Below are positions 1 to 64,000 of a DNA stretch of 64,000 bases, piece by piece. This stretch comes from an uncultured Planctomycetota bacterium (GTDB taxonomy: Bacteria > Planctomycetota > Planctomycetia > Isosphaerales > Isosphaeraceae), in assembly GCA_963823665.1 (NCBI GenBank), contig CAWGMQ010000010.1:32001-96000 (forward strand), given 5' to 3'. Each line of letters opens with the position of its first letter. The first letter of the stretch is position 1. Both the position numbers and the translations under genes were made by a program. The notes below the pieces were generated by a model. It saw only the letters and a list, made by a program, of their open reading frames with translations, was not told the DNA's origin and ran no database searches.

Positions 1-179
1 TCACGGGATCCACCTGCCCGATATATGGGCACAACACGCGAGATTGTAGCAGATTCTTGCCCACTCCGATCGTAGCGATCTTCGATTGAGGAAACATCGC
101 CTTCAGAGTCAGCGCGACCTTGCCAATTCGACCGTAGTTGGTGACGTCGGCAAGTCTGCGGCGTTTATTGCACAGAATC

Positions 180-201
180 GTCAGGCTGAAGCCTGACCTA
201 C
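180..201 (-). repeat. REP-like GTAG palindrome (GTAGGTCAGGCTTCAGCCTGAC)
   Basis: The minus strand reads GTAG followed by the hairpin GTCAGGC-TTCA-GCCTGAC. It overlaps the stop codon of the sigma gene. Confidence 0.6.
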
Positions 202-752
202 GAGAGGGCGTCGCAGAGCCAGGCTCGGGCGTAGGCCCAGTAGCGGTCGGCTGTGCGACGGCCGATGCCCAGCACTTCGGCGGCCTGGGCGAGCGTCAGG
301 CCGGCGAAGGCACGCAGGCGCACCAGCTCGGCGCCGGCGGGGTCTTCGCGGGCCAGGGCTTGAAGCGCCTCGTCGAGCGCCAGCAGGTCGTCATCAGGTG
401 GGTTGTGCAGCAGGGTATCGAGATTGATCTGGACGCGGCGGTAGCGATCGCCGCCTCGCTTCTGCCGGCGGCGATCGCGAGCCCTGTCTACCAAGATCCG
501 GCGCATGGCTTCAGCCGCGGCGGCGAAGAAATGGCCGCGGCCATCCCAGGGTTTTTTGGCGTCGTCACCGACCAGCCTGAGATACGCCTCGTGGACCAGG
601 GCTGTCGCTTCGAGTGTCTGACCCGGACGCTCGTGAGCAAGTCTGTGCGCGGCGAGTTTTCGCAGCTCATCGTAGACCAGCGGCAGAAGCTGGCTGGCGG
701 CGCCAGGATCACCCTGTTCGATCGCGGAAAGGACGCGGGTGACGTCGGACAT
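198..752 (-). CDS. ECF sigma factor, planctomycete TIGR02999-like family
   Basis: MSDVTRVLSAIEQGDP..LLPLVYDELRKLAA..PGQTLEATALVHEAYLRLV..HFFAAAAEAMRRILVD; C-terminal HTH ending WAYARAWL. ATG at 752. Confidence 0.9.
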   Translation of the reverse strand: MSDVTRVLSAIEQGDPGAASQLLPLVYDELRKLAAHRLAHERPGQTLEATALVHEAYLRLVGDDAKKPWDGRGHFFAAAAEAMRRILVDRARDRRRQKRGGDRYRRVQINLDTLLHNPPDDDLLALDEALQALAREDPAGAELVRLRAFAGLTLAQAAEVLGIGRRTADRYWAYARAWLCDALS

Positions 753-916
753 CGACCTGGCCTGCTGGAGCTTTACCACTTTGCCCTCTCGGTCTTCCAT
801 GCCTTCACATCGTCGGGCTTGCCGGTTGCCTCCGCAAGCACCATCCGTGGTATGAGATCTCCTGGCGTCGACCCCTGTCAGGATACACCTGAACATCGCC
901 AGGTTCCCCGAACTGC

Positions 917-944
917 TTGACCCATGGCAAGATCATGGTACGAT
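917..944 (+). promoter_or_regulatory. Putative sigma70 promoter of rplM-rpsI
   Basis: TTGACC-N16-TACGAT with an extended -10 TG, about 75 bp upstream of the rplM ATG. Confidence 0.55.
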
Positions 945-1019
945 GGGATTTTCGTCGCAGCGGAAATGGACGGTTCGCGGCGGGTTCGTCAGGGTCAGTG
1001 AAACAGGTACAACGCATCC

Positions 1020-1592
1020 ATGAAGTGTTATCAGGCGAAGACGGGCGAGCTGCAGAAGCACTGGTACTTGATCGACGCCGACAATCAGGTCGTCGGCCGG
1101 CTGGCTGCGCAGATCGCGCCGATTTTGATGGGCAAGCACCGGCCCACGTACACGCCCCACATTGATACCGGTGATTATGTGATCGTCACCAACGTCGACA
1201 AGGTTGTCTTCACCGGCGACAAGTGGCATCAGAAGTTCTACCAGCGATACTCGGGTTATCCCGGGGGTCAGCGAGACGAGGCCGCCTGGAAGCTCTTCGA
1301 GCGGCAGCCCGAGCGAATCTTGCAGCTTGCCATCGAGCGGATGATGCCGAAGAACAAGATCGGCGTGCACATGATGGCCAAGCTGAAGCTGTACACCGGG
1401 CCCAATCATCCGCATCAGGCTCAGTGCCCGATTCCGCTGGAAGCGCTGTCGGGCCGCCCCACTCCCACCGGTGCTGTTTTTGTTGTGCCGCCAGGGAGCA
1501 TGAAGGCAAGCTCGGCGGCTGCCGCCCCCGCGCCGGCGCCGGAGGAAAGCGATAGCCCTGCGGATGAGCCGGCTGCAAGCCCGGCCGAGTGA
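1020..1592 (+). CDS. rplM: 50S ribosomal protein L13 with Ala/Pro/acidic C-terminal extension
   Basis: WYLIDADNQVVGRLAAQIA, KHRPTYTPHIDTGDYVIVTN, YSGYPGG, HPHQAQ; lies upstream of S9. Confidence 0.97.
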   Translation: MKCYQAKTGELQKHWYLIDADNQVVGRLAAQIAPILMGKHRPTYTPHIDTGDYVIVTNVDKVVFTGDKWHQKFYQRYSGYPGGQRDEAAWKLFERQPERILQLAIERMMPKNKIGVHMMAKLKLYTGPNHPHQAQCPIPLEALSGRPTPTGAVFVVPPGSMKASSAAAAPAPAPEESDSPADEPAASPAE

Positions 1593-1679
1593 GTGACAAA
1601 CGATACAAACGGATTCCTGGCTTTTTGACCCGCCCTGACTGAATGGGCGAGCATTCACGATCGAGGGAAAGAACGACAC

Positions 1680-2084
1680 ATGGCGGCGACGACGCAGAAT
1701 CCCTTCACGTGGGGTACCGGCCGGCGCAAGACGGCGGTTGCCCGCGTGCGCATTCGCGAGGGCACCGGTCAGTTCCTGGTCAACGGCCAGGAATACAACG
1801 TTTATTTTCCGCTGGAAGTGCAGCAGATCGACGTCAAGTCGCCGCTGGCGCTGACGGAGATGGGTGGGCGAGTCGATGTGTTTGTCAACGTGCGAGGCAG
1901 CGGCAAGCTGAGCCAATCTGGCGCGGTCTTGCTGGGACTGGCCCGCGCGCTCAAAGACTACCGGCCGGACCTCGAGGTTGCGCTCCGCGATTCCGGGTTC
2001 CTGACTCGTGACGCTCGAATGGTCGAACGCAAGAAGTTTGGCCACAAGAAAGCCCGCAAGAGCTTCCAGTTCTCCAAGCGGTGA
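1680..2084 (+). CDS. rpsI: 30S ribosomal protein S9
   Basis: GTGRRKTAVARV..LTRDARMVERKKFGHKKARKSFQFSKR. Confidence 0.98.
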   Translation: MAATTQNPFTWGTGRRKTAVARVRIREGTGQFLVNGQEYNVYFPLEVQQIDVKSPLALTEMGGRVDVFVNVRGSGKLSQSGAVLLGLARALKDYRPDLEVALRDSGFLTRDARMVERKKFGHKKARKSFQFSKR

Positions 2085-2087
2085 GAT

Positions 2088-3137
2088 TCAAGCCTCAGCC
2101 GCGAAGTGCTGGCGGAACTGTTGCAGATTGTGTTGCTGGCCCATCAGGACGATGCGGTCACCCGGCGTGAAGACCTCGTCACCGGCTGGAGGAAATTCCA
2201 GCCGCCCGTCGGCGTGTTTGATCGCGATCACGACCGCTCCTGTGAGTCGTTTGATGTCTGCGTCGCGTAGACTCTTGCCGGACAAGGCGGAGTTGGGCGC
2301 GATCAAGAGCTCTTCCATCTCGATCCCCACGCTGGAACGATCGGTCACCAGCTCAGCGAGCTTCACTGCACCCGGGTTGGTGAGAAGTGAGACGATCCGA
2401 TGCGCGCCGATCGCGGCCGGCATCACGATGTGGTCTGCACCGGCCTGGCGGAGCTTGTTGGGTGTGCTGGCGTTCTCAGCCCGTGAAACGATCACCAGGT
2501 TGGGCCTCATCTGCCGCGCGGTCAACGTAATGAACACGTTCTCGGCGTCATTCGGCGTGACGGTCACCAGGATCCCGGCGCGCTGGATGCCCGCTTGCTC
2601 GAGCACGTGCTCTTCGGTGGCATCACCAGTGACAACCAGGAAGTCGCGTGCTTCGGCCGCCGCCACGCGGTCGTGCGCCTGATCAATGAGTACGAAATCT
2701 TTGTCGCGTGCTGCCAGCTCGTCGCAGATCAGCCCGCCAAGATGCCCGTAGCCCGCGACGATGATGTGGTCTTTGAGAGTGTGGATGTTTTTCATCATGC
2801 GATGACGACCAATGAAATCGATGATCTCGCTTTCGGTGAGGAATTGCACGAACGAGCCGAGCGTGAAGGCGACCGAGAGCATGCCCAGCCCGATCACCGA
2901 CATGGTGAAGACACGCGAGCTGGTAGAAAGCATGGGCTCAACTTCGTTGAAGCCCACGCCGGAGACGGTGATCACAACCTGGTAGAGGGCGTCGATGAAT
3001 GTCCAGCCCATGGTGAGATAGCCTGCGACGCCATACGCCACGACGACCTGGATCGCCGCCAATCCGTACGCGACCCTTCGGACCGCCTTTCGTTTGAAGA
3101 AAACCGCGATGATAGACTTGTGGTGTGAAGCCGTCAC
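2088..3137 (-). CDS. Potassium channel family protein (2TM pore + TrkA-N/TrkA-C RCK domains)
   Basis: TM-pore-TM segment, Rossmann AGYGHLG, GDATEEHVLEQAGI, KLRQAGAD, TrkA-C GKSLRDADI. Confidence 0.88.
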   Translation of the reverse strand: MTASHHKSIIAVFFKRKAVRRVAYGLAAIQVVVAYGVAGYLTMGWTFIDALYQVVITVSGVGFNEVEPMLSTSSRVFTMSVIGLGMLSVAFTLGSFVQFLTESEIIDFIGRHRMMKNIHTLKDHIIVAGYGHLGGLICDELAARDKDFVLIDQAHDRVAAAEARDFLVVTGDATEEHVLEQAGIQRAGILVTVTPNDAENVFITLTARQMRPNLVIVSRAENASTPNKLRQAGADHIVMPAAIGAHRIVSLLTNPGAVKLAELVTDRSSVGIEMEELLIAPNSALSGKSLRDADIKRLTGAVVIAIKHADGRLEFPPAGDEVFTPGDRIVLMGQQHNLQQFRQHFAAEA

Positions 3138-3193
3138 GGGATCAGATGGCCTTGAAATCTCCGAGGGCTGCTCGGCCTAGAGTGTGCTCGCGA

Positions 3194-3760
3194 TCATGGC
3201 CACTCCACACGGCGATAAGCGGCGCCGATGATGATCAAGCAGCCGATCACGGTGGAAAGCGCGAGGCTCAGAATCGAAAAACGGGCCGCGACGGCGGCGC
3301 GCGATGTTCGGGTGGTCGCGCGCCGCTTTGCCAGCCAAAGGCCGATGAGTCCGGGTGCGACGGGCAAGAGCGCGAGTTGCAGGATGTATCGAAGCACGAT
3401 CGGGCGCGTCAGCTCGTACAAGAGAGACTGCGTGCTGTTTCGATTCTCGGCGATGTTGAGTGCGACACCGTATGCGATCAGCATCGTGATGGCAATTCCG
3501 GGGACCGCTGATGCGAGTGCGAGCGTTGCGGCCAGGGCGTCTAGCAACAGGGCACGAACGGGCTGTCGAAATGGCCACGCGGCCAGGAGGGCCACGACGC
3601 CGCCGGAGGGGACGAGCGCTGGAATCGTCCACAAGCTCCAGCGAGCCGGCGGCAAGATGAAGCCGAAGAGGCCGAAGAGAATCACCGCCAAGAGCGGCAG
3701 CAGACCGACCTGAATTGCGAGGTTGATTTTCCAGTCAGCCTGTTCAGAACCAGTGGACAT
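3194..3760 (-). CDS. Hypothetical multi-pass membrane protein
   Basis: About 5-6 hydrophobic segments; starts 6 bp after the permease stop. Confidence 0.6.
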   Translation of the reverse strand: MSTGSEQADWKINLAIQVGLLPLLAVILFGLFGFILPPARWSLWTIPALVPSGGVVALLAAWPFRQPVRALLLDALAATLALASAVPGIAITMLIAYGVALNIAENRNSTQSLLYELTRPIVLRYILQLALLPVAPGLIGLWLAKRRATTRTSRAAVAARFSILSLALSTVIGCLIIIGAAYRRVEWP

Positions 3761-3766
3761 GGCCGA

Positions 3767-4780
3767 TCAGCTCCTCCCACCCCGGAATCGCTGGTTGAAC
3801 GCCACGGCCACGAGTACGACCGTGCCCAGCACAAGGCCCTCGATCTGGGTGCTGTCGATACCTCGCGGAGTGAGGATGCCGGTGCCTTTCAAGACGATCT
3901 GGGTCAAGAGCAGGCCGAGCACCGTGCCCCGGATTGACCCGACTCCGCCGGCAAGACTGCAGCCGCCGACCACCGCGGCGGTGATGGCCGTCAGCTCATA
4001 TGCGTTGCCCATCCGGCTGTCGCCCTGGCCGCTGAAGCCGGTGAAAAGGACGCCGCCCAGGGCCGAAAGAGTTCCCGCCGTGGCGTAGGCAATGGCCTTC
4101 AAACGCCGGGTCCGCAGTCCGCAGAGGCGCGCGGCCGTCTCGTTGCCGCCCAGGGCAAAGAGGTGCCTTCCGAGCACTGTGCAGCCCATCACGATACTCA
4201 TGAAAATGGCCACGCAGGCGAAGATGGACAGCGACATCCACTGTTCTTTGCCCAGGGCCCGATAAGCGGGAAAGGGCACCGTGATCGTCTTGTTCTGGCA
4301 GAGCACGGTCGCCAGGCTGCGCAGGCCGGCCATCGTGGCCAGTGTCGCGATAAAGGGAGGAAGCCGCAGAAAGTTGATCATCAGCGCGTGACCCAACCCG
4401 ACGCTCGCTCCCATGAGCACGGTCAGGCCGATGGCCAGCGCGATGAGCGCGGTCGACGGTGGGGGCGAGGACGCAGTCCGCAACCACTCGGTCAAGAGCT
4501 TGGCGCTGACCACTGACGCAAGCGAGACGACTGCCCCGGTTGAGAGGTCGATTCCGCCGGCGATGATCACCACGGCCGCACCCACCGACAGAACGCCGAA
4601 GAGTGCGACCCGATGCAACAGCGTTTGAAGGCTGTAGCTCTGATAGAACGCGCCGTCCTTGTCCATCGCGTAAATCACCAGGAGCACCGCCAGGATGCCG
4701 GCGCAGAGCGCCCACTCCTGTGCCTTGAAGAGGCTGCGGAGGCGCGGCCAGATTCGGCTTGGTTCGTTGGCTGTGGACAT
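3767..4780 (-). CDS. Sugar ABC transporter permease (RbsC-like)
   Basis: GGIDLSTG, LPPFIATLAT, GRHLFALGGNETAARLCG, YELTAITAAVVGGCSLAGGVG. Confidence 0.92.
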   Translation of the reverse strand: MSTANEPSRIWPRLRSLFKAQEWALCAGILAVLLVIYAMDKDGAFYQSYSLQTLLHRVALFGVLSVGAAVVIIAGGIDLSTGAVVSLASVVSAKLLTEWLRTASSPPPSTALIALAIGLTVLMGASVGLGHALMINFLRLPPFIATLATMAGLRSLATVLCQNKTITVPFPAYRALGKEQWMSLSIFACVAIFMSIVMGCTVLGRHLFALGGNETAARLCGLRTRRLKAIAYATAGTLSALGGVLFTGFSGQGDSRMGNAYELTAITAAVVGGCSLAGGVGSIRGTVLGLLLTQIVLKGTGILTPRGIDSTQIEGLVLGTVVLVAVAFNQRFRGGRS

Positions 4781-4843
4781 TCTTGGTCAGGTCAGCAGGG
4801 AGCGGGCTCGCACGAGTTCATTCCGGCGGGGCGGCTCTTACTT

Positions 4844-5996
4844 TCACGTGAGCTTCAGATGCGCTGCAATCAAGTTCCTCTGGATATCATTGGTCCCCGA
4901 GAAGATCACGCCGCCGGCGCTGTCGCGCAGGTCTCGTTCAACGGGGGCGCCTGCCTGGAACCCGGAGGCACCAAACAATCGCAGAGCATCGAGGCTGTTC
5001 TGGGCGAAGCACTCCGAAACGTGCAGCTTGGCCATCGACGACCAAGCCGCCGCGTCCTGGCCGTGCGAAGCCGCCCAGGCATAACGATAGACCATGAAGC
5101 GGCTGGTTTCCAGCCGCAGTTTCATCTCGACGACGCGATTCGAAACCGATTGGAATTTTGCGATCGGCTGGCCGAACTGCTTCCGCCGCTTCGCGTGAGC
5201 GATGCATGCTTCGAGCTGGCGGCGCATTGTGCCCAGTATACCTGCCAGAATTGCACCTCGCTCCCACTCGAGAGCTGCGTTGAAAACAGATGACCCGCGG
5301 CCCTCGCGGCCGAGAATCGCATCTTCAGGAACGACGCAATTCTCGAACACGAGTTCTCCCAAGGGCGCCGTGCCGCAGACCCAGAGTCGGGATCGCCCGG
5401 CCATCCTTGAATCCGGGAGTACCTCGCTCCACCAAGAACGCCGTGATACCCATCACTCCCTTGGGCGGATCAGTGCTCGCAAGGCAAACGAAGACGTCTG
5501 CACATTGCGCGCTCGTGATCCAGGACTTGCTGCCGTTCAACACCCACCCTTCGGAACTCCGGTCGGCCCGCGTTTGCATCGAGAAGATGTCTGATCCCGC
5601 CTCGGGCTCGCTCGCGGCGTTGGCGCCCAGCAGGCTGCCGTTGCAAAGGCCAGGCAGGAACCGCCGTTTCTGTGCCTCGCTTCCGAATGCGAGGATCGAC
5701 ATCGTCGTGGTCCATAGGGAGGCGCCCATCGCGAAGACGAGGCCGGTATCGCTACAGCCGTAGCCCAGACCTTCGAACGCTGCCGCGGTGGTCAGCAGAT
5801 CGGCTCCGCCGCCACCGAATTCCGTCGGCACGGGAAGGCCCTGCACGCCCAGTTTCGCGCATCGCAGGTATCCCTCGCGCCAGAATTCGCCATTGCGTTC
5901 GCGCTCGGCTGAATCGGGGTCGGACAACTCTTCTCGCGCGAACTTGATGGCCGCTTCATACCACTGCTGCTGCGACTCTGAAAATGCGAAATCCAT
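4844..5996 (-). CDS. Acyl-CoA dehydrogenase family, resembling prolyl-carrier-protein dehydrogenases (frameshift near 5378)
   Basis: N-half MDFAFSE..ASEPEAGSD..LNGSKSWIT and C-half RKQFGQPIAKFQ..IFSGTNDIQR are in different frames. Confidence 0.85.
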
Positions 5997-6464
5997 GACC
6001 GGGGCGGTCTCTCTTTTTTTCAGCTCGGATGTCTTATTTGACTGTGGCCGAAGGCGCACACGCTCGCGGGACGATCATGTCGCAAGCGCGGCCAGTCTTC
6101 AAGCCCAGTCGATTCGTCCGCTGATTCGCGCCCGGATCATCAGCGATTGTTTGGAAAGAAAATCAACCTCGACTTGGCTCGGCCGGCGCATCCCTTATCA
6201 TTTTTCTTGCAAAAACGATGTCTTCGCGTGTTTCAGGAGATGGGATGAATGAAGTGTCTGATCGTATACTACGCCGCCGGGCAGTGGATTGGTGAGGAAG
6301 TGTCTTGGAAGCGGCGGGGAGCGGGACTTACCGCGAGACCTCGCGAATTGAGATCCCGCAAAGCAAGGCCGAGATCGAGGCGTTTGCGCGCGCGAACCGC
6401 TTCGTGGTCGAGTGGCGCGGGGTGATTCCGGCTGAGACAGCGCAGGCGAGCTGAGATGGCACGA

Positions 6465-6553
6465 GGAGACCTGCGGGCTGGCGGAGGGCGGGGTCTGGAG
6501 ACCCGCGCCCGACGCGTGTGGGGACCCGCGCCCGACGCGTGTGGGGGCCCGCG
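6465..6553. repeat. REP-like element with a 23-bp tandem duplication
   Basis: GACCCGCGCCCGACGCGTGTGGG occurs at 6500-6522 and 6523-6545 plus a partial third copy, after a GGGTCTGGAGACCC hairpin. Confidence 0.65.
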
Positions 6554-6608
6554 ATGAACTCGTCAACTCTGGCAGAGCCAGTGCTACCCAATCGGCAACT
6601 TCGGCGGG

Positions 6609-6633
6609 CGGCACACGGAGTGTGCCTGCTACA
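6609..6633 (-). repeat. REP-like GTAG palindrome TGTAGCAGGCACACTCCGTGTGCCG (copy 1)
   Basis: Hairpin GGCACAC-GGA-GTGTGCC; an identical 25-mer lies at 24524-24548. Confidence 0.8.
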
Positions 6634-6695
6634 GCGGAGCACTGGCCGAGCCAGGTCGGCCCAGCCACTCGAGTCGCGTGACCGTGCAATGCGGC

Positions 6696-7429
6696 TTAGC
6701 GGATGTTCGTTTTTTGCGCGACGGCCAGCACGGACGTGCCCAGTGGGATCGGCAGACAACCGAGCAGCCGCTCCTCCAGAACGCAGAGGCGCTCGAGCGC
6801 GCGATTGATCCGGGGACCGGGAATGCCGTGCTGTGCCACTTTCCGCGTTCGTCCGGTATTCCAGAGTCGAACCAGGAGCTTGGGAATGAACAGCGCGGGA
6901 ACAGGTAGCGCAGCTCGATCACGTCGACTCCGCAGGCGGCGAGGGAACGCTTCAGGCCGCGTGCCGTGTATCGGCGGCGATGATGGTTGAGGGTGTCGTG
7001 ACGGTCCCAGAGCAACTCAAACGCCGGGACGGTGATCACCATGAGCCCGCCGGGATTCAACATGCCGGCCATGCTGGCGAGGGCATGACGGTCGTCATCG
7101 ATGTGCTCGAGCACGTCGAGCGCCGTGATCACGTCGAAGCGCCAGCGAGGATCATCGTATAACGGCGCACCGAGGGGCTCGGTCGAGATATGCGCGCGAA
7201 CGGGCCTCGAGTCGTCCAGCAGGCGCGCGTCGACCTCGATCCCGCGCACGGTTCCGAATTCCGCGAGCGCCGCGAACGAGAGCGCATTGCCGCAACCGAC
7301 GTCCAGGATGGCCGCGCCGGGTTTGGGCCGCCGCCGCCTGAGCACGCCGATCAAGATGGCCTCGCGTGCTCGCCACCACCAGTGCGCCCGGTACAATTGC
7401 TCGTACTCTGCGCGATAGTTTTCCTCCAT
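6696..7429 (-). CDS. Class I SAM-dependent methyltransferase (frameshift near 6897)
   Basis: HWWWRARE, ILDVGCGNA, LDVLEHIDDD, TVPAFELLW..HD..HHRRRY. The C-terminus continues in another frame to TAA at 6696-6698. Confidence 0.85.
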
Positions 7430-7473
7430 CGCCCGTCGCCTCTGGCCGCTCTGCGCTCGAGCCCGATTCCTCA

Positions 7474-8530
7474 TCACATCACGGCGTCGTCGTCATCCGA
7501 GAGCGGTGCTTCGTCCAGAAGATCGCCGCGCACGATCTCGCGCACCAGGGCCACCGGGCGGCCTCGACCCTCGTCGCAGGTGCGCACGACGTATTCACCG
7601 ACGATGCCCAGGCAGAGCATCTGGATCCCGGCGAATAACCAGATCGAGATGATCAAGCTGGCGAAGCCCCGGGGAAACTCCGTCGGTGCGATGAGGTACC
7701 AGACGAGATAGCTAATTGCGATCATGATCGCAAAGAATGATAGTATGAACCCAGCTATCTGGATGAACCGCACCGGGAGCTTCGTGAACGAGAACAATCC
7801 GTCGTAGGCCAGGGAGAGATTCTTGCGCAGGGTGTACTTGGGGCGGCCGGCGAAGCGGGCCGCGCGCTCGTATTCGACGCCGACCTGCTTGAAACCCACC
7901 CAGGCGCGCAGGCCGCGGAGGAAGCGGTTCCGCTCTGGAAGTGAAAGCATGGCCGTGACGACGCGGCGGCGCATGCAGCAGAAGTCACCCGAATCGAGCG
8001 GGACGTCGATCATCGAGACAAATCGGAGCAGGCGATAGAAAAGGAAGTAGGCCCATCGTTTCAGGACTCCTTCCTTCCGTTTGCGGCGCACACCGTAGGC
8101 AACGTCGTTTCCCGCTTCGAGCTGTGCGACCAGAGAGCCGATTGCTTCGGGTGGGTCTTGCAGATCGGCGTCGATGATCGCAACGACAGTGCCTCTGGCA
8201 TGCGAAAGGCCGATCGAGACGGCCGGCTGATGACCGAAGTTGCGGGTCAAGAAGACCCCGAGGAATCGCTCGTCGCGCTCCACGATCTCGGCTATCATGT
8301 TCTCGGAGCGGTCGCGACTGCCGTCGGATACCAGCAGAAACTCGAGTGCGCGGAAGCCGAGCCCCTCGAGTGCGCCGAGGCAGCCTGCGCTCGAGCTCGG
8401 GCAAGGTTGCCTCCTCGTCAAGGATCGGCACGATCACCGAGAGCATTGACTTGTCGAGCTTGGTGCCGGCCGGCGATCGATCGAGCCGGGTCGCACGGCG
8501 CGTGCGTGTGGTCGTTTCAGAGGCGATCAT
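7474..8530 (-). CDS. GT2 polyprenyl-phosphate glycosyltransferase (GtrB/YkoT-like; frameshift near 8385)
   Basis: LSVIVPILDEE in one frame, then DGSRD, RNFGHQPA, IDADLQDPP, SGDF, RFLRGLRAWVGF and two C-terminal TMs. The start may instead be 8446. Confidence 0.88.
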
Positions 8531-8562
8531 CCGTGATGACCTCCTGACTTTCTGCGTTTGGG

Positions 8563-8943
8563 CTACGCTCCGAGCTGCTTGCGCCGCCAGACGATCTGGC
8601 AGCGATTGCCTGAAGGGTCCTTGAAGAACGCGGTTTTCAGGTCGTCGGTTTCCACCAGAGTTTCGTCTTCGAAGTCGACGCCGATGCGTGCGAGCTGGTC
8701 GCGCATCATCACAAAGTCGTCGACCCAGTATGCGAAATGGCAAATCCAGCGCTGGTTCGTGTTCGACTCGCCTTTCGGCCTTGCCAGGATCTCTACGGCC
8801 ACTCCGTGGTCGTCGGCGAGAAAGTACGCCGGCGGCGGCCCGGCGTTCTCGACGATCACACGCAGACCGAGCGCACCGACATAGAAGTCTTTGAGAGCAA
8901 TCGGGTCTTCGGCGTAGATTGCAAAGTGCTCGATCCGGCTCAT
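8563..8943 (-). CDS. VOC/glyoxalase family protein
   Basis: IEHFAIY..FYVGALG..HFAYWVDD..FFKDPSGN. Confidence 0.85.
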   Translation of the reverse strand: MSRIEHFAIYAEDPIALKDFYVGALGLRVIVENAGPPPAYFLADDHGVAVEILARPKGESNTNQRWICHFAYWVDDFVMMRDQLARIGVDFEDETLVETDDLKTAFFKDPSGNRCQIVWRRKQLGA

Positions 8944-8993
8944 CTTGAGATATCCAATATAATGGATGTTTTGATAGGTACCGAACGCCGTGC

Positions 8994-9476
8994 CTATTTC
9001 TTTTTCTTCGTGCTGGGTTTCGCGAGCCCCATTATGGCCTTCCACTCTTTCTCGGTCACCGGCTGAATCGACAGCCGGCTGCCCTTACGCAGGAGCTCCA
9101 TCCCTTTGAGGGCGGCGACTCCCTGCAAACCCGGAAGGCCTAGCGGCGGGTCGATCGCGCGGACGGCCTTGATCGAAACCTGGAACCACGTCGGTGAATC
9201 GCGCTTGCTCTTGGGGTCAAAATGCGAATCGTCGGGGTCGAACGCCGTGGGATCAGGGTGGGCAGTCTTGACGACTTCGGCGATGCCGGCGATGCAGGGC
9301 GGGTCGGCACTCGAGTGATAGAACAGCACTCCGTCGCCGAGGGTGACGTCGTCGCGCAGAAAGTTCCGCGCCTGGTAGTTCCTCACGCCGTCCCAGCCGG
9401 TGGTGCGATCGGGCTCGGACCAGAGGTCGGCGAAGGAGTAAGCGGTCGGGTCTGCTTTGAAGAGCCAGTATGCCAT
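8994..9476 (-). CDS. EVE domain protein
   Basis: YWLFKADP, WDGVRNYQARNFLRD, FYHSS, DPTAFDP, RLSIQPV. Confidence 0.92.
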   Translation of the reverse strand: MAYWLFKADPTAYSFADLWSEPDRTTGWDGVRNYQARNFLRDDVTLGDGVLFYHSSADPPCIAGIAEVVKTAHPDPTAFDPDDSHFDPKSKRDSPTWFQVSIKAVRAIDPPLGLPGLQGVAALKGMELLRKGSRLSIQPVTEKEWKAIMGLAKPSTKKKK

Positions 9477-9493
9477 GGACTGCAAGATCCGTC

Positions 9494-10050
9494 TTACAGA
9501 AGGTCGGCCACTGCGAACTTGAATCCGGGGAGTGCTGCGATTTCCACTTGGTCGCCGGGCGCAGGACCGCGATGTCGCGGTACTGGCCGTCGGGCGTGGG
9601 ATCGCGATGAACTTCGAGGCAGCGTTCGATCAGGTTGACGATCCAGTATTCACGCACTCCGGCTTCGGCATATAGCGGACCTTTGACCTCACGATCAATC
9701 TCCAGCGATGTGTCCGCGACTTCAACCAGCAGAAGGATGTCGACGGCCCGCGGCTTGCCGGATTCGTAGAAATCCTCGCGAGGAACCAGCAAGCTGATGC
9801 CGGGCTCGGGCTCGCTGTCGAGCAGGCGAATGGGATCTTGCACGCCGACCATGACGGCGTCGCCAAAGGTCCTGCCGAAGCGGCGGTTCAATTTCTTCAC
9901 GGACGCAGAATGCGAGTCACCGATCGGCATCTTGTCGATGATCTCCCCTCGGATAAGCTCGAGCCGATCCTCCTCACTGAGGATGCCGGTGTCGATCATC
10001 TGCTCGTACTGTTCGACACTCAAGCGATGGCGGACTAGCGTTTGAGGCAT
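9494..10050 (-). CDS. Uma2/DUF820 family putative endonuclease (frameshift near 9557)
   Basis: LSVEQYEQM, ELIRGEI, SEPEPGI, LLVEVADTSL..DREVK..YAEAGVREYWIVNL. Confidence 0.88.
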
Positions 10051-10334
10051 GGGATTGCCGCTCGTACGGTTGATGAGCACAGCTTATCTACAGTGGAACG
10101 CAGTGGATTCTACTCCAGATGTCGATTTTGAGGGAGGCCGGAAACGCGAGAATTCTTCGGGCTTGGAGGGGGTCTTCTGAGCGAAGTGGCGATCGAGTCC
10201 GAATTGCCCGAGTTTCGGATTTGGATTACACTTGAGGCAACCCCTGGAACGCCGGCATCGCCCGGATGTCGAGGTCGTGCGAGCCGAGAGTTTGGTCATC
10301 GTGAAAAAGCCGTACGCTTGGGAAAGGATCCTTG

Positions 10335-10574
10335 ATGCGTCCCGAAGATCTGTTGTTTTGGGTCCAAGCAATACCGTTCCGGCCGTTTCGGTTCGGCCTG
10401 AACAGCGGTCGAACTTACGACATCCGGCACCCTGAAATGCTCCTCGTTGGCCGGTCGAGTGTGAATATCTATTCCTATGCAGGCAAGCCCGAGGACCCGT
10501 ACGAGCGAGTGGAGATGGTTGGGCTCGTCTTGATCGAGCGCATCGAGCCGATCGAGAGTCCGATTCCGGCCTGA
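10335..10574 (+). CDS. Small hypothetical protein
   Basis: MRPEDLL..PFRPFRFGLNSGRTYDIRHPE, a pattern I associate with small planctomycete proteins; preceded by AAGGA. Confidence 0.7.
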   Translation: MRPEDLLFWVQAIPFRPFRFGLNSGRTYDIRHPEMLLVGRSSVNIYSYAGKPEDPYERVEMVGLVLIERIEPIESPIPA

Positions 10575-10603
10575 ATCAAGGATAGGCAAGGAGGCAGCAT
10601 GCC

Positions 10604-12973
10604 ATGGATGGGCGCCGCGAGGTCTTCGCGTTTGGGCTGTGCCTGGCGGTATGCGTCTCGGCGTTTTTTTACGAAACGCTCTTTCTCGGCAAGGTGCTGA
10701 GCCCGGCGGATGTGCTCTTTGTTTCTGCGAGTTTTCGGGGCGAGTCGGTCGCGGAATACGAGCCGGCCAATCGGCTCTTGATGGACCCGGTGCTTCAATT
10801 CGAGCCGTGGCTGGAATTTAACCGGCGAATGATCCGGAGCGGGCGGCTGCCGCTGTGGAACGGCTCTGCGGGCTGCGGCGCACCTCATCTGGCCAATGGC
10901 CAGAGCGCGGTGTTCGACCCGTTCAATCTGCTGGCGTACTTCGGACCGTCGGCCGCAGGCGCGATCGCCTGGATGGCGGCGTGCCGGTTGTGGGTGGCGG
11001 GGCTGGGGATGTTCCTGCTCGCGCGTTCCTGGGGGCTCGGGGCGTGGGGGCGGTGGTTCGCCGGGCTGGTTTATCCCTTTTGCGGTTTCCTGGTGCTGTG
11101 GCTGCTCTACCCGGTGACGAATGTGGCGATCTGGCTGCCGTGGCTGCTGCTCGCAGACCGATCGGCTGTTCCGTAAGCCGACGGCGAGGGGAGCCGCGGT
11201 GCTGGCGATCGTGGTTGCGCTGGTCGTGCTGGGCGGCCACATCCAGACGAGCGCTCACGTGCTAGTGGCGGGTGGGCTCTACGCGCTCACGCGGATGGTG
11301 TGGCAACCCGCGACGGGCGTGCCGCGCCGGCGCCCTGCGGTCTGCTGGGCGCTCGGGGTGTGCCTGGGATGGCGCTCGCGAGCGTGCAGATTCTGCCGCT
11401 GGGCTCGTATCTGGCGAGGAGCCCCGTCTGGAGCGCGCGGCAGGGCGAAACGGCACCGTGGTGGAAGATCACTCGGCCGCGATTGCTGGAGATGGCGTGC
11501 ACCGCGATTCCTTATGCCTACGGCAGCCAGCGCCGGGGCCAGCCCAACATCGCCAAAGCGCTGGGCGTGAACAACCTCAATGAGTCTGCGGGCGGATTTG
11601 CGGGTCTGGCGACGCTGCTCTGGCTGGCGCCTCTGGCGGTCATCACGCGCGGGCGATCAGTGCATGTTCGGTATCTGATTGGCCTCTTTATCGCCGGCGC
11701 CATGGGCGCCTTCCGACTGCCGCCGGTGGATAACTTGCTGCGCGCCTTGCCCGTGCTGGACGTCACGGACAACCGGCGGCTCACGCTCTGGATTGCGTTC
11801 GCGCTGGCGCTGCTGGGTGGGATCGGCCTGGACCAGCTTGCATCCTCCGGTCGGCTGGCTCGCTCTTGGATCATGACCTGGCTGCTGGGTGCGGTCGGGC
11901 TGGCGGTCGCGGCCGGATCGATCGGATCGCTCGAGGGCCAGCTCCGCGAGCGGGCGCTGGCGCATTATCGCGACGCTGCGGCGGCGACCGCAGGTGCTGA
12001 CGGCCAGGTTTATCGAGAGCGGGCCATGCGCCAGGTGCGGCAGGTGCTGACGTTTCGTGCCGCGGTATTACGGGCTGGTCTCATGCGAGCTTGCCCTGCT
12101 TGGCGGCGCTTGCCTGGCGGCTCAGGCGCAGCGGGGCGAGCACACGGTGGATTCGCCCGGGCGTGTTCGGGCTCGTGCTGATCGACCTGGCGGGGCTCGG
12201 CTTTGGCGTGAACGGGGCGATCGCGGCCGAGGAGCAGCGATCGCACGAGCCGCCGGTGATCGCCCGGCTTCGTCAGCAGATGAAGCCCGGCGGCCGCGCG
12301 GTGGGGCTCGGCGAGGAGATACCCCCGAACGTGCTCATGCGATTCGGTCTACGCGACATTCGCAATTACGACTCGATCGAGCTGGAGCGAAGCCTGCGCT
12401 GGTTCACGCCGCTCTACGATCGAACCGGGCCGATCACCAGTCGAAGCGAGATCACGTGGGAGCGCGTTGTTGCCAATCTCGAACTCTTACGCGAGTCAGG
12501 GGTGGATGCGGTCGTGGCGGCCTCGCCGCCGCCGGAACACAGCTTCGCGCGGACCGAGCGGGTTGGAAGAGTGTGGGTCGCCTGGCTCGATGGCTTGCCG
12601 TGGGCGGAGGCCAAGTCGCCCCGAGCGGTTCTCGAGGTCGGGCGCGAAGACGGCGGCGCTCGAATTCGAGTTCACTCCGAGGGAGCCACGAGCCTCGACT
12701 GTGAGAGAGACGTTCGACCGCGGATGGACCGCGATGCTGGACGGCAAGAATGCCGATTTGCAGGCAGAATCCAGTGTTTTCATGCAGATCCAAATTCCCG
12801 CAGGCCAGCATGACTTGATTTTGCGGTACGATCCCGTGGAGGTTCGCGCGGGGCTTGCGCTTTCGGTTTTATCGTGTATTCTCGTGATTCTGGTGTTGAC
12901 AGGAATTCGATTGTTTTGGATTCCTGGAATAACGAAGAGAGAGGGCTTGGACGGAGCTGAGCCCGCTGGTTAG
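10604..12973 (+). CDS. YfhO-like polytopic membrane protein (putative GT-C glycosyltransferase), multiply frameshifted
   Basis: GRLPLWNGSAGCGAPHLANGQSAVFDPF, WLPWLLL, GGHIQT, DIRNYDSI, ETFDRGWTA..IPAGQHDLILRYDP are spread over five ORF pieces (shifts near 11160, 11367, 12057, 12100 and 12700). Confidence 0.8.
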
Positions 12974-13037
12974 AATCGTTTCTATAGCATCTTCCGGACT
13001 CGTTAACCGGCTCATCATACTGAGGGATGTATCGCTG

Positions 13038-13346
13038 ATGGTCCACTTCACGTGCGATCTCTGCGGCAAGGAATTGACTGGTTCCGGCGACGGCCGATAC
13101 GTGGTCAAGATTGAGGCTTACCCCGGCTTCGACCCGACGGAAATCAAGGAGGATGATCTCGACGATGATCCGATGGAGGCGGTTGCTCAGATCCTCTCCC
13201 GTGACGAGGCACTCGTCTCCGAGGACCTCGCCACCCCGCTGCAAAAGGGCTTTCGGTTCGACCTCTGTTGTTCGTGCCACAGCAAGTATGTGAAAGACCC
13301 GCTCGGGAAAGATGCGATCCGCTCTTTTGATTTCAGCAAGAACTGA
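13038..13346 (+). CDS. Small hypothetical protein, possible zinc finger
   Basis: CDLC near the N-terminus, CCSC near the C-terminus, acidic middle; RBS GAGGGA. Confidence 0.8.
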   Translation: MVHFTCDLCGKELTGSGDGRYVVKIEAYPGFDPTEIKEDDLDDDPMEAVAQILSRDEALVSEDLATPLQKGFRFDLCCSCHSKYVKDPLGKDAIRSFDFSKN

Positions 13347-13600
13347 TCGAGCTCCACAATCCTTTGCGACCCGCCGGCTGCCAACCCTGCCGGGCCCAAT
13401 TCCCGGCCCGTCACCCCAATGAAACGAATGTGCGAAGGGGTGGCGAAAAGGTTTGCCGGTTCTCTCGAATTTACCAATCCAGGTAATTTGACAATTGTCA
13501 GGCGCAATGATGCGACTGACGGGAGTTCGCGTGCGCGCGGTCGCCGGAACCGAGTGCTCGCGGCGAGAGCCTCCTCATTGCGACGCTCCGCGAGGGGGAC

Positions 13601-13668
13601 GCACTTTCGCGGAGCGAAAGGCGACTATGGGGCTGGGTGGGGAGGCACTTTCGCGGGGGAAAGGCTGC
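13601..13668. repeat. Two REP-like hairpins (CACTTTCGCGGAGCGAAAGGCGACTAT and a degenerate copy)
   Basis: CTTTCGC-GGA-GCGAAAG at about 13604-13620 and GCACTTTCGCGGGGGAAAGGC at about 13645-13665, between convergent genes. Confidence 0.6.
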
Positions 13669-13762
13669 GTTTGCGTGCTTCGGCGTGGGAACCGCTTCTC
13701 GTCGCGTCGGATTCCACGACGGTCGTTGGATCGTGCCGCACGTTGAGTTCACAGACACGCTC

Positions 13763-15068
13763 TTAGCGCGCGACGAACATGATCACGTTCGTTATCACGG
13801 AGACGGCGAGGAGCGTTGCGATCGTCAGGATGATGTGATTGCGGTTATTGACGTAGGACGCCAGCTCGACGAGTTGCTCTTCGGATGCGCCGCCGCCGCC
13901 GCCGACGTAGTCTGAATCCGACTCACCCTCGGCCAGGGCCAGGAGTGTCTCGGGCTTCTGACCCGCGATCATCGGGCTTTCGCCACGCTGAAGGCATTTG
14001 AGGTCGAGGATCAGGTCGTCGGGCGTTTGATAGCGGTGTTCGCGGTTCTTGGCCATCATCGTTTCGACAACCATGCCCAGCCCGCCGGAGAGCTGCGAAT
14101 TCAAGTGGTCAGGGGGAACGATCTGCACCTTGACATCGACGTGCTTGCGCATCACGTCGTTGGGCGTCTCGCCCCCGTAGGGCACCTTGCCGGTGACCAT
14201 GTGATAGAGGGTCGCCCCCAGGCTGTAGATGTCGGCCCGGATGTCGATGTTGGTCTCGCCGCGCACTTGCTCGGGGCTGATGTAGTACGGCGTGCCGATT
14301 GCCATCCCGGCCTCCGAGAGCCCCCATTTTTCGTCTCCGGTCAAACGGGCGAGCCCGAGATCCGCGAGCTTCACGCCCCCCTCCTTGGTGAGGATCACGT
14401 TCTCGGGCTTGATGTCGCGGTGGATGAGCCCCTTCAGGGCGGCATGCTTGAGCGCCTCGGCATATTGCCAGCGTGATCCGGATGGCTTCCTTCTCGTCGA
14501 AGACCTTGTGCTTGTCGAGGAAGTCCTTGATCGTCGGCCCTTCAATGTATTCCATGACGAAGTAATAGTGGCCGTCGATCTGTCCGGCATCGATGGCATT
14601 CACGACGTTATTGTGTGAGAGCTTGGCGGCGATCATGGCCTCACGCTCGAACCGCTTGATGAACTCTTTGTTCTGGGCGAGGGGATCGAGCAGGATCTTG
14701 ATGGCGACAATCCGGTCGACGGAAATCTGTTTGGCTTTGAAGACCACGCCCATGGAGCCTTTACCCAGCTTGTCGATCATCTGGTAGCCGGGGATCTGAA
14801 ACCGCTTGTTGGCCTCGCCGCATTCCTGTTTGAGCCGGGTCATCTGGCTGCGAGTGAGGACCTTAGCATCGACCATGATCTCGAGGAGGCTCTTGGACTG
14901 TTCGCCGGTCTTGGCGGCGAGACCCTTGCGGTGTGATTTGCAAGCCTCGAGCTCAGCGGGGGTCGCCAGCCCGCGGCGCAGGATCGATTTCTCGAGCTGC
15001 GATTCTTCCACCTTGGAATCGCTTCGCGGATCTCCATTTTGCGAATTGCTCTTCGCCGAACTATCCAT
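13763..15068 (-). CDS. Hanks-type Ser/Thr protein kinase with C-terminal TM (frameshift near 14466)
   Basis: LGKGSMGVVFKA, VAIK, FVMEYIEG, then HRDIKPEN, DLGLA, GTPYYISPEQ, DIYSLG. Confidence 0.93.
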
Positions 15069-15465
15069 CAGGAGCTCTCCCGGATCACTCTTGAGGTGCG
15101 CGGTGATCGAGTGATCTGCTACCGCGCCCGTGCGTTTTCTTCGAGGTGCCCAGTCTTATCGAAGCAAGCAGCGGCCACCGAGGGCTTTGATCCTCAACGC
15201 CCGCTTTGGTGCATGAAAGTATGTTTCCCGCGATCGCGTTGTCAACGAAATTCTTAACTTGTCGCTTTACGGCAGCAAAGACCGTTCAAATACCCTCGGA
15301 TACCGGGCTGGAAGTGACTTCGAGCAGGCGCTTGTGACGTGCCATGTTCTCTCTTATTATGAGGGTTGCGCTTCCCTTTTTCTACGTATCCGCGGGCAAA
15401 TTAGTGACGATGACGATTGTGAGGCCGGTCCGGATCCCTGCCACCTTGCAGGAGAGGCTCTCTTG

Positions 15466-16584
15466 ATGCTGATCGGGGTGGTTGCCGGCGATGGTGTCGG
15501 CCCGGAAGTCCTGGCGGAGGGCCTGGAAGTCCTGGCGCTCGCCGGCAGTCTTGAAGGTCTCGAATTCGACCTGGCGAGATTCGACCTCGGAGGAGAGCGC
15601 TACCTGCGCACGGGAGAAATCCTGCCCGACGACGAGATCGGGCGGCTGCTCGGGTGCGATGCCATCCTGCTGGGTGCGGTGGGGCATCCGCGGGTTCCGC
15701 CGGGGATCCTCGAGAAAGGGATTCTGCTGCGGCTTCGGTTTGACTTCGAGCAGTACATCAACTTGCGGCCGGTGCAGCTCTATCCGGGCGTGGAAGGTCC
15801 GATCCGCGGCAAGGGGCCCGACGACATCGACATGGTGGTCGTGCGTGAGAATAACGAGGATCTCTATGTCGGGGCGGGGGGGTTCACGCGGAAGGGAACA
15901 CCCCATGAGGTGGCGATCCAGACGTCGATCAACACCCGAAGGGGGATCGAGCGCACCATCCGCTACGCATTCGATCTGGCTCGGCGACGGGCCGCTTCGG
16001 GGTCGTTCCGGGGCCTCTCCGCTTCCGAGCGCGGGCAGGGGCTCGTGCGCCAGGTGACTCTGGTCGCCAAGACCAACGTGCTGACCTTCGCCCACGACCT
16101 GTGGATGCGTGCCTTCACCGAGGTTGCCGGCGATTACCCTGAGATCAAGAGCGACTATCAGCATGTAGACGCCTGCTGCATGCGCATGGTGGCGGCCCCC
16201 GAGCGATTCGACGTAATCGTTACAACCAATATGTTCGGCGACATCATCACCGACTTGGGGGCGGTCATTCAGGGGGGGATGGGGCTGGCGGCGTCCGGGA
16301 ACTTGAACCCGGAGCGCACCTTTCCGAGCATGTTCGAGCCGGTGCACGGTTCGGCGCCCGACATCGCCGGCAAGGGGGTGGCCAATCCGCTGGCGGCGAT
16401 CCTTTCGGTGGCGATGATGCTCGATCATCTCGACCAGCCGCGAGGGGCCGCGCGAATCCGTGGGGCCGTGCGGCAGGTGCTGGCGGCCGGCGCACGGCGC
16501 ACGCCTGACCTGGGGGGCGACGCAACGACCTCGGAGGTCGGTCACGCTGTGCGCGAAGCTCTGCTCGCGAACAGCCAGGGCTAG
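15466..16584 (+). CDS. leuB: 3-isopropylmalate dehydrogenase
   Basis: GDGVGPEV, GILLRLRF, NLRPV, VVRENNE, NMFGDIITDLGA, SMFEPVHGSAPDIAGKG. Confidence 0.85.
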   Translation: MLIGVVAGDGVGPEVLAEGLEVLALAGSLEGLEFDLARFDLGGERYLRTGEILPDDEIGRLLGCDAILLGAVGHPRVPPGILEKGILLRLRFDFEQYINLRPVQLYPGVEGPIRGKGPDDIDMVVVRENNEDLYVGAGGFTRKGTPHEVAIQTSINTRRGIERTIRYAFDLARRRAASGSFRGLSASERGQGLVRQVTLVAKTNVLTFAHDLWMRAFTEVAGDYPEIKSDYQHVDACCMRMVAAPERFDVIVTTNMFGDIITDLGAVIQGGMGLAASGNLNPERTFPSMFEPVHGSAPDIAGKGVANPLAAILSVAMMLDHLDQPRGAARIRGAVRQVLAAGARRTPDLGGDATTSEVGHAVREALLANSQG

Positions 16585-16798
16585 CCGCCGACACGAAACT
16601 GTCTTACAATCGTACTGTGCTGTGGGGTGCTCGATTACTCGACGCTGGGTTCGCCGGCCAGACGCGGATGCTGGGAATCGTGTATGGAAAGCGAGCAAGC
16701 CCGATGGCAAGTGTTAATCGGATCGTGTAGGCTGGATTGTCAAGGGAAGTCGCCGAGCCGCGAGGACGTCCGATCGCCAGATGCCCGAGGGAATTCTG

Positions 16799-17752
16799 AT
16801 GCGCACCCAACGTATTGATCTCCGGTCGCGAGCAGCCTTCACCTTGATCGAGCTGCTTGTCGTCATTGCTATCATTGCCGTACTCGTTGCCTTGATCATG
16901 CCGGCGGTGCAAGCCGCGCGCGAATCGGCGAATCGCGCCAAGTGCCAGAACAACCTGAAGCAACTGGGCCTGGCCGCCCAGGAATACCACGACGCGTTCA
17001 ACTCATTTCCGGCCGGCTGGTACTGTTATGCGCCGACGTATGATGCGCAGGGCAACCTGATCAGCGGCGACACCAACTGCCAGTACGTGTACTCGCCGTA
17101 CCAGGATTACATGTGGAACGGGATGATCGGCACATTCTTGAAGATGGAAGCGAACAACCTCTACAACGAGATCAACTTCAGTCTGATGACGAGTGACCCG
17201 TCGAACGTGACGGCGATCCGGCGGACCATTGACGGATTCGTCTGCCCGTCGAATCGTCGCCCCACCACCGTCCAGAATTCGCCGAACGCGTACCTCACGC
17301 TGGGCCCTTCCGACTACCGCGCCAACATGGCCGCCGGGCAAGTGATTCCCTCGAGCGCCACCGGCTGCGCGACGATCGACGTGACCAATCCGCTTTGCTT
17401 TATCTACGATAACGGGATGATGTATCAGAACTCGGCGGTCAACATGGCCGACATCCTGGACGGGACGACATGGACCGTTCTCTTCGGCGAAAGCCTGAGC
17501 CCCACCGGCACCTGGTCGCAGGCGACGAGCTGCTGCGTGCGCACCAGCCTGGAGCGCACGATCAACAAGCCGATTCTCTACAATGGTCTGAATTACTATA
17601 CCTACTGGATGAGCCGGCACCCGAGCGCGGTCAACTTCGCGTTCTGCGACGGCAGCGTGCGGCCGGTGACCCAGATGATCAACAAGGTCACCTTGAACAA
17701 GCTCATGACGCGTGCCGGAGCCGAGACGGTCTCTGCCGACGAAGTGAAGTGA
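16799..17752 (+). CDS. DUF1559 protein with prepilin-type N-terminus and H-X9-DG motif
   Basis: [57 protein letters not shown]. Confidence 0.93.
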
Positions 17753-17800
17753 TTGGTCGATCGGGACGGTGGCAACACAGATAGAGAGTGACGACCTCTC

Positions 17801-18133
17801 ATGGCGCGAACATCGGCGGCGAGCCAACCGGCGCAGCCAGCGCTCACGGAAGATCTCTTCCACGAATGGGTTTCCGAGTGGTGTGCCGGGATCGGGCCCA
17901 CGTCAGATCCAGCCGAGATCGTCGCTCATCCTGCGTATCGGCGAATCGTTGCCGCGGGGCAGGACGCGGTGCCTATGTTGCTTCGCGAATTGCGAAAAGA
18001 GCCGAGCCTTCTCGTTTTTGCGCTTCACGCGATCACCGGCGAAGACCCCGTGCCACGCGGAGCGCGCGGTAAGATCCGGGAAATGTCGAAAGCATGGGTA
18101 GCTTGGGGCAAGAAGGGCGGCCTTTTGATCTGA
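17801..18133 (+). CDS. Conserved small hypothetical helical protein
   Basis: HPAYRRIV..AVPMLLREL..ALHAITGEDPV..WVAWG. Confidence 0.7.
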   Translation: MARTSAASQPAQPALTEDLFHEWVSEWCAGIGPTSDPAEIVAHPAYRRIVAAGQDAVPMLLRELRKEPSLLVFALHAITGEDPVPRGARGKIREMSKAWVAWGKKGGLLI

Positions 18134-18197
18134 AGGCGCTACCATCTGCGGGCAAGACGACGACGTCGGATGAATCGAGAAAGCGCTACTCGGTCAC

Positions 18198-18644
18198 GTG
18201 GTGAATCGCAAGACAGAAATTCAACGCTGGTTCCCGAAGCTCCTCCGTGACTCATTCCAGATCATTGGCGATTCTAATCAGGAATACAACTGTATCGCTT
18301 GGGCGGCCGGGGATATGTCCGCTTGGTGGTGGCCCGATCCCGCGAATATGTGCTTCTGGCCTGAAGGCGCGCCGAGAGTGACGACGCTCGTTGCGTTCGT
18401 GCGCGCGTTTGAAGAAATCGGGTATACAGTCTGCGACAATGCGGACACCGAAAAGGGGCTCGAGAAGATAGCAATTTACGCGAAGGATGGCGTGCCGACG
18501 CATGCGGCCAGACAGATGACAAACGGCCGATGGACCAGCAAACTCGGTGCGTGGGAGACCATCGAGCATGAATTCGACGCGCTCGAGGGAGCCGAATACG
18601 GCCAGATCGCCGAGATACTCCGTAGGCGACGACGCAGGGCGTGA
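18198..18644 (+). CDS. Hypothetical protein with Cys/His motifs, possible papain-like fold
   Basis: YNCIAWAAGD..WWWP..PTHAARQ..GRWTSKLG..YG. Confidence 0.75.
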   Translation: MVNRKTEIQRWFPKLLRDSFQIIGDSNQEYNCIAWAAGDMSAWWWPDPANMCFWPEGAPRVTTLVAFVRAFEEIGYTVCDNADTEKGLEKIAIYAKDGVPTHAARQMTNGRWTSKLGAWETIEHEFDALEGAEYGQIAEILRRRRRRA

Positions 18645-18816
18645 TGGCGCATCGACCCACGGGTTCGCCAGTTCTGGGACCGTTCGCACATTGCCGAGCA
18701 ATCGAAACGGCTTGCGACCATCGAGTGGCATTCGCCCTTCCAATCGGGTAGTATTCTATTGTTCGCTGGTCCCCGATTAATGGCCCGGGCTCAGGCTGGG
18801 GTGGTAAAACGGGGAC

Positions 18817-18857
18817 TGATTGACGATTTATGCAGTGATTGACGATTTATGCAGTGA
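18817..18857. repeat. 19-bp perfect tandem repeat TGATTGACGATTTATGCAG x2
   Basis: Copies at 18817-18835 and 18836-18854, followed by TGA. Confidence 0.85.
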
Positions 18858-18913
18858 ATGATTCGGCGCTTTTTGTTGTGTGACGGCTTCGGGACGATGG
18901 CCGCCGGAATGCA

Positions 18914-19006
18914 CCCCCCCTAACCCCCCCTTCTTAAGGGGGGAAGCTTCTAAGCCCCCTCTCTAGAGAGGGAAGCTTCTAACTCGCCTTCTAAAAGGGA
19001 AGCTTC
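18914..19006. repeat. Three degenerate tandem hairpin units of about 27-30 bp, each ending GGGAAGCTTC
   Basis: TAACCCCCCCTTCTTAAGGGGGGAAGCTTC / TAAGCCCCCTCTCTAGAGAGGGAAGCTTC / TAACTCGCCTTCTAAAAGGGAAGCTTC. A related unit lies at about 30855-30891. Confidence 0.75.
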
Positions 19007-19121
19007 GCGCAACATCCGCGGCGGGAAATCACCGCTCCTTGGATCGCAAGTTTCAACCGCATAGCTGCTCTCGCCCTACTCACGCCCGAACCGCCTCCTG
19101 ACGATCGCGGAGCCATTCCGC

Positions 19122-21674
19122 ATGTGCGCGGAGAAGCCACTCTTGCCCAAGAGCCTCCGGCGAGATGATGCGTTCGCACACCGCCTCGCGGGCGCGCCCC
19201 GATGCGCGTGGTGGGGGTATCTGCTATGTGTTTTGACAGTACCGGGGCTGACAACCGGCGCAGCCGATGGGGTCGAGCCCGGCGAAACGCAGCTAGAAAT
19301 CGAGCCTGGAGCCGTTCAGCTTATCGGCCATCGGGCTCAGCAAATCGCCGTCACGCTTCGCGGGGCCGACGGCTCCGCTCGCGACGTGACGCGAGAGTGT
19401 GAATTCCGCGTCGAGCCCGCTACGATCGCGGAAATCGGACTGAACGGCCTGGTCTCGCCCAGAGCCGACGGCGAGGGGTCACTGCTTGTCCGATTGGGAG
19501 ACCGACAGGCCGCTGCCAGTTTGCGTGTTGTGCGTGCGGGCTGGGTGCCACCGCCGGGTCTGCGAACCGACATCGTGCCGCTTTTTTCCAAAGCCGGCTG
19601 CAACGCCGGGGCGTGCCACGGCAATTTGAATGGGAAGGGGGGCTTTCGGCTCAGCCTGCGGGGGGACGATCCGGCACTCGATTTCGCCTCGCTCACACAC
19701 GAAGCCATCGGCCGCCGCGTTAGCCTGATCGCGCCTGAGAGCAGCCTGGTTCTGCTCAAGCCTTCAGGCATCGTTCCCCACGAGGGTGGCTTGCGTTTTC
19801 TGCGGAGCTCGAACGAGGCCGCGGTGCTGCTCGACTGGATCAAGCAAGGGGCTCGGGACGAGCGATCCAAGGCGCCGACCGTTGCGTCGCTCCGGGTCTT
19901 TCCCGCGGAACGAATTCTGGCGCCTCCGTCGCGCGAGCAGCAGCTTGTCGTCACGGCTTGCTTCTCCGATGGGACGACTCGCGACGTCACGCGGCAGGCT
20001 GCCTTTGACGTGAGTGACCCCACCCGCGCGCAGGTTTCCCCGTCGGGTCTGGTCAAGGCGACGCGAAGCTGCGAGACGGCCGTCAGCGTGCGGTACATGA
20101 ACGGCCGCGGTACGGCCCGCCTGGCCTTCCTGGCGGAGAATGCCAACTTTGTCTGGCGCGGCGCGCCCGCGAACGGACAGATCGACGAGCTGGTCTTCGC
20201 CAAGCTCAAAGCCATGCGGATCAACCCCTCGGCGCTCTGCGACGATTCGGTGTTCCTGCGCCGGGCGTTCCTCGACGCGATCGGCCGGCTTCCCGAGCCA
20301 GCGGAGGCTCGCGCGTTTCTGCAGGATGAAGATCCCGCGAAGCGCTCCAAGCTGGTGGACCGCCTGGTGGAGCGGCCTGAATTCGCGGATTTCTGGGCGC
20401 TGAAGTGGGCGGACGTGCTGCGCAACGAAGAGAAGACGATGGGCGAGAAGGGTGCCTGGGTGTTTCAGCGCTGGCTGCGCGACCAGATCGCGAGCGACGC
20501 GCCGCTCGACCAGATCGTTCGCCAGATCGTGGCCGGGACCGGCTCAACCTGGCAAAACCCGCCGTCGAGCTTCTATCGCACCAACCGCGACCCGATGAGC
20601 GCGGCGGAGACCGTGAGCCAGGTGTTCCTGGGAATTCGCCTTCAATGCGCACGCTGCCACAATCACCCGTTCGACGTGTGGACGCAGGATGATTACTACG
20701 GCCTGGCGGCGTTTTTCAGCAACATCGCCCGCAAGCAGTTGAACAACACGCGGCGCGACCGCCTCGACCTGCACGAGATCAACGGCGACGAGATGATCTA
20801 CGTCGCCGGCAAGGCCGAGCTGATTCAGCCTCGCACCGGGACGATGCTCGAGCCCAGATACCCCGGCGGGGGGCCGTCTGGTTGTACCACCGGAGAAATC
20901 GACAACGCGCTCGACCGGCTGGCGAGCTGGCTCACGAAGAACAACCGGCAGTTCGTCCGGAACCTGGCTAACCGAGTTTGGTTTCACCTGATGGGCCGGG
21001 GAATCGTCGAGCCGGTTGATGACTTCCGCGACTCAAACCCACCGTCAAATCCCGCGCTCCTCGATGCCCTCGCCGCCTCGTTCACCGCTGGAGGCCTGCG
21101 GCTCAAGCCGCTGGTCGCCGAGATCATGAAGTCGCAGACTTATCAGTTGACCGCGACGCCTCTGGCGGACAATGCCCTAGACGAGTCGAATTTCTCCCAT
21201 GCGGCGGTGAAGCTGCTTGCCGCCGAGACGCTGCTGGATGGTATCAGCCAGGTGCTCGGTGTGGCCGAGCAGTTCCCGCGGGCTCCGGCTTCACTCCGCG
21301 CTTGCCAGCTTCCGGGGGCCATGCAGGGGAGCGCGTTCCTCAAGTCGTTCGGCAAGCCCGACCGCCTCTTGACCTGTGAATGCGAGCGCTCGGAAGCCAC
21401 CACGCTGGCGCAGGCATTCCAGATGATCAACGGTGAGACGGTCCGAAGGAAGCTCGAGTCGCCGTCAAACCGGATTGCCAAGCGGCTGGAGCAGGGCACA
21501 AGCGATGCCGATCTTCTCAGTGAGTTTTATCTCACTGCGGTTTGCCGGGAGCCGAGGGCGGAGGAGCTTTCGGCGATCAAAGCGCACGTGAGCGCGGCGC
21601 GGGATCGGCGGGCGGCTTGGGAAGATGTGGTGTGGGCACTGATCAATAGTAAGGAGTTTCTTTTAAGGCATTGA
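19122..21674 (+). CDS. DUF1549/DUF1553 (PSD1) protein with Ig-like domains and CxxCH
   Basis: GCNAGACHG, GGFRLSLRG, FLRRAFLDAIGRLP, LQCARCHNHPF, NRVWFHLMGRGIVEPVDDF, CECER, NSKEFLLRH. Confidence 0.92.
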   Translation: MCAEKPLLPKSLRRDDAFAHRLAGAPRCAWWGYLLCVLTVPGLTTGAADGVEPGETQLEIEPGAVQLIGHRAQQIAVTLRGADGSARDVTRECEFRVEPATIAEIGLNGLVSPRADGEGSLLVRLGDRQAAASLRVVRAGWVPPPGLRTDIVPLFSKAGCNAGACHGNLNGKGGFRLSLRGDDPALDFASLTHEAIGRRVSLIAPESSLVLLKPSGIVPHEGGLRFLRSSNEAAVLLDWIKQGARDERSKAPTVASLRVFPAERILAPPSREQQLVVTACFSDGTTRDVTRQAAFDVSDPTRAQVSPSGLVKATRSCETAVSVRYMNGRGTARLAFLAENANFVWRGAPANGQIDELVFAKLKAMRINPSALCDDSVFLRRAFLDAIGRLPEPAEARAFLQDEDPAKRSKLVDRLVERPEFADFWALKWADVLRNEEKTMGEKGAWVFQRWLRDQIASDAPLDQIVRQIVAGTGSTWQNPPSSFYRTNRDPMSAAETVSQVFLGIRLQCARCHNHPFDVWTQDDYYGLAAFFSNIARKQLNNTRRDRLDLHEINGDEMIYVAGKAELIQPRTGTMLEPRYPGGGPSGCTTGEIDNALDRLASWLTKNNRQFVRNLANRVWFHLMGRGIVEPVDDFRDSNPPSNPALLDALAASFTAGGLRLKPLVAEIMKSQTYQLTATPLADNALDESNFSHAAVKLLAAETLLDGISQVLGVAEQFPRAPASLRACQLPGAMQGSAFLKSFGKPDRLLTCECERSEATTLAQAFQMINGETVRRKLESPSNRIAKRLEQGTSDADLLSEFYLTAVCREPRAEELSAIKAHVSAARDRRAAWEDVVWALINSKEFLLRH

Positions 21675-21703
21675 TGGGTGGGATGAGATCGGAGGCGATC
21701 GAG

Positions 21704-23094
21704 ATGTCGCGAGCGTGCCCTGAATTCGTGTTGGATGAGCGGCTCACGCGCCGGCGGCTTCTGCAGGCGGGTTGTTCGGGAATTGCGGGGCTGGCGCTGC
21801 CTTCGCTGTTACGGGCCGAGCAGACAGGAGCGCATGCGGCTCGCGCCAAGCACATCATTTTGCTGCACCAGTTCGGCGGGCCTTCGCACCTCGATACGTT
21901 TGACATGAAGCCCGATGCCCCGGATGGGATTCGGGGCGAGTTCAAGCCTATTGCCACCGGGCAGCCGGGGCTCTCGGTGAGCGAACATTTGCCGAGGTTT
22001 GCGACGGTTATCGATCGCTTTGCCCAGGTCCGGTCGGTGAACCACCGGATGAAGAACCACAATTCGGCAACGTATTACAGTCTGACCGGCCACGCGCCGC
22101 CGATTGATGACATTCGCCTGCGCGACACGCAGGAGCTGTACCCCGCGTATGGCAGCACGGTCGCCAAATTGAAGCCGGTCGAAGATCCGTCGGTGCCGGC
22201 TTTTGTCTCGTATCCTTACGTCTTGCGCGATGGCAGCGTCACGCCCGGCCAGCACGCGAGCTTCCTGGGCAAGGCTTTTGACCCGTTTTTCATCGCCAGG
22301 GACCCCAATCAATCGCGATTTCGCGCTTCCCGAGCTGAGCCTGCCGTCCTCGTTGCCGCTGGCGCGCCTCGATGATCGCCGCGGCTTGCAGAAGCTGATC
22401 GACGGCCAGACCGATCTGTCGAGCTGGTCGGAGACCGCGCGCGGAATCGATGCGTTTTACTACGCGCGCGATGACCATGCTGGGCTCACCCAAGGTCAAG
22501 CGTGCGTTCGATCTCAGTGAAGAACCGGACCGGCTGCGTGACCAGTACGGACGAACCAGTTATGGCCAGAGCTGCCTGCTGGCGCGGCGGCTGGTGGAGG
22601 CGGGCGTGCGGTTCGTGTCGGTTTATTATTCGGCGACGATCGGCGGCAAGGGGAACGGCGGCTGGGACACGCACGGTGACAATTTCAACCAGCTCAAGAA
22701 CCGATTGCTACCCATCACCGACCAGGCCGTTCCCACGTTGATCCAGGATCTTCAGGCCCGCGGCTTGCTCGACGAGACGCTGGTCGTGTGGATGGGCGAG
22801 TTCGGACGCTCTCCCAAGGTGCAGACCACGAAGCAGTTCGGCGCCGATGGTCGCGACCACTGGCCTTATTGCTACACGGTATTGATGGCGGGTGGGGGCA
22901 TCACGCCCGGCGCGGTTCATGGCTCGAGCGATCGAATTGGGGCGTATCCGGCCACTCTTCCGGTGACGCCGGACGACATCGCCGCGACGATGTTCTGGGC
23001 GCTCGGCATCGACCCGGCCACCGAAGTTCAAGACCCGCTCGGGCGGCCGTTGCCGATTGCCGCGGGCAAGGCTCTTACGGGGTTGTTTTCCTGA
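21704..23094 (+). CDS. DUF1501 protein (frameshifts near 22310 and 22465)
   Basis: Tat-like TRRRLLQAG, GGPSHLDTFDMKP, CLLARRLVEAGVRFV, WDTH, GEFGRSP, GRDHW. Confidence 0.92.
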
Positions 23095-23098
23095 GCGT

Positions 23099-24757
23099 TC
23101 AAAAGGCCACTGCGAATCCCAGGAGCGCGATCGTCGAGGGTGAGAACTTGGTCAGGCCGAAGTTGTAGCTGCCGAAGATTGCCAGGCGGTCGTTGACTGT
23201 CCAGATCGCGCCCAAGCCCGTCACCACCGCGGTGGGGTTTTCGTGACGCTCGCCCGGCGATACGAGATTTGCGAAATTGCGCAGCCGTGGCAGCGCAGCG
23301 GCGTTGTAAAATCCCTGCCAAAACATATCAAAATCTTCGACGATCTGGCGCTGGATGGACCACTGATAGCTGAACTGATAGACGTTCTCGCCCAGAATCC
23401 CGCGATTGCCGCTGATTCCAAAATTCTGCTCGAAGTTGAGGCCCAGTGGCAGCGTCTGATCGAACAGCAAGGCCATCGACGGCTGGGTGCCGCTGTTGAA
23501 GGACGGCGATCCCAGGGTGGTTTGCAGGTAGATTTCCGCGCCCATGGCCGGGAGGAAGTACCTGGTATTCTCCTCCCAGAAATTGGCCTTGAAGTCGAAG
23601 GCGAGCGGCGACATTCCCACTGCGCCGTTCTTACCCTTTGTGGCGGTCAGGCCGTTGGAGAAGATGCGGAATTCGAGGTTATCGGTCAGCCCGTAACGGA
23701 TCAGGTATTCCCAGTTGTATTGAGCGGGAGTGATGCGGCTTGCGCCCGTAGAATCCGACGGGTGAATTCTCGATGTAGAGGCGGCCTTTGGGGAGCGTGT
23801 AGGCACCGTTCGGGAAGTTCGCGGTGTCGGGGTCAGGGTCGCGGATGTCGACATTCAGCCTGCGCTTGAGCTGGTTCTGCAGGGCGATGGCCGGGTCGCG
23901 CTCGGAGAGCAGCCATCGATCCTCGAAGATCAGGTTCACGATCCAAGGGAACAAGAAGCGATCCTGCTCTTCGTCCTCGAAAACGCCGAAGCGGTCTCGA
24001 TAGATCTGCGCGGGGTCTGCATGGATGTCGGGATAAGTGTATTCGGGCGCCTCGCCGCCGGCACCGACCGTGCGCTCGAGCCGGTTGCGCAGGATCGAGC
24101 TGACACCGCCTGGTCTTGGTCCCGTGGCGCCGGCGCGAGATGCGCCCGCGGCGGGCGAAGCGAATGCGGCTGCACTTGCGCTGGGTTGGCCAAAGACCCG
24201 ATTGCGAAGGCGGTTTCTGGCGATGGAGCTGAGGCCTGGTGGGATTGCGGAGCCATCGGAACCAGCAGGCGCCATTTGCTGGAATACCGGGCCGGCATCG
24301 GAGAGGTCGGGTGTGTAGTCGGGCGGCGCTGGAACCAGATCGGCGAGCGGTGGGGGGAGCGACGATTCCGGGTTTGGGTCGGGAGGAGGTGGTTGCGACG
24401 GCGAGGTGGGCTGGGTTGATGGCCCTGGCGCGGTGCGCGGTGTGGCTTGCGCGTCCGCGGAGTCCTGGGCGCACACCACGGTTTGGGATTCGGAGTTTGT
24501 GAGCGGTTGCGCGTTCGAGGCTACGGCACACGGAGTGTGCCTGCTACACATGACTTGGGCTTCGGCGGTCGTGAGCGGCTGCGCGGCGCGATATCCCAGA
24601 GTTGGTTGGGAGCGACCGTCGCACACCCCGGGGCGATCAGAACGATGAATGAGCAGAGAAAGGCGGTGGGAAACATCGGCCGGCGTGCGGATCGCGCGGA
24701 GTTGGGCACCACGCGTCGCGAGCAGATAACGCGGAAGGACCGCGCCGGAGGTGGCAT
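23099..24757 (-). CDS. Putative outer-membrane beta-barrel 'transporter' family protein with Pro-rich N-region (frameshifts near 24620 and 23745)
   Basis: Signal-like N-terminus (FLCSFIVLIAPGC), P-rich linker, PDTANFPNGAYTLPKGRLYIE, EYLIRYGLTDNLEFR, amphipathic strands and terminal GFAVAF. Confidence 0.65.
24524..24548 (-). repeat. REP-like GTAG palindrome (copy 2), inside a CDS
   Basis: Identical to 6609-6633. Confidence 0.8.
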
Positions 24758-25310
24758 GAATTCGTACTCTCCTCCGGATCGCCCAAGTGGGAGCGGTCCC
24801 GGGCCATCGCGGCGCGTTCTACGAACCCGGCCAAATCGATACTGTTTCCATCGTCGTAAATCTTGGATTAATTGATTGTTTTTCCCAAATCGTCAAAGTC
24901 GGGGTGTTGAGCCACTGACACAGCAGTTAATGGTTGGGTGCATGAGTGTCGTGACACTGGGAGGTGGTCGGTTGAATTGAATCGGCAGCACCGGGAGCAG
25001 GGGCCGGAGATCGGGCGGAATCGTTACAGAATGCTTAAACGGATCGGGTTCGCGAAATTCTCCAGAAAACTTCGCCCTGCGGCGCAACTGGATCGGGGCT
25101 TTTGAACTGAAGGGGAGGAAACGAACGTGGGAGGGGATTTGTTGCCGGAGGCGGCGTTCGTTTTGAAGGACCATCGAGAATCCAGAGCACAGCCGGGTGG
25201 GGCCGTGGCGGGAGCGGGTCTGGAATTGGGGCGCGGTTCGTCGTAAGGTCTTATGGAAGGTTCGAGCAGCAATGATGTGGGTCTCGGTGGAGACGTTGGG
25301 GTTCCGCGCG

Positions 25311-27429
25311 ATGGACCTGACATCGGTCACTTCGAAGGTGTGGATTCCGAATCCGGCCGCGACGGCTGGCCGGTTGGCGAGTCGCGTGCTGTCGGCCGTT
25401 CGCCCGGCGCTCGCGGTTTGGTTCGTTCTCAGCGTTGGCATCGCGATTGCGCATGCGCAGTCCAACGCCGACTGGGTCGGCAAGCGCGTGGTGCAACGAA
25501 CGAGCACCATGGAGGTTCGCTCGCCTGTCGCGATACCAAAGGTGCCCGAAGCGCGGTCTCCATTCGACCCGGATGTTGCCCAGTCGCCCGCCGCTGCACG
25601 AGTTCCTGCTGACTCGCCGAGCGAGAAGACGGTAACGAAGACGGCGCGCGTTCCGAAGGTCTACCAGGTCGACTCGAGAGACGGGGATTGGCTCCTGCTC
25701 ACCGAGGGCGATGACGGCGAGATCGTCGGGTGGGTTCGATCGGATCAGTTGGTTCCAATTGAAAACGCGATTGAGTTTTTCACGAAGCAGATTCGCGCGA
25801 ATCCCAAAGACGCTTTCTCATACGCGACGCGGGCGATGGTGCACCAAGAGAACAACGAGCTTGCTGCGGCGGTGGCGGATTATGATCAGGTGATCAAGCT
25901 TGATCCCAGGAGCGAGTTTGCCTACCTGGGCCGGGCTCGGATCAGGAGCGGCGAGAACGAACACGAGCAGGCCATTGCCGACTTCAGCGAGGCCCTGAAG
26001 CTGGTTCCAAAAGATCCGGATGTGTACGCGGAGCGTGCGAGCCAATGGTATGCGAGGAAGGAATTCGCCAAGGCCATTGCCGACCTGGGCGTGGCCATCG
26101 GGCTCAAGCCGGATGATTCTCACCTCTACAAGGTGCGGGGCGACTACTTGTACGAGCGGAACGAGCTGGAAAAGGCTCTGACGGACTTCGATAAAGCCAT
26201 TGAGCTCGATCCACATGACGCTTCGGCATTTGTCAGTCGGGGAAACGCCTGGTCGTTCGCGGGTCAAGCAGAAAGCGCCATTGCTGATTACACAGACGCG
26301 ATCCGGCTCGATCCGGACAATGCCCATACCTTCTACTGCCGAGGACGCGAGTTTGCCTGGCGAGAAGAGCATCAAAAGGCAATCGCCGATTTCGACCAGG
26401 CCATCAGCCGGGACTCCGAAACATCGGACTATTTCTACGAGCGCGGCGTTGCGTTGCTCAAGAGCGAGAACTACGACAAGGCAATCGCCGATTTCAACAA
26501 GGTGATCGAGGAGAAACCGAAAGACATTGAGGCCCTCCAAAATCGCGGGCGCGCAAGGGATGGCAAGAAAGACTACGTGAGAGCCATTGACGACTTCAGC
26601 AAGGCGCTGGCGATTGATCCGCGAAATCCCGCAATCTGGGTCGATCGTGGAAATGCCCGGCGGTCCGCGGGGGACTTCGACAAGGCAATCGCCGATTACA
26701 CGGAAGCGATCCGGCTTGATCCGGAAGACGCGGACACCTATCAGAACCGCGGGTATGCGTGGCGCAAGTTGCGAGAATGGCGGAAGTCGATTCAAGACTT
26801 CGATGAAGCGGTTCGACTCGATCCATCGGCCGCATTTGCGTTCTGGAACCGAGCGTTTGCCCGCGCAGAGCTAAAGGAATTTGCTAAGGCGATCGCCGAT
26901 TACACCGAAGCCATCCGGCTCGATCCCAAGGACGAATCGAGCTACCAGAACCGCGCTGGCCTGGACCAAATTGAAGGACTGGTGCAAAGCCATCCAGGAT
27001 TACGACCAAGCGCTTCGGATCGATCCGCGAGACGCGGACAACTTCCGCGATAGAGGACTTGCTCACTCTCAGATCAAAGAATACGACAAAGCGATCGCCG
27101 ACTTCGTCGAAGCCATTCGCCTCGAACCCAAACACAGTCGGGCCTACAACGGCCTCGCGTGGCTCTGCGCAACGTGTCCGGACGCGAAGCTTCGCGACGG
27201 TAAGCGTGCCGTCGAATCAGCCACGAAAGCGTGTGAACTCACCGAGTGGAACAATGCGTACTTGCTGGATACCCTCGCCGCGGCATATGCCGAAGCCGGC
27301 GACTTTGACGGCGCAGTGAAGTGGCAAATCAACGCGAATGAGCTGTATGGTGCGGTCGAGGACCGCGAGAAGGGTCTGGCGCGGCTCAAGCTCTACCAGG
27401 ACAAGAAGCCTTATCGGGATGTCGATTGA
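25311..27429 (+). CDS. Secreted TPR-repeat protein, paralog 1 (frameshift near 26957)
   Basis: Signal peptide, DWVGKRVVQRT, GWVRSDQLVP, many AIADxxEAIRLDP repeats, C-terminal AWLCATCPD..DTLAAAYAEAGDF..AVKWQ. Confidence 0.9.
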
Positions 27430-27673
27430 TCGGGATCATCGGTTCGTGCTTGGAGGCGAGCGCGTGACGGTTCCCATTAATCAGGTAGCACGAATGCGAA
27501 ACAATCACCGAGCGGCTAAATCGGGTCTCGCGATCCCGGGAGTGCATGGTTCCCGCCGAGCCGCGTGGGGGTTGGCATCGCGGTCGCAGGTGCAGTCCTG
27601 GAATCGAGCGATCGGATGCGATTCCTCTACCGATGGAGCTGACTCCTCGACAACGCTCGCGCGGAGATCCGCG

Positions 27674-30523
27674 GTGACACTCCGTCGGCGATCGATCGGC
27701 ATGATGCTCTTCCTGGCTTTGCTTTCCATGCTAAGTGCGCTCTTCACGGCCCCAGCTCTCCGAGCCCAGGGCGCGAGCGACTGGGTAGGGATGCGAGTTG
27801 TGCAGAAGACAAGCACGATCGAGATTCGTCGCGAGGCCGTCGGGATACCCAAGCTGCCGGATGCGCGTTCCGCTTTCGACGCCGGCGCTGCCGCACCGCC
27901 CTCTGCTGCCAAGACCGGTGAGGATCGTCGGGTGGTCGTTGGAATACCCAAGCTCCCGGATGCGCGTTCGCCATTTGACGCGGATGCTCCTGCGCCTCGG
28001 GCTGCCGCCGAGGCGGGAAAGGAGACGATCGTGAGCAAGACGGCGCGGGACCCGACGATCTACCATGTCGCGGCGAGGGACGGCGCCTGGCTGTGGCTCA
28101 TCGAGGGAAACGAACGCGCACCAGTCGGCTGGGTTCGAACAGACGGAGTCATCGCCATCGAACGGGCGATCGAGTTTTTCACGAAGCAAGTGCGCGCGAA
28201 TCCGCAGGATGCTTTCGCCTTCGCGATGCGCGGGCTGTTGCAAAACGACAGGAATCAGTTCGAGGCCGCATTGAGCGATTACGGCCAGGCTATCAGGATC
28301 GATCCCAAGAGCGCATTCGCTTACATCGGGCGCGCTCGCGTCTGGAGCGGCCGGAACGAACTCGATAAGGCAATTGGCGCCTACACGGAGGCGATCCGGC
28401 TCGATCCCAAGAGCGTAGCAGCTTACCGAGGACGCGCTGGCGTCTGGTCCGCCAAGTCTGACCACGACAGGGCGAGAGGCGATTATGCTGAGGCCGCGCG
28501 CCTCGATCCGCGGTACGGGGAATCGTTCGATGGTTTGCGCGCGACGTGGTTCGATCTTGTGAGATTGAGTCCGATGGTCAAGCGCGATCCCGAGGGCGCT
28601 CAAGCGCGCGTCGAACAGGCTCATGTCTGGAAGAGCAGGAACGAGCTCGAAAAGGCCATCGCCGAATACGACGAGGCGATCAAGCTTGATCCAGTCGATG
28701 TGTCGATTCTCGTCCTACGCGCATTTGCTTGGGAAGCGAAGAAGGAATACGACCGGGAAATCGCCGATTTGAGCGCGGCTATCAAACTCGAGCCGGAAGA
28801 AGCGTTCTTCTATGAGTTGAGGGGCTCGGCCTGGAGCCTGAAGAACGAGTTCGAGAAAGCGATCAGTGACTTCGACAAGGCTATCAATCTCGAACCCGAA
28901 CTTGCTTCGGCGTTCAACAAGCGAGGAGACGCATGGTGGGGCCTGGCTCAGTTCGAGAGCGCGATCGCCGATTTCACGGAGGGCATCCGTCTCGATCCGG
29001 ATGATGATCACCCTTACTTCAGTCGAGGCTTTGCGCTGGCTCGTACAGACAGGTATCAACAAGCGATCGGCGATTTCGACCAGGCGATCAATCGACACGC
29101 GGGGGATGCGGAGTATTTTTACGAGCGAGGCGTTGCGTTGCTCGAGACCAAGAGCTACGACAAGGCCATTTCGGACTTCAGTGTGGTCGTCGACCGAAAC
29201 CCGAAAGACGTCGAGGCTCTCGGAAAACGCGGGCTGGCCTGGAACGGCAAGGAGGACTACGCGAAGGCTATCGACGACTTCAGCAAGGCATTGGTGCTTG
29301 ATCCGCGCGATCCTGCGCTCTGGGTCGAAAGGGGCAATGCCCGGCGCTCGAAGGGAGATCTCGACAAAGCGATTGCCGACTACAGCGAAGCGATTCGACT
29401 CGAGCCTGGAGACGCCGGTACTTATCGCGACCGAGCCGACACCTGGCACAAGCTGAAGGTGTACGACAAGGCGCTCGCAGATTTCACGGAAGCGATCCGG
29501 CTGGACCCCCAGGACCGTTTGAATTACTTCCTGCGCGGCACAATGTGGGATAAGCTTCGAGAATATGATAAATCGATTGCAGATTACACCGAGGCGATCC
29601 GGCTGCGTCCGCGAGACTCTCTTGCCTGGCAGGGACGAGGATTCGCTTGGTATCAAAAGAAGGAGTATGAAAGAGCGACGAGCGATTTGACGGAGGCGAT
29701 CAGGCTGGACGGAAAGAATGGCAATGCCTACTTCGCTCGCGGGGCGGTGTGGAGTGACAGGCGCGAGTATGACAAGGCTCTTGCCGATTTGAACAATGCC
29801 ACCCGGCTGACCTCGGGACGTGCTGGGTACCATTTTCAGCGTGGGTGGGTTTACTCGGAGAAGAAAGAGTACAAGGAGGCAATCAATGACTTCACGGAGG
29901 CGATCCGGCTTGATCCCAAGAGCAAGGGGTATTACCACTGGCGAGGATTCGCGCGGAGAGCGCTCGCGGATTTCGTGAAGGCGATCGAAGACTTTGACGC
30001 GGTCATCCGGATCGATCCTCATGACGCTGGCGCGTTTCGCGACCGGGGCCTTGCCTATTTTGAGACGAAAGAGTACGACAAGACGATCGCCGATTGCACG
30101 GAGGCGATCGGGCTGAACCCGCGGGATGCGCGCACGCACTACCTCCGCGGTATGGCACACTCGAAGTTGAAGGAGTTCGAGAAAGCGATTCTGGACTATA
30201 GCGAAGCCATCCGGCTGGACTCGAAAGAGAGCTGGGCCTTCAACAACCGGGCCTGGATCTGGGCGACTTGCCCGGATGCGAGGGTCCGGGACGGCAAGCG
30301 CGCCGTCGAATCGGCCACGAAGGCGTGCGAGCTCTCCGAATGGAAGAACGCGTTGCAGTTAGGCACCCTGGCCGCGGCTTGCGCCGAGGCAGGTGAGTTT
30401 GAGGCCGCCGTGAAGTGGCAGACGACTGCGAGTTCGATGTATTCCGACGCCGCCGATCGCGAGAAAGGCGAGGTGCGGCTGAAAGTCTACGAGGACAAGA
30501 GGGCTTATTGGGAGGTTGATTGA
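27674..30523 (+). CDS. Secreted TPR-repeat protein, paralog 2
   Basis: Same architecture as paralog 1. A GTG start at 27674 after GGAGA precedes the signal peptide; the frame is intact. Confidence 0.9.
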   Translation: MTLRRRSIGMMLFLALLSMLSALFTAPALRAQGASDWVGMRVVQKTSTIEIRREAVGIPKLPDARSAFDAGAAAPPSAAKTGEDRRVVVGIPKLPDARSPFDADAPAPRAAAEAGKETIVSKTARDPTIYHVAARDGAWLWLIEGNERAPVGWVRTDGVIAIERAIEFFTKQVRANPQDAFAFAMRGLLQNDRNQFEAALSDYGQAIRIDPKSAFAYIGRARVWSGRNELDKAIGAYTEAIRLDPKSVAAYRGRAGVWSAKSDHDRARGDYAEAARLDPRYGESFDGLRATWFDLVRLSPMVKRDPEGAQARVEQAHVWKSRNELEKAIAEYDEAIKLDPVDVSILVLRAFAWEAKKEYDREIADLSAAIKLEPEEAFFYELRGSAWSLKNEFEKAISDFDKAINLEPELASAFNKRGDAWWGLAQFESAIADFTEGIRLDPDDDHPYFSRGFALARTDRYQQAIGDFDQAINRHAGDAEYFYERGVALLETKSYDKAISDFSVVVDRNPKDVEALGKRGLAWNGKEDYAKAIDDFSKALVLDPRDPALWVERGNARRSKGDLDKAIADYSEAIRLEPGDAGTYRDRADTWHKLKVYDKALADFTEAIRLDPQDRLNYFLRGTMWDKLREYDKSIADYTEAIRLRPRDSLAWQGRGFAWYQKKEYERATSDLTEAIRLDGKNGNAYFARGAVWSDRREYDKALADLNNATRLTSGRAGYHFQRGWVYSEKKEYKEAINDFTEAIRLDPKSKGYYHWRGFARRALADFVKAIEDFDAVIRIDPHDAGAFRDRGLAYFETKEYDKTIADCTEAIGLNPRDARTHYLRGMAHSKLKEFEKAILDYSEAIRLDSKESWAFNNRAWIWATCPDARVRDGKRAVESATKACELSEWKNALQLGTLAAACAEAGEFEAAVKWQTTASSMYSDAADREKGEVRLKVYEDKRAYWEVD

Positions 30524-30683
30524 GGGGGATTATGTGGTCACGCGTCGGCGCGTCCTGGTCATGATTGCTGCGCAGAAGGTGACACGAGTGAGCGATCCGC
30601 AGAGAACCGCTAACTGGCTGTTCGGGATCCGGGGAGTGCGAGGCTGCACGGCTGACAGTTGGGCCTCATTGACGACCTTCGCG

Positions 30684-30891
30684 GTGGACGATTCAGCGTA
30701 TTCTGTTGCGCGATTGCTTTGTGATAGCGGCCGCTGGGAGGGACCACCCCTGGCCTGGCATGATGAAAAGTGGGCCGTAATGGCGAAATTCCATGTCGAC
30801 GATTCGGCGTTTTCTGTTGCGCGACACATCTGCGATGGCGGCCGCTGGGACAGACCCCCCCTGGCCCCCCCTTCCAAAGGGGGGGAAGCTT
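30684..30891. repeat. Imperfect 111-bp-period duplication ending in a C/G-run hairpin
   Basis: GACGATTC(A/G)GCGT(A/T)TTCTGTTGCGCGA..GCGGCCGCTGGGA..CCCCTGGCC at about 30684 and 30795. The second copy ends CCCCCCCTTCCAAAGGGGGGG. Confidence 0.75.
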
Positions 30892-31058
30892 GGCGTAACG
30901 TACGCGGCGGGAACTCAGCGCTGCGTCGATCGCAAGTCTTGAACCGGCCAGTGCGACGCTCAGGCCTTACCGCGCGGGCCGTTGCCATCTGGCCTGGCGC
31001 GCTGGCAGCACATCGCGGAGAGCTGTTGAACTCGGACATTCCCCGACGTGAATCGACG

Positions 31059-33487
31059 GTGGACCTGGCAACACATGCGGCTGATGTTCGTGTTTCGCGA
31101 TCGCCGACCGTGGTGATCGTCGCGGTTCTGGTCTCGTGGGCGTTTGTGCTTATCGGAGCGCCGACTCTCCGCGCTCATGCCGACGACGACTGGGTGGGCA
31201 AGAGGGTTGTGCAGAGGACGAGCACGATTGAGATTCGGCCGGAGGACGTGCCGGCACAGCCGGTGATACCTCCACTGCCTGACGGTGCTGGCGGGCCATT
31301 TGGCAAGCCGCCCCCGCCGCCTGTCGGCGGGAACCCACCCAGGGACCTGCCGACGCCTCGAGTGAAAGTCGCAGAAAAGCTGCAGAGGCGGTCGACGCGC
31401 TTTCCTGTGATCTACTTCGTCATCGATAAACGCGACGACTTGCTCTGGCTCAGCAGTGAAGACGAAGGCGTTCCGAGCGGCTGGGTTCCATTCAAGTACG
31501 TGATCCCGGTCGAAGGGGCGATTGAGTTCTTCACGAAGCGCATCCACGCGGCCCCAACCGACGCCTTCGCTCTGGCGTCGCGCGCCGTATTGCGCAAGAT
31601 AACAAGGACTTCGATGCTGCGCTGGAGGACTATGACCGGATCATCAGGCTCGATCCCAAGAGCGGATTTGTGTATCTGCGTCGAGCGCGCATCTGGAATC
31701 GCCAGAACGAACGCGACAGGGCCATTGCCGACTGCAACGAGGCCATCAAGCTCGACCCACGTGATGCGCGGGCGTTTCGGGAACGCGCGGACGCGTGGCA
31801 CAACAAGAAAGAATACGACAGGGCGGTTGGTGACTTTAGCGAAGCGATTCGGCTAGAACCCGCGGATGTTGACAACTACACCGGGCGGGCGTTTTCATTT
31901 CTCCAGAAGAAAGAGTTCGACAAAGCCATCTGCGATTGCAGCGAAGCGATCCGGCTCGAGCCGCAAAATAACTCGGCGTTGACTCTTCGCGGATTGGCCC
32001 GCTTCAGAAAAAAGGAGTATGACAAAGCGATTACCGATTTCACCGTGGCCATCGAGCGTGACGCAGAGCATGCCTACCCATACAAAGCGCGGGGCGAGGC
32101 CTGGTACGGCGAGCAAGAATTTGATAAGGCTCTCGACGACTTTGACAAGGCAATCAAGATCGACCCAAGCTACGCCGACGCGCATCTGGCACGTGGCAAC
32201 GCTTGGGAGGCAGCAGGGCAGTTCGAGAGCGCGCTGGCTGACTACACTCGGGCCATCGAGCTCAATGCTGATGGTTCCGCCTACTACTGCAGTCGCGGGA
32301 GTCTTCTTGCCTTCATGGGCGAGCATGAAAAGTCAATCGCCGATCTTGAAAGCTCCATTCGCCTTGACCCGACGGACGCGGATTGCTTCTACGAACGGGG
32401 TGCTGAGTACGTGGAGACGAAGCAGTACGACAAGGCAATTGCCGATTTCAATGTGGTGCTGAAGCGAAACCCCAGCGATGTCGAAGCGCTCAAGAAACGC
32501 GGGCTTGCCTGGCACTCCAAGAACGAATATCAAAAGGCGATTGACGACTTCACCAACGCGCTTGCGCTGGATCCTCGCGATCCTGAGCTCTGGGGTAACC
32601 GCGGCCTGTCCCGGGGTGGGAAAAAAGATTTCAACGGGGCCGTCGCCGACTTTACGCAAGCGACTCAGCTCGATCCCGAAGACCCGTCCAACTACAAGGG
32701 TCGGGCTATTTCCTGGCTGAAAACCGAAGAATTCGACAGGGCGATCGCTGATGCCACTGCGGCCATCCGGATCAATTCCGACGACGCATTTGCTTACTCG
32801 ATTCGCGGCCAGGGCTACAGCGAGAAGCGTGAATACGAGACGGCAATCAAAGACTTCAGCGAGTCGATCAGGCTCGATCCACTTGATGCAGTTGCATTTT
32901 ATGCCAGAGCGCACGCATTCATCGCGAAGAAGGAATACGACAAGGCCGTCGCCGACTATAGCGAGGCCATTCGGCTGGATCCGGAATTCGCCGCGGCGTT
33001 CGTCGGGCGTGGGCTTGCGTGGTCACGAAAGAAGGAGTTTGAAAAAGCGATCATTGATTTCACGGAAGCCATCCGGCTCGATCGGAATGACGCGGGGGCG
33101 CGCTATAATCGCGGCTGGGCGCATTCGTCTCTCAAGAAATTCGCGAAAGCCATTCTCGACTACGGCGAAACCATCCAGCTTGACCCCAAGCACAGTTGGG
33201 CCTACAACAACCGCGCCTGGATCTGGGCGACTTGCAAGGATGACAAGGTTCGGGACGGGAAGCGGGCCGTCGAGTCGGCGACGAAGGCGTGCGGGCTGAC
33301 CGAATGGAAGAACGCATCGCAGTTGGACACGCTCGCGGCCGCTTACGCGGAATCCGGTGACTTCGACGCCGCAGTGAAGTGGCAAATCAACACGAACGAG
33401 CTTTACGGTGCCGTCGAGGATCGCGAGAAAGGCGAGGCGCGGCTGAAGCTCTATCAGGACAAGAAGCCGTATCGGGCCGATGATTGA
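31059..33487 (+). CDS. Secreted TPR-repeat protein, paralog 3 (frameshift near 31597)
   Basis: Signal peptide, DWVGKRVVQRT, Pro-rich insert, TPR array and the same C-terminal cap. Confidence 0.9.
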
Positions 33488-33855
33488 TCGAAGAACATGG
33501 GATGCTTATCGTTGCGGGGCTCGACTAGGCCGGTACAGTCATGAGGCGTTGGCGGACTGACATTTCTCGGTCTCACACTCACCGGCTTTGGCGATGCGGG
33601 GATCGGGCTCACGCCCGAGGCTGGAGGACTTGCGTCCCGTCCGAACCACGCACTCACGTGCGTGGTCACCGGGGAAGGCGCTCACTCGCACGCTCGCGGA
33701 CGGGCCGCGGGCTCGGCCGAACGCGTGACTGCGGTCGTCATACCGTGCATCGAACGGCCAACTGCCGATTTCGCGCGGCGGTTCGATCTTCAATCTAGAA
33801 TTCGGAGCTGCTGCTGTCAGGAATTCACTCGCTGCGGCAACTCTCTAAGCGAACG

Positions 33856-34443
33856 ATGAACGAACCGAGGCCGCAAACGATGTCTGAGCCCGAGGGATCC
33901 GCTTCGATCGACTGGGGCGCGGCGCTGGCTGCCCATGACGGGTGGCTGCGCAAGGTCGTCGCGGCTCGGTTGGGGGAGCCGCAGGCGGTTGATGAGGTGA
34001 TGCAGGAGGTTGCGCTGGCGGCTGTTACGCAGCGATCGCCGCTGAACAACCCGGCGCGGGCCACGGTGTGGCTCTATCGTTTGGCCGTGCGGCACGTGCT
34101 GCTGTATCGCCGCAAGACAGGACGAGCGCGCTCACTGGTCGGCCGCTATGCCGCCCGGCAGGCGCCCTATGCCGTCGACGGGTCAGCATCTCCGCTGGCA
34201 TGGCTCCTCTGCAATGAGCGGCAGCAACTGGTTCAGGAGGCGCTCAAGCGGCTGCCGCCGCGGGACGCCGAATTGCTCATGTTAAAACACGCCGAATCGC
34301 TCAGCGCGAGAGAAATTGCCGAGCGCCTGGGAGTTGCCGTGGCCACTATCGAGACCCGTCTTCACCGCGCCCGCGGCCGGCTTCGCGCCGAGCTCGCTGG
34401 GCTAGCCGCCGAATTCGAGGAAAAAGATCATGAAACTCAGTGA
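33856..34443 (+). CDS. ECF sigma factor
   Basis: AVDEVMQEV, WLYRLAV, ALKRLP..EIAERLG..TIETRLHRAR. Confidence 0.9.
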   Translation: MNEPRPQTMSEPEGSASIDWGAALAAHDGWLRKVVAARLGEPQAVDEVMQEVALAAVTQRSPLNNPARATVWLYRLAVRHVLLYRRKTGRARSLVGRYAARQAPYAVDGSASPLAWLLCNERQQLVQEALKRLPPRDAELLMLKHAESLSAREIAERLGVAVATIETRLHRARGRLRAELAGLAAEFEEKDHETQ

Positions 34444-35188
34444 GCCCGACGACACGTCCGTTGATGACACCCTTATCGACCGAATTGTCGATGGTGCCCT
34501 GACGCCGGAAGAACTCCGCGCGGCGGTTCTTCGAATCGAGGCTGAGCCCGATGGCTGGAAGCGATGCGCTCTGGCATTCGTCGAGGCGCGGGTATGGAGC
34601 GATTCACTGCGTGCGATCGGGCAGGCGCAGAAGAGTGAGCCAGCCGGCATGCCGATTCCGCGCACCGCGCCAGCGGCGAAGGGCCGCCGGAATCGCTGGC
34701 TTCGCTCGATTGCGGCCGCGGTGATCGTCGGTCTCTCGTTCGTGGCTGGTTGGATGACGCACGGAACGCGGCTCGACTCGCGGCCGGAGCCGCTCTTGGT
34801 TCGAGATTCGAAAGTGACTCCCGTGCCGCGGCCGAGCGAGCCTTCCGACGTGGAGGATGTTGTGACTCAGAGCGCTGGATTCCCGGAGGATCGTGCGCCT
34901 CGACGCGTCGCGGCGGCTCGAATGGTCAGAACGGTCGGATTGATTCGTTTTGGGCCCGAGAGCTCGCCGGCGGAGGTGCCGGTTCTGGCCGGGCCCGGCA
35001 TCACGAAGGATTGGCTAGCGGCGCAACCGCCGCCGGTCTCGGAGTATGGGGAGGTCGTCCTGGCGCGCGAGGGGTATCGAGTCGAGCAGCAGCGACGATT
35101 TTTCACGACCGTGCTGGCTGATGGACGGCGCGTGGCGATCCCCGTTGATCATGTCCAGATTCGGTACACAGGTAACGAGCGGTTTTGA
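34430..35188 (+). CDS. Putative anti-sigma factor (single TM)
   Basis: Overlaps the sigma stop; IDRIVDGAL..GWKRCALAFVE, central TM. Confidence 0.7.
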   Translation: MKLSEPDDTSVDDTLIDRIVDGALTPEELRAAVLRIEAEPDGWKRCALAFVEARVWSDSLRAIGQAQKSEPAGMPIPRTAPAAKGRRNRWLRSIAAAVIVGLSFVAGWMTHGTRLDSRPEPLLVRDSKVTPVPRPSEPSDVEDVVTQSAGFPEDRAPRRVAAARMVRTVGLIRFGPESSPAEVPVLAGPGITKDWLAAQPPPVSEYGEVVLAREGYRVEQQRRFFTTVLADGRRVAIPVDHVQIRYTGNERF

Positions 35189-35221
35189 TTTTGTCCCGAG
35201 GTCAATTCCAGGAGGTCTTTC

Positions 35222-36432
35222 ATGAAATCCGTCAAGACGTGGTCCGCAGCCGTTGGCTTACTTTTTCTTGGAGGCACGATCTTGTCGCCGGCGGGGCGGG
35301 CACAGAACGCGGCCGAAAAGCCAGCGCAGGGCGCGCTCCGAATTCTCAGTCGCCGGGCGCTCACGATCGGCGCAACTGGAACGGGCAGGGATCCAACGGC
35401 GAGTTCTTACGCTGGCTGGCGTATCCGTCGTGGGGTGACCAGCAGAACCGATGGGACACGCTAGTTGCGCCGGATGGCACGCTTCGTGTTTTGGGCTCCG
35501 GCGGGCCCCCGGATCTCAGTCTTGCCGCGCCGGACCAAGCGTTGCGGGATCACTTGAATCTGCCGAAGGGTCAGGGTGTGGTCGTAATCGCCGTCGATCC
35601 GCACTCGTCTGCCGCGGCCGCCGGAATCCAGCAAAACGACGTGTTGCTCTCACTGGGCGAAAGCCCGCTCGAGCAGCCCAAGGATCTCTACGACCTGCTG
35701 AAGAAGACGGGCGAGGAGCCGGTGGCACTCGTGCTCTTGCGCGGCGGCAACCGCGTCACGCTGCAAGTGCAGCCTCAGGTGCATGTGACGCTCGGACCCG
35801 CCGCGGCCAAGGCGCCTGCGCGTGACTTCTGGATCGGTGTTTCCGTCAATCTCATCGGGCCGGTCCTTCGCGCTCAGCTTCAGCTCACGCAGCCGGGCGC
35901 TGTGGTCGTGAATCAGGTCGTGCCCGATAGTCCGGCGGCGATGGCGGGAATCGCGGTTAACGACATTCTGCTCGCCATTGACGGCAGACCTATCGTTGAC
36001 CCGCAAGACCTGGCGAAAGCGGCGCAATCCTCGGGCGGCAAGCCGCTGGTGCTCGAGCTCATCGGGAAGGGGAGCAAGCCGCGGAACGTCACGGTTACTC
36101 CGGCACGAAGGAAGAACGTGACAGCCGTTACGCTCGACGCGCCCGGCACGGTCACCTACGACGTTGTGCATCCCGGCGCGGTCCTTGTAGACCAGGAGTT
36201 CGTTGCCGAGGCTCTAAATCAGATAGAGCGCCAGCCTATGACCAGCTTTCTGGTCGGGAATCAGTTGAGTCAAGCTCAGAAGCCACAAGAGGCCGCGGCG
36301 GGGCTGACCAAGCGCCTCGATTCGCTCGACTCGGATCTGAAGGAGCTGCGGAAGCTGGTCGAGGAGCTTCAGAAATCCGCAGCGAAAATCATCGAGCGGC
36401 AGAAGAGCAGCGCAGATTCGCCGAAGGACTGA
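35222..36432 (+). CDS. Secreted double-PDZ protein with C-terminal coiled coil (frameshift near 35370)
   Basis: Signal peptide in ORF 35222; two PDZ repeats (VDPHSSAAAAGIQQNDVL, VVPDSPAAMAGIAVNDIL); no protease domain seen. Confidence 0.82.
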
Positions 36433-36820
36433 CGCGGCCTGAATTCACGGAATGTGCCGCGCGGAAACTGCCGGGCACCCTCGGTGCGGGGTGCTTCGAG
36501 TCAGGGCAATGACTCGGGGCGCTCGACCAAGGCGAGCCCGGCGTTTTCGATCCGGCTTCTGATCACGGGCCAGTGCCTGGCCAGGCTATGCGCGTCCATG
36601 GTGTGGGTGCAGAGGATCGTCGCACGATCGAATCGCCCTACGACCTTGGCACCACCCGGTGCGCGATAAAGAGCTCGGCGCACGGAGCTGATACTTGTGC
36701 GCGGACGTAGAAGCGGCGCTGGGAGCGGTCGTGGTCGGTCTCGGGTGTGTCGATGGCGTTGTCTGTGGTATTATGCATGGTGGGCGGTTGTTATTCGTAT
36801 TCGAGGCAAAAGGTGCATGA

Positions 36821-37072
36821 ATGTCAACGGATGACTCGGCAACCAGAAAGTTCGTCACGCCGCTTGAAGCGATTCGATTGGACAAGACGGCGTTTTCCGT
36901 GATTTCCTTGCACGATGCGGATGCTGTTGACAAAGCATACTGGAAGGCATAGAGCCCGCACGCGCGCTTGGAAGCCCTCGAATTGATGCGGCAGGTGATG
37001 TATGGATACGATCCGATTTCCGACAGAGTTGAGAGAGTTTTTGAAATCATTGAGCGACCATCATCCCGATGA
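36821..37072 (+). pseudogene. Small conserved-looking protein gene with an in-frame TAG (not in ORF track)
   Basis: MSTDD..RLDKTAFSVISLHDADAVDKAYWKA*SPHARLEALELMRQVMYGYDPISDRVERVFEIIERPSSR*. TAG is at 36950-36952; the final TGA overlaps the next ATG. Confidence 0.7.
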
Positions 37073-37377
37073 GTGATCCTCCCACCAATATCCGGGCGCT
37101 GCAATCCGACCAGGTCCTTGAAATCACCTGGCCGGAGGGAACGCTCAATCGGTTGCCGTATCTTCTGGTGCGCAGCGAGTGCCCGTGCGCAACGTGTCGC
37201 AACGAGTGGACGGGCGAGCGGGTGCTCGACCCTGCTTCGATCCGACCGGACCTCAAGTTGACTGGTATGGAGAATATCGGCACATACGCGGTCCAGTTTG
37301 CCTGGAGCGATGGTCATTCCTCCGGCATCTTTACCTGGGAAACCCTGCGAGCGCTGGGCGCTCCGGCGCAGGGCTAG
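37069..37377 (+). CDS. DUF971 / GBBH-like N-terminal domain protein
   Basis: LEITW, RSECPCATC, GTYAVQFAWSDGHSSGIFTW. Confidence 0.9.
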   Translation: MSDPPTNIRALQSDQVLEITWPEGTLNRLPYLLVRSECPCATCRNEWTGERVLDPASIRPDLKLTGMENIGTYAVQFAWSDGHSSGIFTWETLRALGAPAQG

Positions 37378-37396
37378 ACCAGAGATCTCAGCGGCG

Positions 37397-38442
37397 ATGG
37401 CCATTTCACCCAGCAGCTCGATCGTGACGGTTGCCGTTCCCACCTTCAACGGCGGCCGCCACCTTGCGGAGGCGCTGGGCGGTATCCTGGCGCAACGCGG
37501 AGTCGCGTTCGAGCTTCTCGTCTCGGACGATCGATCCGATGACAACACGCTCGAAGTGGTTCGCGCGGCCGCTGGCGATCGGGTGCGGATCGAGGTTAAC
37601 AGCGAGCGGCTGGGGCTGGCGGGGAACTGGAATCGGTGCGCGGCGCTGTGCGCACTCCTCTGGTTGCGATCTTTCACCAGGACGACGTGATGCTGCAGGG
37701 TCACCTCCAGGCGCACGCCAGGGCACTCGGCTCGGACGAGTCGGTCGGCCTGGCCGCGAGCGCGGCGCTCGTGATCGATGAGCGCGGCGAGCCGATTTCA
37801 CCAGGTGTCGTGGGCCCTGGCGGGCTCGGCCCCCTGGACAGGCTGTTCGCCCCCGGGGAGCTTGCGCCGGAAATGGCCTGCGGCAACCCGCTGAGATGCT
37901 CAGCGGTGACGATTCGCGTTGCTGCGCATCGCGATGCGGGCGGGTTCGACCCGTCGCTTCGGTACGTTGTGGACTGGGATTTCTGGCTGCGGGTATCACG
38001 AAGCTGGAAGGTCGCGTGGCTTGCGAGGCCGACGGTGCAAGTTCGCTGGCATACGAGTAGCGAGACGCACCGCTTCCAGTCAGGCACGGACGACCTCGAC
38101 GAGACAGCGCAGATCCTCACGCGGCTCGTCGAATCGGATTGGAGCGATCGTCCGGATGTCGCCGCGATGCGGCGGATGGCCAATGCTCGAATAGGCCGTG
38201 CGTTTTTGAGTCGCGCGTTTGACGCACTCGGGGAGGGCCGTCCGGAGCTCGCGCGGGTCGCGCTTCATCGGGCGATTTCTCGTTCCCCTGCGGTGATCGG
38301 CGCGATCTTCCGCGACCCTCGCCTTTGCATCAAGTCGGCGGCCCTGGCCGCGTCGCCCCGATTGGCGGCGAAGCTGTTCCGGCGGCGGAAGAGCCGACCG
38401 GAGGATGACTTCCCTGCTCGGCGCCAGGCGGACAGGCCGTAG
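37397..38442 (+). CDS. GT2 glycosyltransferase (frameshift near 37652)
   Basis: VAVPTFNG, VSDDRSDDNT, GLAGNWNRC, then FHQDD, GGFDPSLRYVVDWDFWLR. Confidence 0.88.
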
Positions 38443-40036
38443 TCGGCGCACGATCTGAGGGCGGCCGCACCCGGTCCGTCACATCGATGAATTCGTAGGG
38501 CTCGTCCCAAGTCGAGAAGTAACTGCGATCCGGGAGCAGCTCGAGGCCTGCAGCGAAATATGCGTTGAACACGACCCGGAACGAATTGACGGGGGAGATG
38601 CTCTGGTAGAGGGCTTCCCGGCCCTTTTCGGGTAGGTAGTAGGCGTTCAGAATGCTCATCCGCTCGTGCAGGTCGGTTTGCTCGACGCTCTGGGTCGAGA
38701 GGCCCAGACCCGACCCGTGGTCGGACTGAAGGATGATCACGGGAGGCTGGGGCGAGTTTGCCAGGATCTGATCGATCATCCGCTCGGCCTTCTCCATCAG
38801 GAAAGCGGCCTGTGCGCGGTAACCGGCCACGTAGTCAGCGCGGTCGCCGTACCAATCGCGATATCGCTCCCCGTCGGTCAACCTGTAGGGCAATTCGCGA
38901 CGGCTGACATCTTCCCCGTTCTTGCCGAAGACGAACGGAGGATGCGGCGAGAGGATGTGGGCGAACGTGAACGTCGGCGCTGCCCAGCGGGCGATGTGCG
39001 GCACCTTGTCGAAGACGTACAGCGTTTGATCGCGTGTGATCGTGTATGAGTCGCGCATCTGCGGAACCGGTGCCAGCGGCGCCAGCGGCGTGAGGTCAAG
39101 GAGCATGTGGTGGAACGGACTGAAGTAGCCGTGCGGCGAAAGATAGAATTCAGCCTCCGGATTTTCGGTCTGCATGAAGCTCGTCGCAAACGTGACGAAG
39201 CGGTAGCCCAGCCCCTTGAACGTTCGCACCACCGCGCCATCGCCGATCCAGCGAGAGAGCGGGCTCGTATCGTGCCAGTCGGCGGGCATCAAACCGTTCA
39301 AGTAGGTTGCGTTCATTGACGACGACAGCGCCAGCGGCGTTTGACAGTAATTGGCCGTGCTGCGTCGTGCGACGTAGAATCCCTTGCTCTCGAGACGCTT
39401 GAGGAATGGCTCCTCATCCAGACCGTAGAGCTCTCGCATCACGTCGGTTCGCGCGTAACCGTCAAGAATGATGTAGTAGACGTCGGGTAGCCGGCCAACC
39501 GGTCGAGCGCTGGCGATCGCACGCGGCGCGATACCCTCCCCCTTGACCGGCTGAGTCAATTGGCGGGGGTGTTTCGTCCAGGTCCTGACAACGCTGACGA
39601 TGGGAAATGCAAGCAAGATGAGCGCGAATATGTTAAGCTGAGTGGTCCAGGCCTGCGGTTTCTTTATTCGTGCGACGAAGTAGGCCAACCACGCGGCGAG
39701 CGCCAGCTCCGGCCCCATCACTAATGGTCGCCAGACATGGACATCCCGCACGACCCAGACGCGGCTGAGCCAGGTCAGTGCCGCGTCAACCCATCCGGGA
39801 GCGACGGCGATCGTGTCGAACACAACAAGTGTCAGAAGCGTCAACAAGCCGGCCTTCGCCGGCTCGCGCACCGCCAGCCAGAAGAGCAGCCAGAGGAGCA
39901 GAGCTGCACTCGTGATCAACCCGACGGGCAAAAGGACGTCATGCCATGGCGTCGAGCCAGCGTTCTGCGCATAAAGTGCAGCGACTGGGTACATAGCGAT
40001 GAGGAACGGATACAACATCGGCCGCCGCGACTTCAT
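38330..40036 (-). CDS. Membrane-anchored sulfatase/alkaline-phosphatase superfamily protein
   Basis: N-terminal TMs, PDVYYIILDGYAR, NYCQT..SSSMN, HILSPHPPF, IILQSDHG, SPVNSFR. Confidence 0.8.
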   Translation of the reverse strand: MKSRRPMLYPFLIAMYPVAALYAQNAGSTPWHDVLLPVGLITSAALLLWLLFWLAVREPAKAGLLTLLTLVVFDTIAVAPGWVDAALTWLSRVWVVRDVHVWRPLVMGPELALAAWLAYFVARIKKPQAWTTQLNIFALILLAFPIVSVVRTWTKHPRQLTQPVKGEGIAPRAIASARPVGRLPDVYYIILDGYARTDVMRELYGLDEEPFLKRLESKGFYVARRSTANYCQTPLALSSSMNATYLNGLMPADWHDTSPLSRWIGDGAVVRTFKGLGYRFVTFATSFMQTENPEAEFYLSPHGYFSPFHHMLLDLTPLAPLAPVPQMRDSYTITRDQTLYVFDKVPHIARWAAPTFTFAHILSPHPPFVFGKNGEDVSRRELPYRLTDGERYRDWYGDRADYVAGYRAQAAFLMEKAERMIDQILANSPQPPVIILQSDHGSGLGLSTQSVEQTDLHERMSILNAYYLPEKGREALYQSISPVNSFRVVFNAYFAAGLELLPDRSYFSTWDEPYEFIDVTDRVRPPSDRAPTTACPPGAEQGSHPPVGSSAAGTASPPIGATRPGPPT

Positions 40037-40245
40037 CCATTCCTCCGCCGCGCCAGTTTGTAGGCGCGCGCGTTCGACCGATCCCACGCCCGATCCGGGC
40101 GAATCAGAGGCGAGACCCCCGCCCCGATTTCATTAATTTATAGAAGCGACAATGGTGATCGACAAGGCCCGTGATCTTTCAATCAAATGCTCTCGCTATC
40201 CACGACGTGGGGAAAACGGATACAATTCTTCACGGAGCTAAATCA

Positions 40246-42284
40246 ATGACCGTTTCCTGTGCTACGCCAGCCGCGAATTCCAACGCGGCCCCCACCATGT
40301 TGCCCGATCTGCCGGTCGTTGACGCCGCGCGCCCTCACCTGCCGGCGAGCCGCGCCGAGATGGAGGCTCGCGGCTGGGACGCCGTGGACGTCGTTTTCGT
40401 CACCGGGGATGCCTACGTCGATCACCCGGCTTTCGCCGCGGGCATTCTGACCCGCGTGCTCGAGGCGTCCGGCTTTCGAGTCGCGGTGCTCAGCCAGCCC
40501 GACTGGCACAGGCGCTGCCCTGGCGGCAGTTCGGCCGTCCTCGCCTCTTCTTTGGAATCTCCGCCGGCAACATGGATAGCATGATCAACCATTACACGGC
40601 CAACAAGAAAGTACGCAACGACGATGCCTACTCCCCGGGCGGGCAGATCGGCTTGCGGCCCGACCGTGCCACGATCGCCTACTGCCAGCGAGCGCGCGAG
40701 GCATTTCCGGGAGTCCCGGTGATTGCCGGCGGAGTCGAGGCTTCGCTCCGCAGGCTCGCGCATTACGACTACTGGAGCGATACCGTCCGCCGGGCAATCA
40801 TGCTCGACGCCAAGGCCGACCTCGTCGTTTTTGGCATGGGCGAGCATCAGATCGTGACCATCGCTCGCCGATTGGCCCAAGGTGCGACCGTGAAAGACTT
40901 GCGCGACATGCGCGGCGTCGCCTACGCCCTGGGTGCCAGCGAATCGCAGTCGATCCCTGACGACGCGATTGTCTTGCCCGCGTACGAAGAAGTGACGGCC
41001 GACAAACGGAAGTTCGCTCGTGCGACCAAGATCATCCACCAGGAGACGAACCCGCTCAATGCTCGAAGGCTCGTTCAGTTCCACGATCGGCAGGCTGTTG
41101 TGTGCAACCCGCCGCCGCTGCCTGTCAGCCAGGAAGATATGGACAGGATTTATGGACTGCCCTACACCCGCGAGCCGCATTCGATGTACCAGGGGCGAAA
41201 AATCCCGGCGTTCGAGGTGGTGAGGGATTCGGTTACCTTGATGCGCGGCTGCTTCGGCGGATGCACGTTTTGCTCGATCACGGCGCACCAGGGCCGCATC
41301 ATCCAGTCGCGTTCACCCCAATCGGTGCTCGAGGAGCTGGGCAAGATGGGGCGTGACCGGGCCTTCAGCGGGGTGGTCTCCGATCTGGGCGGACCGACGG
41401 CCAACATGTACCAGATGAAATGCAGCAAGCCCGAGGTCGAGGCCAAGTGCAAGCGGCTATCATGCGTTCATCCCACGATCTGCAAGCTGCTGGATGCAGG
41501 TCACGGCCCACTGATTGACCTTATGCGAAAAAGTCGAGAAGTTCCCGGCATCGAGACCGTGCTGGTCGCATCCGGAATCCGCATGGACCTCGCGCAGAGA
41601 TCGCCCGAATACCTGGCTGAGCTGGCCAAACACCATGTCGGCGGGCACTTGAAGGTTGCGCCGGAGCATACCGACTCGAACGTCCTCAAGCTGATGAAAA
41701 AACCCGATTCAAACGATTTCGAGGGATTTGCCCGCGCCTTCGAGCGAGCCAGCAAGAAGGCCGGCAAGAAACAATATGTCGTTCCCTACTTCATCGCGTC
41801 GCACCCCGGCAGCGATCTGAACGCGATGATCGACCTGGCCGTGTTTCTCAAGCGCAATGGCTACAAGCCCGACCAGGTGCAAGACTTCATCCCCGCGCCA
41901 TTCGATATCGCCACCTGCATGTACCACACGGGTCTTGACCCGTTCACGGGTGAAGAGGTCTACATCGCCAAGCATTTGCGTGACCGCAAGCTCCAGCGTG
42001 CGCTGCTGCAGTTCTTCAAGCCTGAGAATTACTTCGAGGTGCGCAAGGCGCTGCTTGCGGCCGGCCGCTCCGACTTGATCGGCTCGGGCTGTGACTGCCT
42101 GATCGCTGCCCAGCCTCCCAGGGCGGCGCGAGAGGCCCGCATGGCCAAGGCCGCTCGCGAGCTGGGCGAAGGCGAGTACGTCCATCAGATCGGGCAGCCC
42201 GCAACCCCGCGACCTGCGCGCCCGCGGGGCAGCGATCCCGGGTATCGTCCTCATCGGAAATCGAGCCGGCGCCGGCCACGGTAA
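40246..42284 (+). CDS. YgiQ-family radical SAM protein (frameshift near 40515)
   Basis: [47 protein letters not shown] (CxxxCxxC), [17 protein letters not shown]. Confidence 0.93.
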
Positions 42285-42327
42285 GCCGGCATGCCCTTTA
42301 GAAGTATGGAAGACCCCTCGCCGGAAA

Positions 42328-43764
42328 GTGGCCATGAACAAGAACGCGCACCCAGGAATCCGAGAAGGCCGAGCTCGCAATGCACGTCGGGGCCCGCGAG
42401 ATCCCTCCGCCGCCGAGCCTGCACACGTTGCGCTCGCCGACCTGACGGCGGCGATTGCGCCGGAGGTGCTGCACCGTGTCCTGCGCGAGCACAAGTGGTT
42501 GGCGCCGTCGATTGCGCTGGCCTTGCGCTCTCGTGCCCGAACATCGGCGGTGTGGCGCGCGTCGATCGGCCGCAGCCTGAGCGCTTTAGTGCGATGGTGG
42601 GGCTGGATCGAGCCACTGCGGCTGGGCCAGATCGAACAGCAACTGCTTCTGGCGTGCCTGCTCGATTCCGCGGAGCTCAATGCCGTCGCCCGGCTCTGGG
42701 CGCAGCGAGCGAGACTCCGCGCCGATAGCCTGGTGCCGGTCGGCGACGCGCCGAACTGGACTGCTCGCGCTGAGGGACTCAAGCGCTGGACCCAAGGCCG
42801 AGCGGTGAGCGCCGATCCGTGGATGCTTTTTCCCGCATGGCTGCGAAAAGAGCTCCCGGTGCCCCCGGGCGTTGCCAGTCCCAAGCTGCGCCGCCTCGAG
42901 TTTCTGGCGGTGCTTCAGACCCGTCCGCCGCTCTGGCTTGGTGCTCGAGGCTGCAACGAAGACACCGTTTGGGCGGTATTGCGAGAGACCGGCTTGAAGC
43001 CGTGGATCCATCGCCGCGTTCCGAGTGCCGCCAAGCTTTCGCCGGAGACTGACCTCGCTCAGCTCGACGACTATCGCGCGGGACGTATCGTCGCGCAGGA
43101 CCTGGCATCACAAGCGGTGGCACTCGTCTGTGACCCGGATCCCGGTGAGCGCTGGTGGGATTCAAGCGGCGAAGGCGGCCTGCATGCGCAGCACCTCGCC
43201 TCAATCATGCAAGGCAAGGGCGTGGTGGTATCGACGTTTGATCAGCCGCGACGGCGGGAGGAGGCAGCCCTCCGTCTGCGGGGCGGTCCGCTGCACAACA
43301 TTTCGACTCGTGTCTGGGACGGCCGCCACGTTCCCGGAAAGTCGGCGACTTACGACGGCGTCGTGTCGGGTGGTGAAAGCTCGGCCGTGGGGAGCTGGCG
43401 AAGGCACCCCGATGCGCGATGGACGGTCACCGCTGAGCACATACCCGAGCTGGTCGCGCGGCAGTTGAAGAGCCTCGCCCGCGCAAGCGAAGGTGTGCGG
43501 CCAGGCGGCACGCTGGTGTACACCGTTGCGACGGTGACCCGGAGCGAAACGGTCGAAGTCGTACAAGCTTTTCTGGGTGCTCATCCCGAGTTCGGGCTCG
43601 AGCCGTTTCCGCACCCGCTCGAAGAAGGCAGCACGGGCGGCATGCTTCAGATCTGGCCGCAAGCGCACGACTGCGAGGCGCGGTTCATCGCACGGATGGT
43701 CCGGCGGGCGGGCTCGCGACCTCAAGCCGACGCAGAGACTGCTGTGGTCGCCGCGGAGTCGTGA
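42328..43764 (+). CDS. RsmB/NOP-like methyltransferase homolog lacking catalytic cysteines
   Basis: QDLASQAVALVCDPDPGE, GSWRRHPD, VRPGGTLVY, ETVEVVQAFL, FIARM. Confidence 0.75.
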   Translation: MAMNKNAHPGIREGRARNARRGPRDPSAAEPAHVALADLTAAIAPEVLHRVLREHKWLAPSIALALRSRARTSAVWRASIGRSLSALVRWWGWIEPLRLGQIEQQLLLACLLDSAELNAVARLWAQRARLRADSLVPVGDAPNWTARAEGLKRWTQGRAVSADPWMLFPAWLRKELPVPPGVASPKLRRLEFLAVLQTRPPLWLGARGCNEDTVWAVLRETGLKPWIHRRVPSAAKLSPETDLAQLDDYRAGRIVAQDLASQAVALVCDPDPGERWWDSSGEGGLHAQHLASIMQGKGVVVSTFDQPRRREEAALRLRGGPLHNISTRVWDGRHVPGKSATYDGVVSGGESSAVGSWRRHPDARWTVTAEHIPELVARQLKSLARASEGVRPGGTLVYTVATVTRSETVEVVQAFLGAHPEFGLEPFPHPLEEGSTGGMLQIWPQAHDCEARFIARMVRRAGSRPQADAETAVVAAES

Positions 43765-43827
43765 GCGCGATGCCTGCAGGTGTCAGCGTGGGCGAAGCGT
43801 TTGCGAGGCGAGTAGAGGATCACTTTC

Positions 43828-46002
43828 ATGACAGGCTCATGCCGCCTGGTTGCGACGTATGCAGTCTTCTGGTGCTTGGCCGGCGTTGGCGAAGCAACTG
43901 CGCATGCCCAACAGCCGCCGGTCGATCTCTCCGGCTACCGCGCCGATAGCGGCGTCGCCGTTTCGAATGCCGGCAATCGTTTGACGGTCGAGTGGCCGAT
44001 GGAAACGGAGCGCGGCCGGCTCATGCTCGACTTGACCGCTGGACGCCCGCTGATCGCTTCCATGTCCGTCGGTACGGGCGACGGCCGAGATTTCCGGCCC
44101 GTGCTCGAGGCAGCCGATCCCGAGTGCTTCCTCGTGGTTGGCTCGCGGAACGCGCCCGAGGGGCGTCCTCCCGGCATGAGCGTCTTCAATGTTTTCTTCG
44201 ATGCACCGGCCAAGCGGCCGTTTGATTCCTATCGCGCACGACTCGACTTGAAACGTGTGCGCGTGAAGTCGACAGGGCGGGCCGTGACGGTTGCGATCGG
44301 CAACGTTTCGGCCGGCCCATTCTCGGGGGAGCTTCGTTTCCACGTTTATGTCGGCGCGCGTCTGATCCATGTGGAGACGGTGATCCAAACGGACGAGGAT
44401 CGCCGCGCCATTCTGTACGATGCCGGGCTCGCGCTCAATTCGCCTGGCAAGCTGCGATTTGCCTGGATCGACATCGAAGGAAAGCAGCTTACAGCGGAGC
44501 CCGCTGCGACCATCAAGGATCAGCACCTGGCTGTCCGCCACCGGACTCTGATCGCGGAATCGGACTCCGGCTCGATCGCGTGCTTTCCTCCACCGCACCA
44601 GTATTTCTTCCCGAGAGACCTGACCGACAACCTGAAGACAGTCTGGTACGGGCGCGATCATCGCGGGCTGGAGGAGCGGTTTGGCTTCGGAATCCGGCAG
44701 GCGGAGCAGGGGGGAGGGTCCTTCGTCCCGTGGTTCAATGCGCCGCCGCACACAGAACAGCGCCTTGGTGTTTTCTATCTGCTCACCGGCGGCAATGCGG
44801 AGAAGGCACTCGAGCAGACTCTCCGCTACACGAACAGCGACCGGTTTCCCAGGCTGCGCGGATATCACACGCTCAGCAGCCACTGGCACATGGCTGTCGC
44901 CGACGCGGCTCTCAAGCGAAAGAAAGGGGGCGCTCCGCCCGCAGCGCCGGACTTCGTGCAAATGTTCAAGGGGCTGGGGGTCGAAATGGTGCATCTGGCC
45001 GAATTTCACGGCGACGGTCACCCCCGAGATCCCGGCCCCGTTCGGCTGGCGGAATTGCAAGCGATGTTCCAGGAATGCAATCGCCTCTCGGACGAAGAAA
45101 TCCTGTTCCTGCCGGGGGAAGAGGCGAACTCTTACCTGGGAAACGCACGCCCCGGCAAAGAGGCCGGTCACTGGATGTACCTGTTTCCGAAACCTGTCTA
45201 CTGGACGACGGATCGCAGCCACGGGCAGGCCTTCACCGAGGACATCCCCCCGTACGGACAGGTCTATCATGTCGGCTTGGGCGACGATATGCAGAACCTG
45301 CTTGAACGCGAGGGCGGCCTGATCTGGACTTCCCACGCACGCATCAAAGGATCGAGCTGGACGCCCGACGTGTACCGCAACTCACGGCTCTTCAAATCCG
45401 ACAACTGGCTGGGGGCCGCGTGGAAAGCCATGCCGGCCGATCTCTCGCACGAACAGCTCGGCCGCCGCGTGCTGGACCTGATGGACGACATGGCCAACTG
45501 GGGCGAGGCCAAGTACGTGCTGGGAGAGGTCGATGTTTTCAAGCTGGACCATACTCACGAGCTCTATGGTCATATGAACGTAAACTACGTTCGTCTCGAG
45601 CCCGACATTCTGCCGAAGTTCTCCGATGGCTGGGGCTCGATCCTCGAGAGCCTGCGCCTGGGCCAGTTCTTCGTGACAACGGGCGAGGTGCTCATCCCGG
45701 ACTTTCGAGTGAATGGCAAGCCGAGCGGGTCAGGCCTGGTCGTGAAGCCGGCGGAGAAGGCCCTAATCCGCGTGGATCTGAGCTGGACGTTTCCGTTGCG
45801 GTCGGTCGAATTGATCTCGGGCGATGGCTTCAAGGTTTTCCGCGAGCGAATCGATTGCTCTGACGCCGGGCCGTTCGAGAAACGAACGATGCAACTTTCT
45901 CGTGAGTTGCAGGGGCGCACCTGGGTGCGCCTGGAAGCGTGGGATATCGCCGGCAATGGCGCTTTCACCCAGCCGGTGTGGCTCGGTTCATCGGTTCGAT
46001 GA
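43828..46002 (+). CDS. Secreted hypothetical protein, possible PHP-like metallohydrolase
   Basis: Signal peptide; SHWH, EFHGDGH, GEEAN, GHW, SHARIKG, GQFFVTTGE, AFTQPVWL. Confidence 0.7.
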   Translation: MTGSCRLVATYAVFWCLAGVGEATAHAQQPPVDLSGYRADSGVAVSNAGNRLTVEWPMETERGRLMLDLTAGRPLIASMSVGTGDGRDFRPVLEAADPECFLVVGSRNAPEGRPPGMSVFNVFFDAPAKRPFDSYRARLDLKRVRVKSTGRAVTVAIGNVSAGPFSGELRFHVYVGARLIHVETVIQTDEDRRAILYDAGLALNSPGKLRFAWIDIEGKQLTAEPAATIKDQHLAVRHRTLIAESDSGSIACFPPPHQYFFPRDLTDNLKTVWYGRDHRGLEERFGFGIRQAEQGGGSFVPWFNAPPHTEQRLGVFYLLTGGNAEKALEQTLRYTNSDRFPRLRGYHTLSSHWHMAVADAALKRKKGGAPPAAPDFVQMFKGLGVEMVHLAEFHGDGHPRDPGPVRLAELQAMFQECNRLSDEEILFLPGEEANSYLGNARPGKEAGHWMYLFPKPVYWTTDRSHGQAFTEDIPPYGQVYHVGLGDDMQNLLEREGGLIWTSHARIKGSSWTPDVYRNSRLFKSDNWLGAAWKAMPADLSHEQLGRRVLDLMDDMANWGEAKYVLGEVDVFKLDHTHELYGHMNVNYVRLEPDILPKFSDGWGSILESLRLGQFFVTTGEVLIPDFRVNGKPSGSGLVVKPAEKALIRVDLSWTFPLRSVELISGDGFKVFRERIDCSDAGPFEKRTMQLSRELQGRTWVRLEAWDIAGNGAFTQPVWLGSSVR

Positions 46003-47966
46003 TTTCGAAATGGGAGCCTCTTCGGGCACCGTCTCCTCGTCGCCCTGTCGCGCGGCTTTCTCCTGATCGACATTTCGGGGGGATCGGCCCTCGCCCGGCC
46101 TCGGCTCACGCACGACGCCGCCGGCGCGAATCAACCGCTGCACCGGCTCCTGGCGATGGTCAAACCCGGGAGTTCCATCAGGAATATCCATGCCGCCGAG
46201 GCTGAAGACAGAATCCGGCAGGTTCACGGCTCCGTTAACCCGCAGGTTCCGAACGCTCAGATCGACCTCCTTCACGGGTTTCATGTCGACGCCGAAGTAT
46301 GATGTCTTGACCTGATGAATCGGATACCAGACTGCGGAGAGCTTTTGCCACTGCGCACTTCGAGCTCGAGCGAGACGAGCCATTTTCCTGCCCGCATTTG
46401 ACCGGAGCGCAATCGGGTGGGTAGCCAATCCACGGCCTTATCGCAGGTGATTTCCACACGGAAGTCGTTGTCGGCGCGCAGGAAACGCAGCAGCACAGTT
46501 CCCCCTGCTTCCTCGGATTCGATTGTCCCGCAGCTCTCCGCGAGCTGCCGCAGCGTGGCGGAATCCTGACAAAACGGTTCCGCGTAATGCAGCAGCGGGT
46601 CGAGGTAACGCAACTGCGCATGACCCCCTCGCTCCCATTCTGCGGCGGAACGGGGCGGATTCGTCACGGTGAGCAAGAGACCCCATGTGGAGTCTTGCTG
46701 GGTGTATGCGAACACGTCGCGGGAACGAACGACGCTCTGGACCCAGGGTTTCTTGTAGAAGAGCCTCCGGCCATCGGGTGCAAGTTTGCCCTCCGGATGA
46801 TGGTCGTACCGTACGATCCCGTCCTTCCAGTAGACGGTACCGTGAGAAAAGCCGCGGTCGACGCTTCTTAGCTTCCCGGACGCATCGAGGGGAAGTTCCG
46901 GGGTTTCATTCTTCAGGTCGTAGTCAAAGATCAGGCGGTGGAGCGAGGCAAAGTTCGAAGTGGCAGAAGCACCGCACCGCTTGAGCCGCTCTTTCGTGGC
47001 CTCGTTGGCGTTCCGCAATTCGTCCACCCAAGCCCAGTCATCGCCGATCGCGCCGGAGAATCGAGACGTCCCTGGGCCTGCCCTTCGCCAAGCACGGGCG
47101 GCTCCGCCGGCGGCGACGGTGACCGCGCCGAGAGACAAGCATACGATCATCGAGATAGCCATCCCTTTGGATGTGAGCTTCGCAAGCAACATGGTCTTGA
47201 GCATTCCGTGCGTTAGCGTCGCGAGGTACGCCGGCAGAATGCCTGCAAGGTTGCTACCGGCCGCGAATTGGGCCGCCGCGCGGGCCGTTTTGGCGATGAG
47301 CGCAGGCGGAACGAACATGGCAGTTTTGTCGCGCGGCGGATCGGCGTCCGAAGGATTCAAGCCGCGGCGCGCAAGTCGGCTCCTCAGCAGGCTGCGACCC
47401 CGTACCAGCCGGCTCGAAACCGTGCCGACGGGCACGCCGAGGATCCGCGCGGCTTCCTTGTGGGTTTTTTCCTCGAGGTCGCAGAGGACCACCGCGGCGC
47501 GGAACGAAGCCGGAAGACGGCTCAGCTCTTCGTCGAGGGCCGACATGATTTCGTCGTCCTTCCCGTCAACGGTGACGTTGTCGCGGAGCCTTTCCTTCAT
47601 CTGTGCCTCCCGTTCTCGGCGGCGGATGGTGCTTGCGCGGAGCTCCCGGGCAGAGCGGACCGCGACACCATAAAGCCAGTTCGCCAGCGATTCGCGCCGG
47701 GCGATGCCTTTGGCCTTGCGGGCCAGTACCAGGAACGTGACCTGGAACGCGTCCTCAGCGTCGTTGGGCTCGGACAGGATCCGGCGGCAGACGCGAAGAA
47801 CCATCGGGCCATGGCGTGCGACAACCGCCGCGAACGCGTTCTCTGCCTCGGCGCCCCGCCGCGCCACGAAACGCTCCAGCAACTCGGCATCACTGTCCGC
47901 CCCGGTCGTGCCGAGATGGAACAGCGTCTGAATGTCCCGTATCACCGTGCTTGCCCCGATCGCCAT
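45988..47966 (-). CDS. ECF sigma factor with TM and long C-terminal extension (frameshift near 46360)
   Basis: [57 protein letters not shown]; then a TM and an extracytoplasmic domain. Confidence 0.9.
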
Positions 47967-48133
47967 GACTTTGTCCTTCGTCGGCAGACGTCTCCGATCT
48001 CCGCTATGTACTGGGACGGTCGGGGCGAATTCATCCCGATTTCTTCAATTTGGGCTACGGATTTGCGCCCCCGCCGCTCGGAGCATCGTTGGGCGACGGC
48101 AGGCGGCTTGGACTCCTTCCGGAATTCGATCGC

Positions 48134-49162
48134 CTACTGTGAGAGCTGATAGTAGGCGAGCCTCTCCTTGCCTGCCTCCAGATCCTCGGGGTTCTCGAAC
48201 AGCCCGTTGGCCTTGTTTTGCCATTTCGCGGCTGACGCGAAGTCACCCGACTCGGCGCAGGCGCCCGCTAGCGTCTCCATGAATGCCGGAACTTTCCAGT
48301 CGGAAAGTTCGCACGCGAGGTTCGCCGACTCGACGGCCCGTTCGGCGTCGCGGAACGCCGGGTCGGCCGAAAATGTCCAGATCCAGGCGATCGAGTTATG
48401 CGCGTAGGCGTTGCCGGGGTCGAGCCGGATCGCCTGGGACAGATCTGCGATGGCCTTGTCATATTCGTCGTTTTCCAGGAAGGCGCTGCCGCGATGGATG
48501 TAGGCCCCGGCGTCATCTGGCGCAAGCCGGATGGCCTCGTTGTAGTCGGCGAAGGCTTTGTCGCGCTCGTGCTTCTTGTGCCAGGCGTAGCCTCGCGCGT
48601 AAAACGCGTTTGCGTATCCCGGGTTGAGCCGGATGGCCTGGTTGCAATCGGCGATGGCCTTGTCGAGCTCTTCTTTTTCACGATAGGCGTTTCCGCGCGC
48701 GCACCAGGCCTCGGCATCTGCCGGTTTGAGCCGGATGGCACCCGTGTAATCGGCGATTGCCCTGTCCATTTCGTTCCTCTCGAAGTAGAGACCGCCGCGG
48801 TTCATGTAAGCCGCGGCGTACTTCGGATTGCGTCTGATGGTCTCCGAGTAATCGGCGATCGCCTGGTCGGGTTGTTTCTGCTGGCCCCGGACGTAACCGC
48901 GTGCGAATCGCGCGTCATCGTAGTTCGGATCGAGCCGGATGGCCTCGCTGAAGTCGGCGATTGCGCGATCGAATTCGCCCTTCATGGCCGACGAATGGCC
49001 GCGGGGGTAATAGTAGGACCGGGCCATCACAGGTCCAAACGCCACGCGGACCGAGCCGTACACGATTGCGACGACGAGCGCAATCGCAGCAATCACCACC
49101 GCGATAACGGTCAGGCGGAATCGCCATCGCGCGTCGTCGTCGTCCTGAGGTAGACCTTCCAT
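48134..49162 (-). CDS. Membrane-anchored TPR protein
   Basis: N-terminal TM, TPRs and the cap NSIAWIW..ETLAGACAESGDF..KWQ. Confidence 0.88.
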   Translation of the reverse strand: MEGLPQDDDDARWRFRLTVIAVVIAAIALVVAIVYGSVRVAFGPVMARSYYYPRGHSSAMKGEFDRAIADFSEAIRLDPNYDDARFARGYVRGQQKQPDQAIADYSETIRRNPKYAAAYMNRGGLYFERNEMDRAIADYTGAIRLKPADAEAWCARGNAYREKEELDKAIADCNQAIRLNPGYANAFYARGYAWHKKHERDKAFADYNEAIRLAPDDAGAYIHRGSAFLENDEYDKAIADLSQAIRLDPGNAYAHNSIAWIWTFSADPAFRDAERAVESANLACELSDWKVPAFMETLAGACAESGDFASAAKWQNKANGLFENPEDLEAGKERLAYYQLSQ

Positions 49163-49266
49163 CTCGCATTCCCTGATGACGGGGCCGACGGTCTCCGTGA
49201 TGACGATGATCAACCGTGATCATACCCGCGCGGTTCTGCAAGGTCAGCCCGGTGGTCCGGTATGGT

Positions 49267-50899
49267 TCAAGTCGCGTCGGGTCGTTTCAGGCGACCAGCC
49301 TGGTCGAAATCGGCGTTCGCTTTCTCGTGCTCCCCGATCTGGTTGTAGAGGTTGCCGCGATTGACATAGGAATCGGCGTCGCCCGGCGCGATCCGGATGG
49401 CTGCGGTGAAGTCTGCGATCGCCTTCATATACTCAAGCTTGCGGGCCCAGACCCAGGCACGGATGCTGTAGGCGCGGGCGTCATCGGGGGCGATCCGGAT
49501 CGCTTCGGTGCAGTCGCCTGCGGCCTTCTCGAATTCGCTCTTGCTCGCCCAGGCGTAGGCACGGCTGATGTAAGAGAGCACGTCGTGCCGATCGAGCCGT
49601 ATGGCTTCGGTGAGATCAGCGATGGCTTTGTCGAATCTTCTCTTCTCATTCCACGTGTAGCCGCGGCATTGGTATGCATGGGCGTCATCGGGGTCAATTC
49701 GAATGGCCTTTGCACAATCGGCGATGGCCTCGCGGAACTTCTTCTGGTCGTACAACGCCTTCCCTCGGCGCGAATAGGCTTGCGCAGGTGGGATCGATCC
49801 GGATCGCCTCGGTGAAGTCTGCAATGGCCAATCCACACTCGTCTCGACCGTGCCAGACATGCCCGCGCCAGAGATATGCATGAACGTATCCGGGTTCGAG
49901 CAGAATCGCGGCGGTGAAATCAGCAATGGCTTTTTCGGGCGCGTGGCTCTCTGCCCACGCGCAGCCGCGAACGAAATAAGCGTATGCGAGGTTGGGATCA
50001 AGGCGTATGGCCTCGCTGAAGTCCATTATCGCCTCGGCATACTCCCCCTCCTGTGCCCGCACGCAGCCGCGCCCGGCGTATCCATACGGTTCGTTGGGAC
50101 CGAGTCGGATGGCTTCGTTGAAATCGACAATGGCTTTGTCGATGGCTTTCTTCTGACTCCAGACGTACCCGCGGCACGCGAACGCGAACGTGTCCTGGCG
50201 ATCAATCCGGATTGCCTCCTCGCAATCGGCAAACGCCTTGTCGAGCTCTTTCTGCTCGTGCCAGGCGTGGGCGCGGGAGCAGTAGGCGGGTACGTTCCTC
50301 GGGTCGAGCCGGATTGCTTCGGTGAAGTCAGTGATCGCCTTGTCCAACACGCCTCTCTCCTGCCAGGCCAGGCCACGGTACAAGAAGGCGCGGGCTCAGC
50401 GCGGATCGAGCACAATCGCGGTCGTGTAATCGGCGATTGCGTTGTCGACTTCCTTCTTATCCGTCCACAAGAGCCCCCGCATCAAGAAAGGGAATGCATC
50501 TTTCGGATCGCCGCGAATGCCCATGGTGAAAAAGTCAACTGCCTCTTCAACCGCAACAACCTGGTCGGCCGCGGTCCAGCCACGCAACCCGCGCCGCTCG
50601 GCTTTGAGCAAGAGCGCTCCGCCCTCGACCTGTTCGACGACGTAGATCCGAACTGGTGCCTCAGTCGATGCGGCGGGACGATCGTCCGATTCGAGCACGA
50701 AGTCGTTCGATCGCTGCACGACGCGCTTGAATAACCAACCACCATTCTCCCCGCTGCAATCCGGATCCGCGGCCAGCCGCGAACGCGCCAACTCGACAGC
50801 CGCAGGAATCACGCGCTTGGGGATCGCTGCATGCCGCCCGGACCATCGCGCGACCAGATCCGTCACCAGGTTCCAGCCCGCCAATCTGCTCAGAGACAT
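49267..50899 (-). CDS. TPR protein with the same N-terminal module as the 25-33 kb paralogs (frameshifts near 50395 and 49790)
   Basis: WLFKRVVQRS, IYVVEQ, GWTAADQVV, AVDFFT..DPKDAF, then TPRs across three ORF pieces. Confidence 0.82.
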
Positions 50900-50907
50900 T
50901 CGCCACC

Positions 50908-52302
50908 TCAGGCGATGACGTCTTTCAGAACCTTCCCCTTCACATCCGTCAGCCGCATTGCGCGGCCCGCATAGCGATACGTCAGCCGCTCGTGGTCAAG
51001 GCCCAGGAGACTCAATATCGTCGCATGCCAGTCGTGCACGTGTACAGGGTTCTCGACCGCCTCGTATCCATAGTCGTCCGTGCGTCCATACGATAGCCCG
51101 CCCTTCACACCGCCTCCTGCCATCCACAGGGAATAGCCCTTGTTGTTGTGGTCGCGGCCGTCGCCGTTCTGGGCGTGCGGCGTGCGCCCGAACTCGCCGC
51201 CCCAGATCACCAGCGTGTCGTTCAGGAGCCCGCGGTTCTTCAGGTCCGTGAGCAGCCCGGCAATCGGCTTGTCGACTGCCCGGGCGTGCCGCCCGTGGTC
51301 GGCCTTCAGGTTCCGGTGCTGGTCCCAATCGCCGTGGGAGAGCTCCACGAACCGCACGCCCGCTTCGACGAACCGTCGCGCCAGCAGGCACTGGCGGCCG
51401 AAGTCCGCGGTATCCTCGTCGTCAATTCCATACAGTGCCTGGGTCGCACTTGATTCGTTCGCCAGGTCCATCACACCGGGAAGAGCACCCTGCATCCGGA
51501 ACGCCAGCTCAAATGACTCGATCACTCCCTCGACACCAGGCTGCACCTTCTCTCGCGCGAGCAACTCCCGGTTCATCGCCTGCATCAGATCGAGCTGCAT
51601 CCGCTGCGATGCAATATCGAGCCGCGCATTCTTGATGTTGCCCAGCTCCGCGCTTGAGACCGGCGCCGCCTCGTTGCCGATCCGCGTGCCCTGGTAAATC
51701 GCCGGCAGAAACGCGCTGCCATAGTTCTGCGGACCGCCGTTGCGAGCGACCGGCTTGATGGCGATGAAGCCGGGCAGGTCCTGATTTTCAGTTCCCAGAC
51801 CGTAAAGGGTCCACGCGCCGAGCGACGGCCGCAGAAGCTGGGAATGCCCCGTGTGCATCATCAAATAGGCTTGAGGATGGGCTGGTAAGTCGGTGTGCAT
51901 GCTGCGGATCACACAAAGCTCGTCGGCGTGACCGGCGACCTCGGGAAAGAGCTCCGAGACCCACTGGCCGCTTTGTCCATGCTGCTTGAATTCCCACGGC
52001 GAGCCCAGCAGCTTCGCGCCGAGCAGCCGGCCGTTCGTCGACGGTTTGCCGGTATCGGCAGCAAGCCTCGGCTTGAAGTCGAACGTGTCCACGTGCGACG
52101 GCGCCCCATGCATGCACAAGAAGATCACTCGTTTTGCCCTCGCCGGAAAATGCGGCGGCTTGGGCGCAAGCGGCGAGCTTCCGCGAGGCACGTCGCCGGC
52201 TGATGCCAGCGAAGAAAGCCCGGCGAAGGCAACGTACCCGAACCCCGATGACACGGTCTTCAAGAGCGAGCGGCGCGATAGAATGAAATTAGGCTCATAC
52301 AT
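50908..52302 (-). CDS. DUF1501 protein
   Basis: SRRSLLK (Tat-like), GAPSHVDTFDFKP, CLLARRFVEAGVRFV, WDQH, GEFGRTP, GRDHN. Confidence 0.93.
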   Translation of the reverse strand: MYEPNFILSRRSLLKTVSSGFGYVAFAGLSSLASAGDVPRGSSPLAPKPPHFPARAKRVIFLCMHGAPSHVDTFDFKPRLAADTGKPSTNGRLLGAKLLGSPWEFKQHGQSGQWVSELFPEVAGHADELCVIRSMHTDLPAHPQAYLMMHTGHSQLLRPSLGAWTLYGLGTENQDLPGFIAIKPVARNGGPQNYGSAFLPAIYQGTRIGNEAAPVSSAELGNIKNARLDIASQRMQLDLMQAMNRELLAREKVQPGVEGVIESFELAFRMQGALPGVMDLANESSATQALYGIDDEDTADFGRQCLLARRFVEAGVRFVELSHGDWDQHRNLKADHGRHARAVDKPIAGLLTDLKNRGLLNDTLVIWGGEFGRTPHAQNGDGRDHNNKGYSLWMAGGGVKGGLSYGRTDDYGYEAVENPVHVHDWHATILSLLGLDHERLTYRYAGRAMRLTDVKGKVLKDVIA

Positions 52303-52346
52303 GGTGAACGTGTCCTCTTGATGGATAGTAATGGCTCGCGGCCCCG

Positions 52347-55145
52347 TCAATCGAGGTAGCGGAACTCGGCGCACGAGTAAAGGGCCTGGCAGAAGGCCGT
52401 CCAGGCCGCTCCCGGGCGGTTGCCGGCGTCTTTCGGGGTGGGGAAATGCGCCAGGAATTCACGGGCGCGGCTCGCCTCGGCCGCGGTCGGGTTACGTGCG
52501 AGAAACCGCACGTAGGCAGCTTTGATGCGGTCGTCGTCGTTGTCGGCGGCTGATCGCACCAGTCCAGCGGCAGCCTGAGCCTCGCGGACGACGAACGGGT
52601 TATTCATCAGGTAGAGCGCCTGGGTGGGCCCGCTCGTCGACGATCGATCGCCGGTCACCAGGCTGGGATCGGCAAAATCGAAGATCGCAAGCGAGTCGCT
52701 CACCTGATCGCGCACGACCGGCAGATACACCGCTCGATGCAGGTTTTGAGCGTCCTGGTTGAACCGGCGGTTCGGCCCGGCAACTCCTTCTCCGGCCTGG
52801 GCAACGGCCGATCCCACCGGCGGCTCGATGATCAGCCGCCCACTCGCGCAGAGCATCGCATCGCGGATCGCTTCGGCCTCCAGACGCTTCTTGCTCATCC
52901 GCCAGACCAGCGTGTTATCCGGGTCGGCTTCGAAGTTCTTCTCTTCGTGGCTCGAGGCAAGCTGATATGCACGGCTGAGGACAATCTCGCGGATCAGCTT
53001 CTTGACCGACCAGCCTCCGTCCATGAACTTGACCGCAAGGGAATCGAGCAGCTCCGGGTGGTCCGGCGGCTGACCCGAGGCCCCGAAGTTGTCGGGCGTG
53101 GCGACCAGTCCTCGCCCGAAGAGATGCAGCCACACGCGGTTCACCATCACCCGGGCGGCGAGCGGGTTCTCGCGCGAGGCGATCCAGCTCGCCAGCTCCA
53201 GGCGGCCGCTCCCACCGCTGCGAGTCGACGGCTTCTTGAGCCCGGCCAGTTGAATCAGCCCGCGAGGAACAACTTCGCTCGGAGACTCAAGCTCGCCGCG
53301 AGTGTACAGCGGGCTGTCGATCGGCTCGAACCGCTCGCGCACGCCCATCGCATAGGTGCGCGGAGTGCCGTCCGGCTTGAATGAAGCCAGCCGGAACCGC
53401 AGCATCGCCAGTTGGGTGCGCGTCCGAATTCCCTTCATCGTGAAGTTGCCTTCCATCGTCAGCTCGTCGCGATCCTTGATCAACTGCGCCAGTTGCTCCT
53501 CGAGCGCCCTGCGCCGCGCCGGCGGAAGCTTGGGCATGGCGGCTCGCTCACCCGTCTCTCCCGGCAGCTCGATCAAGGGCGACGGGTTGATGTTCTGCAC
53601 CACACCCGGCAGCGTTCCGTAGCAGGTCTGCGTGCTCTGGAAAATGCCTGAGAGCGCGTAATAATCGCGCTGGCTGATCGGGTCGAACTTGTGGTCGTGG
53701 CAGCGGGCGCAGGCAACGGTCAACCCGAGAAAAGCCTGCGAGGTCACGTCGATCTGCTCGTCGGCCAAGTCGAGCACGAATTGCTGCCGGTTCTGCGTAT
53801 TGTGCGTCTTGCTCCCGATCGCCAGGAACCCGGTCGCAATCGCCTGCTCGGCGCGCTGGCGGTCGTCGCCCGCCTGAAGCAGGTCGCCGGCAAGCTGCTC
53901 CCGGATGAACGCGTCAAAAGGCTTGTCATTGTTGAACGCGGCGATCACCCAGTCGCGGTAGCGCCAGGCATTCGGATACATCATGTTCGCCTTGCCGCTC
54001 GATTCGGCAAACCGCGCCACATCGAGCCAATGCCGTCCCCAGCGCTCGCCGAACCGCGGTGATGCCAGCAGCCGCTCGACAACCTTTTTGAATGCGTCGT
54101 CGGTGCTGTCCGCGATGAATGCCGACCCCTCCTCGGGCGTCGGTGGCAGCCCGGTCAAGTCGAAGCTGAGCCGACGGATCAAGGTGGAGCGCTCCGCATC
54201 GCCGACCGGCTTGAGCCCCTTGGCCTCCAGTCCCGCGAGCAAGTATCGGTCGATATCCGATCTCGGCCAGGCCGCGTCATTGACCGAAGGCGGTTTCACC
54301 AGTTTCGGCGGTTGAAACGACCAGAACTGCCGGGCCTTCTCCGGATTCACCGACACCTTGGTCGCGGCCTTCGCCGGCGACGTTCCTCGCGGATCCGGTG
54401 CCCCCATCTTGACCCACTCCTCAAAGTCGGCCACAACGGCCTCCGGTAGCTTGCCGTTCGGCGGCATTTGCAGCGACTCATCCGTGTAGCGGATCGCGGT
54501 GATCAACAGGCTCTCGTCCAGGTTCCCGGGCACGATCGCCGCTCCCGTGTCACCCCCCTTGCGCAAGCTCTCGCGACTATCCACCAGCAGCCCGCCCTTG
54601 AGCTTCTCGGCCGTGCTCGAATGACACTTCGCACACTTGTTCATGAGCACGGGCCGGATTTTCGTCTCGAAGAATTTCGCCTGCTCGGATGTGACCGGCC
54701 GCTCAATCGCGGCAGCCGGCGCGGGCTTCGCCTTCGCGCCGCCCGCGCCGCGTGCTGCCGCCTTTTTCTTCGCCATTGCCCCTTTCATGAACGGCCCGCC
54801 AGCCTTCTTTGCGAATGCCCCGGCGCCGCGAAGCTCGTTGATCCTCGCGAATTCCTTGACGGTCACTGAGCCGTCCCCATCGGTGTCCAGCCGTCGGAAA
54901 AGCGGCGCCAGCAGGGCAGGGGGCACCGCTTTCTTCGCCGCGTTCTTCTGCCGCGGGCCGTTCAATACCAGCTCGCGGAACTCCTCGAGCGAGAGCTTTC
55001 CATCGAGGTTCGAATCACCAAAAGAAACCGCGCGCTCCGGGTCTTGCCGCACGGGTTGCTGACCGCGGGCCACCACCAGCGCGAAAACGAGCACGCTCCC
55101 CGCCGAGACACCGGTCAAGAGAAGCTGCGATCGACGTGTGGTCAT
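52347..55145 (-). CDS. EF-hand + planctomycete cytochrome c + DUF1549/DUF1553 protein
   Basis: DSNLDGKLSLEEF, DTDGDGSVTVKEF, FFETKIRPVL..CAKCH, GERWGRHWLDVAR, CARCHDHKFDP, NRVWLHLFGRG. Confidence 0.92.
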   Translation of the reverse strand: MTTRRSQLLLTGVSAGSVLVFALVVARGQQPVRQDPERAVSFGDSNLDGKLSLEEFRELVLNGPRQKNAAKKAVPPALLAPLFRRLDTDGDGSVTVKEFARINELRGAGAFAKKAGGPFMKGAMAKKKAAARGAGGAKAKPAPAAAIERPVTSEQAKFFETKIRPVLMNKCAKCHSSTAEKLKGGLLVDSRESLRKGGDTGAAIVPGNLDESLLITAIRYTDESLQMPPNGKLPEAVVADFEEWVKMGAPDPRGTSPAKAATKVSVNPEKARQFWSFQPPKLVKPPSVNDAAWPRSDIDRYLLAGLEAKGLKPVGDAERSTLIRRLSFDLTGLPPTPEEGSAFIADSTDDAFKKVVERLLASPRFGERWGRHWLDVARFAESSGKANMMYPNAWRYRDWVIAAFNNDKPFDAFIREQLAGDLLQAGDDRQRAEQAIATGFLAIGSKTHNTQNRQQFVLDLADEQIDVTSQAFLGLTVACARCHDHKFDPISQRDYYALSGIFQSTQTCYGTLPGVVQNINPSPLIELPGETGERAAMPKLPPARRRALEEQLAQLIKDRDELTMEGNFTMKGIRTRTQLAMLRFRLASFKPDGTPRTYAMGVRERFEPIDSPLYTRGELESPSEVVPRGLIQLAGLKKPSTRSGGSGRLELASWIASRENPLAARVMVNRVWLHLFGRGLVATPDNFGASGQPPDHPELLDSLAVKFMDGGWSVKKLIREIVLSRAYQLASSHEEKNFEADPDNTLVWRMSKKRLEAEAIRDAMLCASGRLIIEPPVGSAVAQAGEGVAGPNRRFNQDAQNLHRAVYLPVVRDQVSDSLAIFDFADPSLVTGDRSSTSGPTQALYLMNNPFVVREAQAAAGLVRSAADNDDDRIKAAYVRFLARNPTAAEASRAREFLAHFPTPKDAGNRPGAAWTAFCQALYSCAEFRYLD

Positions 55146-55176
55146 GCCATCGCCCTTTCGTGAGAACGTGTCCAGA

Positions 55177-56172
55177 TCACTTCTCATGCTCAAGCATGGG
55201 GAACCGGCGGCCGGAGCGAGGCGCGAACCAGCGGTTGAGCAAATCCCTCCTCCGCTCCGGATGATTCTCTCGGGTAAAGATCTCGTAGGGCTCAACCAGG
55301 TGTCCCTCGAGCTGGTAGTCGGCGGGATCAAGCGCATCGGTCTCGGCCAGCGTATAGGTAACGGTCGCGAACGGCTCGCCGTTCGAGACCCTGCGCACCA
55401 CCATCCTGCGCACGACCTTCGTCTGTGCGTCGATCTCCAGCTCAGCGGACGACACTGTGGGGTATTGCGCAACCGCCGGCCGCGCCTTGGCCGTGGCCCG
55501 CACCACAATGGTCGAGGAGTCGGCGTCGCCAGGCTTCGTTTCCCGCGTCAGCTCGAAGCGGGCCAGCACTTCTCCCAGCCACTTCTCAAAGTTCAGCGAG
55601 TGGAGATCACAGTGAACGCTCAGCCAGAACGGAACCTCCCCGGCCTCCAGTCGCACTGCCGAGTGAGGCCCGAACGCGATCCAGAAACGGTTTGCCTCGT
55701 CGCGGCCCCAGGCCCAGCGCTGCTCGGGCCGAACAGACTCGACCCAGAACCGATCGCCCCGCGTCCAGAGCCGCGTCTGCCTGACCTGCGTACCGGCCGG
55801 CGAGAGCTCGGCGACCAGTGACGATTCGCGCCTCACCTCGACAAGATAGCACCGGTCAATCGGCAGCCGGTGCGCCCGACGCGCCTCGCGGACGACCGTC
55901 TCACCTTTCGCCAGCGCCGTTCGCTCGTGCATGAGCACGGCAAATCCGATCACGATCGCCGCCGCCGCGGCGACCGCACCCGCCCATTTCCAGGGCGCTC
56001 GGAACAACAGGCGGCGACCGCCCTCTGCCGATCCCTGCGGTGCCGGAGACGATAAGCTCCGCTCAATTCGGCCGAAGAGCACGCGCGGGTCGATCGCCTC
56101 CGCGCCGCGCTCGAGCTCGGCGCGCACCAGACGCTCCACATCCAGATCCGCTTGATGCTCAGGCTGATTCAT
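55177..56172 (-). CDS. Putative anti-sigma factor (single TM plus periplasmic domain)
   Basis: Overlaps the ECF stop; TM WAGAVAAAAAIVIGFAVL. Confidence 0.7.
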   Translation of the reverse strand: MNQPEHQADLDVERLVRAELERGAEAIDPRVLFGRIERSLSSPAPQGSAEGGRRLLFRAPWKWAGAVAAAAAIVIGFAVLMHERTALAKGETVVREARRAHRLPIDRCYLVEVRRESSLVAELSPAGTQVRQTRLWTRGDRFWVESVRPEQRWAWGRDEANRFWIAFGPHSAVRLEAGEVPFWLSVHCDLHSLNFEKWLGEVLARFELTRETKPGDADSSTIVVRATAKARPAVAQYPTVSSAELEIDAQTKVVRRMVVRRVSNGEPFATVTYTLAETDALDPADYQLEGHLVEPYEIFTRENHPERRRDLLNRWFAPRSGRRFPMLEHEK

Positions 56173-56716
56173 CGGGCGGATCCTCCAGGAACCTGGCCAG
56201 CCGCTCGGCGAGGATCTTGCGAGCGCGGTGCACCAGCACCCTCGCATTGCCCGGGCTCGTGCCGAGCGCCTCGGCGATCTCCTCCAGCGAGTAACCCAGG
56301 CTTTTCAGCTCCAGCGCACCACGCTGTGCAACCGTCAACTGACCTAGCTCGATTCCCAGCGCCTCTTCCAGCTCGCGGCAAGCAGCCTGCTCGTGCGGGT
56401 CGCCACTCTGTTCGGCGTGCAGAATTGGCGTGCCCGTCATCTCGCCGAGGGCTTCGGCTTCCAGGCTCACCATGCGGCGTTCGCGGTAGTTCTTGTCGAT
56501 ACATGCGTTCGTGATCGCCTTGTAGAGGAGCTTGGTGCCGTCCCGGGGCAGGTCGTAGTTGTCGGCTCGGGCGAGCAATTTGACGTAGCAGTCGTGGATC
56601 ACATCCTCCGCCACGGCCCGGTCGCGAAGCAGCGACGTGGCGTAGGCCAGGGCACGCGGAAGCGTGGCCAGGACCCAGGCATCTCTCATTCCATCAGGGT
56701 CTGGCCGACCAGACAC
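56159..56716 (-). CDS. ECF sigma factor
   Basis: AEDVIHDCY, LYKAITN, GYSLEEIAEALG..NARVLVHRARK; GTG start after GAGGTGA. Confidence 0.88.
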   Translation of the reverse strand: MSGRPDPDGMRDAWVLATLPRALAYATSLLRDRAVAEDVIHDCYVKLLARADNYDLPRDGTKLLYKAITNACIDKNYRERRMVSLEAEALGEMTGTPILHAEQSGDPHEQAACRELEEALGIELGQLTVAQRGALELKSLGYSLEEIAEALGTSPGNARVLVHRARKILAERLARFLEDPPDESA

Positions 56717-56883
56717 GATCACCTCGAGCCGGTCCAAAGCCGTCCACGGGCTTGCCCCGCGCGGTCCAGCTTCGGTCCTTATTAGATTACAACGGGATCG
56801 ACGGTGTTTTGTTACAATTCTGTCCCGGCAGACCGCCACCCTTGATGAGCCGCTTGATTACTGAGATCAAATTAACCGAGATG

Positions 56884-58236
56884 TTATTTCACCTTGCCAT
56901 CGATTCTCGCCAGCGCCTCTTTCGCAATAACGGTCGGCCGCGCTTCGGCATGGCCGGTGGCCATTTCTTTGAGGATGGAGATGGCCTCGGGCGTGTGAAT
57001 GTGCTCGAGCAGCACGATTGCGCGCTCCGCCCGCGTCCACTTTCGTTTGACTATTCCCCACGAGTTTCCGTTGATCTCGGAGACCCGATTCTCGGCCCAC
57101 CAGGAACTGCGGTCCGTGAAGAAGTTGAAGAATGCGCCCCGCCGCAGCTTGATCTCTTTTCCATCGAGCCAGGCCGGGTCGCGCTCGCTCAGCACGGCCA
57201 CCATTCGCTGGCGTCCAGGTGATTCGGTCACGCGATCCATCAGCTCCTCGAGCCCGATCGCCAGGCGCGGGTCGAAGTACTCGAGCTCTGCGAAGGCCGA
57301 TTTCCAGAGGTGTTCATCCGCGCTATTTAGCTTCAGCAACAGCGCCTTCACCTGTCCGGAAGTGATCGTGAGCGGTTTCAACTTGTCCTTGAGCAGTGCC
57401 ACCGCCTCGGGCGCGCGGCTGTAAAGCTCGAGCGAGGCCCGCGAGGCTTCGGCGGCGCCTTTCTCCAGGTCGTCCCAGCACGATTCGAGCGGTCTCTTGG
57501 CAGCCTTCAACCTTGCTAACGAATCCTTGGCGAGCTTCGTCGGCACCGCCTCGGGATGCCCTGTCGCCATCGCTTTCAAAATCGACGCGGCCTCGGGAGT
57601 GCCGATCTGTTCAAGAAGGACGATCGCGCGCTGCGCACGAGTCCATTTCCTCTTGAACGTGCTCCAGCGATAGGAGTTGATCTTCGAGACCTTCGGCTCA
57701 GCCCACCAGGAACCGACGCCCTGCGAGAAAAAATTGAAGCCATCGCCGACTGGGCTCAAATCGATCTGCTTGTCCTTGAGCGAGCCCGGTTCCCGTTCGC
57801 TCAAGACTTCGACCATCCGCTGCCGCGCAGGCGACTCCGTCACACGTTCCATCAACTCGGGAAGCTCGATCGCGAGGCGGGGGTCGAAGTACTCGAGCTC
57901 TGCAAAAGCCGGCTTCCAGAGATGCTCATCCGGGCTGTTCAGCTTGAGCAGCAGCGCCTTCACTTGGCCCGAGCTGATCGTGAGCGGCCTCAATTTGTCC
58001 TTGAGAAACGGGACGGCCTCCTGGGCATGATCGCAAAGATCGAGCAGCGCGCGTGAGGCCTCCGCTTCTCCTTTCTCCAGATCGATCCACCAGGAATCCA
58101 TCTGGCTCTGGTTCGCGGCGACGGTTACGCTCTGCGGCCCTGCGGATTTCCCCGACGGGGCGAACGTGAGCGCGACGGCTGCGAGACTGACCAACAGGGC
58201 ACAGTGGCTGCCGCACACTCGCCAGTGAATTGACAT
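56884..58236 (-). CDS. Secreted hypothetical protein made of two roughly 200-aa helical repeats
   Basis: RBS GGAGG, signal peptide; WxDLEKG..ELEYFDPRLAI..KRKWTRA.RAIVLLE..MATGH occurs twice. Confidence 0.82.
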   Translation of the reverse strand: MSIHWRVCGSHCALLVSLAAVALTFAPSGKSAGPQSVTVAANQSQMDSWWIDLEKGEAEASRALLDLCDHAQEAVPFLKDKLRPLTISSGQVKALLLKLNSPDEHLWKPAFAELEYFDPRLAIELPELMERVTESPARQRMVEVLSEREPGSLKDKQIDLSPVGDGFNFFSQGVGSWWAEPKVSKINSYRWSTFKRKWTRAQRAIVLLEQIGTPEAASILKAMATGHPEAVPTKLAKDSLARLKAAKRPLESCWDDLEKGAAEASRASLELYSRAPEAVALLKDKLKPLTITSGQVKALLLKLNSADEHLWKSAFAELEYFDPRLAIGLEELMDRVTESPGRQRMVAVLSERDPAWLDGKEIKLRRGAFFNFFTDRSSWWAENRVSEINGNSWGIVKRKWTRAERAIVLLEHIHTPEAISILKEMATGHAEARPTVIAKEALARIDGKVK

Positions 58237-58267
58237 GGGTCGCAACCTCCCGAACCAGTATCTTATC

Positions 58268-58623
58268 ATGCAGTTGTTCATCCACGGGAAGAAGGTGACT
58301 TTGCGAGGACCGTAGACCTCCAGTGCCAGGACGTAACGCTCGATGAGTTGCTTCATCGCGTCGGAAACGATGGCATTCAGGTCACGAGTCAGGACGGCGA
58401 GGAGTATGTACTTGAGGCAGCGGATGCGTTTGAACGCGAAGCGCGCGAACTTGGGCAGAGCGCGAAGCTCCCGGAGTGTCTTTCCGAGCGCTCGTCGCAG
58501 CCCCGCGGTGTTCCACTCGAGGAGATCGAAGCTCGGCTGTTCACAGTGGATCCGGTAACCGGCAGGCCCGCGCATAACGTCGACCCGTCCGATGGTGCGG
58601 CGTCTCACGTCGAGTCGCATTGA
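58268..58623 (+). pseudogene. Decayed toxin tail plus antitoxin-like gene
   Basis: QLFIHGKKVTL followed, in an overlapping frame, by (GCG)RTVDLQCQDVTLDELL..DGEEYVLEAADAFERE..VPLEEIEARL. Confidence 0.5.
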
Positions 58624-58639
58624 GCCAATCGCACCGAGC

Positions 58640-59029
58640 ATGCTCCGATCGCTGAAAAAACTCCTGGGACACATTTCGATGCACTCGAACGGGCTTCAAC
58701 CCGAAGCCAGATTCTCGGTGGTTGTCACGGATACGGAGATCATCAACCATCGCCCGGAGGGCAAGATCGAACGTGTCGCCTTTGCGGACTTGCTCGCCGT
58801 GATCATCGAGACCAATGACTCCGGACCGCTCGGCACCGATGTTTGGTGGATTCTGGTCGGCCGCAGCGCCGGCAGCGGCTGCGTATTCCCCGGCGGTGCC
58901 ACCGGCGAGAAGCAGGCGGTCGAGGCACTGCAACGACTCCCGGGATTCGATAACGAAGAATTCATCAAAGCCATGACCTGTGTGGAGAACGCGAGGTTTG
59001 TGCTCTGGAGAGCACCCCAAGCCCATTGA
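58640..59029 (+). CDS. Hypothetical protein
   Basis: IETNDSGPLGTDVWWIL, PGGATG, LQRLPGFDNE..AMTC..F.LW; protein-like composition. Confidence 0.7.
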   Translation: MLRSLKKLLGHISMHSNGLQPEARFSVVVTDTEIINHRPEGKIERVAFADLLAVIIETNDSGPLGTDVWWILVGRSAGSGCVFPGGATGEKQAVEALQRLPGFDNEEFIKAMTCVENARFVLWRAPQAH

Positions 59030-59239
59030 TCACAACGCCACGTCCGGCAATCCCAGAAACGCTGAAGGCTAAGCGATCCGGTTCGTGTGGTAACCCGCCA
59101 TTTCTCAAATCTCGGTCCCGTCCCAAGGGAGTTACTCTGAAAACTGACCCTCCACATCTGGCTGGCCTCAAACCGCAGCACGGACGTCCACGAGCATAAC
59201 TCAGGCCAGCGCCATTTTCATGGGGCTGCGTGCCCCTCC

Positions 59240-59622
59240 CTCCGGCGACGAGCTTCGCCTTCTGCGGATCGACTTCCGCAAGCCGATTGAGCGCCACGTC
59301 CAGGGCCGCGAGATCGAGCTCCGATTCCGATCGCGCTTCCGCTTCCGCTTCTGCTCCCGCTCCCGGGTCGGGCAGCGCGTCGGCGTCGAGGGCGTCCAGG
59401 TCGCTGCGGCGCCAACCACCGCCCTGCTTGGAGCTCAGTTTACGGTGCGCGTTGTCGACCAAAACTCGCCGCATCGCTTCGGCGGTGGCCATGAAGAAAT
59501 GACGGCGATTATTCCAACGAGCATCGTCAGAGTCGCCGACAAGCCGTAAGTACGCCTCGTGCACGAGCGCTGTCGGCTGAAGCGTCTGGCCCGGCCTTTC
59601 CTGGGCGAGCATCGCCGCGGCT
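59240..59622 (-). pseudogene. Truncated TIGR02999-like ECF sigma factor
   Basis: LAAAMLAQERPGQTLQPTALVHEAYLRLV..ALDVALNRLAEVDPQKAKLV aligns to the middle of 198-752. The first ~30 aa and the region-4 HTH are missing. Confidence 0.8.
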
Positions 59623-60313
59623 AACCTCTTGTTACGCGGCGTCTTCTTGCGGAACCGGCCACGGCCACGACCGCGGCGCATCCGATCGCCAGCAGGATCA
59701 TCGCCGAGGGCTCGGGTATCGAGGCAATGGTGATCGATCCACCCAGAGGCGTAAACGCGACGGGCAACCCGGTGGCGTCCGCCAGCGAGGTATCCGGGCC
59801 GAACGCGAGCGTGCCTGAGGAGCCAGGAGTCGCATTGGCGGCGACCGAATACTGAACGTTCACCAGGCCGAAGGTGTCGCCCGTGTTGATCGTCTGGGCG
59901 CCCGTCGAGAGGAGGAAGTCGAAGGTTTCGAATTGCGTCCCCGGAAACGTACTAAAGGTGAATGTCGATCCCGCAGTCGTTGCCGAAAGCGCGCCGTAGA
60001 TGTAAGGCGTTGCCGTCGCGATCGACACGTTGGTGAAGGAGACGCTGCTCAGACCGGTGAGCGAGAGCTCGACCGTATCGCTCGCCACATTGAAGCTACC
60101 TCCCGTGCTCGTGATCAGCACATCGAACGATCCGGAAGAGCCCGGATTGACGGTGAGGTTCGGAGCTTCGATGACCAGATCGGCCCGACACGAGGCGCCG
60201 AAACCGAGGGCGATCGTCGCCACGATCGCCGGGGCGAGCATGGCTCGAAGATGGACGAGGAACGATCCGCGTCGGAGACGAAACGACCGGCAGATGGGCC
60301 CTGGGTTTTTCAT
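59621..60313 (-). CDS. PEP-CTERM protein with a putative cohesin-like domain
   Basis: Signal peptide (..CRADL), a roughly 150-aa beta-rich domain, then IPEPS, a TM and RRRR. Confidence 0.85.
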   Translation of the reverse strand: MKNPGPICRSFRLRRGSFLVHLRAMLAPAIVATIALGFGASCRADLVIEAPNLTVNPGSSGSFDVLITSTGGSFNVASDTVELSLTGLSSVSFTNVSIATATPYIYGALSATTAGSTFTFSTFPGTQFETFDFLLSTGAQTINTGDTFGLVNVQYSVAANATPGSSGTLAFGPDTSLADATGLPVAFTPLGGSITIASIPEPSAMILLAIGCAAVVAVAGSARRRRVTRG

Positions 60314-60391
60314 GGGTTTCTTCTCACCTACGAAACAGGGTAAGCTCGGATGGAAATCTATCTGATCACACGCGGCGTGAGCTCGAGATGG

Positions 60392-63198
60392 TCAGGCCGG
60401 AGGCCCTAGAGTTGGAAGCTTCTTGCCGATGAAGCGACCGACCAAGTTGGTATCGTTGATATCCACAACACCGTCGCCGTTGATGTCGTCGAAGATGTTG
60501 TAAACGCCGCCCAGGCTCGCGAAATCGTTGCGGACGTCCACAAGGTCCTGCGCATTGACCACGCCATCGTCATTGACATCGCCGGGGAGGACGTCCAGGC
60601 GCCGGGTATAGGTCGTGATGCCCGCGTTGCCGATGGTCACCGTCACGCGGTCGGCCGTCGTGATCGCCTGGGCGAACGTGATCGTGTAGTTCGTCCCGGA
60701 GCCGGAGATCGTCACCGGCCCATAATTGGCGACCGTGATCCCCGTGACGCTCACGTCGCCCGGCGAAAGGGTCTCGGCTTGACTGAGCGTGATCTGGAGC
60801 TTGTTGATCCCATACCAGGGGAGATCGGTGTTGCGCCCGGCGGGGAGCAGCACCTGCACGCCGTTTTCCATCACGGTTTGCAACGCGATCGTGCCCGTCG
60901 TGCCCCAGTCGGCCGAGACCGCGGTCACGGTGGCGGCGACCTGGTTCACCGTCACGAGGAACTGCACGCTGGTCTGGTCCACCCCGCCGTTGGCCGTGCC
61001 GCCGCTCTCCATCACGGTCACCGTGATGGTGGCTGAGCCAAAGCTGTTCGCCGCCGGCGTGAAGGTCAACGTGCCCGTCGAATTCGGGCTGGTGTAAGTG
61101 ATCGACGGGTTGATCAGGGAGGAGTTAGTCGAGGAGGCCGTGACGGTCAGGGTCTCACTCGCGCCACCGCCGGCTGCGATACCCGTGAGGTCGACGGTCT
61201 GCTCACCCGCATTCTCATTGATCGTCACATTCGCAGGCTGGATGATCGTCGGCGCCTGGTTGACGAAGTTCACGGTCACGGTGAATTGTACGCTGGTCGT
61301 GTTCGCACCGCCGTCGTCCGAAACGGTGACGGTGATGGTGGCCGACCCGTACATGTTCGCCGCGGGCGTGAAGGTCAAAGTGCCCGTCGAATCCGGGCTG
61401 GTGTAGGTCACGGCCGGATTATTGATGAGGGAGGTGTTGTTCGAGGAGGCCGTGACCGAGAGCGTCACGTTCCCGGCGGCGCCGGACGTGATGCCCATGA
61501 GATCGACGGTCTGCTCGCCCGCGTTCTCATCGATCGTCAGGTTCGAGGGCGTGTTGATCGTTGGCGGGACGTTGACCTGGTTCACCGTCACTTTGAACTG
61601 CACCGCGGTCTCGTCCACCCCGCCGTTGGCCGTGCCGCCGTCGTCCATCACGGTCACGGTGATGGTGGCTGAGCCAGAGCTGTTGGCCGCAGGGGTAAAC
61701 GTCAACGTGCCGGTCGAATTCGGGCTGGTGTAGGTGATCGACGGGTTGATGAGTGAGGAGTTGTTCGAGGAGGCCGTGACCGTCAGGTTCTGGGTCTCGC
61801 CGCCGCCGGCCGCGATGCCCGTGAGGTCGACGGTGTGCTGGGCCGGGTTCGCATTCTCATTGATTGGTCACGTTCGAGGGCGTGTTGATCGTCGGCGCGT
61901 CGTTGACGTGGTAATAAAGCCGGCTATAGACTTCTGCGTCGTTGTCTACTGGTCTTGCTCTGCCAGACGAAGATGGCGTTGCCGTAGGGATTGGAGGCAA
62001 CGTCCGATGTCAGTCTGGCTGTCGCCGGACTGGGTCGATGGCTGGAACAGGGTTGTCCCGATCAGCGTCCCCCCCGAGTTGACGCGCTGGGCGAGGATCG
62101 TGCCATTGCGACGAGCTCGTCCCAGCAACGCCGTCACTCTCCCACGCCACGACGAAGTCGCCCTCGCTGTCGATCGCGACGGAGGGATGGGTCTGGAAGT
62201 AATTCTCGGGACTGCTGACTTGGACCACGCTCGTCAGCGCGTTCCCGCTGCCATCGAACCGCTGGACTTCGACCCCCGGATTCGTACCCGTCTGCGTGAA
62301 TTGCCAGGCGATGACGAACTGACCGGTCGGCTCCATGGCGACCGAGGGGTTCGCCGCGCCGGCGGCCGTGCTGATTGCGGTATTGGTCCCGTTCACCGTC
62401 GGGCCGCCGGAGCCCGAGGTATAGGTGTAGCGCTGGGCGTAGACTCCCGCGGTCTGAGCGGACCCGCCGTCCTCCCAGGCGATCACGAAGTTGCCCGAGG
62501 TATCCATCGCGATCGACGGGGCACCCTGATTATCCCCCTGGGGGCTGTTGACGCGGAAGACAGAACCCTGGGACACCCCGGACGCGTTGAATTGCTGTGC
62601 GAAGACACCGTGGCAGTTGGAGTCGTACCCCTGATACGCGATCACGAAGTCGCCGGCCGAGTCCATCGCCACCTTCGGCAAGTTGCCGGCCGCAGCCTTC
62701 GTGCCTCCCGGCGTGACGGTTATGGTGCTCCCCTGAGCAACCCCGGCGAGGTTGTACGCGCTGGGCGTTGATCGCGTAGAAACTACCGGTACTCGTAGGT
62801 CTGCCAGGCTACGACGATGTCGCCATTGGCGTCCATCGCCACCGAAGGACGGGTGCTTCCGGTCGTCTGGGCGACCTGCGATCTCGCCCGTCTGGGGGAC
62901 CCCGGCGGAGTTGTAGACGCGTGCCTTGACGTCGTAGATATAACTCGGGCCCAGGTGGGTTTGATTGTTCCAGGCCACGACGTAGTCGCCGTTGACTGTC
63001 CATCGCGACCGAAGGCTGAGTATCGTCCAGCGGAGCCGACGTGTTGACCTTTGCGTCAGTGCTCGAGACGGCGACCAAGCTCAAGACGATTCGCTCCTCC
63101 ATCGCTTCCAGCCTGGGCTGCACGACCCTGCTGCGCCGCCGGAATCGATCTCGCTTCTCTAGGGAACTCGGGAGAGGTCGTTTCATCGGAAGTCCCAT
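60392..63198 (-). CDS. Large secreted protein: planctomycete leader, PSVAMD repeats, 3 Ig/cadherin-like repeats, C-terminal dockerin (several frameshifts)
   Basis: RRR..PRLEAMEERIVLS; repeated PxVAMDxxGxFVIAW; three ~105-aa TVDLTGI..TLTFTPAAN..GSATITVTV repeats; GDVNDDGVVNAQD..DINGDGVVDIND. Confidence 0.82.
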
Positions 63199-63398
63199 CT
63201 GGTACAAGCAGCACGAGTTACGGAACCATACCGAAACCGCGAAACATCTCGGGACTGACTGAAAAGAGCGTTTCTGCGCTCAAACCGTCACGTCGGTTGG
63301 GACGAGCGTAAAGCGCGTGAAACCAAAATGCAACGGGGTCACTGCGAACCGGACCTCGTCTGATGCGAAAACTCAACATGACTGTTTCAATAATTGCG

Positions 63399-64000
63399 TC
63401 ATTTGGGTTCGGCCACCACCGCGCTGGGCCGGAGCCAGTAGGCGAACTCGGGGGCGGTGACGGCCTGGCGCGTCGCCTCTTTCTCCGCGTTCAAGATCAT
63501 GGGGCGCTGGAGGTCGGGCAGGAACCGCACGTCGAACAGCTCGGTGCAGCCCTCGGTGAACTCGAACAGCCCGAGCTGGCGGCCGGTGTGCAGCTCGATG
63601 ACGGCCACGCCGCAACGCAACCGCGGATATCGCTCCTGGACGGGCAGGCCGCCGAAGATGTGCTTCTCGCGAATCGTGCTCAGGCCGACCAGGGCGACCG
63701 GTCCGACGAAACCGAGCCCGCGAACGTAGCCGGGCAGGCTGCAAACGACTTCGTGCCGGAACGATTCGAGGTCGACCCGCCACAACTCCCCCGCGCCCGA
63801 GTTGAGCACCCAGAGCGATCCGTCGTGGAGGCGGGGCGAATGCGGCATGCTCAGCCCGCGCAGGACGATCTCGCCGGTGGGCACGTCGATCACCAGGCCG
63901 CCATCGGCCTTTCGCTCCCGCCAGCCGCCGACCGTGTCTGTCGCTCCCATTGCCGTGACGAACCGCGGCCGGCCGCCTTCCATCGCCAGCCCGTTGAGAT
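63399..64000 (-). CDS. TIGR03032 / DUF4915 family protein (5' part outside the window)
   Basis: LNGLAM at the window edge, GGWRERK, GLSMPHSPR, LNSGAG, LPGYVRGL, VGLSTIRE, ELFDV. Confidence 0.88.
   Translation of the reverse strand, partial: LNGLAMEGGRPRFVTAMGATDTVGGWRERKADGGLVIDVPTGEIVLRGLSMPHSPRLHDGSLWVLNSGAGELWRVDLESFRHEVVCSLPGYVRGLGFVGPVALVGLSTIREKHIFGGLPVQERYPRLRCGVAVIELHTGRQLGLFEFTEGCTELFDVRFLPDLQRPMILNAEKEATRQAVTAPEFAYWLRPSAVVAEPK

Follow-up and report, generated by a model that had tools for sequence, protein, structure and literature searches.

The window analysed here, a stretch of 64,000 nucleotides from an uncultured planctomycete, carries towards its end three adjacent, co-oriented minus-strand genes, as the earlier note on this DNA had described: a DUF4915/TIGR03032 gene, a dockerin-bearing cargo gene and a gene for a small PEP-CTERM protein with a predicted cohesin fold (Table 1). 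Between the cargo stop (60392) and the last of these genes there is a gap of 78 bp and, beyond the window edge, three tail-collar genes precede the DUF4915 gene, together with a GNAT gene in divergent orientation. A scan of promoters and terminators gave no excess over shuffled sequences.

Table 1. Features of the locus, with the basis of each assignment.
Feature	Position	Strand	Basis
Gene of the PEP-CTERM protein with predicted cohesin fold ('socket', putative anchor), 230 aa	59621..60313	-	ORF; full-length homologues
Predicted Sec signal peptide, cleavage after A-x-A-type site	60182..60313	-	sequence, judged by eye
Predicted cohesin-fold domain, 154 aa	59720..60181	-	AF2 model, Foldseek, VIA, profile matches
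PEP-CTERM sorting tail: PEP motif, hydrophobic helix, basic cluster	59621..59719	-	TIGR02595, PF07589
Dockerin-bearing cargo gene, ~930 codons, frameshifted in the assembly	60392..63186	-	three-frame translation, indel map
Dockerin ('plug'), both calcium-loop motifs intact	60401..60586	-	PF00404, family profile
Conserved beta-sandwich adjoining the dockerin on its N-terminal side, placed like an X-module	60587..60940	-	recurrence in many loci
Three cadherin-like / Big_9 stalk repeats	60941..61905	-	PF17892, PF17963, NF012211
Predicted seven-bladed beta-propeller head, frameshifted here	61906..63078	-	AF2 of intact orthologue L053
Basic N-terminal motif, LE-x-LE-x-R-like pattern, probable export signal	63079..63186	-	sequence
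DUF4915/TIGR03032 gene, 3' part (full 379 aa; runs past window end)	63399..64000	-	profile matches

The open reading frame and the tail profiles (TIGR02595, 21.5 bits, cut-off 16; PF07589, 20.8 bits, cut-off 20.7) confirm the proposed architecture of the small protein, i.e. a signal peptide, a single domain and a PEP-CTERM tail; all the marks of a PEP-CTERM substrate (PEP motif, hydrophobic helix, basic tail and N-terminal signal) are present, the signal peptide being recognised by eye. Close homologues of 230-250 aa align over their full length and keep a C-R-A before the domain, and a Tat reading of the RR motif was dropped because homologues do not conserve it. The family comprises 1174 clusters at 50% identity and is single-domain, nearly all of its best 150 representatives being shorter than 330 aa with, save one, a single stretch each. 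That the domain is a cohesin, as had been suggested from the sequence, is borne out at the level of predicted fold. Its AlphaFold (AF2) model (pLDDT 97.7) is a nine-stranded jelly-roll sandwich like that of solved cohesins, and the structural comparison with cohesins that the earlier note had proposed returned cohesins as the 20 top VIA matches (Z 15.6-9.6, the best with an rmsd of 2.4 over 140 residues; first non-cohesin, 9.2) and as the Foldseek matches listed (6kgc, E 2.3e-8). Profile searches reached cohesins weakly (4ums, E 0.002; 5n5p, E 0.0027), though Pfam gave no match, PF00963 being found in 0 of 24 family members and NCBIfam making no cohesin call either; among the look-alike Atlas clusters, 20% of members carry PF00963.

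The cargo had been described as a large secreted protein ending in a two-loop dockerin and devoid of a membrane anchor. The dockerin and the absence of an anchor behind it hold, but the gene is not a single open frame and the protein begins with a basic, R-rich motif rather than a classical signal peptide. Eight frame-breaking indels, mapped against four orthologues, lie between ~62997 and 61862 and leave only the last 437 aa as an intact ORF in the window, the orthologues being intact at 672-1150 aa. We attribute the frameshift partly to assembly error; with reads covering this region unevenly, three of the eight indels could be compared with them. Under a strict pattern, 13 of the 30 long cargo frames have a motif resembling the N-terminal one; we presume that this is the motif labelled 'planctomycete extracellular / LEPR-XLL', no HMM having matched here. 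At the other end, PF00404, matching at 60428-60586, scored 21 bits in one search and 24.3 in another, thus on either side of the 22.9 cut-off, and the profile of the dockerin family matches the CelS dockerin (E 1e-11). In the 62-aa domain a helix (625-636 and 656-664 in an orthologue model) follows each of the two calcium loops, as in type I-like dockerins, and loop aspartates are 95-100% conserved over 73 pairs. The sandwich preceding it, all-beta in the orthologue model, recurs in this position at many loci and has no Pfam match. The propeller head of the intact orthologue L053 was modelled with a pLDDT of 89.5 and finds its nearest solved fold in the CylK propeller (Z 38.7; next, 28.9), a likeness from which no function is derived because identity is 14% and only the propeller aligns.

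Modelling of the complex, a further proposal of the earlier note, predicted an interface between the cohesin and the neighbouring dockerin, with a score of 0.90 against 0.02 for the best control. The mark is reached by 116 of 157 solved pairs and by 2 of 215 mismatched ones, counts that hold only roughly for our runs, which used our own alignments and calcium, and a pair of so well-known a type may pass through the predictor's memory of a solved look-alike. At least 98% of the contacts are shared between runs, partner pLDDT is at least 85, and the predicted interface involves loop positions 10, 11, 13, 14, 17 and 18 of the dockerin, the canonical ones. Covariation between the proteins, over 73 pairs, exceeds that of random columns (p 0.014), but the excess is not significant relative to entropy-matched columns (p 0.17) or to full shuffles (p 0.13); the Mantel correlation (r 0.66) follows from linkage alone. 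Calcium-dependent cohesin-dockerin binding is a prediction of the models.

Among the 90 family loci retrieved out of 128 matches, 83 have a same-strand dockerin within 1.5 kb upstream (78 of the 84 with enough flank, window included) and 86 a PEP-like tail. The order DUF4915-dockerin-PEP-CTERM, whose conservation the earlier note had proposed to test, was found conserved for the dockerin-cohesin pair but not for DUF4915, which lies near only 7 of 60 longer loci. Upstream dockerins also occur at 20 of 23 GTDB loci, one of them from an Acidobacteriaceae genome, and near-complete genomes with the pair include G059, G090 and G118. In the host genome, all three family members, the one in the window and those at C8:346868 and C4:2556706, follow a dockerin and none of the 45 other PEP-CTERM matches does; a gap in score separating five host dockerins from the rest was discarded as circular because those five sequences were in the profile. 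The dockerin ends within 20 aa of the cargo terminus in 75 of 85 cases, while what stands before it varies (Ig, cadherin, beta-helix, PA14, an M12B peptidase at L148, a collar triad), and L059 has tandem dockerin-cohesin units. Recurring with so many cargos, the pair probably fastens adhesin-like proteins to the cell envelope through predicted, cellulosome-like binding. Exceptions run in both directions: six of the 84 assessable loci, and the Phycisphaerae-type L060 and L064, have no upstream dockerin, 29 of the 33 host dockerins have no PEP-CTERM gene behind them, and G020 holds the same cargo with its dockerin and no family member within 2.4 kb downstream. The genomes sampled are related to one another, most of them being MAGs from a single family; a single weak match (E 9e-4) in 300 other genomes of the phylum indicates that, at the search sensitivity used, which distant cohesin-PEP proteins would escape, the sequence family is largely confined to that family. 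Plasmids gave no match.

An exosortase, whose presence in the genome the earlier note had made a point to verify, is encoded at G000:C4:2261016 (TIGR02602, 152.7 bits, cut-off 105.55), with Cys, Arg and His present; it adjoins an EpsI-like gene among polysaccharide genes, and a second homologue lies at C4:1548545. The part of PMC12188702 drawn on here describes exosortase substrates as either released or attached, the outer membrane, polysaccharide or both being possible anchoring sites, and that source and PMC1569441 treat their final location as unsettled in the parts consulted.

Domain order, gene order and the presence of an exosortase are the observed base of the reading we favour, to which we would assign a probability of about two in three: the small protein would be an exosortase-processed, single-cohesin envelope anchor capturing the dockerin of the adhesin-like cargo encoded by the adjoining upstream gene, a cargo with no anchor of its own. 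By analogy with the PEP-CTERM literature, the cohesin protein would be exported by Sec, cleaved at PEP and attached to the outer membrane or to exopolysaccharide; the cargo, a propeller head on a cadherin-like stalk, would be exported by its own N-terminal signal, and its calcium-loaded dockerin is predicted to dock on the cohesin sheet. Together the two halves would make up a PEP-CTERM anchor in two parts that serves many different cargos. The 'mini-scaffold' envisaged earlier overstates the case, since with one cohesin per protein an anchor is the better term. It is conceivable, though rather unlikely, that the proteins bind and the cohesin is no surface post, being instead released or joined to exopolysaccharide once cleaved by the exosortase, or kept in the periplasm as an escort, with the complex then cross-linking the matrix or assisting export. 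The described fates of exosortase substrates (PMC12188702, in the part seen) and the polysaccharide genes around the exosortase would suit it, but one-to-one pairing with large, stalked, anchorless cargos fits display best, and direct PEP-CTERM tails on collar triads (51 of 120 long matches) parallel the two-part form. We hold it distinctly improbable that the genes are passed on together although their products do not bind, the cohesin-fold domain being a lone small surface sandwich for adhesion or glycan binding and the dockerin a calcium-binding cap; orphan family members, the many host dockerins lacking such a neighbour, the covariation under the two stricter comparisons and a complex score possibly owed to memory speak for it, whereas the dockerin keeps its place next to the cohesin gene even as other parts of the cargo change, other PEP-CTERM genes of the host do not follow dockerins, and both calcium loops are kept.

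A three-gene system with DUF4915 as dedicated accessory of the pair, the role it had been given from the sequence, is very unlikely. The gene is indeed of the DUF4915/TIGR03032 family (405.7 bits over its full length, cut-off 251.5), it precedes the cargo at six of the 23 GTDB loci and flanks more distant family members (L138, L167, L181, L156, L161), more than chance would give; against this, it is absent near 53 of the 60 longer loci and 17 GTDB loci. Of 121 genomes in the order, 80 carry it, many without any family member, in up to 15 copies (six in the host), and G108 and G109 combine it with a collar triad and a propeller cargo having neither dockerin nor cohesin. DUF4915 goes instead with a collar-triad/GNAT cassette that is distinct from the pair and associated with the propeller type of cargo, and for which our literature search found no related description; at this locus the two modules meet.

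Returning to the two-part anchor, its cohesin half is likely a diderm analogue of the Ruminococcus flavefaciens ScaE anchor (PMC12484212; PDB 2zf9), with an exosortase in place of sortase. In the part of that source used, ScaE likewise presents a cohesin on a C-terminally sorted protein and binds the X-dockerin dyad of a separately exported one; it carries an LPXTG motif for sortase attachment to peptidoglycan, whereas the tail here is PEP-CTERM, in a diderm, with no scaffoldin or cellulase and each anchor gene behind its own cargo. Of the marks of a cellulosome, multi-cohesin scaffoldins are lacking in this single-domain family, and the Pfam matches of 25 cargo frames (best five families each, some frames partial) contain no glycoside hydrolase. 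Outside cellulosomes, the Archaeoglobus fulgidus cohesin (PDB 2xdh) matches structurally (Z 14.8, rmsd 1.9; 20-21% identity), in an archaeal envelope and without PEP-CTERM, and archaeal cohesin-dockerin binding has been verified according to the portion of PMC9012536 consulted. The 'planctosome' of Nemodlikiaceae is likewise a proposed non-cellulolytic cohesin-dockerin display of planctomycetes (PMC6461901, as far as the text drawn on goes); it has a 2,210-aa lamin-tail anchor, an HYR-containing adaptor and docked peptidases, in contrast with a 230-aa single cohesin with PEP-CTERM, undetected by Pfam, and the one M12B cargo found here. Known PEP-CTERM substrates (PMC1569441, PMC12188702, in the parts used; TIGR02595, TIGR02602) share the signal peptide, the tripartite tail and an exosortase beside polysaccharide genes, but most have no assigned function, whereas a partner is predicted for this family; the main text of PMC1569441 mentions neither cohesin nor dockerin, and the published literature searched did not combine PEP-CTERM with either. 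If correct, our reading would assign a clear role to a large PEP-CTERM family nameless in Pfam, supply partners for part of the planctomycete 'orphan' dockerins and mean that diderms rebuilt a Gram-positive anchor with another sorting enzyme; the docked cargo would then serve as a reporter of where exosortase substrates end up.

It is tempting to speculate, as a tentative and somewhat doubtful extension, that the cohesin-PEP-CTERM half of this split, reusable surface anchor of diderms here holds a stalked propeller bearing a domesticated phage tail-fibre tip, in which three leaderless collar proteins would assemble into a heterotrimer with bound metal, mature with the aid of GNAT and DUF4915 and ride on the cargo. 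Three collars fused to a PEP-CTERM tail, or placed between an export motif and a dockerin, would be its one-gene forms, and at L137 a collar triad with a dockerin does stand before a cohesin-PEP gene.

The cohesin-dockerin pair with its PEP-CTERM tail is a real feature, and gene order provides the strongest evidence for it. We inspected 90 of the 128 matches to the family of the small cohesin-fold PEP-CTERM protein (an initial 30 and 60 picked among the next-best near-full-length ones, weak or fragmentary matches being excluded). A same-strand dockerin lies within 1.5 kb upstream at 83 of these loci (78 of 84 where the flank reaches 1400 bases or more, counting the window), no downstream dockerin occurs at any of the 90, where flanks are about 1.5 kb, and 86 keep a PEP-like tail; the genomes are kin and the counts are not independent. 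A GTDB scan, partly overlapping this set, placed the dockerin upstream in 20 of 23 loci; one locus was too short, two Phycisphaerae-type loci had no upstream dockerin, and one Acidobacteriaceae locus has the dockerin-cohesin order. In the source genome (16.46 Mb, 12 contigs, 91.9% complete) each of the three family members sits behind a dockerin gene, a fourth such gene lies before a different beta-rich PEP-CTERM protein (L032:1978-2844, contig C3), and 29 of the 33 dockerins have no neighbouring PEP-CTERM gene. Conversely, scoring 150 of its 296 PEP-CTERM candidates yielded 47 matches (two known tails were missed), with a dockerin within 2.5 kb upstream for two family members only and for none of the other 45. 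Cargo domains range over Ig, cadherin, beta-helix, PA14, NHL, M12B peptidase and collar repeats, and the dockerin lies within 20 aa of the cargo end in 75 of 85. Since cargos differ while dockerin and order persist, what is conserved is a plug followed by its socket, not the cargo.

Other genes of this genome deserve mention. The beta-rich PEP-CTERM protein is unmatched by the family profile and is perhaps a second socket family. Some 19 large proteins (contigs C3, C4, C5, C6, C7, C8, C10 and C12) end in near-identical long-linker dockerins with no adjacent cohesin. A second family pair (L033, G000:C8:330-347 kb) is preceded by very long frames that contain an RHS-like segment as well as YDG, MBG and cadherin repeats. 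The stretch L043:4521-13723 (G000:C4:3060.5-3069.7 kb) encodes a protein in which two Pfam cohesins occur together with dockerin motifs; a 1958-aa frame beginning with a cohesin comes next, in an arrangement that looks adaptor-like and is separate from the PEP-CTERM family.

Features of the cohesin-dockerin locus and its flanks
Feature	Position	Remarks
ECF sigma factor remnant	58965-59620	TIGR02999-like, 5'-truncated
Small ORF (predicted socket)	59621-60313	minus strand; 230 aa, intact; starts 78 bp past the upstream gene's stop; PEP-CTERM tail at end
Cargo gene	60392-63186	minus strand
Dockerin (plug) at end of cargo gene	60428-60586	PF00404, 21 bits in one scan, 24.3 in another; cut-off 22.9
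DUF4915/TIGR03032 gene	63399-64000	extends past window end
Three leaderless tail-collar genes, divergent GNAT gene	L006:2552-5512 (G000:C10:96551-99511)	past window end; PF07484; H-x-H motif in each collar

The three-gene anatomy described in the earlier note held for the small ORF and its spacing, the PEP-CTERM tail (TIGR02595, 21.5 bits against a cut-off of 16), the terminal dockerin, preceded by three cadherin-like repeats, and the DUF4915 gene, but the cargo is not one open frame. Comparison with four orthologues revealed eight frame-breaking indels from about 62997 to 61862. The extra bases at 62879 are missing from short-read contigs of two public runs, and those at 62994 and at 62109 from contigs of a single run in each case; one of these contigs has no substitutions across 176 bases. 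Depth is below 5, the source sample may be among the runs, and the contigs bear on three of the eight indels. Orthologues free of such breaks, 672-1150 aa long, are common, and assembly error is a likelier cause than local decay. One public-run contig is identical over 60313-60515, joining dockerin end to cohesin start. The cohesin stop abuts the sigma factor remnant, and one such contig crosses this junction with no differences. The model of an intact orthologue (L053, pLDDT 89.5) comprises a propeller of seven blades plus an Ig-like repeat, a sandwich and the dockerin, and the cargo may have an adhesin-like role. The nearest solved structure to the propeller is that of CylK (Z 38.7, rmsd 3.1 over 358 residues; next 28.9), whose function we do not transfer from fold likeness.

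Modelling bears out the proposal that the small protein is cohesin-shaped. Pfam cohesin models match neither it nor any of 24 aligned members; its AlphaFold model, from a 91-row alignment (pLDDT 97.7), retrieved cohesins as top Foldseek matches (6kgc, E 2.3e-8, TM 0.73), and in a search of 48,161 chains cohesins filled the top 20 rows, with Z from 15.6 down to 9.6 and a best rmsd of 2.4 over 140 residues, the best other fold reaching 9.2. An independent sequence profile reached two cohesins (4ums, E 0.002; 5n5p, E 0.0027), and Atlas clusters of look-alike structures carry PEP-CTERM, plus PF00963 in 20% of members. Isosphaeraceae and other Planctomycetota MAGs supply the named relatives of the small protein, which makes an Isosphaeraceae planctomycete the likely host. 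Clustering at 50% identity divides the family into 1174 clusters; nearly all of the best 150 are single-domain, and in 125 of these 150 the PEP motif is close to the end. Within the order, 56 of 121 genomes contain the family, with one weak match among 300 other genomes sampled from the phylum.

The cargo dockerin, also anticipated in the earlier note, is canonical: both calcium loops are retained, with loop aspartates at 95-100% (73 distinct pairs), the family profile matches the CelS dockerin (E 1e-11), and the two helices are present in the orthologue model. Modelled with two calcium ions, the complex scored 0.90 against 0.02 for the best control, with at least 98% contact agreement between runs and partner pLDDT of at least 85; the mark applied is reached by 116 of 157 solved pairs and by 2 of 215 mismatched ones, counts that are approximate here as own alignments and a ligand were used. 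Predicted contacts (cohesin residues 33-36, 85-93 and 129-140; dockerin loop positions 10, 11, 13, 14, 17 and 18) agree with what we take to be the usual geometry. Cohesin-dockerin is a textbook pair, and therefore this pass indicates likeness rather than proof that this copy binds; covariation gave p 0.014 against random columns, but 0.17 when the columns were matched for entropy and 0.13 when compared with full shuffles; for within-cluster shuffles the figure was 1 of 60. That the genes are linked while their products do not bind we consider quite improbable.

We favour, at roughly two chances in three, a cohesin-PEP protein acting as an exosortase-processed envelope anchor that captures the cargo dockerin. 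The protein would be exported by Sec, cleaved by exosortase and attached to the outer membrane or polysaccharide, and the cargo, exported separately, would be captured outside. The genome encodes an exosortase with the Cys, Arg and His residues, adjoining an EpsI-like gene amid polysaccharide genes. The cargo N-terminus is a basic motif with zero HMM matches, presumably of the type typical of large planctomycete proteins. Binding in a released, matrix-bound or periplasmic complex we deem unlikely. DUF4915 as a dedicated accessory of the pair, suggested as possible in the earlier note, is very improbable. The gene occurs in 80 of 121 genomes of the order, in multiple copies (six in this genome), near only 6 of the 23 GTDB family loci and 7 of the 60 longer ones, and G108 and G109 have collars, DUF4915 and a propeller cargo with neither dockerin nor cohesin. 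DUF4915 thus goes with the collar cassette and with cargo of this type rather than with the anchor.

An envelope anchor of this kind would work similarly to ScaE of Ruminococcus flavefaciens, a cohesin with a sortase signal according to PMC12484212, yet it is not a member of that system; nor does the pair belong to the cellulosome or to the planctosome proposed in PMC6461901. Cohesins and dockerins outside cellulosomes are known, with unclear roles, from PMC9012536, PMC5244752, PMC2386152 and PMC11557425, and PEP-CTERM background from PMC1569441 and PMC12188702. The literature searched, largely main texts outside the subscription journals, contained no description of PEP-CTERM combined with cohesin or dockerin.

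The collar genes, which resemble T4 gp12 and other fibres, precede DUF4915 with the divergent GNAT gene, just outside the window in the same block as the pair; no phage genes were seen around them in the 20 kb read. The entire block recurs in six GTDB loci. By hand count, the order has 17 multi-collar clusters (several from congeners), of which 12 have a cohesin-PEP gene no more than about 10 kb away, two of the 12 without a dockerin. At L137:2167-5070 three collar domains are fused within a dockerin cargo ahead of a cohesin-PEP gene, and among the best 120 long collar matches three repeats are present in 92 and a PEP-CTERM-like tail in 51. The same collar payload would thus be displayed via a direct PEP-CTERM tail or via dockerin and cohesin-PEP protein, which supports the pair being a split anchor.

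A few of the single-chain triple-collar proteins (P0265-P0366) combine an export motif with a dockerin; H-x-H is missing from the L137 and P0314 triple-collar forms, and P0323 is also single-chain. Loci L198 and L199 (genomes G046 and G045) hold GNAT, the collar triad, a DUF4915 remnant, a TPR/sulfotransferase-like gene and a cohesin-PEP gene, without dockerin cargo. Upstream of the GNAT gene next to the window lie a subtilase-like gene and two glycosyltransferase genes (L006:6228-11945).
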